A stretch of 60,187 nucleotides of DNA from Candidatus Eiseniibacteriota bacterium (GCA_031431875.1 JANPEF010000040.1:1-60187), one strand, 5' to 3'; counted from the first letter of the stretch, positions 1-60,187 are shown. Translations and numbers: made by a program. The notes: generated from the sequence alone by a model not told the origin.

Positions 1-150
1 GCGGTCGAGGACGTGCTCGCAAAGCGACTCTTCCCGAGCCGGCTCGCGCTGTCCGAGCCGTGGGCCGACTACTACTGGGGGCGGGTGCCGAGCCGGACGA
101 TTTCACGGTGGAGAGAGCATCGACGGAAGTACGCGGTGTAGGGCGCGCGC

Positions 151-194
151 AAGAAAACCGAATCGGGACGGCCCCGGGAAGGGACCGCACCGAT
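151..194 (-). terminator. Probable intrinsic terminator downstream of P5C dehydrogenase
   Basis: Minus strand ATCGGTGCGGTCCC-TTCCC-GGGGCCGTCCCGAT imperfect hairpin followed by TCGGTTTTCTT. Confidence 0.5.
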
Positions 195-219
195 CTACAC
201 ACAATCTTGCGGGCACAAC

Positions 220-1827
220 CTAGATCTTCTCGGCGATCGACTTGGCCTGGAGGAACAGCAACAGGTAGTCGCGCCCGCCCGCCTTCGAGTCCGTGCCGCT
301 CATGTTGAATCCGCCGAACGGGTGCGCGCCGACGATCGCGCCCGTGCACTTGCGGTTGATGTACAGGTTGCCGACGAAGAACTCGCGCCTGGCGCGCTCG
401 ATCTTCTGCGGGTTCTTCGTGAACACCGCGCCCGTCAGCCCGTACACGGTGCCGTTCGCCACGGCGAGCGCCTCGTCGAAGTCGGCGACCGGGATGACCG
501 CGAGCACGGGTCCGAAGATCTCCTCCTGCGCGATGGTCGCGTTCGGCGCCACGTCGGCGATGACGGTCGGCTGCACGAAGTACCCCTCCGCGCCGGGTAC
601 GGGGCCGCCGCCGTTGAGCACGCGACCCTCGGTCTTGCCGATCTCGACGTAGCGCAGGATCCCCTCGTAGGCGCGCTGGCTCGAGACCGGGCCCATGGAC
701 ACGCCGTAGCGATCGGGCTCGCCGACGCTCACCTGGTTCACGCGGGCCTGGAGCTTGGCGATGAACTCGTCGTAGATCGGCCGCGCCACGATCGCGCGTG
801 AGCAGGCCGAGCACTTCTGCCCGCTGAAGCCGAACGCCGACAGGGCCACGGCCTCGACCGCGGCGTCGATGTCGGCTTCCTCGTCGACGATGATCGCGTC
901 CTTGCCGCCCATCTCGGCGACGACGCGCTTGAGCCAGATCTGGCCGGGCTGCACCTCGGCGGCGAGCTTGTTGATGCCGATGCCCACGGCCTTCGAGCCG
1001 GTGAACGACACGAAGCGTGTCTTGGCGTGACGCACGATCGCGTCGCCTGCGAGGGCGCCGCCACCGGTGACGAAGTTGAACACGCCAGGTGGCAGGCCCA
1101 CCTCGTCCATGAGCGCGTGGAACTGCCACGCGATCGCCGGCGAGTCGGACGCGGGCTTCACGACGACGGTGTTGCCGGTGACGATCGCGGCGCTCGCCAT
1201 GCCGACGCAGATGGCGAGCGGGAAATTCCACGGCGGGATGACCGCGCCCACGCCGAGCGGCAGGTAGACCTGCGTGTCGCGCTCGCCCGGCAGCTGCGTG
1301 AGCGGAACGGGCTGGTCGTAACGCAGCATCTCGCGGGCGTAGAACTCGAGGAAGTCGATCGCCTCACCGGTGTCGGCGTCGGCCTCGCCCCACGACTTGC
1401 CGACCTCGAGCACCATCCACGCGGAAAACACGTTGCGCCGCTCGCGCATGCGCCGCGCCGCCTCGACGACGTATGCCGCGCGCTCGGCCGCGGGAACCCG
1501 CGACCACGTCGCGAACGCCGCGTGCGCGACCTCGATCGCGCGCTCGGCCTGGGCGCGGCTGGCCGAGGCGAAGCGTCCGATGAGCTCGGACGGGCGGGCC
1601 GGATTGGTCGAGTCGAACGGCTTCTCCTCGCCGTCGACGTGCTCGCCGCCGATCACCAGCGGGTAGGTGCGGCCGAGCTGGGCCTTCACCTCGGCGAGAG
1701 CGGCCTCGAACGCGGCGCGATGCTCGGGCTGCGCGAAGTCGAGGTACGTCGTCGGCGCGTAGGGCGGGAGCGTGTCGAGGCTCACCGGGGCGAGGCGCCC
1801 GGTGGTGCTGCCGGCGGCGGGGGTCAT
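220..1827 (-). CDS. rocA: 1-pyrroline-5-carboxylate (glutamate-semialdehyde) dehydrogenase
   Basis: ALDH motifs PWNFP, FTGS, AEMGGKD, GQKCSACS, EEIFGP, PFGGFNMSGT; start placed at ATG 1827 preceded by GGAGG. Confidence 0.9.
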   Translation of the reverse strand: MTPAAGSTTGRLAPVSLDTLPPYAPTTYLDFAQPEHRAAFEAALAEVKAQLGRTYPLVIGGEHVDGEEKPFDSTNPARPSELIGRFASASRAQAERAIEVAHAAFATWSRVPAAERAAYVVEAARRMRERRNVFSAWMVLEVGKSWGEADADTGEAIDFLEFYAREMLRYDQPVPLTQLPGERDTQVYLPLGVGAVIPPWNFPLAICVGMASAAIVTGNTVVVKPASDSPAIAWQFHALMDEVGLPPGVFNFVTGGGALAGDAIVRHAKTRFVSFTGSKAVGIGINKLAAEVQPGQIWLKRVVAEMGGKDAIIVDEEADIDAAVEAVALSAFGFSGQKCSACSRAIVARPIYDEFIAKLQARVNQVSVGEPDRYGVSMGPVSSQRAYEGILRYVEIGKTEGRVLNGGGPVPGAEGYFVQPTVIADVAPNATIAQEEIFGPVLAVIPVADFDEALAVANGTVYGLTGAVFTKNPQKIERARREFFVGNLYINRKCTGAIVGAHPFGGFNMSGTDSKAGGRDYLLLFLQAKSIAEKI

Positions 1828-1964
1828 CGAATCCTCCGGAGGGGTGCGCCCGCGCGGCGCATCCACGCGGGGCTCGATCACAGTCTAAGGGCGTCGCAGC
1901 GAGGCCGCAAGCCGCGCCGCCGAACTCGACCGCGCGGGCCCTTCTGCGGCATGATGCCAGCACC

Positions 1965-2789
1965 ATGACCGCATCACCCCTGCGCCTGCTCGCCGTTCTC
2001 GCCCATCCCGACGACGAAACCCTCGGACTGGGCGGCACGCTCGCGCGCTGCGCGGCCGAAGGTGTCGAGACGTACCTCGTCACGGCGACCCACGGCCAGA
2101 GCGGCCGCTATCACGACCTGCGGCCGGGTGAACCCGCGCATCCGGGGCCGGACCGCCTGGCCGCGATCCGCGAGTCCGAACTGCATGCCGCCGCCCGCGT
2201 CCTCGGCCTGCGCGGGGTACACCTGCTCGGCTACGTCGACGGCAAGCTCGACGACGCCGACCCGCGCGAGGTCACCGCCCGCATCGCCGAACACGTGCGG
2301 CGCATTCGCCCGCACGTCGTCGTCACGTTCGCCCAGGACGGTGGCTACGGTCACCCGGATCACGTCGCGATCGCGCAACTCACGACGGCGGCGCTGATCG
2401 CCGCCGCGGACCCCGCGCATCCGGGCGGCGTGCCACACGCGGTCGCCAAGTTCTACTTCATGGCGTGGCCCGCCGAAGCGTGGGGCGCGTACCAGGAGGC
2501 GTTCAAGAAACTCACCTCCATGGTCGACGGCGTCGAGCGCCAGGCGAACCCCTGGCCCGAGTGGCAACTGTCGACGCGCGTAGACACGCGCGCGTACTGG
2601 CCGATCGTCTGGCAGGCCGTCAACTGTCACGACTCGCAGGTGGCGAACTACGCCGGACTCGGCGCCCTCTCGCCCGAGCATCACGAGGGGCTGTGGGGCT
2701 GGCAGACGTTCTATCGCGTGTTCTCGACCGTGAACGGCGGGCGCGCCCGCGAGGACGACCTGTTTGCGGGGCTGCGGCATGGCACTTGA
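1965..2789 (+). CDS. PIG-L/LmbE family deacetylase
   Basis: AHPDDE and GHPDH motifs, C-terminal HDSQ. Confidence 0.88.
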   Translation: MTASPLRLLAVLAHPDDETLGLGGTLARCAAEGVETYLVTATHGQSGRYHDLRPGEPAHPGPDRLAAIRESELHAAARVLGLRGVHLLGYVDGKLDDADPREVTARIAEHVRRIRPHVVVTFAQDGGYGHPDHVAIAQLTTAALIAAADPAHPGGVPHAVAKFYFMAWPAEAWGAYQEAFKKLTSMVDGVERQANPWPEWQLSTRVDTRAYWPIVWQAVNCHDSQVANYAGLGALSPEHHEGLWGWQTFYRVFSTVNGGRAREDDLFAGLRHGT

Positions 2790-2831
2790 CATACTCAATG
2801 CGTTGAGTAAAACTACTCACTATGTTGAGTA
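2786..2831 (+). promoter_or_regulatory. Promoter with two tandem palindromic operators TACTCA-N6-TGAGTA
   Basis: TTGACA at 2786-2791; palindromes at 2792-2809 and 2814-2831, the second covering ATG 2822. Confidence 0.7.
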
Positions 2832-4036
2832 AATCAGCAACTCCTTATTCTAGAACACGATCCACGGTCCTGCAGGCGCGGCTGACCGAGCCACGGCGCT
2901 TTCTTCAAGCGGTGGTGGGTCCCCGGCAGGTCGGGAAATCCACACTCGTGCAGCAGGTCGTGGAGCGCCTCGGGGTCCCGGTCCGCTTCGCCAGCGCGGA
3001 CGAACCGACCCTGCGAGGTTCAGGGTGGATCGCGGAGCAGTGGGACATTGCCCGGGACGAAGCTCGGCATGCCGGCGACCGAGGTGCGATCCTCGTCCTC
3101 GACGAGATCCAGAAGGCACCCGCCTGGTCCGAGAGCGTCAAGCGGCTGTGGGACGAGGACACACGGCGGCGCCTGCCGTTGCGCGTCATCGTCCTCGGAT
3201 CCGCGCCCTTGCTTCTACACCAGGGCCTCAGTGACAGCCTCGCCGGACGATTCGAGACGCTCCACCTGCCGCACTGGTCGTTCCCGGAGATGCGGGACGC
3301 GTTCGGATGGTCGCTCGACGACTTCGTGTTCTACGGAGGCTATCCGGGATCGGCCCCGTTGATCGAAGATCCGCCTCGCTGGTCGCGCTACGTCAGCGAC
3401 TCGCTGATCGAGACCACGATTGCGCGGGATGTGCTCCTGCTGACGCGCGTCGACAAGCCGGTGCTTCTCCGCCGCTTGTTCGAGCTCGGGTGCAACTACT
3501 CGGGACAGGTACTCTCCTATACGAAGATGGTCGGGCAGTTGCTGGACGCCGGGAACTCGACGACGCTGGCCCACTACCTCGAGTTGCTCGCCGCAGCAGG
3601 AATGCTCACCGGTCTCCAGAAGTATGCGGGGACCGCCGTCCGCCGCCGGGGCTCGAGCCCGAAGCTTCAGGTCCTGAACAACGCGCTGAGGACCGCGCCC
3701 CTGAGAATCGACGTGGCGGAGGCGCGGGGCGACGCGACCCTCTGGGGCCGGCTGGTCGAATCGGCGGTCGGAGCCCAGCTTGCAAATGCGGCGGCGGCGG
3801 GGGAGTGTGAGCTCTTCTACTGGCGAGAGGGCGACCAGGAAGTCGACTTCGTCGTTCGTTCCGGCCGCGCGGTGCTGGCGATCGAGGTCAAGAGCGGGCT
3901 GGCGCGTGCTTCCCGCTCCGGACTCGATGCATTCACCAGGCGCTTCGGACACTCCCGACGGCTGGTCGTGGGTGGCGACGGTGTCGAACTCGAGTCCTTC
4001 CTCTCCCGACCCATCCGATCCTGGATCGACACCTGA
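2822..4036 (+). CDS. AAA+ ATPase with DUF4143 / PD-(D/E)xK nuclease-like C-terminus
   Basis: Walker A GPRQVGKS, Walker B LVLDEIQ, GS..SLAGRF, YGGYPG, C-terminal EVDFVV..AIEVKS. Confidence 0.85.
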   Translation: MLSKSATPYSRTRSTVLQARLTEPRRFLQAVVGPRQVGKSTLVQQVVERLGVPVRFASADEPTLRGSGWIAEQWDIARDEARHAGDRGAILVLDEIQKAPAWSESVKRLWDEDTRRRLPLRVIVLGSAPLLLHQGLSDSLAGRFETLHLPHWSFPEMRDAFGWSLDDFVFYGGYPGSAPLIEDPPRWSRYVSDSLIETTIARDVLLLTRVDKPVLLRRLFELGCNYSGQVLSYTKMVGQLLDAGNSTTLAHYLELLAAAGMLTGLQKYAGTAVRRRGSSPKLQVLNNALRTAPLRIDVAEARGDATLWGRLVESAVGAQLANAAAAGECELFYWREGDQEVDFVVRSGRAVLAIEVKSGLARASRSGLDAFTRRFGHSRRLVVGGDGVELESFLSRPIRSWIDT

Positions 4037-4055
4037 ACCGGAGACTGAACCGCCG

Positions 4056-5573
4056 ATGTCCGACTTCCCCGCCCGCCGCGATGCGCCCCTGGCGCTCGAT
4101 TCGACCACGTTCCGCGCGCTCGGCCACCGTCTCGTCGACCTCGTCGCCGACGGGCTCGCCGCGGTGCCCGCCGGTCCCGTCACACGCGGCGAGACGCCCG
4201 CGGAGATTCGTGCTGCGCTCGGCCTGGGCGGAGCGCTGCCCGAGCAGGGGACCGATCCGGCCGCGCTGCTCGAGACGACGGCGCGCGACCTGTTCGCGCA
4301 CTCGCTGTTCAACGGTCACCCGAAGTTCTTCGGCTACATCACCTCGTCGCCGGCGCCGATCGGCATCCTCGGCGATCTGCTCGCCTCCGCGATCAACCCG
4401 AACGTCGGCGCGTTTTCGCTCGCGCCTGCCGCGACCGAGATCGAGGTCGAGACCGTGCGCTGGATCGCGGAGCTGATCGGCTACCCGGGCGACTGCGGCG
4501 GCGTGCTCGTCAGCGGCGGCAACATGGCGAACTTCGTCGGCTTCTGGGCGGCGCGCGCGGCAGTCGCGTCGCGCGCCGGTGGCGACGTGCGCGTGCAGGG
4601 CGTGGCCGCGGTTGCGCCGCGGCTGTGCGTCTACGCCTCGGGCGAGACGCACACGTGGATCCAGAAGGCGACGGACCTCTCGGGTCTGGGCACCGACGCG
4701 ATCCGCTGGATCGCGACCGACGCGGAGCAGCGCATGGACCTTGCGGACCTGCGTGCGCGCATCGCGGCCGATCGTGCCGCGGGCGCCGTGCCGTTCCTCG
4801 TCGTCGGCACCGCGGGATCGGTGAGCACGGGTGCCGTCGACGACCTGCCTGCGATTGCGGCCGTGGCGCGCTCCGAGAACCTGTGGTTCCACGTCGATGG
4901 CGCGTACGGTGGAATGGCCGCGGCCGCGGCCGAAGCGCCGGCCGAGCTCAAGGGCCTGGCGCTCGCCGACTCCGTCGCGATCGACCCGCACAAGTGGCTG
5001 TACGCGCCGCTCGAGGCCGGTTGTGCTCTGGTGCGCGACCGCGCGAAGCTCGTGGCCGCGTTCTCGTATCACCCGGACTACTACCATCTCGAGGCCGGGC
5101 TCACGAACTTCGTCGACTACGGCATGCAGAACTCGCGCGGATTCCGCGCCCTCAAGGTGTGGCTCGCGCTGCGCCAGGCTGGCGCGGCGGGTTATCGGCG
5201 GATGATCGGCGACGACATCCGCCTGGCGCGCCTTCTCGCCGACGAGGTGCGCGCCACGCCCGAGCTCGAGTGCACGAGCGAGGGCCTGAGCATCACCACG
5301 TTTCGCTTCGTCCCCGCGAGCCTGGCGGCGCGCGCATCCGACCCCGCGGTCGTCGCGTACCTGAACGCCCTCAACCAGGCGCTGCTCGACCGCCTGCAGA
5401 AGGGCGGTGAGGCGTTCGTGTCCAACGCCGTCCTGCCCGACATGCGCTATGTCCTGCGCGCGTGCATCGTGAACATCCACACCCAGCGCGCCGACGTCGC
5501 CGCGCTGCCGGCGATCGTCGTCGTCAACGGGCGCGCGCTCGACGCGACGATGCGGCCGACCGCGATCGGCTAG
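4056..5573 (+). CDS. Group II PLP-dependent decarboxylase (aromatic amino acid/glutamate decarboxylase family)
   Basis: HPKFFGYI, SGGNMAN, HVDGAYGG, DPHKWLY (PLP lysine), SRGFRALKVW; ATG at 4056. Confidence 0.88.
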   Translation: MSDFPARRDAPLALDSTTFRALGHRLVDLVADGLAAVPAGPVTRGETPAEIRAALGLGGALPEQGTDPAALLETTARDLFAHSLFNGHPKFFGYITSSPAPIGILGDLLASAINPNVGAFSLAPAATEIEVETVRWIAELIGYPGDCGGVLVSGGNMANFVGFWAARAAVASRAGGDVRVQGVAAVAPRLCVYASGETHTWIQKATDLSGLGTDAIRWIATDAEQRMDLADLRARIAADRAAGAVPFLVVGTAGSVSTGAVDDLPAIAAVARSENLWFHVDGAYGGMAAAAAEAPAELKGLALADSVAIDPHKWLYAPLEAGCALVRDRAKLVAAFSYHPDYYHLEAGLTNFVDYGMQNSRGFRALKVWLALRQAGAAGYRRMIGDDIRLARLLADEVRATPELECTSEGLSITTFRFVPASLAARASDPAVVAYLNALNQALLDRLQKGGEAFVSNAVLPDMRYVLRACIVNIHTQRADVAALPAIVVVNGRALDATMRPTAIG

Positions 5574-5577
5574 CGCC

Positions 5578-6708
5578 TCACTCCCCGTACTTCTGCTTCA
5601 TGTGCGCGCGCACGGTCTTCGAGACCGTCTTCCAGCGTGCCTTCTCGGCCTTCTGGGCCCGGGCGTCGTGGCGGATCTCGAACGCGCGCAGCTCGCGGCG
5701 CAGCTTCTTCCAGTTGGCGAAGCGCTCGGCCGGCAGCGTCCCGGCGGCGACCGCGGCCTCGACTGCACAGCCGGGCTCGCCCTCGTGCGCGCAGTCGCGG
5801 AAGCGGCACACCGCGGCGAAGGCGTCGACGTCGGTGAAGCCGCGGTCGAGCACGGCCTCGCCCTCCTCGCCCCACAGCGCGAAGCGGCGCACGCCCGGGG
5901 TGTCGACGAGGATCGCGCCGCCCGGCAGCGGCACGAGCTCGCGCCACGTCGTCGTGTGCCGGCCGCGCTGGTCGCCGGTGCGCACGTCGCCCGTCTCGAG
6001 CCGTTCCTCGCCGAGCAGGCGGTTGATCAGCGTCGACTTGCCCACGCCCGACGAGCCCACGACGGCGATGGTCGAGCCGGGCTGCAGGTGCGGCGCAAGC
6101 GCCTCGAGCCCCGTGCCGGCAGCGGCCGCGAGCGGGATCACGGGGACGCCCGGAGCGACGGCCTGCACCAGTCCGATGCGCCGGTCGAGCTCGGCGGCGT
6201 CGACCAGGTCGGCCTTGTTGAGCAGCACGACAGGCCGCGCGCCGGACTCCCACGCGGCGACGACGAAGCGCTCGATGCGCCGCGGATTGAAGTCGCCGTC
6301 GAGCCCGGCGACGAGGAACAGCACGTCCACGTTCGCGGCGACGACCTGCTCGATCGTCTCGCGGCCGACGTCGAGGCGCGTGAAGGCGCTGGCGCGGGGC
6401 AGCACGGCGTGGACGACCGACGGCCCGTCCGCGGCGGGCTCGAGCGCGACCCAGTCGCCCACGGTGGGGAGGTCGGCAGGGCTCGCCGCCTCGTGACGCA
6501 GGCGCCCGCGCACGACGGCCGTGCGCGGCGGATCGTCGAGCCCGGTGAGGACGAGGATGCGATCGCGCTCGGCGCGCGCCACGCGTGCGGGCACGAGACC
6601 ACGCTCGGCGTATGGCGCAAACGACGCGGCGTGCGACGGCTTGAATCCGAGGTCGATCAGGGACGGTGGGGACTGCGGAAACTGCGGGCGCGGCATCGGC
6701 TGTGACAT
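5578..6708 (-). CDS. rsgA: Ribosome small subunit-dependent GTPase A
   Basis: PTVGDWV OB fold, AANVD, NKAD, GSSGVGKS, GRHTTT, DTPG, CRFRDCAHEGEPGC zinc site; ATG 6708 after AAAGGA. Confidence 0.92.
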   Translation of the reverse strand: MSQPMPRPQFPQSPPSLIDLGFKPSHAASFAPYAERGLVPARVARAERDRILVLTGLDDPPRTAVVRGRLRHEAASPADLPTVGDWVALEPAADGPSVVHAVLPRASAFTRLDVGRETIEQVVAANVDVLFLVAGLDGDFNPRRIERFVVAAWESGARPVVLLNKADLVDAAELDRRIGLVQAVAPGVPVIPLAAAAGTGLEALAPHLQPGSTIAVVGSSGVGKSTLINRLLGEERLETGDVRTGDQRGRHTTTWRELVPLPGGAILVDTPGVRRFALWGEEGEAVLDRGFTDVDAFAAVCRFRDCAHEGEPGCAVEAAVAAGTLPAERFANWKKLRRELRAFEIRHDARAQKAEKARWKTVSKTVRAHMKQKYGE

Positions 6709-6732
6709 GACGGAGAGCGTCCTTTCGACAGG

Positions 6733-6763
6733 AACGAAAACGGCCACCCCGATGGGGCGGCCG
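6733..6763 (-). terminator. Intrinsic terminator inside the rsgA 5' leader (attenuator)
   Basis: mRNA CGGCCGCCCC-AUC-GGGGUGGCCG followed by UUUUCGUU, ending about 25 nt before the rsgA start. Confidence 0.8.
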
Positions 6764-6795
6764 ACACTCCGTAAGACGATCTTGAGATCGCGGCG

Positions 6796-6852
6796 TTACG
6801 AGCGGTCGCTCCCGGGGAACGAGTGGACGGGGTGTGCGTTGGTCACCGTCAT
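6796..6852 (-). CDS. Putative leader peptide MTVTNAHPVHSFPGSDRS
   Basis: Strong RBS GAAAGGAG 6 nt before ATG; lies between the predicted promoter and the leader terminator. Confidence 0.65.
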   Translation of the reverse strand: MTVTNAHPVHSFPGSDRS

Positions 6853-6915
6853 GGCTTGCTCCTTTCCGTGCGCCGACCCGCACCGAGCGGGTTCGCGATC
6901 CCGAAGGACGAGAGA

Positions 6916-6945
6916 AGGCTACAAGGGGGTTGCAGGACACGTCAA
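6916..6945 (-). promoter_or_regulatory. sigma70-type promoter for the leader/rsgA transcript
   Basis: TTGACG-N18-TAGCCT on minus strand. Confidence 0.55.
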
Positions 6946-7009
6946 GTTCCAAGGTAAAAGTCGAAGATCACGTGAGGAATACCGTCGCTCAAACGGAAGG
7001 CCCCTTTGC

Positions 7010-7039
7010 TTGAACCTCCTGAGGGCTTCCGGGTAGCCT
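7010..7039 (+). promoter_or_regulatory. sigma70-type promoter for the DUF6883/DUF4926 pair
   Basis: TTGAAC-N18-TAGCCT. Confidence 0.4.
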
Positions 7040-7094
7040 AGTCGGCATGCGACTGCAGGTGTCGCTTGCCCCCAGCAACCGAAAGGCCGAAACG

Positions 7095-7436
7095 ATGCAC
7101 GACTCGCTTCCGAATGCCGAACTCGCGGTGGTGCCCGAGAGCAAGGTCACCGGATACCTGCTCTCCGAGAGTCATCCGGACGGTCGCGGGAAGGCGCGGT
7201 TCTTCATGCGGCACGGATTCAAGTCTGCCGAGCCGGAAACCCTGATCGCTGCCCTTCGACGCCATGCTGTGGGGGGCTCGGTCGTCAATCGGGCCGAGAC
7301 GGAGTTCGGAGGCCGCTACGTGGTCGATGGTATACTTCACACGCCAGACGGTCGGGACCCAAGAGTGCGGACGGTCTGGTTTCTGGGGCCGACTGATCCC
7401 GCCCCGAGGCTCGTGACCGCCTATCCGATTCGATGA
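7095..7436 (+). CDS. DUF6883-like protein (putative RNase toxin)
   Basis: LPNAELAVVPESKVTGYLLSESHPDGRGKARFF...PRLVTAYP pattern; ATG after GAAAGG. Confidence 0.65.
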   Translation: MHDSLPNAELAVVPESKVTGYLLSESHPDGRGKARFFMRHGFKSAEPETLIAALRRHAVGGSVVNRAETEFGGRYVVDGILHTPDGRDPRVRTVWFLGPTDPAPRLVTAYPIR

Positions 7437-7446
7437 GGGTAGCCAC

Positions 7447-7677
7447 ATGATTCGAGAACTTGATCGCGTCGTGCTGACGCAGCGTCTCGAGGATCTTGGA
7501 CTGGAGCCCGGGGATATCGGCACCGTGGTTCTGGTGCACGAAGCTGGCCGTGGATTCGAAGTCGAGTTCGTCACCCTGGACGGCACGTCGTACGCCGTTA
7601 CTTCCCTGAGTGCGGACCACGTCCGGCCGATCGATCGCAACGAAATCGCTCACGCACGAGTCGTCGCGGCTGCGTAG
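7447..7677 (+). CDS. DUF4926 domain protein (putative antitoxin/immunity)
   Basis: IRELDRVVL...GDIGTVVLVH...FEVEF..LDG pattern; RBS GAGGG. Confidence 0.75.
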   Translation: MIRELDRVVLTQRLEDLGLEPGDIGTVVLVHEAGRGFEVEFVTLDGTSYAVTSLSADHVRPIDRNEIAHARVVAAA

Positions 7678-7749
7678 CCGCGAGTCGCGCGTCCGCGTCG
7701 AGGCTCTCGACGAGTCTCCCCGGCCGACTCGTCGTGGCACACTGCGCCC

Positions 7750-8970
7750 ATGAACCTCCCCGGCGGACTCCGCCTGTTCCACCTGCGTCCCGGCGATCCC
7801 GACTTCCTCGACCTGCCGTGGGACCGCCCGCTGGCGGCCTGGCCCGCCGAGTGTTCGCGCATCGTCGAAATGCCGCGCGGCCTGTCGCGCCATGACGTCG
7901 TGTTCGTCGCCTACGAGCGGCGTGTCTACGCGCTCAAGGAACTACCGGTCGCGATCGGCGAGCGCGAGTATGGGCTGCTGCGCGAGCTCGAGGAGCGCGG
8001 GCTGCCGGCCGTGATTCCGGTCGGGCACGCGCACCGGCGCGCCGAGGGCAGCGACGAGGAGACCGGCGTGCTCATCACCCGCTTCCTCGAGGCGTCGTTG
8101 CCGTACCGCACGCTGTTCATGCAGCAAGGGCTCGAGCGCTATCGCGAACGCCTGCTCGACGCGATGGCCGGGCTGCTCGTGCGCCTGCACCTCGCCGGCT
8201 TCGTGTGGGGCGATTGCTCGTTGTCGAACACGCTGTTCCGCCGCGACGCGGGCGAACTGCAGGCCTACCTCGTCGACGCCGAGACCTCCGAGCTGCACGA
8301 CTCGATCTCGGACGGCCGCCGCGCCTACGATCTCGACGTGATGGAGGAGAACGTCGCCGGCGAGCTGGCCGACGTCGGGCACCTGGTCGCGCTGCCGCCG
8401 CTGCTGTCGATCGAGGAGACCGGCGCCCAGATCCGCTCGCGCTATACGCGCCTGTGGGAGGAGATCACGCGCGAGGTGCTGCTCAAGCCCGACGAGCGCT
8501 TCCGCATCCACGAGCGCATCCGTGCACTCAACGACCTGGGCTTCACCGTCGGCGAACTCGAGCTGCTGCCCGCGCCCGACGGCGAGCACCTGCGCCTGCG
8601 CACGATCGTCACCGATCGCGACTACCATCGTCACCTGTTGCACAGCATGACCGGCGTCGTGGCGGGGGACCGCCAGGCCGCGCAATTCCTCGACGAGATT
8701 CACGAGGTGAAGGCGACGCTGGCGCGCGAGAAGAATCGCAGCGTGCCCATGAGCGCCGCGGCGTTCTCGTGGCTCAAGGAGCGCTACGAGCCCACGGTCG
8801 AGCGGCTCGCCGCGGCGCGTGGCCCCGTCGCGGATGCGGCCGAGCTGTATGCCGAGGTGCTCGAGCACAAGTGGTTCCGCTCGGAGCAGGAACAGCGGGA
8901 CGTGGGGCTCGAGACGGCGATCGAGGACTACCTGGCGCGGTTCCGACCGGCGGACGGCGCGGCGGGCTGA
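7750..8970 (+). CDS. DUF4032 domain kinase-like protein
   Basis: DLPWDRPL, RGLSRH, WGDCSLSNTLFRRDAG, AYLVDAET, EVLEHKWF motifs. Confidence 0.8.
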   Translation: MNLPGGLRLFHLRPGDPDFLDLPWDRPLAAWPAECSRIVEMPRGLSRHDVVFVAYERRVYALKELPVAIGEREYGLLRELEERGLPAVIPVGHAHRRAEGSDEETGVLITRFLEASLPYRTLFMQQGLERYRERLLDAMAGLLVRLHLAGFVWGDCSLSNTLFRRDAGELQAYLVDAETSELHDSISDGRRAYDLDVMEENVAGELADVGHLVALPPLLSIEETGAQIRSRYTRLWEEITREVLLKPDERFRIHERIRALNDLGFTVGELELLPAPDGEHLRLRTIVTDRDYHRHLLHSMTGVVAGDRQAAQFLDEIHEVKATLAREKNRSVPMSAAAFSWLKERYEPTVERLAAARGPVADAAELYAEVLEHKWFRSEQEQRDVGLETAIEDYLARFRPADGAAG

Positions 8971-11648
8971 GCGCCGCCGAGCCAGTCGACGGCGATCGAG
9001 ATCTCGCCCGACGCCCGTTGCGGCGAGTGGATGACGAGGAAGCGATCATCGGGGAGGACGGCCGCTGCAAGGATCCCCGGGGGCACGGGACGAACCTCCC
9101 GCGGCGTGGCGACCTCGCCGGTCGCGGGATCGAAGCGCGCCGCCATGAGCATTCTCGCCATCCCCTGAACGAACCAGATCGTGCGTCCATCGACCGACCA
9201 GAGCGGGGGCGTGAGCGCGCCGCGCGAGACCTGCAGCTTGCCCCCCACCCCGGGATAGGCCCCGACGTAGACCTCGCCCACTCCGGATTCGTCCGACAGC
9301 CACGCCAGCCACCGGCCGTCGGGGGAGAGATTCGCCCCGTTCTCGTGATGCCGCGTCACGACCACGGGACGGGGCTGCGACGAGTCGAAGCGCGATGCGT
9401 AGATGTCCCACCCCGAGTCGCCGCTGACCTGCTGGAACAGGAACTCCGTCCCGTCGGGCGTGACGTCGACCACGTTCTTGAACGGCACGGGGGAGCGGAA
9501 CACGAGCGAGTCTCCGCCCGCACCGTCGACGCGCCGCCGATAGAACTGGCGCAGGCCTTCGCGGTTCAACCCGAACAGGAACGACCGCGAATCGGGCAGG
9601 AACGCTCCGGACTCGGCGATCTCGGTGCCGGTGGTGAGGCGGGTGGCGAGGCTGCGCGCGAGGTCAATCAGCCACAGGTCGCTGGTTCCGGCGTGCGACT
9701 CATCGACCGTCACGTAGCGCCCGTCGGGCGAGACGGCGAGGCCGCTCCACGAGCGTTCGGGGATCCCCGGGACGGGGTCCATCCGCCCGTCGAACGTGAG
9801 GTAGGCGAGCCGGTTCGATCCCGACGGCCCGCTCGTCCACGCCAGTATGCCGTTGCGCGAAACACTTCCCGGGTGCGCGCCGGAGTAACTGGTCGGCGCC
9901 GGAGGGTCGCCGACCACGAAGGGCTCGCCTCGGACGCGGCCGGATCCGGCGTCGAACGCCTGCGCCATGAGCTTCGCATTGACCGCGAAAAGCACATGAC
10001 CCGACGGCGCGTAGATCGGGGCGCCGCTGGCGCGGAGCACCGGCGTCCCGTCGCGCGCGGGGTTGCGGGTCGAACCAATCCATGCGTCGAAGCGGCCTTC
10101 GCGTGCCGGGAGGGTGACGTAGAGAAACCGCTCGCCGTCGGGGAGGAAGCAGGGAAAGCGGTGCGCGGTCTCGTTCGCCGTCGTGTCGACCACGGTGACG
10201 GGCTGCGAGGCGCCTCCCGTCGCGTCCACGCGGTGAAGCGGCCCGCCCGAGGTCGGGGCGAAGACGATCACCCCCTTGGTCCCCCAGCTTCCGCCCCGCG
10301 GGTTCGGCGCGTCGCAGATCGCCTCGGGGTTGCCGCCGCCGATCGTCGCCCGGCGCAGCTTGCCCAGGGCGAAGAATGCGACCGCCTTCCCGTCGGGTGC
10401 CCAGAAGGGGAGCAGGGCGCCCTCGGTGCCGGGCAGCAGCGTCGCCGCGAACGAGTCGAGCGGCCGCAGCCACAGGTTCGACACGCCCAGCGAGTCTGCG
10501 GCGACGAACGCGAGAGTACGACCGTCGGGCGAGAGCGCCAGCATGCACGCATCTCCCGGGATCGTCCATCCGGCGGGGGCCTTGATCGTGTAGCGCAGGG
10601 GCTCGCGCGCCGAGTCGTCCGGGCGGAGCAGCGCCCCCGCGAACCACGCCATGAGCGCGCCCGTGAGCGCGACTGCGGCGAGGACCAGGCTGCGCCGCAG
10701 GCGGCCGCCTGCGGGGGCGTCGACGCGGACCGCGCTCGCGCCGGTCGCACGGATCGCGCTCGAGTCGTGGCCCAGGCGCGAGCTCGCCGGCGCGATCCCC
10801 ATCATCTCCTCGAGCTCGATGCGCGCGTCGCCGATGTCGCGCAAGCGTCGCTTCGCGTCCTTCTCGAGGCAACGCGCGAGCAGCGCCCGCAGCCGCGGCG
10901 GCAGGTCGGACGGCAGCGGCGCGGGGTCGGGCTCGGTCTGCAGGATGCGCGCGATCGAATCCGAGACGGTCTCGCCGGGAAAGGCCTGCTTCGCGGTGAG
11001 GCACTCGTAGAGGAGCGCGCCGAACGACCAGATGTCGGTGCGGCGATCGACGCGCCGCCCGCGCGCCTGCTCGGGGCTCATGTACGCGGCGGTGCCCAGG
11101 ATGACGCCGGCCCCGGTCGCCGCGAACGTGAGCGTCGGCGACTGCTGCGCGCTCGGATCCGAATCCGCGCCGGCGGGCTCGGCGCCGCGGGCGAGACCGA
11201 AGTCGAGCACCTTCGCATCTCCGGCCGGCGTGAGGATCACGTTCCCGGGCTTGAGATCCCGGTGGACGATGCCCGCTTCGTGCGCGGCCTCGAGGGCGGC
11301 CGCGATCTGGCGGCCCACGTCGAGCGTCTCGGCCACGCTGAGCGGTCCGCTCGCCAGGCGTTGCGCCAGGGTCTCACCCTCGACGAACTCGAGCACGAGG
11401 AAGCGATGACCGTCTGCCTCCTCGAGGCCGTGGATGGCGGCGATGTTCGGGTGGACCAGCGCGGCGAGCAGGCGCGCCTCGCGCTCGAAGCGCGCCAGGC
11501 GCTCGGGGTCGCGGGCGAACTCGTCGGGCAGGACCTTGATCGCGATCGGGCGGTCGAGCCGCGGATCACGCGCGCGGTAGACCACGCCCATGCCGCCGCG
11601 GCCGACCTCGCGTTCGACGGGATAGGCGCCGATACGGGATGGATGCAT
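8928..11648 (-). CDS. Membrane Ser/Thr protein kinase with TolB-like (PD40) beta-propeller
   Basis: GRGGMG, AIKVL, HRDLKPGN, DFGLA, YMSPEQ; TM segment; repeated SPDG/LPDG blades. Confidence 0.92.
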   Translation of the reverse strand: MHPSRIGAYPVEREVGRGGMGVVYRARDPRLDRPIAIKVLPDEFARDPERLARFEREARLLAALVHPNIAAIHGLEEADGHRFLVLEFVEGETLAQRLASGPLSVAETLDVGRQIAAALEAAHEAGIVHRDLKPGNVILTPAGDAKVLDFGLARGAEPAGADSDPSAQQSPTLTFAATGAGVILGTAAYMSPEQARGRRVDRRTDIWSFGALLYECLTAKQAFPGETVSDSIARILQTEPDPAPLPSDLPPRLRALLARCLEKDAKRRLRDIGDARIELEEMMGIAPASSRLGHDSSAIRATGASAVRVDAPAGGRLRRSLVLAAVALTGALMAWFAGALLRPDDSAREPLRYTIKAPAGWTIPGDACMLALSPDGRTLAFVAADSLGVSNLWLRPLDSFAATLLPGTEGALLPFWAPDGKAVAFFALGKLRRATIGGGNPEAICDAPNPRGGSWGTKGVIVFAPTSGGPLHRVDATGGASQPVTVVDTTANETAHRFPCFLPDGERFLYVTLPAREGRFDAWIGSTRNPARDGTPVLRASGAPIYAPSGHVLFAVNAKLMAQAFDAGSGRVRGEPFVVGDPPAPTSYSGAHPGSVSRNGILAWTSGPSGSNRLAYLTFDGRMDPVPGIPERSWSGLAVSPDGRYVTVDESHAGTSDLWLIDLARSLATRLTTGTEIAESGAFLPDSRSFLFGLNREGLRQFYRRRVDGAGGDSLVFRSPVPFKNVVDVTPDGTEFLFQQVSGDSGWDIYASRFDSSQPRPVVVTRHHENGANLSPDGRWLAWLSDESGVGEVYVGAYPGVGGKLQVSRGALTPPLWSVDGRTIWFVQGMARMLMAARFDPATGEVATPREVRPVPPGILAAAVLPDDRFLVIHSPQRASGEISIAVDWLGGAQPAAPSAGRNRAR

Positions 11649-11745
11649 GCGCGGGAATGTAACGCATTGGTCGGGCGGCGTCTGCTAGGCTGGCTCGCCC
11701 TCGGTCGTCTCCCGTTCTCTCGGGGCCTCGCCCCCGGAGGTCGCC

Positions 11746-13983
11746 ATGCCCGTACGTGTCCGTCGCGCCGCATCGTCCACCGTTCCGCGTCTCATCTTCG
11801 TCCACGGCGCGGGGGCTCAGCTCCAAGCCCCGCTGCTCCTGCGCGCCTGGGAAACCGCGCTGTTCGGGATGCCCGTGCAGGGCACGCTCGCCGCCCGCCT
11901 GGGCCGACCGCCCGTGCTCGTCGACTACGCGGGCGTGCTGCATCCGCGGACCGCGAGCCGGACGCGCGCCGCGAGCATCCCGCGCGTCGGGCCCGCCGAC
12001 CCCGCGGCGCGAGCCTTCGCCACGCGACTCACCGACGCGCTCGCGCCGAGCGGTGACCGCGGCGCGCTCGTCACCGGGCTTCCGCCGTGGCTGCGCATTC
12101 CTCTGACAAAGCTGATCACCGCGCGCTTCGTGCCCGATGTCACCGCCTACCTGTTCGACGCCGCAGCGCGCGAGCGCATGCGTGGCCCATTGCGCGCCGC
12201 GCTAAGAGCCGAGCGCGGCGACGTCGTTCTGGTCGCGCACAGCCTGGGCAGCGTCATCGCCTACGACGTGCTCCACGAGATCGGCGACGCCGCGCGGGTG
12301 CGCCGCTTCGTCACGCTCGGCTCGCCGCTGGGGATCGAGGAGGTGCAGGACCACCTGCGCCAGGGCGCGGGGCGCCGTCGCAGCGCACGGAACGCAGGGC
12401 TCGCGCTCCCGCCCGGCGTGGCCGAATGGGTGAACCTCGCCGACCGTCTCGACGTGGTGGCGCTCGACGCGACGTTCGCCGACGAGGCGGGCATGGCGGC
12501 GAAGGGCATCCGCGATCGCGCGGTGGTCAATCCGGCGCGCCTGGTGTGGAAGGAAGGCGGCCCGCACGCCGGCGCCGGTTACCTGGCCACGCCCGAGGCG
12601 CGCGAGGAGATCGGCCGCGCACTCGGCTTGCCCGAGAACGCGCTCGCCTACGGGCGCCTGCTCCGGCGCGACGTGCTGGGCGCGATGCTCGATCGCGAAG
12701 CGCGCCACGGCGTGCTCGTCGAGATTCGAGACCCCGTCGCCTATCCGGAGCCGAAGGCGACGAGCGCGTCGACGACCCGGAAGCCCGCCGACCTCGACAC
12801 CTACCGCGATGTGCTGGTGACGAAGATCGAGGCCGTCGTGCGGGGCGGGCGCACGCGCGCCGATGCCGACTTGCACGCCGCCGCGATCGATCCCCTGCGG
12901 CGCTTCGTCGCGGCGCGGCTGACCGCGAGCGAGATCGAGGAACTCGTGGTCGCCGGTCGGGCCGAGGTCTACTGCGTGTGGAAGAACGCGACCAAGCGCG
13001 CGCTGCTGCATCGCTCGCCCGCCGTCGTCCATGCGCCGGCCGGGCGTGCGACGTATGGCGCCGACGGCCGGAACGTGACGTGGGCCATCCTCGACACCGG
13101 GATCGACGCGGCGCATCCGCACTTCGCGGGGCTCACGGACACGTTGCAGATGTTCGACTGCACGAAGCCGGGCGCGCCGCGCCTGATCGCGAAGCCGACC
13201 GACGTGCAGGGACACGGCACGCACGTCGCCGGGATCGTCGCCGGCGAGGGCGACGACGAGGGGCGCCCGCTCGCCGCCGTCGCGCCGAAGGCGAAGCTCG
13301 TCGTCTACAAGGTGCTGAGCGACAGCGGCGAGGGCGACGACAGCTGGATCATCAAGGCGCTCGATCACATCGCCGGGACGAACGAGAAGTCGGCCGACCT
13401 GGTCGTCGCCGGCGTGAACCTGAGCCTCGGCGGCTCCTTCGACGCGTCGGTCTACGGCGTGGGCCACTCGCCGCTGTGCCAGGAGCTGCGACGCCTGTGG
13501 CGGCAGGGCGTGCTCGCGGTCGTGGCCTGCGGCAACGACGGCCGCGTGCGCGTGCGCACCGAGGGGGACGACTCGTTCGACCTCAACCCGGTCGTGGCGG
13601 TAGGCGACCCGGCGAACCTCGAGGAATGCATCGCGGTTGGTTCGGTGCACGCCGATCGGCCGCACGTCTACGGCGTGTCGTACTTCAGCTCGCGCGGCCC
13701 GACCGCCGACGGTCGCGCCAAGCCCGACGTCGTGGCACCCGGCGAGAACATCCGCTCGTGCCGCGCCGGCACGAAAGAGTACGTGGCGATGAGCGGGACC
13801 AGCATGGCCGCACCGCATGTCTCCGGCCTGCTGGCGGCGTTCCTGTCCGCGCGTCCGGAGTTCATCGGCCGGCCCGACGAGGTGAAGCGCATGCTGCTGG
13901 CGCATTGCACGGACCTGGGGCGCGATCGCTACGTGCAGGGCATGGGCGTCCCGAACCTGCTGCGGATGTTGTCGGGGACCTGA
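11746..13983 (+). CDS. Alpha/beta-hydrolase - S8 subtilase fusion protein
   Basis: N-terminal IFVHG, AHSLG, TLGSPL, D.LDVV, GPH; C-terminal LDTGID, HGTHVAG, GTSMAAP; no signal peptide. Confidence 0.85.
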   Translation: MPVRVRRAASSTVPRLIFVHGAGAQLQAPLLLRAWETALFGMPVQGTLAARLGRPPVLVDYAGVLHPRTASRTRAASIPRVGPADPAARAFATRLTDALAPSGDRGALVTGLPPWLRIPLTKLITARFVPDVTAYLFDAAARERMRGPLRAALRAERGDVVLVAHSLGSVIAYDVLHEIGDAARVRRFVTLGSPLGIEEVQDHLRQGAGRRRSARNAGLALPPGVAEWVNLADRLDVVALDATFADEAGMAAKGIRDRAVVNPARLVWKEGGPHAGAGYLATPEAREEIGRALGLPENALAYGRLLRRDVLGAMLDREARHGVLVEIRDPVAYPEPKATSASTTRKPADLDTYRDVLVTKIEAVVRGGRTRADADLHAAAIDPLRRFVAARLTASEIEELVVAGRAEVYCVWKNATKRALLHRSPAVVHAPAGRATYGADGRNVTWAILDTGIDAAHPHFAGLTDTLQMFDCTKPGAPRLIAKPTDVQGHGTHVAGIVAGEGDDEGRPLAAVAPKAKLVVYKVLSDSGEGDDSWIIKALDHIAGTNEKSADLVVAGVNLSLGGSFDASVYGVGHSPLCQELRRLWRQGVLAVVACGNDGRVRVRTEGDDSFDLNPVVAVGDPANLEECIAVGSVHADRPHVYGVSYFSSRGPTADGRAKPDVVAPGENIRSCRAGTKEYVAMSGTSMAAPHVSGLLAAFLSARPEFIGRPDEVKRMLLAHCTDLGRDRYVQGMGVPNLLRMLSGT

Positions 13984-13996
13984 GCCGGATCGCCGG

Positions 13997-14392
13997 CTAC
14001 GCGCGGTCCAGCGGATCGAACGGCCCGCGGAACAGCAGCATCGCGTACCCGATCGCGAGCGCCAACACCGGCGCGGCGAGGAGCCAGATCACGGCCGGCA
14101 TGCCGGGGCGCAGGACGACGCGGACCAGGACCAGCGCACTTACGAGGAAGAGAACGAAGTTCGGGTACACGACGGGACGGCCGTAGATTCCGCCGAGCAG
14201 CGTCGTGCGGTGCGACCAGTTGAGGGCGGCCATCCCCAGCCAGGCCGCGCCCAGCAATGAGCCGATCCACGCGGCCCCCGGCGGGAACCCCGAGACCAGG
14301 CGCCCGAGGACGACGTCCGGCGCGAACAGCATCAGGAGCCCGCCGACGAACAGGACGATCGCGCTGGCGTGCGTGATGCGCGAGGAGATCAT
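13997..14392 (-). CDS. Small 4-TM membrane protein
   Basis: MISSRITHAS... four hydrophobic segments; ATGA overlap with the HIT gene. Confidence 0.7.
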   Translation of the reverse strand: MISSRITHASAIVLFVGGLLMLFAPDVVLGRLVSGFPPGAAWIGSLLGAAWLGMAALNWSHRTTLLGGIYGRPVVYPNFVLFLVSALVLVRVVLRPGMPAVIWLLAAPVLALAIGYAMLLFRGPFDPLDRA

Positions 14393-14826
14393 GGCGTGGG
14401 CGACAGCGCCGCACGCAACGCATCGCGCAGGGGTCCGTGCTCGGCGGGGGAGAACTTCGGCGCGTTCGCCCAGTCGTAGAACCACACCGGCGCCCGACGC
14501 CGTTCGTCGGGCTCGTGCGCGAAGCGCGGGAACACGTGCGCATGCAGTTCGGGATCGACGTTGCCGAGGATCTCGTAGTTGATGCGCAGCGCCCCGGTCA
14601 CCGCGAGCACCGCATCGCCCAGGCGGGCCAGGTCGCGGAGGTACTCGCTGCGGGCGGGCTCGACCAGGTCGTTGAGGCTCGGCACGACCGGATCGGGCAG
14701 GAGGATGCAGTAGCCCGGAAGAAATTGGACGTCGCCCATCACGACCCAGCCCGAGGGAACCCGGCAGACGAGCGATGCATTCGTTCCAGCTCGAGCTTGC
14801 GCGACCCTTTCGGTGATGGTACCCAT
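14389..14826 (-). CDS. HIT family hydrolase
   Basis: GYCILLP, INYEILGN..PELHAHVFPR; ATG after GAGGG. Confidence 0.8.
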   Translation of the reverse strand: MGTITERVAQARAGTNASLVCRVPSGWVVMGDVQFLPGYCILLPDPVVPSLNDLVEPARSEYLRDLARLGDAVLAVTGALRINYEILGNVDPELHAHVFPRFAHEPDERRRAPVWFYDWANAPKFSPAEHGPLRDALRAALSPTP

Positions 14827-14954
14827 CGACCCTCGCTTTCTCGCGGGAGGCGCCCGATCCAGGGCGCCTGTTCGGATGGGGGCCGCTCGCCCCCAGGAAC
14901 GACCGTGCCCGTCCGGGTGCGATCGCTGACCACCCGTACCATGGGGGCAGCTCC

Positions 14955-15566
14955 ATGAAGAAAGCGAAAGCAAGAATTTCCAGCGGGCCCTGCGGGCCGC
15001 TCGCCACTGCGCAGGCGGGGACGATCGATCAGTTCGCAAAGCTCGTCCGGCGTGAGCTCGCGCCGGTGCTTGGCGCGGCCGGATTGCGCCAGGTCCGCTT
15101 CGAGACGGCGATCGCCACGACGGTTGGGGGTGGCGTGGTCGCATACGCCCCCGTGCGTTCGCCCAAGCCGATGAACCTCGATCGCATCAGGCGGGAGGCC
15201 CCGATCGTCGCCGTGTTCGCCAACTCGATTCCGCTCATCGATCGCGTGGCCATGAGGGCACTGCCCCCGGCCGTTTATGCGCTGCAGCTGCGCCCGCTCG
15301 GCGGGGACTCCCTGGCATTCGACTTCCTCGCCACGAAGGGCCACCCCGCATTCTCGACCGGCGCGAACCCGATCGTGGCCCGGCAACAGGGCGGATCGAA
15401 CGAGCCCATCACGAAGGGCATCGACATCGAATTCGATTGGCCCGGCCCCGGGGGCGATCCGTTGTGGCCACCGCCGGGCAATGGACTCCTGTGCATCTCG
15501 TACGGGGACTGGAAGAAGTGCTGGCACTGGGGCTGGCCTGAGATCAACTGGCCCGATTGGTTCTAG
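14955..15566 (+). CDS. Hypothetical protein with Trp/Pro-rich C-terminus
   Basis: Fills the gap, GGGGG RBS-like sequence, protein-like composition; no recognised family. Confidence 0.55.
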   Translation: MKKAKARISSGPCGPLATAQAGTIDQFAKLVRRELAPVLGAAGLRQVRFETAIATTVGGGVVAYAPVRSPKPMNLDRIRREAPIVAVFANSIPLIDRVAMRALPPAVYALQLRPLGGDSLAFDFLATKGHPAFSTGANPIVARQQGGSNEPITKGIDIEFDWPGPGGDPLWPPPGNGLLCISYGDWKKCWHWGWPEINWPDWF

Positions 15567-15656
15567 TTGCGTGTCCGCGCCGTCGGCCGAAGTCCGGCCA
15601 CGGCGCGGTTGGCATTGCGGCAGCACACGGGGCGCAATTCCCCGGCATCGTGTACC

Positions 15657-18137
15657 ATGCCCCGAATGGAAATGCTCCGCTCGAACGCCGCCCGCGCCGC
15701 CGCTCCGGCCTCGCCCCCCGATTCCGCGCTGGCGCGGGCCATCATCGACAACCTGATCCGCCGCCAGGCCCACTCCCCGGAGGGGGCCTCGACGCACGAC
15801 TGGTACATGGCCGTCGCCTACACGGTGCGCGACCGCCTGCTCGATCGCTGGCTCAAGACCATTCGCGAGGTGCCGCGCGACGACGTGCGCGTCGTGGCCT
15901 ACATGTCGGCCGAGTTCCTCACCGGCTCGCACCTCGAGAATCACCTGATCAACCTCGACCTGCTCGAGCCCATGCGCGCCGCGGTCGCGGAGCTCGACCT
16001 CGACTTCGACCGCATCGCGGCCGAGGAGGAGGAGCCCGGGCTCGGCCACGGCGGGCTCGGGCGGCTGGCGGCGTGCTTCATGGATTCGCTGTCGACGCTG
16101 CAGGTGCCCGCGATCGGCTACGGCATCCGCTACGAGTACGGCATCTTCGACCAGGTGATCGAGGCCGGCGAGCAGCGCGAGGTCGCCGATCGCTGGCTGC
16201 ACGGCGGCAATCCCTGGGAGGTCGAGCGGCCCGAGGCCGGCGTCGAGGTTTCGCTCGGCGGGCGCACCGAGGCATGGATCGACGATCGCGGTCAGCCGCG
16301 TGTCCGCTGGATCCCGGAGCGGGTGATCACGGGCATTCCGTACGACACGCTGATCTCGGGCTACCGGGTGGAGCGGGCGAACATGTTGCGCCTGTGGAAA
16401 GCCGAAGCGCGCGAGTCGTTCGACTTCCAGACGTTCAACCGCGGCGATTACGTCGGCGCCGTCGATCAGGCGATCACCTCCGAGACGATCAGCAAGGTGC
16501 TGTATCCGAACGACGACGTCGCGCGCGGCAAGCAGCTGCGCCTCGAGCAACAGTACTTCTTCGTCGCCTGCTCGCTCGCGGACATGCTGCGCTACCACCT
16601 GTCGCTCGGCCGGCCGCTCGAATCCTTCCCCGACAAGTTCGCGGTGCAGCTCAACGACACGCATCCGTCGATCGCGGTCGCCGAGCTCTTCCGGCTGCTG
16701 ATCGACGTGCACGACGTCGAGCCCGATCGCGCCTGGGACCTGGTGCGCCGCACTTTCGCCTACACCAATCACACGCTGATGCCCGAGGCGCTCGAGCGCT
16801 GGCCGCTGCCGCTGTTCCGCTCCGTCCTGCCCCGGCATCTCGAGCTGATCACCGACATCGACCGTCGCCTGCGCGCCGAGATCGCGGCGCGATTTCCGGG
16901 CGACGGCGCTCGCGCCGAACGGATGGCGATCGTCGACCACGACGGCGAGGGCCACGTGCGCATGGCCCACCTGGCCAGCGCGGGCAGCCACGCGATCAAC
17001 GGCGTGGCGCGCCTGCATACCGAACTGCTCGAGCGCGACGTGCTGCGCGACTTCTTCGAGCTGTGGCCCGACAGGTTCACCAGCGTGACCAACGGCGTCA
17101 CCCCGCGCCGGTTCCTGGCACTCGCGGATCCCGACCTGACCGCGCTGCTGACGCGCACGCTGGGCGACGGCTGGTTGTCCGACATCGAGACCGCGCTGCC
17201 GCGGCTCGAGACCCGGATCGGCGATGCGGAGTTCCGCGCCGAGTGGCGGGCGATCAAGCGGCGCAACAAGGAGCAGCTCGCCGAGTACGTGCAGGCGACG
17301 ATGGGGCTCACCATCGATCCTGGGTCGCTGTTCGACATCCAGTGCAAGCGCTTCCATGAGTACAAGCGCCAGCACCTGAACGCGCTGCACGTGATCACGC
17401 AGGCGCGCCGGCTCAAGCGCGGCGAGGGGCGCGACCTGCCGCCGCGCACCGTGATCCTCTCGGGCAAGGCCGCGCCGGGCTACTACATGGCGAAGCTCGT
17501 CATCCGGTTGCTGCACGGGGTGGCGCGCGCGGTGAACGACGATCCGGAAGTCGCGCCGTGGCTCAAGGTCGCGTTCGTGCCCAACTTCAACGTGACGGTG
17601 GCGCAGAAGCTCTATCCGGCGGGCGACCTGTCCGAGCAGATCTCGACGGCGGGCAAGGAGGCGTCGGGAACCGGCAACATGAAGTTCGCGCTCAACGGCG
17701 CGCTGACGATCGGCACGCTCGACGGAGCGAACGTCGAGATCCGCGAGGCGGTGGGGGCCGACAATTTCTTCCTCTTCGGCCTGACGACCGACGAGGTCGC
17801 GGCGGTCAAGTCCCGCGGCTACGAACCACGCCGGCACTACGACGAGGACGGCGAACTGCGCGAGGCGATCGACGCGATCGCGAACGGTGAGTTCTCCGAC
17901 GGCGATCACGACGTGTTCCGCCCGCTCGTCGATCACCTGCTGAACCGCGACGATTTCCTGCTGCTCGCCGACTACCGCGCCTACGTCGACATGCAGGGGG
18001 AGGTCCTCCGGGCCTACGCCGACGTCGAGCGCTGGACGACGATGTCGATCCTCAATACCGCCCGGAGCGGGCGATTCTCGTCGGATCGCTCGATCCGCGA
18101 GTATCGGGAGAGAATCTGGCGGGTCGGGGCGCCCTGA
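15657..18137 (+). CDS. glgP: Glycogen/starch phosphorylase
   Basis: GGLGRLAACF, QLNDTHP, YTNHT, NGVA, KRFHEYKRQ, EASGTGNMK (PLP), FSSDRSI; exact start uncertain (15657/15666/15672). Confidence 0.95.
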   Translation: MPRMEMLRSNAARAAAPASPPDSALARAIIDNLIRRQAHSPEGASTHDWYMAVAYTVRDRLLDRWLKTIREVPRDDVRVVAYMSAEFLTGSHLENHLINLDLLEPMRAAVAELDLDFDRIAAEEEEPGLGHGGLGRLAACFMDSLSTLQVPAIGYGIRYEYGIFDQVIEAGEQREVADRWLHGGNPWEVERPEAGVEVSLGGRTEAWIDDRGQPRVRWIPERVITGIPYDTLISGYRVERANMLRLWKAEARESFDFQTFNRGDYVGAVDQAITSETISKVLYPNDDVARGKQLRLEQQYFFVACSLADMLRYHLSLGRPLESFPDKFAVQLNDTHPSIAVAELFRLLIDVHDVEPDRAWDLVRRTFAYTNHTLMPEALERWPLPLFRSVLPRHLELITDIDRRLRAEIAARFPGDGARAERMAIVDHDGEGHVRMAHLASAGSHAINGVARLHTELLERDVLRDFFELWPDRFTSVTNGVTPRRFLALADPDLTALLTRTLGDGWLSDIETALPRLETRIGDAEFRAEWRAIKRRNKEQLAEYVQATMGLTIDPGSLFDIQCKRFHEYKRQHLNALHVITQARRLKRGEGRDLPPRTVILSGKAAPGYYMAKLVIRLLHGVARAVNDDPEVAPWLKVAFVPNFNVTVAQKLYPAGDLSEQISTAGKEASGTGNMKFALNGALTIGTLDGANVEIREAVGADNFFLFGLTTDEVAAVKSRGYEPRRHYDEDGELREAIDAIANGEFSDGDHDVFRPLVDHLLNRDDFLLLADYRAYVDMQGEVLRAYADVERWTTMSILNTARSGRFSSDRSIREYRERIWRVGAP

Positions 18138-18221
18138 GCGGGAGGGGGCCGGAACCGGGACCTTGCAAGATTCCTGTCCGGGGGCTGGACGGCCCCGGTG
18201 GGCGGGTCTAGACTTTCACCC

Positions 18222-18707
18222 GTGAGACCCGATCGGACCCACGCCGTTCGCGCGCTGCTCGTTGTCCTCGCCCTCGCCGTATCCCTGCGCGAGGCCGGGT
18301 CCGCCGCGTGTCAGAGCCTGTGTCCGTGGGGCGCGTTCACCGTCGAAGGACCGGTCGCCGTCGCCGCTGCACCGTCGTGCGGTGCCTGTGCTGCGCGTGA
18401 TGGAGCGACCGCCGACGAGCCGTCCGGCTGCGCGCTCCCCTGTTCGCCGGACAAGCCCTGCCCGCTGTTCGCCTCGCCGCCGCCCGCCCTGGTCGAGCGG
18501 CCCAGCGTCTCCGCGACGACGGCCGATCTGCGCCATGCCACGGTCGGTCCGATCGAGGTGCCTCCTGGTGCGGCGCTCGTGGCCGCGGACTGCGATCCGC
18601 ACGCGGAGGTCGTCGCTGCACGACTGGCTCGATCGCCGGCGACTTCTGCCACCCGGCCGCACCTCGACTCGGCGCTCTGGCTCCACGATCGCGCGCTGCT
18701 GATCTGA
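18222..18707 (+). CDS. Cys-rich exported hypothetical protein ending in ...RALLI
   Basis: Hydrophobic N-terminus, CxxxC/CxxC clusters; start (GTG 18222) uncertain. Confidence 0.55.
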   Translation: MRPDRTHAVRALLVVLALAVSLREAGSAACQSLCPWGAFTVEGPVAVAAAPSCGACAARDGATADEPSGCALPCSPDKPCPLFASPPPALVERPSVSATTADLRHATVGPIEVPPGAALVAADCDPHAEVVAARLARSPATSATRPHLDSALWLHDRALLI

Positions 18708-18873
18708 GCCGGCGCGAGCTCGCCTCGCCCCCGCACGATACGCTGCGCGCGTGCGATGCGGTTTGCCGCCCCCGTGGACGGGGCCGGCATGTGCACTCGG
18801 ATCACGCGTGAAGAATCCGGACTCCACTCGGGCGCCGAAACGGACCAACCGTCCGCCGCCCCGGGAGAACCTC

Positions 18874-19044
18874 ATGAACCTGTTCGGAAGTCTCGCCCTC
18901 GCGGGCACCCTGCTGAGCGCGCCGGTGGCCCTCGCCCCGGCGACTGCGACGGAGACGAACGCGACCATGTCGGCCGCATCGTGCGACATGCCATCGTGCC
19001 CGTCGTGCGACGCGTGCCCCTGCGGCATGGACTGCACGCAGTAG
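18874..19044 (+). CDS. 56-aa secreted Cys/Met-rich mini-protein (putative metal binder)
   Basis: RBS GGAG; signal peptide MNLFGSLALAGTLLSAPVALA; tail MSAASCDMPSCPSCDACPCGMDCTQ. Confidence 0.7.
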   Translation: MNLFGSLALAGTLLSAPVALAPATATETNATMSAASCDMPSCPSCDACPCGMDCTQ

Positions 19045-19080
19045 GCGAACCGCCCGACGCGCGTGACCATCGCGCGTCCT

Positions 19081-19129
19081 GAAAAGACGACGCCGGTCGG
19101 TCCGTGAGGATCGGCCGGCGTTGTGCTTG
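19081..19129. terminator. Hairpin between convergent genes (possibly bidirectional terminator)
   Basis: ACGACGCCGGTCGGTCC-GTGA-GGATCGGCCGGCGTTGT, preceded by GAAAAG. Confidence 0.6.
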
Positions 19130-19144
19130 TGCGGCGGCGAGGAC

Positions 19145-21538
19145 TCAGCGCAGGCGGAGGACCAGCACGTCGTCGGGGGCGAGCTCGAGGTGGAGCGTGC
19201 GGGCGTTGACCGCCCGGGCGCGCGAGCCGGCGAACGTGAAGGCGATCTCGAGCCGACCCGTGTAGCCGAACAGCACGGGATCGGTGAGGCGCACGTCGCC
19301 GGTCTGCCGGCCGAGACGGTTGAGCACGAACAGCATGCCGCCGTCATCACCGGCGTGGCCAACGATCTCGGCCTCGACGTCGGAGTGGATGTACGGCTCG
19401 ACGCCCCGGGCGGCCAGCATGCCGCGCGCGAACTGGCGCAGCGCACGGCGGTCGCGATGCGGCGTCGTGTAGTAGCGCGGCGTCAGGTAGCGCCCGGCCG
19501 GCTGCGTGCCGAGCACGGTGCTGGTGCCCCAGCCGTGGCTCACTTCGTAGGCGGCGGGGCGACCGCCGTCCCACAGCGGCCCGGGGCGGATGCCGCTCTC
19601 CGGGTCGGTCGGCGTCGCGAACGTCCGAACCACGTAGTCGCCGCGAATCGACGGCGGGTTCGCATCGGGCAGCACCAGCGCCGGCGTTCCATCCGGTCGG
19701 GCGACCCACGGATGCACGGCCAGCGAGCGCCCCTCGACGGGCGTGCGCAGCGCGTCGAGCAGCGGCTCGAACAGGTCCATGATGTGCGCCGACGAGCGGT
19801 GGCGATCCGACAGCCACGGCCGTTCGAACAGCAGGTAGGGGACGAAGCCGGCGATCAACGTCCACCACGTGCGCACGACGTCGAGTCGACGTTCGGCCTG
19901 CGGCGTGAGTGGGAACAGCGCACGGTAGTGCGCGGGCCGGCCGGCGAGGTCGCTGTCGGGCGGTCCGGGCGTGCTCACCAGGTGGCCGCCGCCGGCGACG
20001 TAACCCTCGAGTTTCGCGTACGTCTCCGTGTCGAGCATTCCCTTCGTGGTCAGGAACAGCACCTGCAGGTCGGCCAGCGGCCGCGCCGGAAGTTCGGACA
20101 GGTCGACGACGCGCGGGTTGATGCCGGCGCAGAGCAGGAGTGCGTGCACGCCGCCCTGCGACAGGAACTGCAGGTAGCGGTGCGGATCGACCTGCTCGGT
20201 GCCGCGGAAGTAGTCGGCCGCGGCGTAGCGGAAGTTCGGAAAATAGATGCCGAAGCCGACCGGGTCGTGGATCTCCTCCATCGCGAGCAGCTCGCAGCCC
20301 CAGCGCTCGAGGAACGCTCCGACGCTCGACAGCACGCGGTAGCGTGCGGTGGGCCGCCCGAACTCGTCGAGCGGCGCGCCGAACTCGTAGGGCTCGCCGC
20401 TGGGTTCGCGCCCGTCGTGCGTGGTGAACAGGCAGATGCCACGCGCGCCGTGGGCGAGCGAGCCGAACACGTTCTGCACCACGGCCGCATCCGACACCTT
20501 GGCGCGCGGATCGAACCAGCCAATGCCGAGCTCGAACGCGATCGTCGGGCGATCGGGGCTGCGGTAGGCCGAGAAGATGCCCGGGTAGAGCGAGCTGGCG
20601 AACGGAAAGTCAGCGGTGAACGTGCCGGACGAGGCCTTCGGATAGATGTCGTAGCCGACGAAGTCGATCTTCGCCCCGGCATCGTCGCCATGCAGCGGGC
20701 TGTGCTGGATGCCCTGCTCGTTGTGCGTCAGCGGCACCGGCACGCCGAGCGCGCGCGCGGTCGTGGCGAGGAAGCGCAGGTATTCATCGATCCACGCCTC
20801 GAGAAACGTCTGCCAGTCCGAGATCTGCGGCTGTGCCAGCGGCGGCCGGGGCGGCAGGATCTCCTCGAAGCCCTTGAACGCGACGCCCCACACGGCCGAG
20901 AGCGCGTCGATCGTGGCGTAGCGGGTCTCGAGCCAGGCGCGGAAGCGGCGGATCGTGTCGACGTTGAAGTCGATCTGGCCGACGCGGTTGGCGAACAGCA
21001 GGCCGGTCTCGTTGTCGAGCTGCCACGACACGACCGGATCGTTCCACCAAGGGGCGAGAAAGGTGGCCAGCGCCTCGTACCAGGCCCGCGCCTTCGCGCG
21101 GTACACCGGATGCCCGAGGCTGTGATTCCAGTAGAACTCGCCGCGGTCGCGCCGCCCGTCGCGCCGCACGACCACCGTGTCGGGATAGCGATCACCGAGC
21201 CACAAGGGAATGCCGAGCCCGTCGAACTCGGCATAGATGAGCGGGCCCGGGCGGGCCATCACGGCCAGCCCCACCTCGCGCGCCGTATCGAGGAACCGGG
21301 CGAGATTGCGCGCGGGGTGCGTGGTCCCCCCGAAGTCGAAGCGGCCCTCCTCGGGCTCGTGCCAGACCCAGGGGATGTAGGTCGAGACGGCGTTCATCCC
21401 GGCGGCCTTGAGGCGCTCGAGGCCCGGCCGCCATCGCTCGGGGCGCACTCGGAAGTAGTGGAGCTCTCCGTCGTAGAGGAACTGCCGTCGCCCGCCCAGC
21501 GTGAACGCGCCATCCCGGGCGCCGAGGGGTCCGATCAT
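19145..21538 (-). CDS. Beta-galactosidase (GH35/GH42-like)
   Basis: GELHYFRV, NAVSTYIPWVWHEPEEG, RPGPLIYAE, QLDNE, FELGIGW; start approximate. Confidence 0.85.
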   Translation of the reverse strand: MIGPLGARDGAFTLGGRRQFLYDGELHYFRVRPERWRPGLERLKAAGMNAVSTYIPWVWHEPEEGRFDFGGTTHPARNLARFLDTAREVGLAVMARPGPLIYAEFDGLGIPLWLGDRYPDTVVVRRDGRRDRGEFYWNHSLGHPVYRAKARAWYEALATFLAPWWNDPVVSWQLDNETGLLFANRVGQIDFNVDTIRRFRAWLETRYATIDALSAVWGVAFKGFEEILPPRPPLAQPQISDWQTFLEAWIDEYLRFLATTARALGVPVPLTHNEQGIQHSPLHGDDAGAKIDFVGYDIYPKASSGTFTADFPFASSLYPGIFSAYRSPDRPTIAFELGIGWFDPRAKVSDAAVVQNVFGSLAHGARGICLFTTHDGREPSGEPYEFGAPLDEFGRPTARYRVLSSVGAFLERWGCELLAMEEIHDPVGFGIYFPNFRYAAADYFRGTEQVDPHRYLQFLSQGGVHALLLCAGINPRVVDLSELPARPLADLQVLFLTTKGMLDTETYAKLEGYVAGGGHLVSTPGPPDSDLAGRPAHYRALFPLTPQAERRLDVVRTWWTLIAGFVPYLLFERPWLSDRHRSSAHIMDLFEPLLDALRTPVEGRSLAVHPWVARPDGTPALVLPDANPPSIRGDYVVRTFATPTDPESGIRPGPLWDGGRPAAYEVSHGWGTSTVLGTQPAGRYLTPRYYTTPHRDRRALRQFARGMLAARGVEPYIHSDVEAEIVGHAGDDGGMLFVLNRLGRQTGDVRLTDPVLFGYTGRLEIAFTFAGSRARAVNARTLHLELAPDDVLVLRLR

Positions 21539-21649
21539 CGCGGCGGAAGCTCCATTCGGAGGAGGACTTCGAGACAGGGGTGTGACCGGCCCGCTGCGCG
21601 GGGTCCCCAACCTAGCCCGGATGATTGGCGAAGGCCAGCCCGGGCCGCA

Positions 21650-21685
21650 ATGCGAAGGGGCGCCTCCCCGGAGGGAGACGCCCCT
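21650..21685 (-). terminator. Probable terminator after the secreted protein gene
   Basis: Minus strand GGGGCGTCTCCC-TCCG-GGGAGGCGCCCC followed by TTCGCAT. Confidence 0.5.
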
Positions 21686-21715
21686 GCATGATCGTTCAAC
21701 TCGAGGAGACCGCGA

Positions 21716-22501
21716 CTAGCGGTAGATCCCCTTGATGCCGCCCCACGTCGCCGGCTGCGCCGGGGTCGGGATTTCGCAGGCATCGAGGTACGACGAGCCG
21801 ACGCCGATGTTGTCGACGGCCCAGTTCCAGTCCGCCGTGCCGGCGTACGAAGGGCTCGCCGGAAGCGTGGACGCCGAGTTGCTCTGGCGCAGGCCGAAGC
21901 CCGAGACCGCAACGGCCAGGTTCGTCACGAGCGCGTTGGTGTTCGAGACGCTCGTGCTGGCCTCGTTCACCGGGTTGACCCACAGCGACGAGGTCTTGGT
22001 CGCGGGATCGTAGTTGATGACCAGGTGATAGACGGTGTCGAACGAGAGCGCCGATCCCCACGGGGTGACACCGACCGTCGCGGACGTGCTGGAGTTCGAG
22101 ATGCCGAACGTCCAGCCACCCGACGTGAGCGGAAGAACGTACACGCGCGAGACCAGGGCCGTCGCGGTGCCATCCTTCAGTTCCGCGAAGTAGATGGCCT
22201 TGGGGGCGCCGACGACGGCCGGGATGCGGACGTCGAAGCACGCGTAGGTCTTGCTCGTGAGCGACTGCGGCGCGAACAGGATGTGATCGTCATTCGCGTT
22301 ATTCGGGGCACCACCGCCGGTCGCCTCGCCTGCGACGACCTGAATGTCGACGTTGGCGCCGCTGTAGTTCGCCCAGCCACCGTTCGGAACGAGGTTGCCG
22401 TTTGCATAGCCGAAGGACTCGTTGACGAGGCTCGCCGCCATGGACGGTGCCGCGGCAACCACGAGACCAAGGGTGATCAGCGCGAAAGCAATCTTCCTCA
22501 T
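21716..22501 (-). CDS. Secreted beta-rich protein with C-terminal TWGGIKGIYR motif
   Basis: Sec signal MRKIAFALITLGLVVAAAPSMA; lectin/LamG-like composition; Pro/Thr linker then TWGxIKxxY. Confidence 0.85.
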   Translation of the reverse strand: MRKIAFALITLGLVVAAAPSMAASLVNESFGYANGNLVPNGGWANYSGANVDIQVVAGEATGGGAPNNANDDHILFAPQSLTSKTYACFDVRIPAVVGAPKAIYFAELKDGTATALVSRVYVLPLTSGGWTFGISNSSTSATVGVTPWGSALSFDTVYHLVINYDPATKTSSLWVNPVNEASTSVSNTNALVTNLAVAVSGFGLRQSNSASTLPASPSYAGTADWNWAVDNIGVGSSYLDACEIPTPAQPATWGGIKGIYR

Positions 22502-22714
22502 GATGCGTCTCCCAACGTGGACAGGTGACGTCAGTGCGATGCGGGATGGCGGGAAACCCGCGCGACCCGGACCAGGGGCAACATGTCAGCGGCGAATGGA
22601 AATCGATACGTGGTCGTCGAGACGTTCGGGTTTCGAAGGGCCCACGGAGGAGACCAAATGAAAGGAATCGACGTGAGGTCGAACCAGAATTCTTCCTACT
22701 GAACGACCGGTGAA

Positions 22715-22743
22715 ACAATAGGCAATTTCGCACAGGAAGTCAA
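22715..22743 (-). promoter_or_regulatory. sigma70-type promoter
   Basis: TTGACT-N17-TATTGT, implying a leader of about 200 nt. Confidence 0.6.
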
Positions 22744-22825
22744 GGTGGGAGTCCCGTCGGGAGGGCCCGGCCGGTGCCCATCGCACCCCGATCGAAAATT
22801 CTGCAACTCGTTTATCGCAAGTCTG

Positions 22826-23623
22826 TTACGTGGATCCTCCGCCGCGGACGCCGGGTCCGGGCTGGGGCGGTGACGCCGTTCCCGGGAAGAGGATCATCCG
22901 TGTCCCGATGACCACCAGCAGGATGCCGAAGAGCTGCCGCAGCATCGGCCCCGGCAGCTTCTGCGCAACCGCCGCCGCGGCGATCGCGGCGACCACCGAG
23001 GCGATGGCCACCGGGGCGACGATCGGCTTCTCCACCGCGCCCAGGCGCAACTGAGTCCAGGCGCCGACGATCGCCGTGGGCACGATCATGAATAGCGAGA
23101 CCCCCTGCGCCGCATGCTGCGGCACGCCGAACAGCAGCGTGAGAATGGGCACCAGGATCACCCCACCGCCCACTCCGAGCAGGCCGGCCAGCCAGCCGAC
23201 GCCAAAGCCGACGCCCACTTCGATGAGCATGCCGGGAACACCGGGCATGGCGAGCCAGCTTCCCTGCGGCAGGTGCGGCCACAGGAGGCGCAGGCCGACC
23301 ACGACCGAGAGCACGCCGAAGATCCGCCGGAGCTTCGCCGCCGGGTGCCCGATCGAGAACAGTGCGCCCAGGCGCACGCCCACGATCGAGCCCGCTGCGA
23401 GCAGCCCCGCGAGCGCGAGGTCCACCGGTCCCGCGATGCGGTAGGTGATGGCCGCCGCCAGCGCGGTGAAGACGAGGATCGCCAGCGAGGTGGCCTGGGC
23501 GCGCTTCTGGTCGAGGCCCAGGAACTTCGTCAGCATCGGCACGAGCACGATGCCGCCGCCCACGCCCAAAAGCCCGCTGGTGAGCCCACCGACGAGGCCG
23601 ACGAGCGCGGCGCGCAGCTTCAT
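22826..23623 (-). CDS. TSUP/TauE-SafE family transporter
   Basis: Two GLLGVGGG.ILVP repeats with AQATSL/AQGVSL; ATGA overlap. Confidence 0.88.
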   Translation of the reverse strand: MKLRAALVGLVGGLTSGLLGVGGGIVLVPMLTKFLGLDQKRAQATSLAILVFTALAAAITYRIAGPVDLALAGLLAAGSIVGVRLGALFSIGHPAAKLRRIFGVLSVVVGLRLLWPHLPQGSWLAMPGVPGMLIEVGVGFGVGWLAGLLGVGGGVILVPILTLLFGVPQHAAQGVSLFMIVPTAIVGAWTQLRLGAVEKPIVAPVAIASVVAAIAAAAVAQKLPGPMLRQLFGILLVVIGTRMILFPGTASPPQPGPGVRGGGST

Positions 23624-24612
23624 CGTGACTCCCCGCCGCCGGCGTGTGCCGGCTTTCGTGCGACGACCATGCAACGATCGCCGAGCGCGTTGGTCGACTG
23701 CGTCCATGCGACGTTCAGCGTATCGAGCGCGGACAGCACGGTCCCGGTCACGGGATCGCGACGGCGCGTTCGCGACGGGGGCGTCTTCGACTGGATGAAC
23801 GATTCGACGGTGAGCCCCGAGGTCGAGATCAGCGCGCGCAAGGGACCGGGCGTGAACTCCCACAGGTGATACGGCGGCTCATCAAGCTGCCACGTGCGCC
23901 CCAGCGCCTGCTGCGCGGCGAGGCCGACGCGACGCGCCAGCGAGTTCGTGGCCATCGGCCCGCGCAGCACGAGCGCGCCGCCCGGTGCGAGCACGCGCGC
24001 CACCTCGCGCAGCACGGCGGCGGGATCGGGCACGTGCTCGAGCACGTCGCCGAGGAATGCGACGTCGAACGATGCGGCGTCGAGGTGCGCGTCGGCGAGC
24101 GCGCCGACGAACACCGGCACGCCGTAGCGCTTCGCCTCGGTCGCCGCGTCCGCCGAGTACTCGACACCTTGTACGGTCCAGCCGCGGCGCTGCGCGGCCT
24201 CGAGCAGAACGCCGGTGGCACAGCCGAGCTCGAGCAAGCGCCCGGGTCGGCCGCCGGTGGCGCGCGCGACCGCGCGGTCGAGTGCGTCGGCGAGCAGCGC
24301 CATTGCGTCGCCCAGCAGCGCAGTGCGCTCGAGGAAATAGTCGCCCACGTGGCCGCAGCGCACGTCGCCGCTGCTGAAGTACTCGCGCGCGTAGAGCCGC
24401 CCGAACTCGTGCGCCGCGGGCTGCACGGTGAGGCCGCGCAGGCCGCACCGCGGGCACGCGCCGCCGGGGAACGTGGCGCCGGCGAAGCGGTACGCGAACG
24501 GCAGCGGACGGTAGCCGGCGCGCGCGTCGGTGCCGTGGCCCTCGCTGCGCCCGCAGCCGGGGCAGTTGGCGAGCGCGATCGTGGCGAGCGGCGTGTCGGT
24601 GACCGGACTCAT
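23620..24612 (-). CDS. Class I SAM-dependent methyltransferase with N-terminal Cys motifs
   Basis: CPGC/CPRC, LLELGCATG, DVLEHVPDP, PYHLWEFT. Confidence 0.85.
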   Translation of the reverse strand: MSPVTDTPLATIALANCPGCGRSEGHGTDARAGYRPLPFAYRFAGATFPGGACPRCGLRGLTVQPAAHEFGRLYAREYFSSGDVRCGHVGDYFLERTALLGDAMALLADALDRAVARATGGRPGRLLELGCATGVLLEAAQRRGWTVQGVEYSADAATEAKRYGVPVFVGALADAHLDAASFDVAFLGDVLEHVPDPAAVLREVARVLAPGGALVLRGPMATNSLARRVGLAAQQALGRTWQLDEPPYHLWEFTPGPLRALISTSGLTVESFIQSKTPPSRTRRRDPVTGTVLSALDTLNVAWTQSTNALGDRCMVVARKPAHAGGGESR

Positions 24613-25826
24613 CCGAGCGCTCCCGCGGCGTGCAGGCGCGCGATCGCCGCATGGTCATAGCCGAGCTCGGCGAGCACCGCATCGGTGTCGGCGCCGAGTG
24701 GGGGCGGCGCGGTGCGCGGGGCTCCGGGCGTGGCCGACAGCTTGATCGGCAGCCCGGTCACGCGGAAGTCGGGGATCGCCGGATGCGGCAGCGGCACGAC
24801 CATGTCGCGCGCGACGACCTGCGGGTCGGCCAAAGCCTCGGGCACGCTGCGCACGCGCCCGCTGGGCACGCCCGCCGCGCGCAGGCGGGCGAGCGCGTCG
24901 TCGGCGTCGAGCACGACCAGCGCGGCGTCGAGCGCGGCATCGAGCGCGACGCGATGCTCGACACGCGCCGGGCCGGTCGCGAAGCGCGGGTCGGCGGGCA
25001 GGCCGTTGGTCGCGTCGCCGAGCGCGCGGCAGAGTGCGGCGAACAGCGCGTCGTTGCCGGCGCCGATCGTGATCCACGCATCGCGGCAGCGAAACGTTCC
25101 GTAGGGCATGAGGTTCGGATGTCGATTGCCGAGCTGCACGGGTGCCTCGCCCGTGGCCCAGGTGTTCGTCGCGTGGTAGGTGAGCAGGCCGATCTGTCCG
25201 TCGAGCAGCGAGGTGTCCACGCGCTGCCCGCGGCCGCTCTTCTCTCGGGCGTAGAGCGCGGCGAGGATCCCGCTCAGCAGCCACAGCCCGGCCACGATGT
25301 CGGCCTGCGACACGCCGGCCTTGAACGGCGAGCCGCCCGCCTCGCCGGTAACGCTCATCACGCCGCCCTCGCCCTGGGCGATCAGATCGTAACCCGCGCG
25401 GTCGCAGTCGGGGCCGTCGAGGCCGTAACCCGAGAGGCTTGCGTACACCAGCCGCGGGTTGAGAGCGCCGCAGGTCGCGAAGTCGAAGCCCCAGCGATCG
25501 AGCGTGCCCGGGCGAAAGTTCTCGACCAGCACGTCGGCGCGTTCGACGAGCCTGCGCAGGGCGTCCCTCCCCTCGGCCGTGTCGAGGTCGAGCGTGATGC
25601 TCTCCTTGTTGCGGTTGATGGCGAGGTAGTACGTGCTGATCCCCTTCCAGAACGGCGGACCCCAGTTGCGCGTATCGTCACCGGTGCGCGGCGCCTCGAC
25701 CTTGATCACCCGCGCGCCCAGGTCGCCGAGCGTCATCGTGCAATACGGCCCGGCGAGGATGCGCGACAGGTCGACGACGAGGAGGCCGGCGAGGGGGCCG
25801 GTGGCGGCGGGTGCGATGGCGCTCAT
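24609..25826 (-). CDS. CaiB/BaiF family III CoA-transferase
   Basis: DLSRILAGP, DLGARVIKVE, NRNKES, ENFRPG, GYD, PPPLGADT. Confidence 0.92.
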   Translation of the reverse strand: MSAIAPAATGPLAGLLVVDLSRILAGPYCTMTLGDLGARVIKVEAPRTGDDTRNWGPPFWKGISTYYLAINRNKESITLDLDTAEGRDALRRLVERADVLVENFRPGTLDRWGFDFATCGALNPRLVYASLSGYGLDGPDCDRAGYDLIAQGEGGVMSVTGEAGGSPFKAGVSQADIVAGLWLLSGILAALYAREKSGRGQRVDTSLLDGQIGLLTYHATNTWATGEAPVQLGNRHPNLMPYGTFRCRDAWITIGAGNDALFAALCRALGDATNGLPADPRFATGPARVEHRVALDAALDAALVVLDADDALARLRAAGVPSGRVRSVPEALADPQVVARDMVVPLPHPAIPDFRVTGLPIKLSATPGAPRTAPPPLGADTDAVLAELGYDHAAIARLHAAGALG

Positions 25827-26326
25827 CGGAAGTTCTGGCCCTTCCAGACGATCCAGCCGCCGGCGTTCTTGTCGCGCTTGTCGCGGTGCGTCCAGTGGAG
25901 GACTCCGCCCTGGACGTTCCAGACGTACTCGCCGCGGAACGCGATGGTGTCGCCCGGCTTCAAGGGCACGCGCGGGGCGAAGTCGATATTGTGGGCGACA
26001 AGCATGGTCTGTCCCGGGACGATCTCGACGACGAAGCGCTGATGCCGGGGGGCCTTCGTGTCATCGCGGAGGATCCGTTCTACTGTGCCCGTCCCGACGA
26101 CCCAGGCACCGTCCCGCTTCTCGTTGAAAGCGACCTGCGGAGTGACTCCCTTGCGGGGGAAGCCGTCGGGAATCGGGAATGGAGCAACCGTGGATGCCGG
26201 GAGCATCGCGGCGTCCGGGCCCGAAGGAGCGGGAGAGCTTCTCAGCGACTCCGGAGACTTCGCCGGGTCGGCGCACCCGCCCCCGAGCAGGGCCCCGATC
26301 AGCAGAAATCCCGCCAGAACACGCAT
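25823..26326 (-). CDS. DUF3465 domain lipoprotein
   Basis: Lipobox-like LGGGC; HQRF, AHNIDFAPRV, GEYVWN..GGVLHWTH. Confidence 0.8.
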   Translation of the reverse strand: MRVLAGFLLIGALLGGGCADPAKSPESLRSSPAPSGPDAAMLPASTVAPFPIPDGFPRKGVTPQVAFNEKRDGAWVVGTGTVERILRDDTKAPRHQRFVVEIVPGQTMLVAHNIDFAPRVPLKPGDTIAFRGEYVWNVQGGVLHWTHRDKRDKNAGGWIVWKGQNFR

Positions 26327-26407
26327 GTCCGGCAATCTAGCACGCCGCCCCGACCCCGCGGTGGACGTGGTACCCTGCGGCATACCCCAACGACCGTAGG
26401 AGGTTTT

Positions 26408-27910
26408 CTGGGATTCGAAGCACTCGGCCTGCCCGCACCCATTCTCAAGGGCGTGCGCGCCGCCGGCTACACGCAACCCACGCCGATCCAGGCGAAGACG
26501 ATTCCGATGATCCTGACCGGCCGCGACCTGATCGGCGCCGCCCAGACCGGAACCGGCAAGACCGCAGCCTTCCTGCTGCCCATCCTCGCCCGCCTGCTTG
26601 AAGGGGGTGAGCGCCTGCGCGCACTCGTCCTCACGCCGACCCGCGAGCTTGCCGCCCAGATCGAGACCAACGCCCGCGACTATGCGCGCTTCACGCCGCT
26701 CAAGGTCGGCGTCGTCTACGGCGGCGTCCCGATCGGCCCGCAGGAGCGCATGCTGCGCAATCCGGGCCTCGACCTGCTCATCGCCACGCCGGGTCGCTTG
26801 CTCGACCTGTACGGCCGCCAGAGCCTGGCGCTCGACGAGGTGCAGGTGCTGGTCCTCGACGAGGCCGACCGCATGGTCGACATGGGCTTCGCGCCGGACT
26901 TGAACCGCATCCTTCGCCTGCTGCCCGACGACCGGCAGACGCTCATGTTCTCGGCGACCATGCCGCCCGACCTCAACAAGGTCGCCAAGCAGGCGATGCG
27001 CGACCCCGGTCGCGTGGACCTGGCGCCGTCGACGCGGCCGGCGGCCGGCATCACGCAGGCCGTCTATCCCGTAGTCAAGCACCTGAAGACCCCTCTACTC
27101 GACGAGTTGCTGCGCATGCACGGCGTGGGCAGCGTGATCGTGTTCTCGCGCACCAAGCACGGCGCCGATCGTCTCGCCCGCCAGCTCGACCGCCTCGGCC
27201 ACTCGGTCGCGGCGCTGCATGGCGACCGCACGCAGGGCCAGCGCGAGCGCGCGCTATCCGACTTGCGCCGCGGCAAGGTGCAGGTGCTGGTGGCGACCGA
27301 CATCGCTTCGCGCGGCATCGACGTCACCGACATCACGCACGTGGTCAACTACGACGTGCCGCACACGCCCGAGGATTACGTGCACCGCATCGGGCGCACG
27401 GGTCGCGTCGACGCGCTGGGCGATGCGTTCACGCTGATGTCGCCGGAAGAAGCGAAGGACCTGACCGCGATCGAGCGCTTCCTCGGCAAGGCGATCCCGC
27501 GCGTGATCCTGCCGGACTTCGACTACAAGGCGGGTCCGCCCGCGAAGCTGGCCGGCCTCGGCAGCAGTCACTTCAGGGAAGGCGCCTCGGGTGGTCGCAG
27601 CGGCGCCGGCGGTGGTCGCGGTCGCGACGGCGGTGGTGGCAGTGGTGGTGCCCGCGGCGGTCGCAGCGGCGGCGGTGGCGGTGGTGGGGGTCGCAGCGGT
27701 GGTGGCGGCCGGCCTGGCAGCTCGCAGGGCGTGACCGTGGTGCGCACGTACGGCGCGAGCGGTGCAGGCGGCGGGTCGAGCAGCGGCGGAAGCGGCGGCG
27801 GTTCGGGATCGGGCAGCAGCTCGCGCCCGGCGAGCGCAGCCCCGGCGGGGGATCACGGCCGGAGACCCAAGAGCGCCGATAACTCGCGACGCGGCCGGCG
27901 CCGGATTTGA
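26408..27910 (+). CDS. rhlE: DEAD-box RNA helicase (RhlE-like) with Gly/Arg-rich tail; probable CTG start
   Basis: Q motif F..LGL...GYTQPTPIQ, AQTGTGKT, PTRELA, TPGRL, DEAD, SAT, HRIGRTGR; AGGAGG-TTTT-CTG start. Confidence 0.88.
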   Translation: MGFEALGLPAPILKGVRAAGYTQPTPIQAKTIPMILTGRDLIGAAQTGTGKTAAFLLPILARLLEGGERLRALVLTPTRELAAQIETNARDYARFTPLKVGVVYGGVPIGPQERMLRNPGLDLLIATPGRLLDLYGRQSLALDEVQVLVLDEADRMVDMGFAPDLNRILRLLPDDRQTLMFSATMPPDLNKVAKQAMRDPGRVDLAPSTRPAAGITQAVYPVVKHLKTPLLDELLRMHGVGSVIVFSRTKHGADRLARQLDRLGHSVAALHGDRTQGQRERALSDLRRGKVQVLVATDIASRGIDVTDITHVVNYDVPHTPEDYVHRIGRTGRVDALGDAFTLMSPEEAKDLTAIERFLGKAIPRVILPDFDYKAGPPAKLAGLGSSHFREGASGGRSGAGGGRGRDGGGGSGGARGGRSGGGGGGGGRSGGGGRPGSSQGVTVVRTYGASGAGGGSSSGGSGGGSGSGSSSRPASAAPAGDHGRRPKSADNSRRGRRRI

Positions 27911-29032
27911 CACCCACGCGATAGACCAGGGCGGCAGGGGTGGGCTAACGTCGAAGGCGGGAGCCCTCCCAACCCTGGTGGTGTTCGTGAACGTCGCGTT
28001 TCATCTTCTCGCCGCGGCCGGCCTGGCCGTGACGCTCGTCGCCCTCGCCCGTTCCACCTCGCCCTCGTCCGCCCTCCGGTTCGCCTCGCGCTACGCCGCC
28101 TTCGGCGTCGTCGCCTCGATCTTCACGTTTCGTGAGTTTCCCGAACTGACTGCGCTCGCCGCGTGGGGGCTGTTTCTCTACGCTCCGATCGGTTGCGCGG
28201 TCGCGACCGTGCTGTTCGTGCGGCGCGGCGGTCGCGGTGCGGGCGCGCTCTCCGCGCTGGCCTGCATCGCCCTGGTCGCGATCGCGATCGAGGCGTTCTG
28301 GATCGAGCCCCACAGCCTCGAGTTGAATCGCGTCGTGGTCGAGAGCGCGTCGATCAAGAAGCCGCTCCGCATCGCCGTGCTCGCCGACCTGCAGACCGAC
28401 CAGATCGGCGCCTATGAACGGGACGCGCTGCGCCGAATGGCGGCGACGCGGCCGGACCTGGTCCTCCTGCCCGGGGACTACGTGCAGGACGGCGGCGGGG
28501 AGTCGCAGGAAGCGCTCGAGCGCGCATTGAATTCGCTGCTGCGATCCGAAGGGCTCGCCGCGCCGCGAGGCGTCTACGCCGTTCGGGGCGACCACGAGCA
28601 CGACGGCTGGCGGCGCATCTTCGACGGGATGGGGGTGACCACGTTCGAGAACACGGGGACGGTCGTGCGCGACGATGTCGCGGTCACCGGGCTCGGCCTG
28701 CGCGACTCGTTCGCCACCGAACTCCGCGTTCCCGGCCGGTCGCAGTTCCACATCGTCTTCGGACATCGTCCCGACTTCGCGCTGTCGAGCGAGGTGAAGG
28801 CCGACCTGCTGATCGCGGGCCACACGCACGGCGGCCAGGTGCGGCTGCCGATCCTGGGGCCGGTGGTCACGCTGTCGCAGGTGCCGCGGGCGTGGGCGGC
28901 GGGGGTCACGCGCCTGTCGGGCGGACGGACGCTCGTCGTGTCGCGGGGTGTGGGGATGACGCGGGGGCTGACGCCGCGACTGCGCTTCCTGTGCCGGCCG
29001 GAGATCGTGATCGTGGATGTGGTGCCCGCGGG

Positions 29033-30973
<1,941 letters not shown>

Positions 30974-30980
30974 CGGCGGC

Positions 30981-32213
30981 TCAGCGGGCGACGCAGGTGG
31001 CGCGCGCGGCCGCGAGCTCGGAGAAGTGAGGCCCCGCGGAGCGGAAGACCTGCATGAAGTCGGTCCCTCCCGCGGGCAGCCCGAGGCGTCCGACGGTGAT
31101 CGCGCCCTTCGACACGTCGACGTCCTTGCCCAGGTCCTTGCCGTCGTGGCGCATGGCGTCCGTGAAGGTGTGCGTCGTGCCGCGCTGCTCCATGCGGAGT
31201 CGCGCCTCGACCCGCCCATCGCCGTCGGCATCGACGTCCTCGACCATCGCGGCGTCGCTCAGGCCATCGAAGTCGTCGTCGGCCACGATGGCGACCGTGG
31301 GTTGCTGCGCGTTGCCGATGAACGGATGCACGCCCCGATTGACGACGACGAGGTCGGGACGTCCGTCCCCGTTGCGGTCAAAGGTAACGCCATACTCCGC
31401 CGGCGCGGGGTCGGCGAGGCTGTCCGGCGCGGGCGGCCCGGTGATCTGGAAGAAGTCGCCGTCGCCGGCGGCCGCCATCGCGTAGCCCAGGTGGCTGGCT
31501 CCACGCGGACCCTCGGGGCGCGTCGTCCAGCACAGTTTCTGGGCCGAGTCGACGCGCGCGGCGAACGCCAGCGCGCGCGCATCGAGCCAGGCGTCGGCCA
31601 GGTCCCCGGCGAGGCCCTTGCCCTGTTCACGGAGCGAGCGGGCGAGCGTGCGCGCGTCGGCCACGCGCTCGAGCGAGGTGGCGCGCAGCGGCGTCGTCTC
31701 CTCGTAGATGACGAGGAACGCGGTGCGGCGGCGTGGGAAATCGGGATGAAGCGCGTACCAGCGCCACGACGAGCCCCGCAGCGTCGACGTGCTCAGGTCG
31801 ACCCGGAACCCGCGCCAGGCGAGACCGCCCGCGATGAGCATGGAGTCGGGCTGGAACTCGCCGCGCTCGACGTCATTGCGTCCGTCGAGCGTCTCGCGGA
31901 CGCTCGCCCGGGCGCGGCGCAGCAGGACCGAGTACGCCGCGGCACGGTCCGGCGCCAGCACGCCCTCGTAGTCGACGCGGAGCAGCGCCTGCGCCTGGCC
32001 CGGCTTGCCGATCGACCACGTCATCAAGCCGGCCGGCTCCAGGCCCGTCGTGCGAAGCCACGGTTTCGCGGGCGCTGCGACGGCATAGGCGTCGGTCGCC
32101 GTCGGTGCGGACTTCTCGGCGGCCACGGCCGGGGCGCCGAGTCCAAGGCTGACGACGAAGGCGACGAGGAGCCGCGCAGCCGTCGATCCCGCGGCGGAAC
32201 GGGCGCGCTTCAA
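30981..32213 (-). CDS. Secreted hypothetical protein with DxDxDG-type loops
   Basis: TTG start overlapping the sppA TGA, GAGGAG RBS, signal peptide; DRNGDG, DDDFDG, DADGDG. Confidence 0.6.
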   Translation of the reverse strand: MKRARSAAGSTAARLLVAFVVSLGLGAPAVAAEKSAPTATDAYAVAAPAKPWLRTTGLEPAGLMTWSIGKPGQAQALLRVDYEGVLAPDRAAAYSVLLRRARASVRETLDGRNDVERGEFQPDSMLIAGGLAWRGFRVDLSTSTLRGSSWRWYALHPDFPRRRTAFLVIYEETTPLRATSLERVADARTLARSLREQGKGLAGDLADAWLDARALAFAARVDSAQKLCWTTRPEGPRGASHLGYAMAAAGDGDFFQITGPPAPDSLADPAPAEYGVTFDRNGDGRPDLVVVNRGVHPFIGNAQQPTVAIVADDDFDGLSDAAMVEDVDADGDGRVEARLRMEQRGTTHTFTDAMRHDGKDLGKDVDVSKGAITVGRLGLPAGGTDFMQVFRSAGPHFSELAAARATCVAR

Positions 32214-33955
32214 GGCAGCAACGTCTCCTCGATGGCGAGATCGCCGACCGTGAGCGCCGTCGTGCTCTCGATCGTCTCGTCGACGGCGACCTCGGCCTCG
32301 TGCCAGATCGCGCGTGCGAGGATGCGGCGCGCCATCATGAAGTCGCCGGACTGCAGCGCCTCGACGAAAGTCTGCTGCTTCGGATAGTGCACCTCGCTGA
32401 TCTTCTCGCCGGCTTTCGCGCCTGCCATCGAGGCCGCGATCGCGATTGCGTCGTCGAGCGTGCCGAGCGAGTCGACGAGGCCGCGCGCCAGCGCCTGCCG
32501 CCCGGTCCATACGCGCCCGCGCCCGATCGTGTCGACTTGCGTGAACGTCATGCCGCGCACCCGGGCGATGTCCGCGACCCACTCGTTGTAGCCCTTCCAG
32601 TGCTGGCGGACGACGATCGACTCCTCCTCGGCGCTCCACGGGCCGACCAGCGAGGTCATGGTCGCGTGCGGACCGTAGGTGATGCGGTCATAGGTCAGGC
32701 CGAGCTTGCCCATGAGCCCGGCGGCGTTCGGGACCGAGAAGATCGAGCCGATCGAGCCGGTGCGCGTGGCCGGGTTGGCGACCAGCATCGAGCACGGGTA
32801 GGAGATCATGTAGCCGCCGGATGCGGCCGCGTCGCCCATCGAGACGACGAGCGGCTTCTTCGCCTCGAGCATCGCCACCTGGTGACGAATGATGTCGCTC
32901 GTGTAGGTCGCGCCCCCCGGGCTGTCGACGCGGAACACCACGGCGTCGACCGTCTTGTCGTCGGCGACGCGCCGCAGTTCCTTGTTGATCGTCTCGGAGC
33001 CCATCGTGTTCCCGCCGAGGATCGGGTTCGGGCCGGACTTGGCGCCGCCGATGGCCCCCTGCGCGTGAATCACCGCGATCTTCGTCTTGCCCCGCAAGCC
33101 GACCGACGCGGCCGTGACCGCCGCGTACGTCGACCCCGTGACGATCAGGTTCTTGCCCTTGGCGACGTCGGGGCCCTGCCAGCGATCCTTGAGGTCGTTC
33201 CAGTAGACGACGTCGTCGATCAGGCCCGACGCCTTCGCCTCGACGGCGCGCGGGCCGACCTCGGCGAGGCGCGCGTCGAACCAGGCGGCATCCTGCTTGC
33301 GATCGGCGATCACGGCGTCGCGCACCATCGCCATCGTCTCGTCGAGGATCCACTGCGCGTTCTCGCGTGCCGCGGGAGACATGTCGGTGCGGATGTCGAT
33401 CTCGCCGGCGGCCTTGTAGGCCTCGATCTTGTGCACGCGGAAGGTGACGCCCAGCTTGTCCCACATGGCCTTGTGGAACTGCCGTTCGGCGTTGACGCCG
33501 TTGAAGACGATGATCGCGTCCGGGGCCGTGAGGATCGAGTCGCACGCGGAGGCGAGGTAATAGTTGCGGAAGGTGAGCCAGTCGCAATAGGCGTACACCG
33601 GCTTGCCCGCGGCGCGGACCCGCGCGATCTCCTGGCGCAGCTCGCCCATCTTGGCCCAGCCCGCATCGGTGATGCCGAGCTGGAGCACGACGCGATCGAT
33701 GCGCTTGTCGACGACCGCCTTGCGCAGGTTCATGCGCAGGTCGTGCAGGGTCGTCTCGGGATCGCCGAACGGCGCCTCGCTGCCGGACGGGAAGTCGGGC
33801 AGGGAGGCCGGCACCGTCAGGAGCAGCGTGGAGTGCGCCGGAATCGTGGTCTTCTTCCCGCCGGCGGCGATCAGCCCGAGGAGGAGAATGCCGCCGACGA
33901 TGAAGAGCAGCAGCGCGAACAGCGAGGCGAACACCATCTTGATGAAACCGCCCAT
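32210..33955 (-). CDS. sppA: Signal peptide peptidase SppA (long form)
   Basis: N-terminal [45 protein letters not shown]. Confidence 0.92.
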
Positions 33956-34062
33956 GACGACCTCCGGTAACGACGATGTGGCGCGGGACCCGCGACGGGA
34001 CGCGGGGCCCGCCGTGCTCCCGGACTCTACCGCACGGGGCGCGGGCGGGGTAGTGTCCGGAC

Positions 34063-35508
34063 ATGATCTCGACACCTGCCACCCCGCCGCTGGATCCCAC
34101 GCCCGCCGAGCTCGAGCGCTGGCTCGCTCTCGCGGGCTCGTTCGTCGTCGACCACGTCGCGCGCCTCGCGAGCATGCCGTCATTTGCCACCGAAGGCGCG
34201 CCCGCCGCCGTCGCCGCACTGAGCTTTCCCGCGCCCGAGGCCGGGCGCTCGCTCGAGGAGGCGCTGGCGCTGCTTCGGCCCGCGATCGAGGCGTCGTTCA
34301 ACACCGCCGGGCCGGGGTACCTCGCGTTCATCCCGGGCGGGGGTCTCCCGTCAGCGGGTGTCGCCGACCTGGTCGCCTGCCTGACCAATCGCTTCGTCAA
34401 CGTGACGGCGGCCGCACCGGCGCTCGCCCGGCTCGAGGGGATCACGCTCGGCTGGCTGGCCGACCTCATGGGCTATCCGTCGACCGCCGGTGGCATCTTC
34501 ACCAGCGGCGGGTCGCTGTCGAACTTCGCCGCGATCGTCGCTGCGCGCGAGGCGAAGCTCGATGAGGACTTCCACGACGGCGTGCTCTACTTCTCGACCG
34601 AGACGCACGCGTGCGTGATGAAGGCGGCGCGCCTGGCCGGGTTCCCGCAGCGTGCCCTGCGCCGCATCCCGACCGACGCGCGCCGGCGCATGGATCCCGC
34701 GGCGCTGTCCGCGGCGATCGTCGCCGATCGCGCGGCCGGACTGCGTCCGTTCCTCATCGTCGCCAACGCCGGCACCACGAACACCGGCGCGATCGATCCC
34801 TTGCCCGCGATCGCGGCGATCGCGCGCGAGCACGGCCTGTGGGCGCACGCCGACGCCGCGTATGGCGGATTCTTCCGCCTCGCGCCGGCGGGCGCGGCGG
34901 CGCTGGCCGGCATCGAGCAGTACGACTCGATGACGCTCGATCCGCACAAGTGCCTGTTCCTGCCGTACGGCACCGGCGTGCTGCTGGTGCGCGACCCGAA
35001 GGCGCTGGAGAGGGCACACGCCAGCGAGGCGTCTTACCTGCAGGACGTCGCCGCCGCGGCCGGGCAGGCCAATTTCACGGATCTCTCGCCCGAGCTATCG
35101 CGTGACTTCCGTGGACTGCGCGTGTGGCTGCCGCTGGTGATGCACGGCGTGCAGGCGTTCCGCGACGCGCTCGAGGAGAAGCTGGTACTCACGCGCAGCG
35201 CGGCCGCACGGATCGCCGCCGAGCCGCTGTTCTCCCTGGTCGACGATCCGCAGCTGTCGATCGTCGCCTTCACCGCAGAGCCGCCGTCCGGCGACGCCGA
35301 CCGCTTCGGCGAGGAGATCCTGCAGCGGGTGAACGCGCGTCGACGCGTGTTCCTGTCGAGCACGCGGCTCGAGGGGCGCTACGTCCTGCGCATCTGCACG
35401 GTGAGCTTCCGCACCCACGCGGAGCGCGTCGATGACGCGGTCGAGGCGCTGATCGAGGAAGCACGCGCACTCGCCGCCACGCCGCCCTACGCCGCGGGCG
35501 GGCGCTGA
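34063..35508 (+). CDS. Group II PLP-dependent decarboxylase (second paralogue)
   Basis: SGGSLSN, GTTNTGAID, HADAAYGG, DPHKCLF, ELSRDFRGL. Confidence 0.88.
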   Translation: MISTPATPPLDPTPAELERWLALAGSFVVDHVARLASMPSFATEGAPAAVAALSFPAPEAGRSLEEALALLRPAIEASFNTAGPGYLAFIPGGGLPSAGVADLVACLTNRFVNVTAAAPALARLEGITLGWLADLMGYPSTAGGIFTSGGSLSNFAAIVAAREAKLDEDFHDGVLYFSTETHACVMKAARLAGFPQRALRRIPTDARRRMDPAALSAAIVADRAAGLRPFLIVANAGTTNTGAIDPLPAIAAIAREHGLWAHADAAYGGFFRLAPAGAAALAGIEQYDSMTLDPHKCLFLPYGTGVLLVRDPKALERAHASEASYLQDVAAAAGQANFTDLSPELSRDFRGLRVWLPLVMHGVQAFRDALEEKLVLTRSAAARIAAEPLFSLVDDPQLSIVAFTAEPPSGDADRFGEEILQRVNARRRVFLSSTRLEGRYVLRICTVSFRTHAERVDDAVEALIEEARALAATPPYAAGGR

Positions 35509-35661
35509 CGATTCACGGGGAGAAACATGACATCAATATGGCAGGGCCCGCTTTGCGCTCCGCCTGCGCGGGAGTAGGGTCATCTGCAGCCCTCCTCGAA
35601 CGCGATCCCCGGCCGGTGCGTGCCCGCCCCGACGCCGGCGATGGTCGCCCGAAAGGAAACC

Positions 35662-37005
35662 ATGCACGCCGAAGCCGGCCCGAGCTGGACTCGCTCGCCG
35701 TTGTTTCGTCTCGCCTTCCTCGCCCTTCTCGTCGTTTTGCTGCAGGTTCCGATCTTCGCCATCTCGTTGCTCGTCGCCGAGCGACAACAGCGCCGTGACG
35801 GCGCCGTCACCGAGGTCTCGTCGAAATGGGGGCGCGCGCAGTCGATCGTCGGGCCCGTGCTCGTCGTGCCGCATCGCGTGCGCGACGTGTTCGACGACCC
35901 GGCGGGCCGACGCACGACGCGCGAACGCATCGAACGCGCGGTGTTCCTGCCGGAACGGCTGAGTGCAACCGGCAAGCTCACGCCCGCGACGCGGCACCGC
36001 GGCATCTTCTCCATCCCGGTCTACGATCTCGATCTCGCCATGACGGGGGATTTCGTAGCGCCGGACTTCGCGTCGCTCGGGATCGATCCCGAGAGCGTCG
36101 TGCGCGACGGCGTTCATCTTGCGATCGGAATCTCCGACGTGCGTGCGGTGCAGCGGCAGGTCGACTTGACGTGGGGCGGGGGTGCGGTCGCGTTTCTCCC
36201 CGGGACCGGTGACTTCCGCGGTGCGAAAGCCGGGCTGCACGCGCCGGTGGCGCTACCGGCGGGCGACACGCCGCTCACCTTCTCGTTTCCATTGCGCCTG
36301 CACGGCACGATCGGCTTCGCCATGTCCCCGGCGGCGAAGCAGACGGACGTGCGGCTCAGCTCCCCCTGGCCGAGTCCCAGCTTCCAGGGCGACTGGCTTC
36401 CGGCGAGGCAGGCGGTCGGCGCCGACGGCTTCACGGCCGAGTGGTCGATTCCGTACCTGGGGAGAAACGTTCCGCAGCAGTGGACGTCGCCCGAGGAACA
36501 GGGCGAGAAGCTCGCCGCGGCGCGCTTCGGCGTCGACCTGCTGCAGACGGTGGACGCTTACCGCATGACCTCGCGCAGCGTGAGTTATGCGACGCTGTTC
36601 ATCGTCATGACGCTGCTCGCGGTGTGGCTGGCCGAGGTGCTCGCCCGGATCAGTGTCCATCCGATCCAGTCACTGCTCCTGTGCTCGGCCGTGTGCGTGT
36701 TCTACCTGCTGGAGCTGTCGCTCGCGGAGCACCTGGGGTTCGTTCCCGCCTACCTCGCGGCGGCGACCGCGATCACGCTGATGATCGGGGCGTACGGGAG
36801 CGTCGCGCTGCGCAGCCTGCGACGGGGGGTGGCGCTCGGCGTGGGAATCGCCGTGCTGTACGGGTTTCTCTACGTCGTCCTCGTGGCCGAGGACTACGCG
36901 CTCCTGCTCGGCTCGATCGGGCTGTTCGTCCTGCTTGCCGCGGTCATGATTGCGACACGCCGCGTGGACTGGGAGCGGCTGGAGGTGCGTCCGACGGCGG
37001 CCTGA
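35662..37005 (+). CDS. creD: Inner membrane protein CreD
   Basis: ERQQRR..WGRAQSIVGP, RGIFSIPVY, WPSPSFQG, HPIQ, LSLAEHLGF, EDYALLLGS, TRRVDW. Confidence 0.88.
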   Translation: MHAEAGPSWTRSPLFRLAFLALLVVLLQVPIFAISLLVAERQQRRDGAVTEVSSKWGRAQSIVGPVLVVPHRVRDVFDDPAGRRTTRERIERAVFLPERLSATGKLTPATRHRGIFSIPVYDLDLAMTGDFVAPDFASLGIDPESVVRDGVHLAIGISDVRAVQRQVDLTWGGGAVAFLPGTGDFRGAKAGLHAPVALPAGDTPLTFSFPLRLHGTIGFAMSPAAKQTDVRLSSPWPSPSFQGDWLPARQAVGADGFTAEWSIPYLGRNVPQQWTSPEEQGEKLAAARFGVDLLQTVDAYRMTSRSVSYATLFIVMTLLAVWLAEVLARISVHPIQSLLLCSAVCVFYLLELSLAEHLGFVPAYLAAATAITLMIGAYGSVALRSLRRGVALGVGIAVLYGFLYVVLVAEDYALLLGSIGLFVLLAAVMIATRRVDWERLEVRPTAA

Positions 37006-37018
37006 GTCGGTGCGCGGA

Positions 37019-37999
37019 CTACGCGCGGAACATCTCGGAAATGGTCGGGCTCCGGCGCCACGCCTGGTAGACGCGGCCGGGGAGCGGTCGCCCCAGTGCG
37101 GTCTCGATGGGGGCGGCCGCCTCGACCAGCTTCTTCATGTCGATGCCGGTGCGGATGCCGAGCCCGTGCAGCAGGTAGACGACGTCCTCGGTGGCCACGT
37201 TGCCCGTCGCGCCCGGCGCGAACGGGCAACCGCCGAGGCCGCCCGCCGATGCGTCGAAGATCCTGACTCCCAGCAGCAGCCCCGCCATCACGTTGACCAG
37301 TGCCGTGCCGCGCGTGTCGTGCATGTGCAACGCGACCTGGTCGCGGGGCACGCGCGCGCCGATCGCGCCGAGCACGTCGCCCACGCCCGCCGGCGTCGCG
37401 ACACCGATCGTGTCGCCGAGCGAGAGTTCGTCGATCCCCAGGTTCCACAGGCGCACCGCGACGTCGGCGGCCTTCACCGGGTCGATCCGTCCCTCGTACG
37501 GGCAGCCGAACACGGTCGACAGGTAGCCGCGCACCCACAGGCCCTTCGCCTTCGCGTCGCGCACGACCGGTTCGAACGCGGCGATCGACTCGTCGATGCC
37601 CATGCCGATGTTCTTCTGGTTGAACGTCTCGCTGGCCGCGGTGAACACCGCGATCGCCCGCGCATTCGCCGTGAGCGCCCGCTCGAGGCCCTTCGCGTTC
37701 GGGACCAGCACGAGGAAGCGCGCCTCGGCCGTGCCGGGTGCGCGCGCCTCGATCGCCCGATCGATCGCGGCGAGCACCTCCTCGGTGCCCGCCATCTGCG
37801 GCACGCGGTCGGGGCGGACGAACGCGCCCACCTCGATGTCGCTGACGCCGGCCGCCGCGAGGGCGAGCGCGAACGTGGCCCGCGCCTCGGCCGACAGCGG
37901 CGTGGCCTCGTTCTGCAGCCCGTCGCGCGGGCCGACTTCGACGATACGCGCGCCGGCGGGCCACGGCCCGGCCGACTGTGCGGCGGGATGGACGCTCAT
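37019..37999 (-). CDS. hmgL: Hydroxymethylglutaryl-CoA lyase
   Basis: EVGPRDGLQNE, FGCPYEG, LGDTIG, HMHDT, GGLGGCPFAPGATGNVATED. Confidence 0.93.
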   Translation of the reverse strand: MSVHPAAQSAGPWPAGARIVEVGPRDGLQNEATPLSAEARATFALALAAAGVSDIEVGAFVRPDRVPQMAGTEEVLAAIDRAIEARAPGTAEARFLVLVPNAKGLERALTANARAIAVFTAASETFNQKNIGMGIDESIAAFEPVVRDAKAKGLWVRGYLSTVFGCPYEGRIDPVKAADVAVRLWNLGIDELSLGDTIGVATPAGVGDVLGAIGARVPRDQVALHMHDTRGTALVNVMAGLLLGVRIFDASAGGLGGCPFAPGATGNVATEDVVYLLHGLGIRTGIDMKKLVEAAAPIETALGRPLPGRVYQAWRRSPTISEMFRA

Positions 38000-38487
38000 G
38001 ACATCGGCTCCAGCGCGACGAGGACGGCGCCCGCGGCGACCAGTACACCGGGCACCGCATCGACGCTCGCCACGACGCCGTCGCGCGGCGCGGTGAGCCC
38101 CAGTTCCATCTTCATCGACTCGACGACCACGAGCGTCTGCCCTTCCGTCACCGCATCCCCCTTTGCCACGTTCACGCGCACGACCTTCGCGGGCATCGGC
38201 GTGGCGAGCGTGTCACTATCCCGGGCGGAGCCCGACGGGCCCGAGGCGCGACCTTCCTCTTCGACGACGTGGCGATCGGAATCGATCCAGATCTCGAGCT
38301 GTCCACCCGCGCCGCGCACGACGTGCGCCTGGGTGCGCATGCCCGCGATCTCGAGACCGAGGCGCGAGCCGTCCCAGCGCCGCGTCCCTTCGATGTGGCG
38401 GTCGTCTTCGCCGACGCGAAACGTCGTGCCGTGGAGCGCGAGCGTCACCTCGTGCCGATTGCCGTCGAGCCGGATCGTCTTCTTCAC
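37996..38487 (-). CDS. Biotin carboxyl carrier subunit (split MCC alpha C-terminus)
   Basis: TPMPAKV..ESMKME biotinylation motif; GTGA overlap and GGAGG RBS. Confidence 0.85.
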   Translation of the reverse strand: MKKTIRLDGNRHEVTLALHGTTFRVGEDDRHIEGTRRWDGSRLGLEIAGMRTQAHVVRGAGGQLEIWIDSDRHVVEEEGRASGPSGSARDSDTLATPMPAKVVRVNVAKGDAVTEGQTLVVVESMKMELGLTAPRDGVVASVDAVPGVLVAAGAVLVALEPMS

Positions 38488-40031
38488 GCGTCCTCCCCGC
38501 CACCGAGGCGGAAGCCCGCGAGAGCCGCCCACGGGCCGGGGTCGTCGGTCGCGCTGCTCGTAGCCACGGTCGCGCCCAGGCGCAGAGCTGTCGCCGCTTC
38601 GAACGAAGCGAGCGCCGCAGCCGCGATCAGCGAATCCGGCTGCATTGCGGCGGCCGGCTTGCGTGCCGCGCGCCACGCCGGGGCGATCGTCCGTTCGATC
38701 ATCGTCGTCGACAGGTCACCCGCCAGCACGGCCGCGTCCGCGGCAAGCGCGCGCAGGAACGGGAGGTTCGTCACCACGCCGGCGACCTCGGTCTCGGCGA
38801 GCGCGGCGCGCAGGCGCGCGAACGCGGCGCCGCGGTCGGGGCCCCACGCGGTGATCTTGGCGATCATCGGGTCGAAGTCGAGGCCGATCGCATCGCCCGC
38901 GCGCACGCCCGCGTCGACCCGCACGTCGGGCCCCGACGGCAGGCGCAGGAACGCGATCGGGCCGCTCTGCGGCAGGAAGTCGTGCGCCGGATCCTCGGCA
39001 TACAGTCGCGCCTCGACGGCGTGCCCGCGTGGCGCGGCGGGTTCGAGGTCGTCGGGCATCGGCACGCCGGCCGCGAGGTCGAGCTGGATCGCGACGATGT
39101 CGCGGCCCGTGACGAGCTCGGTGACGGGGTGCTCGACCTGGATGCGCGCGTTGATCTCGAGGAAGTAGAACGCGCCCGCTTCGTCGACCAGGAACTCGGC
39201 GGTGCCGACGCCGCGGTACTTCACCGCTGCGGCGATCGCCTTGGCCGCGCTCGTGAGCCTGGCGCGCAGTGCGGCATCGACACGGGCTCCGGGCGCCTCC
39301 TCGAGCACCTTCTGATGACGCCGCTGCAGCGAGCACTCGCGCTCGAGCAGGTGCCAGGCGCGGCCCTTGCCGTCGCCCAGGAACTGCACCTCGACGTGCC
39401 GCACCGGCTCGAGCCGCCGCTCCATGTAGACCGCGGCGTTGCCGAAGCTGGCCAGCGCCTCGCGCGCGGTGCCGGCGAGGCCCTCGTCGAGTTCGGCGAG
39501 GGAGTGGATCGTGCGCATGCCCTTGCCGCCACCGCCGCTCACCGCCTTGATGAGGAGCGGGAACCCGAGCGTGGTCGCCGCCGCGCTGGCCGCGGCGCGA
39601 TCGAGCGCGTCGCCCTCCCAGCCGGGGGCGACGGGCAGCCCGGCATTGCGCGCAGCCTCGCGCGCGCTCTTCTTGTCGCCGACCGCCTCCAGCGTCTCGG
39701 GGCGGGGGCCGAGGAACACGATTCCCGCGGCCTCGACCGCCGCCGCGAAGCGCGATTGCTCGGAGAGGAAGCCGTAGCCGGGGTGGATCGCGTCGGCGTT
39801 CGCCCGCGTCGCGGCCGCCACGACCTGTGCCATGTCGAGATACGCGGCGCGCGGATCATCGCCCGTGAGCTCGACCGCGACGTCGCACGCCTGGACATGG
39901 AGCGCGTCGCGGTCGACGGCATGGTGGACGGCGACGGAGCGCACCCCGCGCGCGCGCAGGGTGCGGGCGATGCGGACGGCGATCTCGCCGCGATTGGCGA
40001 TGAGGACGGTCGTGATGGGGCGGGAGGGCAT
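38484..40031 (-). CDS. mccA: Biotin carboxylase (3-methylcrotonyl-CoA carboxylase alpha)
   Basis: IANRGEIA, HPGYGFLSE, GGGGKGM, ERECSLQRRHQK, RIQVEHPVTE, DPMIAK. Confidence 0.88.
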   Translation of the reverse strand: MPSRPITTVLIANRGEIAVRIARTLRARGVRSVAVHHAVDRDALHVQACDVAVELTGDDPRAAYLDMAQVVAAATRANADAIHPGYGFLSEQSRFAAAVEAAGIVFLGPRPETLEAVGDKKSAREAARNAGLPVAPGWEGDALDRAAASAAATTLGFPLLIKAVSGGGGKGMRTIHSLAELDEGLAGTAREALASFGNAAVYMERRLEPVRHVEVQFLGDGKGRAWHLLERECSLQRRHQKVLEEAPGARVDAALRARLTSAAKAIAAAVKYRGVGTAEFLVDEAGAFYFLEINARIQVEHPVTELVTGRDIVAIQLDLAAGVPMPDDLEPAAPRGHAVEARLYAEDPAHDFLPQSGPIAFLRLPSGPDVRVDAGVRAGDAIGLDFDPMIAKITAWGPDRGAAFARLRAALAETEVAGVVTNLPFLRALAADAAVLAGDLSTTMIERTIAPAWRAARKPAAAMQPDSLIAAAALASFEAATALRLGATVATSSATDDPGPWAALAGFRLGGGEDA

Positions 40032-40103
40032 GATGGCCGGAGTCTAGGAGGGGGGCACCGGCGCGTCAATGCGCGGGGCCGCGCGACGGGACGGATCGGG
40101 TGC

Positions 40104-40228
40104 GAGCGGTTGTAAAGCCCGAGATGGAGACCTATGCTTCTGGATCAGCGTACGGTCCGTACGAATCGTACGAACCGTACGCCCTCCGAAAAGCCCACAG
40201 GTCCCTCCGGGCTTTACAACTCCCGCTC
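40104..40228. repeat. 125-bp imperfect palindrome with a central 4x CGTACG array
   Basis: GTTGTAAAGCCCG (40109-21) / CGGGCTTTACAAC (40208-20) perfect IR; inner GACCT/AGGTC and GCTT/AAGC; CGTACG at 40149, 40158, 40167, 40176. Confidence 0.85.
40110..40138 (+). promoter_or_regulatory. sigma70-type promoter for the phd-like gene
   Basis: TTGTAA-N17-TATGCT just upstream of the CGTACG array. Confidence 0.6.
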
Positions 40229-40245
40229 CCGCGGTCTCGAACACC

Positions 40246-40452
40246 ATGCTCAGACGAATCATTCACGCCGCAGACGCACGCGAGCGCTGGTCCGACGTGC
40301 TCAATCGCGTCTTCCATGCAGGCGAACGCGTGATCATCGTCCGTTACGGTCGCGAGGTCGCCGCGCTGATCCCGGTCGAGGACGTCGCCCTGCTCGACCA
40401 CCTCGCGGATGCCGCCGACGTGGGTACCGCGGCGCGTGACCGCCCGGAGGGC
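40246..40452 (+). pseudogene. Orphan Phd/YefM-family antitoxin lacking its own stop codon (frame open to 41376)
   Basis: IHAADARERWSDVLNRV..GERVIIVRYGREVAALIPVED pattern; runs antisense into the hydratase gene; no toxin gene. Confidence 0.65.
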
Positions 40453-41256
40453 CTAGGCCTCGGGCCGCGGCACCCACGGCGGCGGCACGCGATCGCGGAA
40501 CGAGGCGAGGCCGGCCTGGCCTTCGTCGCCCATGCGGGCCTCCGCGATCTGCTGCGGCGTCGAGGCGCGGTAGACCTCCCAGGTGAGATTCGCCGACTCG
40601 CGGATCATGCGCTTGATGCGGGCCTGCGCCTCGGGGCCCGCGGCGAGCATCTCGTCGGCGATCTTGACCACGACCGCGTCGAGTTCGTCGGCGCTGCAGC
40701 GCTCGGCGATGAGGCCGATGCGTCGCGCCTCGTGCGCGTCGAAGCGCTCGCCGCTGAGGAAGTAGCGGCGGGCGTGCGACGGGCCGATCTTGCGCAATGC
40801 GTAGGGCGAGATCACCGCGGGGACGATGCCGAGCCGCGTCTCGGAGAACGCGAACGTCGTGTCGTCGGAGGCGACCGCGACGTCGCAGCAGGCGATCAGG
40901 CCCACGCCGCCGCCCAGGCAGTGGCCGTGCACGCGCGCGATCACCGGCTTGGGCAGCGCGTCGAGCGCCTGGAACAGCCCGGCGAGCCCGTCGGCGTCGG
41001 CGCGGTTCTGCTCAAACGTGGCCGTACCCGAGGCTTGCATCTCGGCGATGTCGGCACCGGCGCAGAACGACTTGCCTTCGCCCTCGAGCACGATGACGCG
41101 CGCCTCGACGTCGGACTCGAGCACGGCCAGCGCGAGGCGCAGTTCCTCGATCATCTGCTTCGAGATGGCATTGCGCTCCGCCGCGCGCGTCAGGCGGAGG
41201 CGGCGGACGGGTCCGACGGCGCGGATGGCGACGGTGCCCCAAGTGTGGTCACGCAT
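40453..41256 (-). CDS. liuC: Enoyl-CoA hydratase (methylglutaconyl-CoA hydratase-like)
   Basis: RNAIS, FCAGAD, GGGVGL..CD, FSETRLGIVPAVISPY; leucine-pathway context. Confidence 0.85.
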   Translation of the reverse strand: MRDHTWGTVAIRAVGPVRRLRLTRAAERNAISKQMIEELRLALAVLESDVEARVIVLEGEGKSFCAGADIAEMQASGTATFEQNRADADGLAGLFQALDALPKPVIARVHGHCLGGGVGLIACCDVAVASDDTTFAFSETRLGIVPAVISPYALRKIGPSHARRYFLSGERFDAHEARRIGLIAERCSADELDAVVVKIADEMLAAGPEAQARIKRMIRESANLTWEVYRASTPQQIAEARMGDEGQAGLASFRDRVPPPWVPRPEA

Positions 41257-41294
41257 GCCGCGGACTCTAGCAGATTCCGCGCGACCGGCGTACG

Positions 41295-42677
41295 ATGCCC
41301 GCCGTGGACCCGCTCTTCTGGCACCGGCTGCAGTTCGCCTTCACCATCACGTACCATTACCTGTTTCCCCAGCTGACGATGGGGCTGGCGCTGCTCATCT
41401 TCGGGATGAAGACGCTCGCCCTGCGCGGCGGCGGTGCGCCCGGCGTGCCGAACCGCTGGAACGATGCCGCGCGCTTCTGGATCCGCATCTTCGGCCTCAA
41501 CTTCGCGATGGGCGTGGCGACCGGCATCCCGATGGAGTTCCAATTCGGCACCAACTGGGCCGGCTTCTCCCGCCACACCGGCAACATCGTCGGCCACACG
41601 CTGGCGATGGAGGGACTGTTCGCGTTCTTTCTCGAGTCGAGCTTCCTCGCCGTGCTCGTCTGGGGCGAGCGCCGCGTCGGCGCGCTCGGGCACTGGCTCG
41701 CCGCGTTCGCACTGTTCGTCGGCAGCTGGGCGTCGGGCTACTTCATCGTGATGACGAACGCGTTCATGCAGCATCCGGTCGGCTACGCCGTGGGACCCGA
41801 CGGGCGGCTCGTGCTCGCCGACTTCGCGGCGTTCGTGTTCAACCCGTGGGGACTCGCGCAATACGCGCACACCATGGTCGCCAGCGTGGTTACCGCCTCG
41901 TTCGTCGTCGCGGCAGTCGGCGCCTACTACCTGCTGCGCGGGCAGCACCTCGACGCCGCGCGCCGGTTCGTCACCGTCGGCGTGATCGCCGGGCTCGTTT
42001 CGAGCCTGCTCGTCGCGTTCCCGACGGGCGACCACCAGGCGAAGCTCGTGGCGCAGCACCAGCCCGGTGCGCTCGCGGCGATGGAGGGCCGCTTCCACAG
42101 CGGTCCGTACGCCGAGATCACGATCCTCGGCCAACCCAACGTGAAGGAGCGGCGCATCGACAACCCGCTCCAGGTGCCGGGGGTGCTCAGCTTCCTCGCG
42201 TTCGGGGCGTTCCACACCGACGTCGCCGGCCTCGACACCGTTCCCGAGGAGAACTGGCCCGACAACATCGAGCTGCTCTACTACGCGTTCCACATCATGG
42301 TCGGGCTGGGCACGCTGCTGATCGCGCTCAGCGGGTTCGCCGCGCTCCTGCTCGCGTGGCGCGGGCGGCTGTTCGGCACGCGACCGGTGCTGTGGGCGCT
42401 GCTGCTGGCGTTCCCGTTCCCGTACATCGCGAACACGGCAGGCTGGATGACCGCGGAGCTCGGGCGCCAGCCGTGGCTCGTCTACGGACTGTTCCGCACG
42501 AAGGACGGTGCCAGCCCGCTCGTCCACCCCGGCAGTGCATTGTTCACGCTGATCGGCTTTGCCGGGATCTACCTCGTGCTCGGAATCCTGTTCCTGTTCC
42601 TCATCTCGCGCGAGATCGCGCACGGGCCCGACGGCCTCGAGGCGCCGCATGAGTACGGCGGGGGCGCGCATGTTTGA
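41295..42677 (+). CDS. cydA: Cytochrome bd ubiquinol oxidase subunit I
   Basis: RLQFAFT..YHYLF, EFQFGTNW, FFLES, AAMEG, ELGRQPW. Confidence 0.95.
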   Translation: MPAVDPLFWHRLQFAFTITYHYLFPQLTMGLALLIFGMKTLALRGGGAPGVPNRWNDAARFWIRIFGLNFAMGVATGIPMEFQFGTNWAGFSRHTGNIVGHTLAMEGLFAFFLESSFLAVLVWGERRVGALGHWLAAFALFVGSWASGYFIVMTNAFMQHPVGYAVGPDGRLVLADFAAFVFNPWGLAQYAHTMVASVVTASFVVAAVGAYYLLRGQHLDAARRFVTVGVIAGLVSSLLVAFPTGDHQAKLVAQHQPGALAAMEGRFHSGPYAEITILGQPNVKERRIDNPLQVPGVLSFLAFGAFHTDVAGLDTVPEENWPDNIELLYYAFHIMVGLGTLLIALSGFAALLLAWRGRLFGTRPVLWALLLAFPFPYIANTAGWMTAELGRQPWLVYGLFRTKDGASPLVHPGSALFTLIGFAGIYLVLGILFLFLISREIAHGPDGLEAPHEYGGGAHV

Positions 42678-43701
42678 GCTGTGGTACGGCATCGTCGCCC
42701 TCATGTTCACGGCGTACGTCGTGCTCGACGGCTACGACCTGGGCGCCGGCGCGCTGCACCTGTCCGTGGCGAAGGACGATGCCGAGCGCAGGAGCGTGAT
42801 CGCCGCCATCGGCCCCTACTGGGATGCGAACGAAGTGTGGCTGCTCGCCGCGGGCGGCGCGCTGTTCGTCGCGTTCCCCGACGCGCTGGCGTCCGGGCTG
42901 TCGGGGTTCTATCTCGCGATCTTCCTCGTCCTGTGGTGCCTGATCGGGCGCGGCATCGCGATCGAGTTCCGGAGTCACGTCGCTGAGCCGCTGTGGCGAA
43001 GCTTCTGGGACGTCGTCTTCGCGGCGACGAGCGCGCTGCTGCCGGTTCTGTTCGGCGCCGCGCTCGGCAACCTGATCCGCGGCGTGCCGCTCACGCCCGA
43101 CGGCTGGTTCCAGCTCACGCTGTTCACCGACTTCAGCGCGACGCCCCCGGTGGGCATCCTCGACTGGTACACGGTGCTCGCCGGCGTGTTCGCGCTCGTC
43201 GCGCTTACCGCGCACGGGGCGACGTTCCTCGCGTGGCGGACGGCGGGAGCCGTGCACGAGAGCAGCGTGCGGCGTGTTCGCGCGTTCTACGGAGGGGTGG
43301 CGGTGCTGTGGCCGCTGATCACATGGGCGACGGTCGCGGTGCGGCCGGACTTCCTCGCCGCGCTGCCGACGCGACCCTTGGCCTGGCTCGGCGGCGCCGT
43401 CGCGGTGGGCGGGCTCGTCACCGTCCTCATCGCCACGGCGCGCGGTCGCTCGCTCCTCGCCTTCCTCGGCTCGTGCGCGTTCCTCGCCGGAATGCTCGGC
43501 GCGACCGCGGCGTGCCTGTTCCCGCTGATCCTGCCCGCGGTGGCCGGGAGCGGCCCGGCGATCACGGCCTACAACGGCGGGGGCAATGCGGCCGGCCTGC
43601 GCATCGCGCTCGGCTGGTGGAGCGTGGGATTCCCGATCGTCGTGGCCTACTTCGTGGTGCTCTTCCGCCTTCACCGCAAGAGGGTCATTCCGCCTGCATG
43701 A
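42670..43701 (+). CDS. cydB: Cytochrome bd ubiquinol oxidase subunit II
   Basis: LDGYDLG, PYWDANEVWL, RGIAIEFR; overlaps the cydA end. Confidence 0.95.
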   Translation: MFELWYGIVALMFTAYVVLDGYDLGAGALHLSVAKDDAERRSVIAAIGPYWDANEVWLLAAGGALFVAFPDALASGLSGFYLAIFLVLWCLIGRGIAIEFRSHVAEPLWRSFWDVVFAATSALLPVLFGAALGNLIRGVPLTPDGWFQLTLFTDFSATPPVGILDWYTVLAGVFALVALTAHGATFLAWRTAGAVHESSVRRVRAFYGGVAVLWPLITWATVAVRPDFLAALPTRPLAWLGGAVAVGGLVTVLIATARGRSLLAFLGSCAFLAGMLGATAACLFPLILPAVAGSGPAITAYNGGGNAAGLRIALGWWSVGFPIVVAYFVVLFRLHRKRVIPPA

Positions 43702-43921
43702 TCATGTACATGAACAACCCGATCAGCATGCGCCCCTGTGCGACCGCCCCCGCCCCGCCGAACTTCGTCCCGTGGCCCGGCGATCGCCGGGTAGGACGTG
43801 GTCTTGTTCCGGGTGCACCGTCAAGGGGTCCACGCGCCGGACTGACTGCGGACGCCAGCCGCCCCATCGGCACGCGCCGCTCGCCCGGACGGGCCTCCGA
43901 CGGTATCCCGGTCGGGGTCGT

Positions 43922-44230
43922 TCACGCGCGGCGGTACTTCGCGCCGCGCAGGACGCCGACCTCCGAGACCCACGCGACCAGCGCATAGTGCGGGAAGTAG
44001 TCTTGAGCGAGCATTGCGAGAATCTGCTCCGCGACGGCTTCCTCCACCACGACTTCGAGCCGCAGATTGTCACCGGGCACCGCGCTCGTGCGCCGGTTGC
44101 GCGATCCGTCTCCCCGGGCGTCCGTCATCGTCCAGCCCGTGGCGCCCAACGAGCGCAACGCGGCTGGCAATCGCTCGGCGAGAACCGACTCGCCGATGAT
44201 CGTGATCAGCTTGAGCGGAATCGTGAGCAT
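43922..44230 (-). CDS. sbtB: PII-like protein SbtB
   Basis: KLITIIGE..LGATGWT...RG.GSR..NLRLEVVV..VLR..KY; directly after sbtA. Confidence 0.8.
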   Translation of the reverse strand: MLTIPLKLITIIGESVLAERLPAALRSLGATGWTMTDARGDGSRNRRTSAVPGDNLRLEVVVEEAVAEQILAMLAQDYFPHYALVAWVSEVGVLRGAKYRRA

Positions 44231-44231
44231 C

Positions 44232-45200
44232 TCAGTCTCGCTGCATCGCGCGGGCGATCGCGTAGTAGATCGGGATGCCGGCGATGACGTTGAAGGGGAA
44301 GGTGATGGCGAGCGCGGCAGTCAGGTAGTAGGTCGGGTTGGCGGACGGCAGGTTCATGCGGGCTGCCGGGGGCGCCGCGATGTACGAGGCGCTGGCCGCC
44401 ATCGCGCCCAGGATCGTGGCACCTCCCGCGGAGAGTCCGGCCCACGTCCCGAGCGCCACGCCGAGCGCGCCATGCAGCAGCGGCATGACGATCCCGAAGC
44501 CGACGAGGAAGAGCCCGACGCGCCGGAGGTCCCCGATCCTGTCCGCCGCGAGGATTCCCATCTCGAGCAGGAACAGGGTGAGTGCCCCCCTGAAGCCGCC
44601 CTCGAAGAAGGGTTGCACGGCGTGCCACTGCGCTTCGCCCATGAGGCAACCCACGATCAGGCCCCCGACGAGCAGGATCATGGTGCGCCCGGTGAGCACC
44701 TCGTGCAGGGTCTCCCACACCGGCCGCCCGGTGCCGGTGTTGAGCACGCCGATGGCGAGCGCGATGTGGATCCCGGGGCTTTCGAGCAGCGTGAGGAGCG
44801 TCGGCATGAAACCCTCCGACGGTTCGCCCATCGCGGCGACGAACGTCTGCGCGGCGATGAACGTCACCGCCGAGACCGAGCCGTAGTGAGCCGCGATCGC
44901 CGCCGAGTTCGCGGCGTCGAAGCCCCCGAGCCGGCGCAGGACCAGGTACGAGGTGACCGGCGTCAGGCACCCGAGCAGGAGCGTGACGCCAGCCGGCGCC
45001 GCGAATTGGGCCATTGTGACGCTGCTCAGTTCGACGCCGCCTTTGAGCCCGATTGCGAACAGCAGGTAGATCGACAGCGCCGCGTACAGGTCCTTCGGCA
45101 ACTGGAACTCGCTCCGGATCAGGCGTGTCACCACGCCGAGCGCGAACGCAAGGACGACCGGCGACAGCAGGTTGGTGGCAAGCACTGATCCCAGATTCAA
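44232..45200 (-). CDS. sbtA: Sodium-dependent bicarbonate transporter (SbtA/DUF897)
   Basis: YLLFAIGLKGG, AAHYGSVSAVTF, FLLEMG, SASYIAAP, TFPFN; TTG start overlapping the CA stop. Confidence 0.9.
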   Translation of the reverse strand: MNLGSVLATNLLSPVVLAFALGVVTRLIRSEFQLPKDLYAALSIYLLFAIGLKGGVELSSVTMAQFAAPAGVTLLLGCLTPVTSYLVLRRLGGFDAANSAAIAAHYGSVSAVTFIAAQTFVAAMGEPSEGFMPTLLTLLESPGIHIALAIGVLNTGTGRPVWETLHEVLTGRTMILLVGGLIVGCLMGEAQWHAVQPFFEGGFRGALTLFLLEMGILAADRIGDLRRVGLFLVGFGIVMPLLHGALGVALGTWAGLSAGGATILGAMAASASYIAAPPAARMNLPSANPTYYLTAALAITFPFNVIAGIPIYYAIARAMQRD

Positions 45201-45871
45201 CGGGCGTCGGCCTTCGCGCCGAGCACGATCTTCCCCGAGTCGAGGTCGTACACGGCATGAGCGATTTCCAGCGATTTGTTCGCGATCAAGGGTTCGAGGA
45301 TCGGGCTTCCGGTTCGCAGGCGATCCGCCACGGCGCGCGCGTTGCGCGAGACGGCCCTCTCGAGCGCCTGCGGCGTGGCCGCCTCGGGGCCGCCCACGGC
45401 GGGCTGGATCGCCGCGAGGATGGAGCCGATGGATCCCGGCACGCTGACGTGCTCGAGCGCCGCCTGCACGGCGCCGCAGCGTTCGTGCCCGAGGACGAGG
45501 ATCGAGCGGGCCCCGAGCTTGGCCACGGCGAACTCGATGCTTCCGAGGGCTATCGAGTCGACGACGTGGCCCGCGGTGCGGACCACGAAGAGGTCACCGA
45601 GCCCCTGATCGAAGACGAGTTCCGGTGGCACGCGCGAGTCCGAGCAGCTGACGACGATGGCGAACGGAGACTGTTGCGAAGCCACGGCGGCGCGTCGCGG
45701 CAGGTCCTGGTGCGGGCGGCTGACGTCACCAGCGACGTAGCGGGCGTTCCCATCGAGCAGGCGGGCGATTCCGGAGGTTTCCTTCGAGGGTGGCGGGGCC
45801 TCGCCCGGCGAGGCGGGCGACCCAACGAGGAGGCCGGAGAGGAGCACGATAGCGGACAGGATCGTCTTCAT
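45197..45871 (-). CDS. Exported beta-class carbonic anhydrase
   Basis: Signal peptide; CSDSRVP, GDLFVVR.AG, GHERCGAV. Confidence 0.9.
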   Translation of the reverse strand: MKTILSAIVLLSGLLVGSPASPGEAPPPSKETSGIARLLDGNARYVAGDVSRPHQDLPRRAAVASQQSPFAIVVSCSDSRVPPELVFDQGLGDLFVVRTAGHVVDSIALGSIEFAVAKLGARSILVLGHERCGAVQAALEHVSVPGSIGSILAAIQPAVGGPEAATPQALERAVSRNARAVADRLRTGSPILEPLIANKSLEIAHAVYDLDSGKIVLGAKADAR

Positions 45872-45945
45872 GAGAGTGACCTCGCGGTTCGAGGAAGTTG
45901 TTCCGGTTTGCGTCGAGATGCTGGCAACCAGCCAGGATCATGCGT

Positions 45946-45982
45946 AAAATAAGACATGCAATACGCGACGTCAATAGCGTAT
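45946..45982 (-). promoter_or_regulatory. Promoter of the CA-sbtAB operon with an overlapping palindrome
   Basis: TTGACG(45974-69)-N17-TATTTT; ATACGC-N10-GCGTAT at 45961-45982. Confidence 0.55.
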
Positions 45983-46010
45983 GTTTCTCGGACACCGGAA
46001 GGGTTGATCC

Positions 46011-46358
46011 ATGACTCCACGCAAGGCGGAGGCGCGCCCGATCCCGCGAGGAAAGTCCGCGCCGTGGACGTTCCTGACGAACCATACCCACGTGCTGTTC
46101 TGCATTCTCCGCGATCCCGATGTGCGCATGCGAGACGTCGCCATCGCTGTCGGCGTGACCGAACGAGCCGTGCAACGGATCGTCGCGGATCTGGAGGAAG
46201 GAGGCTACCTGCGACGCGAGCGCGAAGGGCGCCGCAATCGCTACGAGGTGCTGGCGGACTTGCCGTTGCGCCATCCCATCGAGCGGCACTGCGCCGTTGC
46301 AGACGTCCTTGCCGTGCTCAGCGGGCAGAAGCCGGCGCGGCGTTCGCGAGCGCGTTGA
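46011..46358 (+). CDS. Winged-helix (ArsR/MarR-like) transcriptional regulator
   Basis: WTFLTNH.HVL..RMRDVA..VGVTERAVQRIVADLE.GGY..REGRRNRY. Confidence 0.85.
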   Translation: MTPRKAEARPIPRGKSAPWTFLTNHTHVLFCILRDPDVRMRDVAIAVGVTERAVQRIVADLEEGGYLRREREGRRNRYEVLADLPLRHPIERHCAVADVLAVLSGQKPARRSRAR

Positions 46359-46373
46359 GCGCGGGCGGCGCTC

Positions 46374-48005
<1,632 letters not shown>

Positions 48006-48076
48006 GGGCGCGAAGCTAGCACGTTCGCCGCGGGGACGGTTGCATGGGCGGCATGGACGCACGCACGAACGGGGGC

Positions 48077-49285
48077 ATGACCTGGGCATCGGCGGTCTCG
48101 GAACTCGCCGACACACGGCACGCGGCGCAGGAGGCCGCGACCGCGGTCGCGGCGCAGCTGGGTGGCGTGCCACCCGATATCGCGTTCGTCTTCTTCTCCG
48201 CGCACCATCGCGCCGATGCGCTGGCGCTGGTCGCCGCGGTGAGCGAGGACCTGCTGCCGTCCCACTGGATCGGTTGCTCCGCGGGCGGGGTTATCGGCGA
48301 CGGCCGCGAGGTCGAGGAACGCCCGGGCCTGTCGATCACTGCGGCGCACCTGCCGGGCGTCTCGGTGCGCCCCTTCCGGCTCGACGAGGGCGACCTGCCC
48401 GATGCCGATGCTCCGCCGCGGGCGTGGGAAGCCGCGCTCGGCACGGGCCCGGGCGAGCGCCCACACTTCATCATGCTGACCGAGCCGTTCTCGTTTCCGG
48501 CCGACGACTTCGTGCGCGGCCTCGACTACGCGTTCCCCAAGAGCGCCAAGGTGGGCGGGCTCGCCAGCGCCTCCGCCGAGCCGGGCGGCAACGTGCTCCT
48601 GGTTGATGGCGACGTGTTGCGCGTCGGAGCCGTCGGCGTGGCGCTGACCGGCGCCATCCTGGTGGACACGATCGTCGCCCAGGGCTGCCGCGCCATCGGC
48701 GAGCCGATGCGCGTCACGCGCGCGCGCGCGAACTTCATCCTCGAGCTCGACGGCCAGCCGCCGCTCGAGGTGCTGCGTGCCTTGCTGCCGCGCCTGTCGG
48801 ATCGCGACCAGCGGCTCGCGCGCTCGGCACTGTTTCTCGGCGTGAGCGTCGATCCGCTCGACGACGTGCCCAGCGATGGCACGTACCTGATCCGCAACAT
48901 CCTGGGGGTGAGCCCCGACAACGGCGCGCTGGCGGTGGGCGACGAACCGCGCGCGGGGCAATCGGTGTGCTTCCACCTGCGCGATGCGCTGGCCTCGGCC
49001 GAGGATCTCGACGTCCATCTCGACCGCTACATGAGCGACGTGCTGGCCGTGCCTGGCGCGGCGCATCCGGCCGGGGCGCTGGTCTTCTCGTGCCTGGGGC
49101 GGGGCAAGAACCTGTACGGGCGACCCGATCACGACACCGACGCGTTCCGCGAGAAGCTGGGAGCGGTCGCGCTGGGCGGCTTCTTCGCCAACGGCGAGAT
49201 CGGCATGGTGCGCGGGACGACGCATCTGCACGGGTTCACGAGTTCGTTCGCGTTGTTCCGGCGGCCGGCGGGGGCGGGGAGCTGA
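48077..49285 (+). CDS. FIST signal transduction domain protein
   Basis: [46 protein letters not shown]. Confidence 0.88.
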
Positions 49286-49295
49286 GGTCGGGAGC

Positions 49296-49643
49296 CTAGG
49301 ACCGGCCGAGAATGAGTTCGATCCCGAGCAGGACCGCCTCGAGGCGTGGTCGGTGGAGAAGTCTCACGCGTTCAGTGAGGCAACCCCGATCAATGGTCGT
49401 GATCTGCGACACGTTGGCGACCGAGTCCTTCGGGAGGCCGGTCGTGCGGGCGGGGAGCATGACGTTTCCAGCTGCCTCGGCCCACGCGAGGTTGCTGGTC
49501 AGCGGAACGCAGACGGTCGTGCGCAGGCGAGTCCGATTGAAGTCGTCGGACTGGACGACCAGAACCGGGCGGCGGTAGCCCGGCTCCGAACCCACCGGCG
49601 CCGGCAGGTCCGCCCACCAGATTTCACCCTGGGCGATCACCAC
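49296..49643 (-). CDS. mazF: PemK/MazF family endoribonuclease toxin
   Basis: QGEIWWADL..GSEPGYRRPVLVVQ..FN..PLTSN..GLPKDSVANVSQ. Confidence 0.9.
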   Translation of the reverse strand: MVIAQGEIWWADLPAPVGSEPGYRRPVLVVQSDDFNRTRLRTTVCVPLTSNLAWAEAAGNVMLPARTTGLPKDSVANVSQITTIDRGCLTERVRLLHRPRLEAVLLGIELILGRS

Positions 49644-49873
49644 TCGGTGTTCTCGAGGATGCGCCGGGCGGCCTCGTCGACGAACCTGGTGTCGTCCTCG
49701 CCGAGGCGATCCATGACGCGATCGATTGAGGCCGCGATCTCCTCGGGCGAGTGGCGTGCGACGAACTCTTCGAGGGCGAGGCTGTAGAGGCGACTACGGG
49801 ACACCTTGAGCCGGCGGGCCAGGCGCTCCGCGTCCGCGAAGACCTGGTCCGGAATTGAGACGGCGACTTTCAT
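49637..49873 (-). CDS. RHH antitoxin of the MazF module
   Basis: MKVAVSIPDQVF..AERLA..VSRSRLY..AL; C-terminal EW overlapping the toxin start. Confidence 0.85.
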   Translation of the reverse strand: MKVAVSIPDQVFADAERLARRLKVSRSRLYSLALEEFVARHSPEEIAASIDRVMDRLGEDDTRFVDEAARRILENTEW

Positions 49874-49909
49874 ACTTCTAGTATGACCAGTGGCCGAATC
49901 GAGAGTCAA
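49870..49909 (-). promoter_or_regulatory. Probable leaderless TA promoter with operator
   Basis: TTGACT-N18-CATACT, ATG 6 nt later; palindrome TCATACT-N3-AGTATGA (49870-49886) spans the -10 and start codon. Confidence 0.65.
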
Positions 49910-49958
49910 GCGTGCTCGCAGGGACACATGCCAGCCGATCGCTCGAGCCATTATGTCT

Positions 49959-50005
49959 TAAGCAGTTGGTAAATAGTCACTTACAAGTTAGGCACCTTCC
50001 TTGCG
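49959..50005 (+). promoter_or_regulatory. sigma54 promoter with upstream IHF-like site
   Basis: AGGCACCTTCCTTGC (49990-50004; GG-N10-GC); TACCAACTGCTTA on minus strand 49959-49971 in an AT-rich patch. Confidence 0.65.
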
Positions 50006-50054
50006 CTCCCTGGATTCAAGCCGCCCGGCCCGGAGCGGCACGGAGGAGAACGCC

Positions 50055-50561
50055 ATGAAGACTCGCCCCTGGATCCTCGCGCTGAGCCTTGTCCTGCTCG
50101 CCGCCCCGCTGGCCGCGCCCCGCGTGCACGCCTGCGAGGAAGAGGGCAGCGACGCCGACCTCGTGCTTGACGAAACCGGCGATTCACCGCTCATCGTCCG
50201 GGAAGGCGCCTGGCTCGACTCGGAACTCGATTCGTCGTGGACCCCGCTCGAGCCCGGGGCCTTCCTGTTGCGGCTTCACCGTCCGACCGGCGCGTGGGTC
50301 GTCGAGACATGGTACTACCGCCTGCCGTCGGACCCGACGCGCGTGCTCACCCACGACGAGCTGGTCGAGCGGCGTGCCGGGCGCGGCGTCGAGCCGTGGG
50401 ACGAGCCGACGATGGTCGTCGACCAGGTGATCGTCTACGCCCAGGGCGAGGCGCAGGCGCTGCGGCTCGCTCGCGCCATGCGACCGGCGCAGGTGCCCGC
50501 TCGCGTGGTCGAGGCGGTGCTGGAGCGCGCGCTCCTCGAGGCCAACGAAGAAGGCTGCTGA
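50055..50561 (+). CDS. Secreted hypothetical protein
   Basis: GGAGGAG RBS; signal peptide MKTRPWILALSLVLLAAPLAAPRVHA. Confidence 0.75.
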   Translation: MKTRPWILALSLVLLAAPLAAPRVHACEEEGSDADLVLDETGDSPLIVREGAWLDSELDSSWTPLEPGAFLLRLHRPTGAWVVETWYYRLPSDPTRVLTHDELVERRAGRGVEPWDEPTMVVDQVIVYAQGEAQALRLARAMRPAQVPARVVEAVLERALLEANEEGC

Positions 50562-50935
50562 CGGGCCGCCCAAACGTGCAAGCCGCCACGCCTGCCCGCG
50601 CAGCCTGCGCGATCCTCGGAGGAGTCGCGCGTCGCCCCCGCTCTGCCCCGCCCCGGACTCGGGAGTTGCGCATTGCCCGGCGGCGGCGATCCCCCAGGGC
50701 CGCCGCGCGAGGAAGTCGTGGAAACCACGTCCCGCGCGCCACATCGGAGCGCCATGCACGATGCGACACGATTGCGGATCGCGTCCCGTGGCCGCTGCGC
50801 CGATGTGATCGTGGTCGCCGCGATGCAGCACGCCTGACGCCCCGAGTCCGGCACGTCCGATGCACACTCCTTGATCGTTCCGGCTGCCCCTCGACGCGCT
50901 GCGGGCCGACCGGGAGGATCAGGAGGACGTGCCCC

Positions 50936-53002
50936 ATGGAACGGATTCGCAACGCTGATCGTCGTCGGTTCACGCCGACACTCGCCGCGCTCGCCACCAC
51001 GACCGCAATCCTCACCGGGCTGGCTCCGCCGGTCGCGCACGCGCAGTTCGGCGGCGCGCCGGCGAGCTACACGTTCCGCGTCGTCGACCAGAACGGGCGT
51101 CCGCTCGACGGTTCGATGGTCCGCATCGAAGGAACGACCGGCGACATGAACACGCCCGCCACGGTCGACCTGGTGGCCGGTCCGCAGCTGGTGACCATCG
51201 AGCCCGCGGTCCTTGGAGCGATGCTGCCTGACGGAGCCCTGCGCCCGAGCGGGGCGAACGGCCTGTCGCGGAACGAATTCCTGTTCCTCAATCCCGGCGG
51301 CGGCGACGTCGTCATCGTCTGGCGCACGGCCGACGTCGCGATCGGGGTCGTCGACCAGGATGGCGCTGCGATCGCCGGTGCGCGCTGGGGCTTTGCCGGA
51401 GACGGTGCGATGTACGCGCCAGGCATGCTCACGCTACCGTTGACCGACGAGTCGGCCCACGTGGGAATGGGCGGCCCGTCGCTGGCGGGCTGGGTGTTCG
51501 ACGTACGCGCCGCGTTCGATGGTGCGCCGGTCGACCTGGTCCGCAGCGAAGCGCGCGAAGCCCTCGATGGCCTGACTGCGCTGGACTTCGAATGGCGCCA
51601 GACCGCCTGCACCATGGGCGTCGTCGATGCGATCGGCAATCCGATCCGCGGCGCGACCTGGGCGATGCTGGGCCACACGTTCGGGGCCGGCGACGCGATC
51701 GCGCTGCCCACGACGGATGAGGCGTTGTATGGCAACCTGGCTGGCACCCTCACATCCGGCTTCACCGTACATCTGTTCACCAACTCGAGCTTCGGCAGCG
51801 GCGACGTGATGTTCGAAGCGGACGCGTCCGGCCTGCTGTCCCCCGACTTCGCCGACGTGAACGGCGGAGCCTTCGGCCTGCGTTGTGGCATCACTGCGTT
51901 CCCGCCCCTGACGACCGGCTCGCTTGCCGTCTCCGTCACCGCGGACGGCGCGGCGTTCGCCGGCGCGCAGGTCTCGGTGGTGGACGCGAACAACGCGAGC
52001 AGCACGCAGGTCACGGGCGCCGGGGGCTTCTTCGAGCTCGGCAACATGCCGCAGGGGCCGCTCGCGCTCACCCTGACCGTGCCCGCCGGCTACCACGCGG
52101 TGGACCCGGCGAGCGCTTCGCTGGCGACCTCGATCGTGGCGGGCGAGATGCGCAGCGTCGCGTTCGCGATGGCAGCCGACGTCGTCGAACCGCCGCCGCC
52201 GCCGCCGATCGTCAACAATCCCGAGTCGTACAACTACTGGCGGCGCGAGGTCACGTCCGCGCTGCGCGGCAGCGGCCGCCGCGACGAGAACCCCCAGGAC
52301 ATGGCGGCGATCTTCCCGCAGGCGATCTTCTCCGGCTTCGCCCAGCATGCGACCGATCCGGTGCGCGTCGAGGGCGTCACGCAGCTCGATCCCGACGGCA
52401 CGGGCCCGAAGGACGCGCGCGGCCTGACGCTGGCCGACATGGACGCGACCCTCGACCCGGGCGGTAACAACGCCCTGCACCAGGCGAAGCGCGAACTTCT
52501 CGTCGTGCTGTTGAACGTGGTGAGCGGACGCCTGTCGCTGAACCTGGTGGTCGACGCCTCGGGCCGCACGCTCGCCGAGGAGATCCGTCGGATCGCCGTG
52601 ATGATCAACGACGGCCTGCCGGCAAACGACGCGATCGCCCGCACTGAAGCCGAGCACATCAACTCCGGCAAGGCGGGTCAGCGCATTCCGGTCCGGACGG
52701 TCCAACCCCACGTCGAGGACGTGGCCGAGGAGTTCGGCGCCGGCACCCTGGATGCGATCGCCCTGGCGACGTTGCCCGCCGCCGGCAGCCTGCGCATCGC
52801 GTTCACGCTAGCCGAGGCGCAGCGCGTGACGCTCGACGTGTACGACGCAAGCGGTCGTCGCCAGACGCGCCTCTACGCGGGCGACGCCCCGGCGGGCACG
52901 ACCGAGCTGACGTGGAATGCGGGTGGGCGGCGCGGAGTCTACTTCGCGCGCCTGGTCTCGCTGCAGGGAGTGAAGACGGCGAAGCTGGTGGCGGCTCGTT
53001 AG
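50936..53002 (+). CDS. Secreted protein with carboxypeptidase-regulatory-like repeats and C-terminal FlgD-Ig-like domain
   Basis: AGGAGG RBS, signal peptide; repeats VVDQNGRPL/VVDQDGAAI/VVDAIGNPI; C-terminal LDVYDASGR..LTWN..GVYFARL. Confidence 0.82.
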   Translation: MERIRNADRRRFTPTLAALATTTAILTGLAPPVAHAQFGGAPASYTFRVVDQNGRPLDGSMVRIEGTTGDMNTPATVDLVAGPQLVTIEPAVLGAMLPDGALRPSGANGLSRNEFLFLNPGGGDVVIVWRTADVAIGVVDQDGAAIAGARWGFAGDGAMYAPGMLTLPLTDESAHVGMGGPSLAGWVFDVRAAFDGAPVDLVRSEAREALDGLTALDFEWRQTACTMGVVDAIGNPIRGATWAMLGHTFGAGDAIALPTTDEALYGNLAGTLTSGFTVHLFTNSSFGSGDVMFEADASGLLSPDFADVNGGAFGLRCGITAFPPLTTGSLAVSVTADGAAFAGAQVSVVDANNASSTQVTGAGGFFELGNMPQGPLALTLTVPAGYHAVDPASASLATSIVAGEMRSVAFAMAADVVEPPPPPPIVNNPESYNYWRREVTSALRGSGRRDENPQDMAAIFPQAIFSGFAQHATDPVRVEGVTQLDPDGTGPKDARGLTLADMDATLDPGGNNALHQAKRELLVVLLNVVSGRLSLNLVVDASGRTLAEEIRRIAVMINDGLPANDAIARTEAEHINSGKAGQRIPVRTVQPHVEDVAEEFGAGTLDAIALATLPAAGSLRIAFTLAEAQRVTLDVYDASGRRQTRLYAGDAPAGTTELTWNAGGRRGVYFARLVSLQGVKTAKLVAAR

Positions 53003-53045
53003 CGAGATCGCTCCGAGAACAGCTCCCCCCAAAGGAGCGGTCGGC

Positions 53046-53080
53046 AAAGGGGCCCGATGTCCGGGCCCTTTCTGCTATTT
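53046..53080. terminator. Terminator between convergent genes
   Basis: AAAGGGGCCCG-ATGTC-CGGGCCCTTTCTGCTATTT. Confidence 0.65.
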
Positions 53081-53106
53081 CAGCTCAGCGGAGTCGGCGT
53101 TCCAGC

Positions 53107-54246
53107 CTAGTCCGCCCCGCGGGTCTCGGCAGCCAGCACGGGGGCGTCGGTCACGACCGCTGCATGCACGGCCGGCGTGGCCGTCCAGCGATCGATCAGG
53201 CGCCGCGTCTCCGAGAAGCGCACCGAGTTCGACGGAGCGCCGAGGACGACCGAAATCACGTCGCGCGAGCGGGTCGAGACCCAGGTCGCGAGGCAGTAGC
53301 CCGCCTCGCTGATGAAGCCGGTCTTGCCACCGCGCACGTCGAACACGCCGTAGCGGCACAGGCGGTTCGTGTTCACCAGGTGGTAATCCTTCTTCGAGCT
53401 GCGGAACGTGTAGTCGGGCAGCGTCGTGATGTGCGAGATCATCGGCTCACCGCTGGCGCGCTTGAGGATCTGCGCGTACTCGGTCGCGGTCGAGACGTTC
53501 TGCTCGGAGAGTCCCGTGAACTCGACGAAGCGCGTCTGGTGCAGGCCCATGACCTGCGCCTTGCGGTTCATGCGGGCGAGAAACTCCTCGGGCGGAAGGT
53601 CCGAGTTGCGCACCAGCGAGCGCGTCGCCGCGTTGTCCGACGACAGCAGGGCCAGGTGAAGCAGGTCGCGCATGGTGACGATCTCGCCGGAGCGCAGCCG
53701 CGTGTGCCCGGAGCCGGCCAGGTCCTCGCGCGAGACCATCGCCCGGCGCGTCAGATCCGGCTTCATCTCGAGGTACACCATCATCGTCATGAGCTTGGTG
53801 AGGCTCGCGATCGGCATCGCCTGGCCCGAGTTCTTGTCGAACAGGACCTCGCCGGTCTTCGCATCGAGGATGATCGCCGCACGGGCGTTGACGCCGCCGC
53901 TGTAGGAGATCCGGCGCCGGCCCTTCTTGACCACGCGCTTCTTCGACTTGAGCGTCGACTTCTTGACCGGTTTCTTGACCGACTTCTTGCTGGTCGTCGA
54001 CTTCTTGAGGGTGCTCTTGCGGGCAGAAGACTTCTTGGCCGTGGTTTTCTTCGCCGGGGTCTTCTTCGCCGTGGTCGCAGCGGAGCTCGTTCCCGCCGCC
54101 TCGGCGACGGGGGCGAACTCGGCCGGAAGAAGCAGCGCAGCGGACAGGATCAGGCCGGCCAGCGCCCGGAAACGGCGCGAGGCGGCCGCCGGTCGAGCGA
54201 GAGACACTGAGGTGGCCTGGACAGCAACCGGGGCCGAATAGAGCAC
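53107..54246 (-). CDS. S11 D-Ala-D-Ala endopeptidase/carboxypeptidase (PBP7-like) with Lys-rich N-terminal region
   Basis: ASLTK, SDN, KTG motifs; GGAGGGAGG RBS before GTG 54246; signal peptide. Confidence 0.88.
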   Translation of the reverse strand: MLYSAPVAVQATSVSLARPAAASRRFRALAGLILSAALLLPAEFAPVAEAAGTSSAATTAKKTPAKKTTAKKSSARKSTLKKSTTSKKSVKKPVKKSTLKSKKRVVKKGRRRISYSGGVNARAAIILDAKTGEVLFDKNSGQAMPIASLTKLMTMMVYLEMKPDLTRRAMVSREDLAGSGHTRLRSGEIVTMRDLLHLALLSSDNAATRSLVRNSDLPPEEFLARMNRKAQVMGLHQTRFVEFTGLSEQNVSTATEYAQILKRASGEPMISHITTLPDYTFRSSKKDYHLVNTNRLCRYGVFDVRGGKTGFISEAGYCLATWVSTRSRDVISVVLGAPSNSVRFSETRRLIDRWTATPAVHAAVVTDAPVLAAETRGAD

Positions 54247-54678
54247 GGGACCTCCCTCCAGGGGGTCGAGATACGTCGTCAATCGCCACGCGGACAAGGG
54301 GATCGGGCGCCGGCGCAAAGACGCCGCAGCCACCCGTCCTCGAATGCGAGGCGAGTTCCTCTCACGAGACATCTCTTCCGTGAGCAATCCCCGGGCCACA
54401 GCAAGGCTCCGCAGCCGTCGTCGGAAACTTCCGACGGGTGGCCGGAGATTGATCTCGTATCCGGGCGGGCAGCCGATCCGTCCACCGCTGGAGGATTGCC
54501 CGGGCGCGATGGAGCAAGCTTGCACCCCGGGGTGCCCTTCGGTCAACCCAGGTTGTGCCCTGACGATTGGGGGCGAGGCAATTCCTGCGGCTCTGCCCGT
54601 GGATCGGCCCCGTAAACCCTTGCGCGGCAAGGGGCGTTTCTCGCCAAGTGCCTCGCACACAATCGTGCGGGCACGACC

Positions 54679-54709
54679 AAAACGAAAAAGGGAGCCATCG
54701 TGGCTCCCT
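54679..54709 (-). terminator. Intrinsic terminator of the sigma54-driven operon
   Basis: AGGGAGCCA-CGA-TGGCTCCCT followed by TTTTCGTTTT on minus strand. Confidence 0.8.
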
Positions 54710-54719
54710 CTCGTCGTTC

Positions 54720-54836
54720 TGCGTTGCGTCACGGCCCCACGCCTGTTGCCGAGCGTATCAGCCTGTGCTGCGTTGCGACCCCCGTCGCGCCTGCTGCTTG
54801 TGCCACTTGTGCTGCTTGCGCTGCGTCACGGCCCCC
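54720..54836 (-). repeat. Three degenerate direct repeats, period 48-49 nt
   Basis: Plus strand TGCGTTGCGTCACGGCCCC (54720), TGCGTTGCGACCCCC (54769), TGCGCTGCGTCACGGCCCCC (54817). Confidence 0.6.
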
Positions 54837-54858
54837 TTGCTGCCGCCGGTCTCTTGGG

Positions 54859-55440
54859 TCAGGACTCCCTCGAGTCGACGTCGTCCGGATCCAGGACGAT
54901 CCGAACCTGCTCGAGACGTTGGGCCAGTCCGGACGACCAGCCTTGATCTCGCACTGCCCGCCGGAGCGATGACTCGCTGCCGGCGATCAACACACCTTTC
55001 CAGAGCTGGCTCGTGCCAGCGGACGCACCCTCTGCATCGTCCGTGACCCTCGAAGTCCGGGTCAGGAGGTCGAGCAGGAGAACCTGCGTCTCGACACCCA
55101 GCGTCTCGATCTCGTCGAGAAAGAGACTTCCGCCTTCGAGCCGGTTCAGGAGTTGCGGGGAGTCGCCTCCTGAAGTCCCGACGAGCCAGCCTTGGAGCGC
55201 TCGCTGGAGAAGGCCCTCGTCGGTCGAGCAATCGATCCGAAGGAAGGGACCGTCCGGTCCGCGCTGCTCCCGGTGCAGTGCGCGGGCGACGCTCTCGCGT
55301 TCGCTCTCGCTCTTCCCGATCACCAGGGCTGCAGCCGAAGCCGCCCTGCCTGCGATCGGGTCGATCGCACCCATCCCGTCGTCTCCGCCCGAAGTGCTCG
55401 ACTCTCGACGTTCTCTCACCGGAGAACCTCTCGACGTCAT
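54859..55440 (-). CDS. Stand-alone degenerate sigma54-activator AAA domain protein
   Basis: LVIGKSESERESVARALH..PFLRIDC..GGSLFLDEIETL..QVLLL; no GAFTGA, no HTH; alternative ATG at 55374. Confidence 0.75.
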   Translation of the reverse strand: MTSRGSPVRERRESSTSGGDDGMGAIDPIAGRAASAAALVIGKSESERESVARALHREQRGPDGPFLRIDCSTDEGLLQRALQGWLVGTSGGDSPQLLNRLEGGSLFLDEIETLGVETQVLLLDLLTRTSRVTDDAEGASAGTSQLWKGVLIAGSESSLRRAVRDQGWSSGLAQRLEQVRIVLDPDDVDSRES

Positions 55441-55477
55441 CCCTCTCCGACCCCGCGTCGGGAGGTGCGGCCGCGTC

Positions 55478-55654
55478 CTAGAACGCTGCCTGGGCGATCT
55501 GGTGGCTCCACTGAGCCGCCGTGATCATGTCGTCGAAGTTCATGTCAGGTGGATTCACGTTTCCTCCAGGCTGATTCCAGTCGGCCATCGACGGGCTTGC
55601 CTGCAGCAACGCCAGAACCGCCAAAACCGCGACGACATTGCGACGAGACTTCAT
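55478..55654 (-). CDS. 58-aa secreted peptide (not in ORF track)
   Basis: AGGGAGG RBS 6 nt before ATG; MKSRRNVVAVLAVLALLQASPSMA signal then DWNQPGGNVNPPDMNFDDMITAAQWSHQIAQAAF. Confidence 0.8.
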   Translation of the reverse strand: MKSRRNVVAVLAVLALLQASPSMADWNQPGGNVNPPDMNFDDMITAAQWSHQIAQAAF

Positions 55655-55718
55655 GGGCTACCTCCCTGTTGCTTTTCCCGAGTTGCATCGGCCGGACGGC
55701 CGGGCACTTCGGTGGAGG

Positions 55719-55760
55719 TAGCGCCTCTCGTGCCAATCTCTATTGCGAGGAGAGTGCCAA
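55719..55760 (-). promoter_or_regulatory. Two tandem sigma54 -24/-12 promoters
   Basis: TTGGCACTCTCCTCGCAA (55760-43) and TTGGCACGAGAGGCGCTA (55736-19), both GG-N10-GC. Confidence 0.75.
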
Positions 55761-55799
55761 TCGGGGGCTCGGAACAATCTGATCTTCTAATCGTTTGAA

Positions 55800-55812
55800 A
55801 TACAATAAGTTA
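55800..55812 (+). promoter_or_regulatory. IHF-like site
   Basis: ATACAATAAGTTA (CAA-N4-TTA core) in an AT-rich patch between the enhancer and promoters. Confidence 0.45.
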
Positions 55813-55858
55813 AGTGCTTAGTCCTTGACGCGATCAACTGGTCTTGAGGCGAGTTGGT

Positions 55859-55966
55859 TGCGCAGGTTTCTGCGCGATTCTATGGGTCAAACCCGCCAAG
55901 TGCCATTGCAACTTGCAATTCGCAATGCGTAGATACTTGCGCGAAAATTGCGCAGAAACCTACGCT
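55859..55966. promoter_or_regulatory. Three palindromic enhancer-like sites TGCGCA-N6-TGCGCA
   Basis: TGCGCAGGTTTCTGCGCG (55859), TGCGTAGATACTTGCGCG (55926), TGCGCAGAAACCTACGCT (55949). Confidence 0.7.
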
Positions 55967-58900
55967 TTCGGACGGAGGATCCGGGGGCGAGCCGCCTTCT
56001 CGGGGCGAACCGTCGCTTTGTCTGCGGGGGGTTCAGTCTCGAGGTTCAGCTTGCCGATTCGGTAGCGGAGGGTCGGTTCGGCAAGTCCGACCATGGCTGC
56101 GGCCCGGCGCTGATTGCCGCCGGCGCTCTGTAGGGCCGCTCGTATCCAGCGGCGCTCAACGTCTTCGAGAGCAACTTTAAGGTCGGCCGGTGGACCGACA
56201 GCCTCCCCGAGAGCGAACTCCTCGCCTCTGCGCCTGGGGCGGGAGGGTCGATGCGGCTCGAGATCGCTCGGCAGCACGATTGGCTCGAGTGCCGGTCCGG
56301 CCGACATGACCAAGCTCCGCTCGATGTAATTCTGCAACTCACGCACGTTCCCTGGCCAGTTGCTCCGCAGGAGTGTGGTCTGGAACTCCGCGGACATGCG
56401 CGGAACCGATAGATGCCCGTCTTCGCACGCACGCTCGAGGAAGTGCCGTGCGAGCAGAGGGATGTCTGCTTTCCGATCTCTCAGCGGCGGCAGGTGGATC
56501 GGGAGCCCCTGGATGCGGAAGTAGAGATCCTCGCGAAACTTACCCTCCCGGATGAGCTCGTCGAGATCGCGGTGCGTGGCCGTGATCAAGCGCACGTCGA
56601 CGCGGACGACCTCCGACCCTCCGATGCGGGTGAACTCGCGCTCCTGAAGCACGCGCAGTAGCTTCACTTGAAGGGCTGGCGGCATGTCGCCGATCTCGTC
56701 GAGGAAGAGCGTTCCGCCGTTCGCCCGCTCGAAGTATCCAGGGCGACCCCTGACGCCGGTGGCGACCCGGTCTTCGATTCCGAACAGTTCCGACTCGATC
56801 AGGTCGGCCGGCAAGGCGGCGCAGTTCAGGGAGAGAAACGGTCGGTCGGCGCGCGGCGACGCGAAGTGAATGGTCTTCGCAACCAGATCCTTGCCTGTTC
56901 CCGATTCCCCGGTGATAAGTACAGTGGCCCGCGACGGAGCCATACGTTCGATCTCGTAGAGGACCCGTTCAATCTCGGCGCTCTGGCCAACGATGCTCGT
57001 GGCGCTGAACTTCCCGCCCACTTCGCGGCGCAAACTTGCGCTCTCGCCCAGGGCGCGGTCTCGCGCCAGCCGGAGCTCTTCGGTGAGGCGAGCATTGCGG
57101 ATCGCCGCCGCGACGACGTTGGCAAACGCCTCCACGAGTTCGAGCTGGCGTTCATCGAACTGGCCCGCTGCCGCGCGGTTCTCGAGGTAGATCGTGCCGA
57201 TGCCCTCGTCCCCGATGCGAAGTGGCGTGCACAGTATCGAACGCATAGACAGGTCGAGGACACTCAACGTCGAGACGAGGCGCGGATCGCTCGCCGCGTC
57301 ATCGGAGTGAAAGGTCTCGCCGCTCGCGGTGACCTTGCGGATCACGGTGCGGCTGATATCGAGCGCCGAACTTCTTGCTTCCTCGTCCACCTGCCCGAAC
57401 TGGGCTACCGGTCGAGGGTCTCCCTGTCCGTCGTGGAGCAGTATGTAGCCACGCTGTGCTCCCATCCTCTCGCAAACGAGGGACAGCGCCCGCGGGAGGA
57501 GCAGCGTTGGGTCGACCGCGGAGTTGAGCAGCTCGCTGACGCGGTAGAGCGTATCGCGCTCGGTTGCTTCAATCTGTCCCGGTGCACGGTCCGGCGCCAA
57601 CCCCAGTTCGAGCAGGAACTCGGCGATTCTTCGCGTGAATGAGCGAAGGCCAAGGCTTCGGGCCAGGCCGAACGACTCCTGCAAGAGCCATGATCCCGAC
57701 TCCCCGGCACCACGTTGGACAAGGGCTACGCCCATGAGCGACCCCAGTTCGAGCGCAGCTGTCCGATGATCCATCTTCGAATCGAGCTCGAGAGCACGGC
57801 GCACCCGCTGCATCGCCGAGGGGAGTTGGTTCCGCCCCAATTCCTGCCAAGCGGCGATCTCCTCTCTCCGGGCCTCGGGGAGGCGATCCTCGATCCGCAC
57901 CTTCGAGAGGATTGTGCTCGCTTGATCGGCAACGACTCCGAGGGCGCTCAGGCGATGGAGCTCCGGAAGGACGATTTCCGCAACCCCGAGATCGGCAGGC
58001 CGCAAATCGACGGCCATCTCGAAGTCCTCGAGGGCGGCCTTGTGTCGCGACGTTCGGGCGAGAGTGCGTCCTCGCATCGCCGCAGCGAGCGCGCGGTACA
58101 CCGGCAGTGACGTGCCGCGGCGTGGGTCGAGGAGCGCGCTCCACCGGCGATACGCCGCACGGAGTCGGCCTTCCAAGCGCAGCCGCTCACCGACATAGAT
58201 CTCGTGATGTACACGCGCATGCTGAAAGTCGATCGAGGGGAGCCATGCGCGCTCGATGATCTGCAGTCGCCTGACCTCGGGGAGTCGACCCCGGCGAAGC
58301 GCCGCCGGGACACACGTTGCAAGCTCGCTCAGGAGCCTGTGTGGGTCGCGCCGCCGGCGCGCCAGCTCGATTGCACGTTGTGTTGTGCGCTCGAAGTCCG
58401 ACCAGGCGCCCATGTTTGCGTAGCTCGACGCGAGGTTTCCGAGATCGTGGCTCACATCAAGCGTGCTGCCGGCCTGTTCGTGACGGGCGACAGCATCCTT
58501 GTGCAGCGCGATCGCTTCCTCGTAGTTCCCTTCGAGTCGCGCGATCAAACCGAGATTCCCCGAGATGGTCGCATGAAGGCCGAGTGGATCCTCCGCGCTC
58601 ACAAGGGCGCGCGCTTCATCCAGCATTGCTCGCCCGCGCTCCTGCTGGCCTTCGAGATACAACTGGATCCCGTAGCGGTTGCGCACACGCGCCTGTTGAT
58701 CGGCGTCGTCGGGCGGGGCGGTTGCGAGCGCGAGCTCGTACTCGTGCAGGGACTCCATGCCGCGGCCGAGGAGACGGACGGCGTTGGCGCGCTGGAAGTG
58801 CCAGTTCATCGTCTCGATCCCGACCGGTGCCAAGTGACCCGCGGCATCGTCGAGCGCGACGAGCGCGCGCCGCACGTCGCCCATCTCGACAAGCAATGCG

Positions 58901-60186
58901 CTGCGTCGCAGCACAAGCCGCAGGCGGCGATCTGCGGCCAGCTCACTAGTCTCACCGAGGAATCTCTCGAGCAATCCAGCCGCATTCCGGAATCTCCCAC
59001 GATCGGCTTCCCGCTCCGCGAGTTCTGGAAGGAGTTCGCTGTCGCGCGGCTGGTCCGTGAGAATGGGGATCAGCCGGTCCAGAGCGGCCTGCCGGTCGGC
59101 AAGAGAGTCCTCGGCGGTCGTACGGACTGCGGCGAGCAGCCGATCGCGGGCCGAGCCCGTATCGCCACGCGCGAGATCAAGCTCCCCTCGGAGGCGAAGT
59201 GCGCGTGCAGACTTCGGTGTCGGGTCGAGGGAGGTCGCGAGTCGTTCAAGCGTCGCCGGAGACGCCGTTCGAAGGAGCGCAGCCCGGACCCGGTCGGCAG
59301 ATCCGGGGGAATGCAGGCTGAGTCGATTGCCGTTCCAGTGAATCGCGTCGAGCCACCAGAGTTCAGCTTCGAGGTCGGTCGGGACCGTCCCTTGATCGAT
59401 CTCGAACGCGAGCAGGAGCAGCACGGCTCGCGCCTCAGGAGAAAGCAACTCGAGCCTCTCGGCGAAGTCGTCCCCATCGGACCGCTCGAGCGCGTCGAGT
59501 CCTGCCGGTTCATCCAGGTACATGCCACCGGGCGCCATCCGCAAGGCATCCGCGCGAAGTAGCAAGTCGAGAGCGCGGTGCACGGGCCCTGGGGTATGCC
59601 CGGCCTCTCGAAGTACGAAATCGACGATGCGCGGCGTGACGGTCCCACCGAGGCGCGAAACAAGCAGGCTCCGAAGGTCGACCGCGGAGAGATCACCGAC
59701 TTCGACCACCTGTCTTCGCGGATCCTCTGGGAGCGCGAGGAGGCTCGCACTCCACGATTCGCCGGGGCCCGACGCGTCGACGGTCGCGACCAGTGCTAGT
59801 GGCGCCCGGAGAAGTGCAAGGTCCAACCCGGCCAGTCCCACGCCTGGCCAGGAATCCACATCATCGAGGACGATCAGGGCTCCTGCCGTAGCCTGAGGAG
59901 AGCCAAGTGTCGCCCCGAGGCGATCGATCTCCGCCTGTGGGGAGGGCGTCTCCGCGTCGAGCCACACGACACCATGCCCCGCAAGCTCCGCCTCGACCGC
60001 GATCTCCCGCGCCAGCCGGGTGCGTCCGCTGCCTCGCCGACCGCGCACGACCGCGAGCTGGATGTGACCGCAGAAGAGGTGCGCGCGCAGCGTCTCGAGC
60101 GCGGCCGCGCGGCCGACGAACGTGCCGCGGGCGCCGACGCCCGGGGCGCCGGCGGGGCCGGCGTGCGTCTCGGCCAGCGTGCGCAG
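55960..60186 (-). CDS. Giant sigma54-dependent activator: STAND-like NTPase, TPR array, GAF, AAA+, Fis-HTH (5' partial)
   Basis: Frame open to the window edge (FVGR..GRRGSGRT); helical repeats (ISGNLGLIARLEGNYEEA); GAF (RSILCTPL..IYLEN); GESGTGKD, ESELFG..RVATGV, LFLDEIG, FREDLYFR, WPGNVRELQN, HTH. Confidence 0.9.
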   Translation of the reverse strand: MRTLAETHAGPAGAPGVGARGTFVGRAAALETLRAHLFCGHIQLAVVRGRRGSGRTRLAREIAVEAELAGHGVVWLDAETPSPQAEIDRLGATLGSPQATAGALIVLDDVDSWPGVGLAGLDLALLRAPLALVATVDASGPGESWSASLLALPEDPRRQVVEVGDLSAVDLRSLLVSRLGGTVTPRIVDFVLREAGHTPGPVHRALDLLLRADALRMAPGGMYLDEPAGLDALERSDGDDFAERLELLSPEARAVLLLLAFEIDQGTVPTDLEAELWWLDAIHWNGNRLSLHSPGSADRVRAALLRTASPATLERLATSLDPTPKSARALRLRGELDLARGDTGSARDRLLAAVRTTAEDSLADRQAALDRLIPILTDQPRDSELLPELAEREADRGRFRNAAGLLERFLGETSELAADRRLRLVLRRSALLVEMGDVRRALVALDDAAGHLAPVGIETMNWHFQRANAVRLLGRGMESLHEYELALATAPPDDADQQARVRNRYGIQLYLEGQQERGRAMLDEARALVSAEDPLGLHATISGNLGLIARLEGNYEEAIALHKDAVARHEQAGSTLDVSHDLGNLASSYANMGAWSDFERTTQRAIELARRRRDPHRLLSELATCVPAALRRGRLPEVRRLQIIERAWLPSIDFQHARVHHEIYVGERLRLEGRLRAAYRRWSALLDPRRGTSLPVYRALAAAMRGRTLARTSRHKAALEDFEMAVDLRPADLGVAEIVLPELHRLSALGVVADQASTILSKVRIEDRLPEARREEIAAWQELGRNQLPSAMQRVRRALELDSKMDHRTAALELGSLMGVALVQRGAGESGSWLLQESFGLARSLGLRSFTRRIAEFLLELGLAPDRAPGQIEATERDTLYRVSELLNSAVDPTLLLPRALSLVCERMGAQRGYILLHDGQGDPRPVAQFGQVDEEARSSALDISRTVIRKVTASGETFHSDDAASDPRLVSTLSVLDLSMRSILCTPLRIGDEGIGTIYLENRAAAGQFDERQLELVEAFANVVAAAIRNARLTEELRLARDRALGESASLRREVGGKFSATSIVGQSAEIERVLYEIERMAPSRATVLITGESGTGKDLVAKTIHFASPRADRPFLSLNCAALPADLIESELFGIEDRVATGVRGRPGYFERANGGTLFLDEIGDMPPALQVKLLRVLQEREFTRIGGSEVVRVDVRLITATHRDLDELIREGKFREDLYFRIQGLPIHLPPLRDRKADIPLLARHFLERACEDGHLSVPRMSAEFQTTLLRSNWPGNVRELQNYIERSLVMSAGPALEPIVLPSDLEPHRPSRPRRRGEEFALGEAVGPPADLKVALEDVERRWIRAALQSAGGNQRRAAAMVGLAEPTLRYRIGKLNLETEPPADKATVRPEKAARPRILRPKA

Positions 60187-60187
60187 C

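Follow-up and report, generated by a model that had tools for sequence, protein, structure and literature searches.

Features of the locus

The window, a stretch of 60,187 nucleotides from an uncultured two-membrane bacterium of Candidatus Eiseniibacteriota, contains a cassette of a giant kinase-sensor activator, sigma54 promoter motifs, a small protein with an export signal, and a reduced copy of an activator motor (Table 1). The cassette is also present in dozens of relatives.

Table 1. Position of the cassette features in the window, with the basis of each assignment
Feature	Position	Strand	Basis
Intrinsic terminator-like hairpin and U-run, closing the operon	54679-54710	-	Conserved with stem changes, 8/8 family-1 loci
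Three GGGGYCGY-type repeats in non-coding trailer	54720-54848	-	Motif search, relatives
Mini-activator, degenerate Sigma54_activat ORF	54859-55440	-	Pfam E 4e-13; likely start GTG 55419
58-aa precursor ORF with RBS and signal peptide	55478-55654	-	ORF reading, relatives
Exchanged 76-nt block, precursor codons ~9-34	55553-55628	-	Holds 26 of the 30 differences from G002 within 55450-55875
Leader: anti-SD arm 55714-55722, inner hairpin, SD 55657-55665	55657-55722	-	RNAalifold
Sigma54 promoter motif P2, 24 nt after P1, family-1 feature	55721-55735	-	Promoter motif scan, relatives
Sigma54 promoter motif P1, TGGCAC-N5-TCGC	55745-55759	-	Promoter motif scan, relatives
AT-rich patch, IHF-like CAA-N4-TTA core	55788-55822	.	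Core at fixed spacing in 4 aligned loci
Second enhancer-like site, GCGCA pair	55859-55876	.	Relatives compared
Conserved core adjoining enhancer, repeated TTGCA half-sites	55904-55931	.	Near-invariant in 4/4 aligned loci
Distal enhancer site, 17-bp TGCGCA-N5-TGCGCA-type palindrome, ~193 nt upstream of P1	55938-55954	.	PWM, position conserved
Giant activator allele A, 5′ part beyond contig end	55960-60186	-	1,408-aa open frame, Pfam matches
TPR solenoid of activator	aa ~326-872	-	TPR model pLDDT 93.5
GAF domain of activator	aa 893-1029	-	Pfam
Sigma54 AAA+ of activator	aa 1065-1318	-	VATGV loop; Walker A/B and R-fingers intact
Fis HTH of activator	aa 1340-1379	-	Pfam

The activator frame has Pfam matches to TPR, GAF, Sigma54_activat (E 1e-63), AAA lid, and HTH_8, with weak AAA_16/ATPase_2 matches at its start; among the matches listed, it stays below the NCBIfam cut-offs. 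The order in the window is kinase end, STAND-like P-loop with a degenerate Walker A, winged-helix/arm region, TPR, GAF, AAA+, and HTH. Orthologues, and the full frame of a second allele (B) with its kinase motifs, give a whole gene of Ser/Thr kinase, STAND-like domain, TPR, GAF, sigma54 AAA+, and HTH, about 1,680 residues long. The preliminary description of this DNA had recognized the STAND-like, TPR, GAF, AAA+, and HTH domains; the gene is truncated 5′ by the contig end, and its N-terminal Ser/Thr kinase had been missed. The homologue P0003 matches AAA_16. On reading of the sequences, many orthologues have GxxGxGK, the lysine is arginine in the window (the STAND Walker A is degenerate in family 1), and the Walker B DD is conserved. 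The TPR region is predicted to be all-helical in a 547-residue model, with Pfam TPR matches below cut-off, and Foldseek with this model returned generic TPR proteins, with no RRNPP receptor among the matches listed.

The AAA+ domain has the Walker A, Walker B, and R-fingers of a bacterial enhancer-binding protein (bEBP), but its sigma54-contact loop is VATGV, not GAFTGA. The VATGV type is kept in most orthologues, and other activators of the same genome with a readable loop have GAFT or GSFT types. The strict VATGV DNA pattern occurs in 1 of 79 genomes of other families, a count that leaves out 20 of the 41 family-18 genomes. The accessible parts of two papers report the loop phenylalanine as critical for sigma54 activation (PMC3162934, PMC7175178). 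We infer that the VATGV-loop activator would work with sigma54.

The distal enhancer lies at −192 to −195 in 9/9 family-1-type loci, and the top two enhancer PWM scores genome-wide belong to this site and to its allelic counterpart on contig C165. The TTGCA core is also visible in L055-L059. The second site keeps its downstream half, and its upstream half is missing in L004 and L059. Three palindromes had been described, one of them overlapping the activator stop. Two are conserved; the third (55835-55856) was rejected as a regulatory site, not being conserved in L002 or L004, and so was its look-alike on contig C153, which is not conserved, reads as coding sequence, and has no promoter motif. 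The stop is overlapped by an inverted-repeat arm (55946-55965), not by the 17-bp site itself. The core of the AT-rich patch is one that we take to resemble the IHF consensus, and the genome has three HU/IHF-family genes.

P1 deviates at −12, with TCGC in place of TTGC. Over its 60 kb, the window has only four −24/−12 matches on the minus strand, two of which are P1 and P2, and the tandem pair is present in L001-L004, L052, and L055-L059. A promoter PWM match was found in 54 of 63 distinct peptide loci. With one rpoN in the genome, the bEBP combination of upstream enhancer, −24/−12 promoter, and rpoN is complete. It is very likely that the HTH binds the TGCGCA palindromes, that the IHF-like patch is where the DNA bends, and that sigma54 initiates at P1/P2.

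The anti-SD arm of the leader falls inside the P2 melting region. The predicted unpaired probability of the SD in the window is 0.20 with the arm vs 0.65 without it, and folding predicts the same direction in 9/9 family-1-type loci. Since the P2 melting region is itself the anti-SD, only the P2 transcript would free the peptide ribosome site; P1 and read-through transcripts would bury it, and the peptide would be made mainly from P2.

The precursor consists of a predicted Sec signal (residues 1-24), a variable acidic Pro/Gly N-terminal segment, and a more conserved amphipathic C-terminal stretch. By hydropathy rules, the signal has a basic N-region, a hydrophobic core, and an AxA-type site. 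No Pfam or NCBIfam match was found for the precursor, and its ESM Atlas scores are 0.80. Precursors range from 58 to 119 residues across 63 distinct loci, and many family-3 members therefore exceed 100. Proline is among the first 8 mature residues in 56/62 peptides, and glutamine is the first in 48/62, an AxA-Q site otherwise occurring in 9/43 other secreted-like proteins. Glutaminyl cyclase (PF05096) was rejected as a partner of the Gln-starting peptides, as it is found in 0/2 family-3 genomes. In families 1 and 15, though not in the window (hydropathy 0.18), the C-terminal stretch resembles a TM segment, with hydropathy values of up to 2.2, which suggests a tether.

The mini-activator, with its likely start chosen by RBS conservation, comprises only the alpha/beta AAA+ subdomain; the Walker A lysine, loop 1, R-fingers, lid, and HTH are lost. 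Of 206 genomes of the phylum, 64 encode it, 62 of these in a single copy. A full-length form occurs in at least 127 clusters (50% identity, E<=1e-30), nearly always as a stand-alone protein. Long proteins returned by this search were rejected as fusions, being ordinary multi-AAA activators. Its dN/dS is about 0.28-0.35 against L056 and L058, and the gene is under purifying selection. Of the 29 GGGGYCGY matches genome-wide, only these repeats are clustered; they occur in 1-3 copies in 8/8 family-1 loci and have no Rfam match near threshold. The two sigma54 promoters (motifs starting at 55759 and 55735), the signal-peptide gene, the degenerate activator domain, and the repeats and terminator of the preliminary description were all recovered, the degenerate domain also recurring in relatives.

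Conservation of the cassette

An RBS and a signal-peptide ORF lie immediately downstream of the activator in 68 of 72 related loci; an additional one was spotted by eye in L159. In loci selected by activator similarity, this ORF is present in 30/30 and a full mini-activator lies within 1.45 kb in 24/30. Control loci with ordinary sigma54 activators (generic activators returned by a scan of genome contigs) have a signal ORF in 4/70, a promoter as well in 1/70, and a mini-activator in 0/70. Among the other sigma54 activators of the genome itself, 1/17 has a signal ORF beside it, which is pilin-like. The module is thus confirmed as real and conserved, with a linkage that exceeds chance as judged by the controls. 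It had been predicted that the −24/−12 promoter, the small signal-peptide ORF, and the dead mini-activator would recur downstream of homologues, and they do.

The cassette is a fixed single-copy locus, with a D-Ala-D-Ala peptidase gene as a frequent neighbour. L160 has neither the peptide nor a readable VATGV loop, L166 and L177 have other or cut activators, and 14 TPR loci, taken from five genomes outside the phylum, lack the cassette. The enhancer PWM pointed to no wider regulon, giving 109 weak matches, with true-site scores of 18.6-24.7 at the cassette locus only.

These data bear on the reading of an ordinary or partly decayed locus, in which a large sigma54 regulator, an unrelated secreted protein, and a pseudogene have diverged by random gene transfer. 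The mini-activator is missing at some loci (none was seen next to the activator of G008, G013, or G015), and kinase-STAND-TPR-sigma54 proteins without a cassette occur in L190 and L191. Against this stand the purifying selection on the mini-activator and its many full-length clusters, the linkage far above controls, and the conservation of promoter, enhancer, anti-SD, and terminator. This reading is largely refuted and has a very small probability.

Allelic exchange of sensor and peptide

The assembly has two activator alleles, A and B, between shared flanks, and congeners carry more. A and B are identical over 86 nt at the kinase end and over 119 nt at the promoter. In contrast, dS between the flanks is 0.8-2.5, i.e. 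saturated, with TPR identity of 66-71% vs 88-90% for GAF/AAA. Their dN/dS is 0.04-0.39 in all domains, so positive selection is not shown. In run X1, the depth is 15.4 on one flank contig, against about 7-10 on either of the two allele paths. No contig of that run covers 55503. The sensor is also hypervariable at longer range, with TPR identity to orthologues of 9-31% vs 45-78% for AAA.

Upstream of the gene, genome G002 matches at 98% identity; it nevertheless has a third sensor allele (WH region 55%/48% to B/A) and a swapped peptide block. The exchanged block ends in the first mature residues, and the swap is seen between near-identical genomes. Two amino-acid changes against G002 fall in the signal and six in the first ten mature residues, with one among the C-terminal 24. 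As G002 has an allele-A spacer with a different peptide, the locus is mosaic. Run X7 has a B-like activator end with a peptide block that fails to align (contig 27, gap 55539-55628). Against L056 and L058, dS of the mini-activator is 0.18-0.26, and the first 15 mature codons are saturated. The window is the sole haplotype among close alleles with a complete TPR and its peptide, and the pairing is therefore drawn from co-occurring polymorphism. The exchange of both parts would fit receptor-ligand pairing.

Order-wide co-divergence of TPR and peptide (mirror tree, partial Mantel, 12 tests) gave a partial r of 0.135 (p 0.056, 31 loci) and an r of 0.036 (38 loci). The only low p-values, 0.022 and 0.004 within these 12 tests, were for STAND against the C-terminal part of the peptide. 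The co-variation considered in the preliminary description is seen as exchange of both parts among near-identical genomes and is not significant order-wide; its circuit reading is supported in part, by the recurrence of the parts.

Sugars and phage proteins, too, are sensed by STAND-TPR proteins. The cassette could be an NLR-like danger sensor, in which STAND-TPR responds to damage or to something foreign, such as a protein from a phage or a predator, and the small protein serves as an effector or as a membrane-tethered surface tag; sensor and peptide would diversify separately and travel together because they are linked. Deep sensor polymorphism is typical of immune receptors too, STAND families sense phage proteins according to the accessible part of PMC13581612, the peptide has a TM-like C-terminal stretch or an Arg-rich tail, and the peptidase neighbour and the order-wide result are in line with this reading. 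In contrast, the locus is fixed and single-copy, unlike a patchy defence island. PADLOC matches are generic kinase and AAA models only, and domain and PADLOC searches of the cassette found no Avs/NLR-type toxic effector domain, although the kinase could in principle act as one. The exchange is centred on the first mature residues with a shared C-terminal stretch, which is not predicted for a free effector. A danger sensor is rather unlikely.

Possible function and comparison with known systems

The exchanged sensor and peptide versions among close kin make an undescribed peptide-signalling circuit likely. Its specific form, an RRNPP-like but non-RRNPP circuit with a kinase-STAND-TPR-GAF activator, an allele-specific peptide ligand, and the mini-activator as brake, has a probability a little short of even. 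The activator would switch on the adjacent two-gene operon, and the predicted exported peptide would return as an allele-specific ligand of its TPR sensor. By analogy, the precursor would be exported by Sec, its N-terminal segment (D/G-W-x-x-P or Q-x-x-x-P-x-G-G) clipped off the C-terminal stretch and re-imported via Opp/Dpp, and MalT-type STAND autoinhibition released; the chance of this route is roughly even. STAND oligomerization would then bring the AAA+ domains together as a ring and place the kinase domains side by side. The enhancer search found no target other than this operon, so outward output probably passes through the kinase. When the 34-residue mature peptide (14 rows) was co-folded with the TPR region (alignment of 43 rows), without controls, the run gave no answer (score 0.00).

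Opp/Dpp-type binding proteins are encoded in the genome, whereas G120 has the module and no SBP_bac_5 match. Its absence there is relevant to a cell-autonomous export or envelope monitor, in which the TPR would be acted on by the precursor, whole or in part, within the cell that makes it: Sec export would remove the precursor and envelope stress would let it build up, so that the circuit gauges the cell's own state rather than communicating. Such a monitor does without re-import through two membranes, Omp85 genes are present, tight translational gating and a tiny regulon are accounted for, and signal codons lie within the swapped block. However, a private gauge gives no reason for several ancient alleles in one population, and the block changes fall mostly after the predicted cleavage site. 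A monitor is quite improbable.

In the proposed circuit, the mini-activator would dock via its alpha/beta domain; bringing neither lid nor R-finger, it would cap or poison the activator ring. Such a feedback brake is slightly favoured, and a FleT-like helper is rather doubtful. In a similar way, FleQ of Cereibacter (Rhodobacter) sphaeroides drives sigma54-dependent transcription of FleT, an AAA+ paralogue that has no DNA-binding domain, and forms hetero-oligomers with it (PMC11999139, accessible part). The mini-activator also lacks sensor and DNA-binding domains, and its sigma54 dependence is probable. In contrast, FleT is a co-activator that shifts promoter class, and the mini-activator additionally lacks the lid, loop 1, Walker A lysine, and R-fingers; the enhancer PWM found no second promoter class for it in the genome.

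RRNPP systems, as far as the accessible part of PMC10075063 describes them, have a 10-100-residue Sec propeptide and an adjacent TPR receptor of about 250-500 residues, and four of its five signature criteria have a full or partial counterpart here. A TPR receptor is present, adjacency to the propeptide is seen in 30/30 loci, and the 58-residue window form is within range. The receptor of ~1,680 residues is not, and the host, with eight Omp85-family matches and 70% GC, is not a Gram-positive member of Bacillota. The cassette resembles RRNPP(A) systems (Rap-Phr, NprR-NprX, PlcR-PapR, AimR-AimP) in its cytoplasmic TPR protein adjoining a small precursor, predicted to be of Sec type, and in apparent allele groups. 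It differs in the kinase, STAND, GAF, and sigma54 AAA+ of the receptor, the diderm host, the N-terminal variable part of the mature peptide, the sigma54 enhancer output, and the extra pseudo-ATPase.

MalT/AfsR-type STAND factors have a STAND core, arm, and TPR sensor before an activation module, an order that the activator appears to share, with an autoinhibition model (PMC6468293, accessible part). Unlike them, the cassette has a sigma54 AAA+ with Fis HTH as output, an N-terminal kinase, a degenerate family-1 STAND Walker A, and a gene-encoded candidate ligand. NifA, NorR, and FhlA share the GAF-AAA+-HTH C-terminal half, an enhancer 100-200 bp upstream, and an IHF-like site, and lack the VATGV loop and about 1,150 extra N-terminal residues. 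The agr and comQXP pherotype loci share with the cassette a layout of divergent sensor and peptide segments between conserved flanks that coexist in close kin, and the swap of the 76-nt block resembles what is seen at such loci. Unlike these, the locus has no membrane histidine kinase or dedicated processing enzyme. ComQXPA pherotypes are described in the accessible part of PMC4408185.

A literature search found no description of such a module. The two saturated-dS activator alleles between shared flanks, the swapped 76-nt peptide block, and the promoter-embedded P2 anti-SD, which the preliminary description lacked, are new here. To our knowledge, intracellular peptide signalling is described almost solely from Gram-positive Bacillota. 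The cassette may, tentatively and with a chance well below even, represent a third peptide-communication architecture, in which a diderm NLR-like STAND-TPR receptor would read a self-encoded dialect and feed sigma54 and kinase outputs, with a pseudo-ATPase cap, a hidden anti-SD, and ancient dialects coexisting in one sediment population.

Whether or not the peptide is the ligand, the lid-less pseudo-ATPase family is a possible new control of AAA+ activators, a conserved non-GAFTGA loop is paired with non-canonical −12 boxes, and an anti-SD switch is embedded in a promoter. The natural allele pairs and the compact cassette make the system directly testable in a laboratory host. If the signalling reading is true, a conserved, allele-diversified diderm version would widen quorum and kin sensing and tie it to the evolution of STAND receptors.

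Architecture and surroundings of the cassette

The host genome is metagenome-assembled (3.75 Mb, 70% GC, 98% complete), with the window forming the entire contig C40, and contains eight Omp85-family matches, one rpoN, and three HU/IHF-family genes. Sequencing runs containing most of the window come from freshwater sediment. The preliminary description listed a giant sigma54 activator, an enhancer, the promoters P1 and P2, a 58-aa signal-peptide precursor gene, a degenerate AAA+ mini-activator, and a terminator. All of these parts lie where it placed them, with corrections, chiefly that the activator gene runs past the contig end.

A second activator copy, on contigs C165 and C146, has 73% identity to that of the window in its C165 portion. 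The two are identical over 86 bases at the window's end, and over a further 119 bases across the promoter and the start of the peptide gene. Read through the C165–C146 join, where the overlap is the assembler's 141 bases, this allele B encodes 1,675 aa with an N-terminal Ser/Thr kinase (Gly-loop, HxDxKxxN, and DFG motifs). The orthologues have about 1,670–1,710 aa and the same layout. The confident model of the TPR region (pLDDT 93.5) is a solenoid built entirely of helices, about 29 in number, for which Foldseek returns generic TPR proteins only. Most orthologues have a VATGV-like sigma54-contact loop, and the remaining sigma54 activators of the genome with a readable loop have GAFT or GSFT types. 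Three more TPR-containing sigma54 activators (C35, C28, and C149; frames of 835–1,063 aa) have no downstream signal-peptide ORF under the same rule.

Features of the window in and beside the cassette
Feature	Position	Strand	Remark
Cassette	54679–60186	-	
REP-like short dispersed palindromic repeat	54641–54680 and 54551–54583		
Non-coding block	54380–54420	-	upstream of the peptidase gene
D-Ala-D-Ala peptidase (S11), Lys-rich histone-like N-terminal linker	53107–54336	-	frequent downstream neighbour of the cassette
Large secreted-like protein, weak C-terminal FlgD-Ig match	50237–53002	+	convergent with the peptidase gene

The non-coding block is conserved in 7 of 8 family-1 loci, the eighth (L059) stopping short of it. 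It is preceded by a TTGAC-type promoter-like site, has no Rfam match near threshold, and may act as a structured leader for the peptidase gene. The REP-like repeat has about ten more copies in the genome (C119, C85, C43, C10, C49, C35, and C40:198–220).

Conservation of the linked genes

A small signal-peptide ORF recurs downstream of the activator homologues, as the preliminary description had proposed. It is present in all 30 of the best activator loci among 61 related genomes, where it is RBS-led, encodes 58–119 aa with a signal-like start, and lies 210–310 nt past the activator stop. A full mini-activator follows within about 1.45 kb in 24 of these loci, and slightly farther away in G016 and G042. 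One further locus is ended by a contig edge, and no mini-activator was found at the activator locus of G008, G013, or G015. The set was enlarged with 5 JGI loci and 40 regions, half of those 40 picked by mini-activator matches, and the ORF occurs in 68 of its 72 analysable loci (63 distinct). The sigma54 promoter matrix matches 54 of the 63 distinct peptide loci; in family-15 loci the -24 box is retained and the -12 is altered. Among 80 generic sigma54-activator loci taken as controls, 70 have sufficient downstream DNA, and these show the ORF in 4, the ORF with a promoter in 1, and the mini-activator in none. Of 17 other activators in the host genome, one has a downstream signal-peptide ORF, which is pilin-like. 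Of 206 genomes of the phylum, 64, belonging to four families, have the mini-activator (one match in 62 genomes, two in 2). Because related loci are not independent of one another, the counts reflect the inheritance of a linked unit and not many separate origins.

In many family-3 loci (including L036:4533–4916, L037:9781–10155, L042, L045, L046, and L049) a receiver-like protein of 120–130 aa with no NCBIfam match follows the mini-activator, and others have a PAS or receiver protein there. The operon may include a third, variable member. Loci L039 (G016), L041 (G042), and L044 (G013) carry extra genes between peptide and mini-activator, or in the latter's place, which would come under the cassette promoter.

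Control elements and the mini-activator

A 17-bp palindrome lies 192–195 nt upstream of P1 in 9/9 family-1-type loci. The highest scores of the derived matrix in the host genome are the two cassette alleles, so no wider regulon is evident there. A core resembling the IHF consensus keeps its spacing among aligned loci. Enhancer-like repeats within the final codons of family-3 activators (e.g., L034, L040, L041, L044, and L049) appear to set the Arg-rich tail encoded there.

In the predicted leader fold, P2 bases -13 to -1 pair with the Shine-Dalgarno (SD) of the peptide gene. Predicted SD accessibility in the window rises from 0.20 to 0.65 once the transcript begins at the expected P2 +1, and a rise is predicted in 9/9 family-1-type loci. 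Mean accessibility across 54 loci goes from 0.35 to 0.44, and in 22 of them the increase is clear. Anti-SD arms pair better with their own SD regions than with those of other loci (-12.8 versus -9.9 kcal/mol) (permutation p 2e-4, inflated by kinship), and the effect is weak or absent across many family-3 loci. The folding suggests that the peptide is translationally silent on read-through and P1 transcripts.

None of the 22 aligned mini-activators keeps loop 1, the lysine of Walker A, or either R-finger, and their Walker B glutamate is variable. The C-terminus coincides with the end of the alpha/beta subdomain, and the model resembles the AAA+ domains of FleQ, NtrC1, and PspF across about 155 columns. 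Comparison with L056 and L058 indicates purifying selection (dN 0.06–0.07, dS 0.18–0.26). In an AAA+ ring, a subunit without lid and R-finger would stop ring growth or block hydrolysis, and for this reason a brake on the activator is the favoured role. FleT is a precedent for the opposite role: it is produced under the control of FleQ/RpoN2 and acts as a co-activator in hetero-oligomers (PMC11999139). In proteins P0023, P0082, and P0110–P0114 a single chain carries two or three sigma54 AAA+ domains in tandem; these proteins are not related to the mini-activator family.

Allelic exchange and a possible role of the peptide

At the kinase end the window's activator (allele A) matches allele B exactly; from STAND to HTH, dS between them is 0.8–2.5. 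Protein identity is 49–71% in the sensor half and 86–90% in GAF, AAA, and HTH. In run X1, possibly the source sample, summed contig depths give 15.4 for the downstream flank, a single contig, and about 7–10 for each of two activator paths. This is as expected for two alleles at a single locus; a tandem duplication whose ends collapsed in assembly could also account for it, though less simply.

Genome G002 has 98% identity upstream of the activator gene, yet carries a third sensor type; a fourth occurs in G001 and a fifth in P0001. On the peptide side, 26 of the 30 differences between the window and G002 fall within 76 nt (codons 9–34) of 425 nt. A 2,465-nt contig from a separate study (X7) aligns on either side of this block, not across it, with B-like variants near the activator end, and the block edges are the start of the G001 contig and the end of C165. 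Such divergence within common flanks marks the sensor and the peptide start as two islands of old, exchangeable sequence within an otherwise shared backbone, an arrangement like that of pherotype loci. Against over-reading this pairing, G002 retains the allele-A spacer, only the window among close haplotypes yields a full TPR plus peptide, and dN/dS is below 0.4 throughout. Order-wide co-divergence of sensor and peptide is not significant.

The peptide would come back as a ligand of the activator in what is, tentatively and at slightly under even chances, the best single account of the cassette, given the fixed adjacency, patterned N-terminus, joint polymorphism, and tight translational gate. 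Opp/Dpp-type binding proteins occur in 4 of 5 genomes examined and are absent from G120. An NLR-like danger sensor with the peptide as its secreted output is rather unlikely, and a cell-autonomous gauge of export is more improbable still.

A returning ligand would make the cassette work like RRNPP systems, but membership fails on receptor size and host by the criteria in PMC10075063. The sensor half resembles MalT-type STAND regulators (PMC6468293), and the output half NifA-type activators. In one Latescibacterota and one Myxococcota genome, kinase-STAND-TPR-type sigma54 proteins carry a GAFTGA loop and are not accompanied by the cassette. No description of the cassette was found in the literature covered, which comprises main texts with few subscription journals and includes PMC7175178, PMC3162934, PMC7159879, PMC12316311, and PMC13581612. 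The kinase-STAND-TPR-sigma54 architecture could be listed in supplementary material to the sigma54 surveys or to the STAND survey (PMC13581612), which lies outside this scope. The cassette is real, conserved, and apparently undescribed as a regulatory unit. There is a strong inference that its activator drives expression of the adjacent operon, and a role in peptide signalling is plausible.
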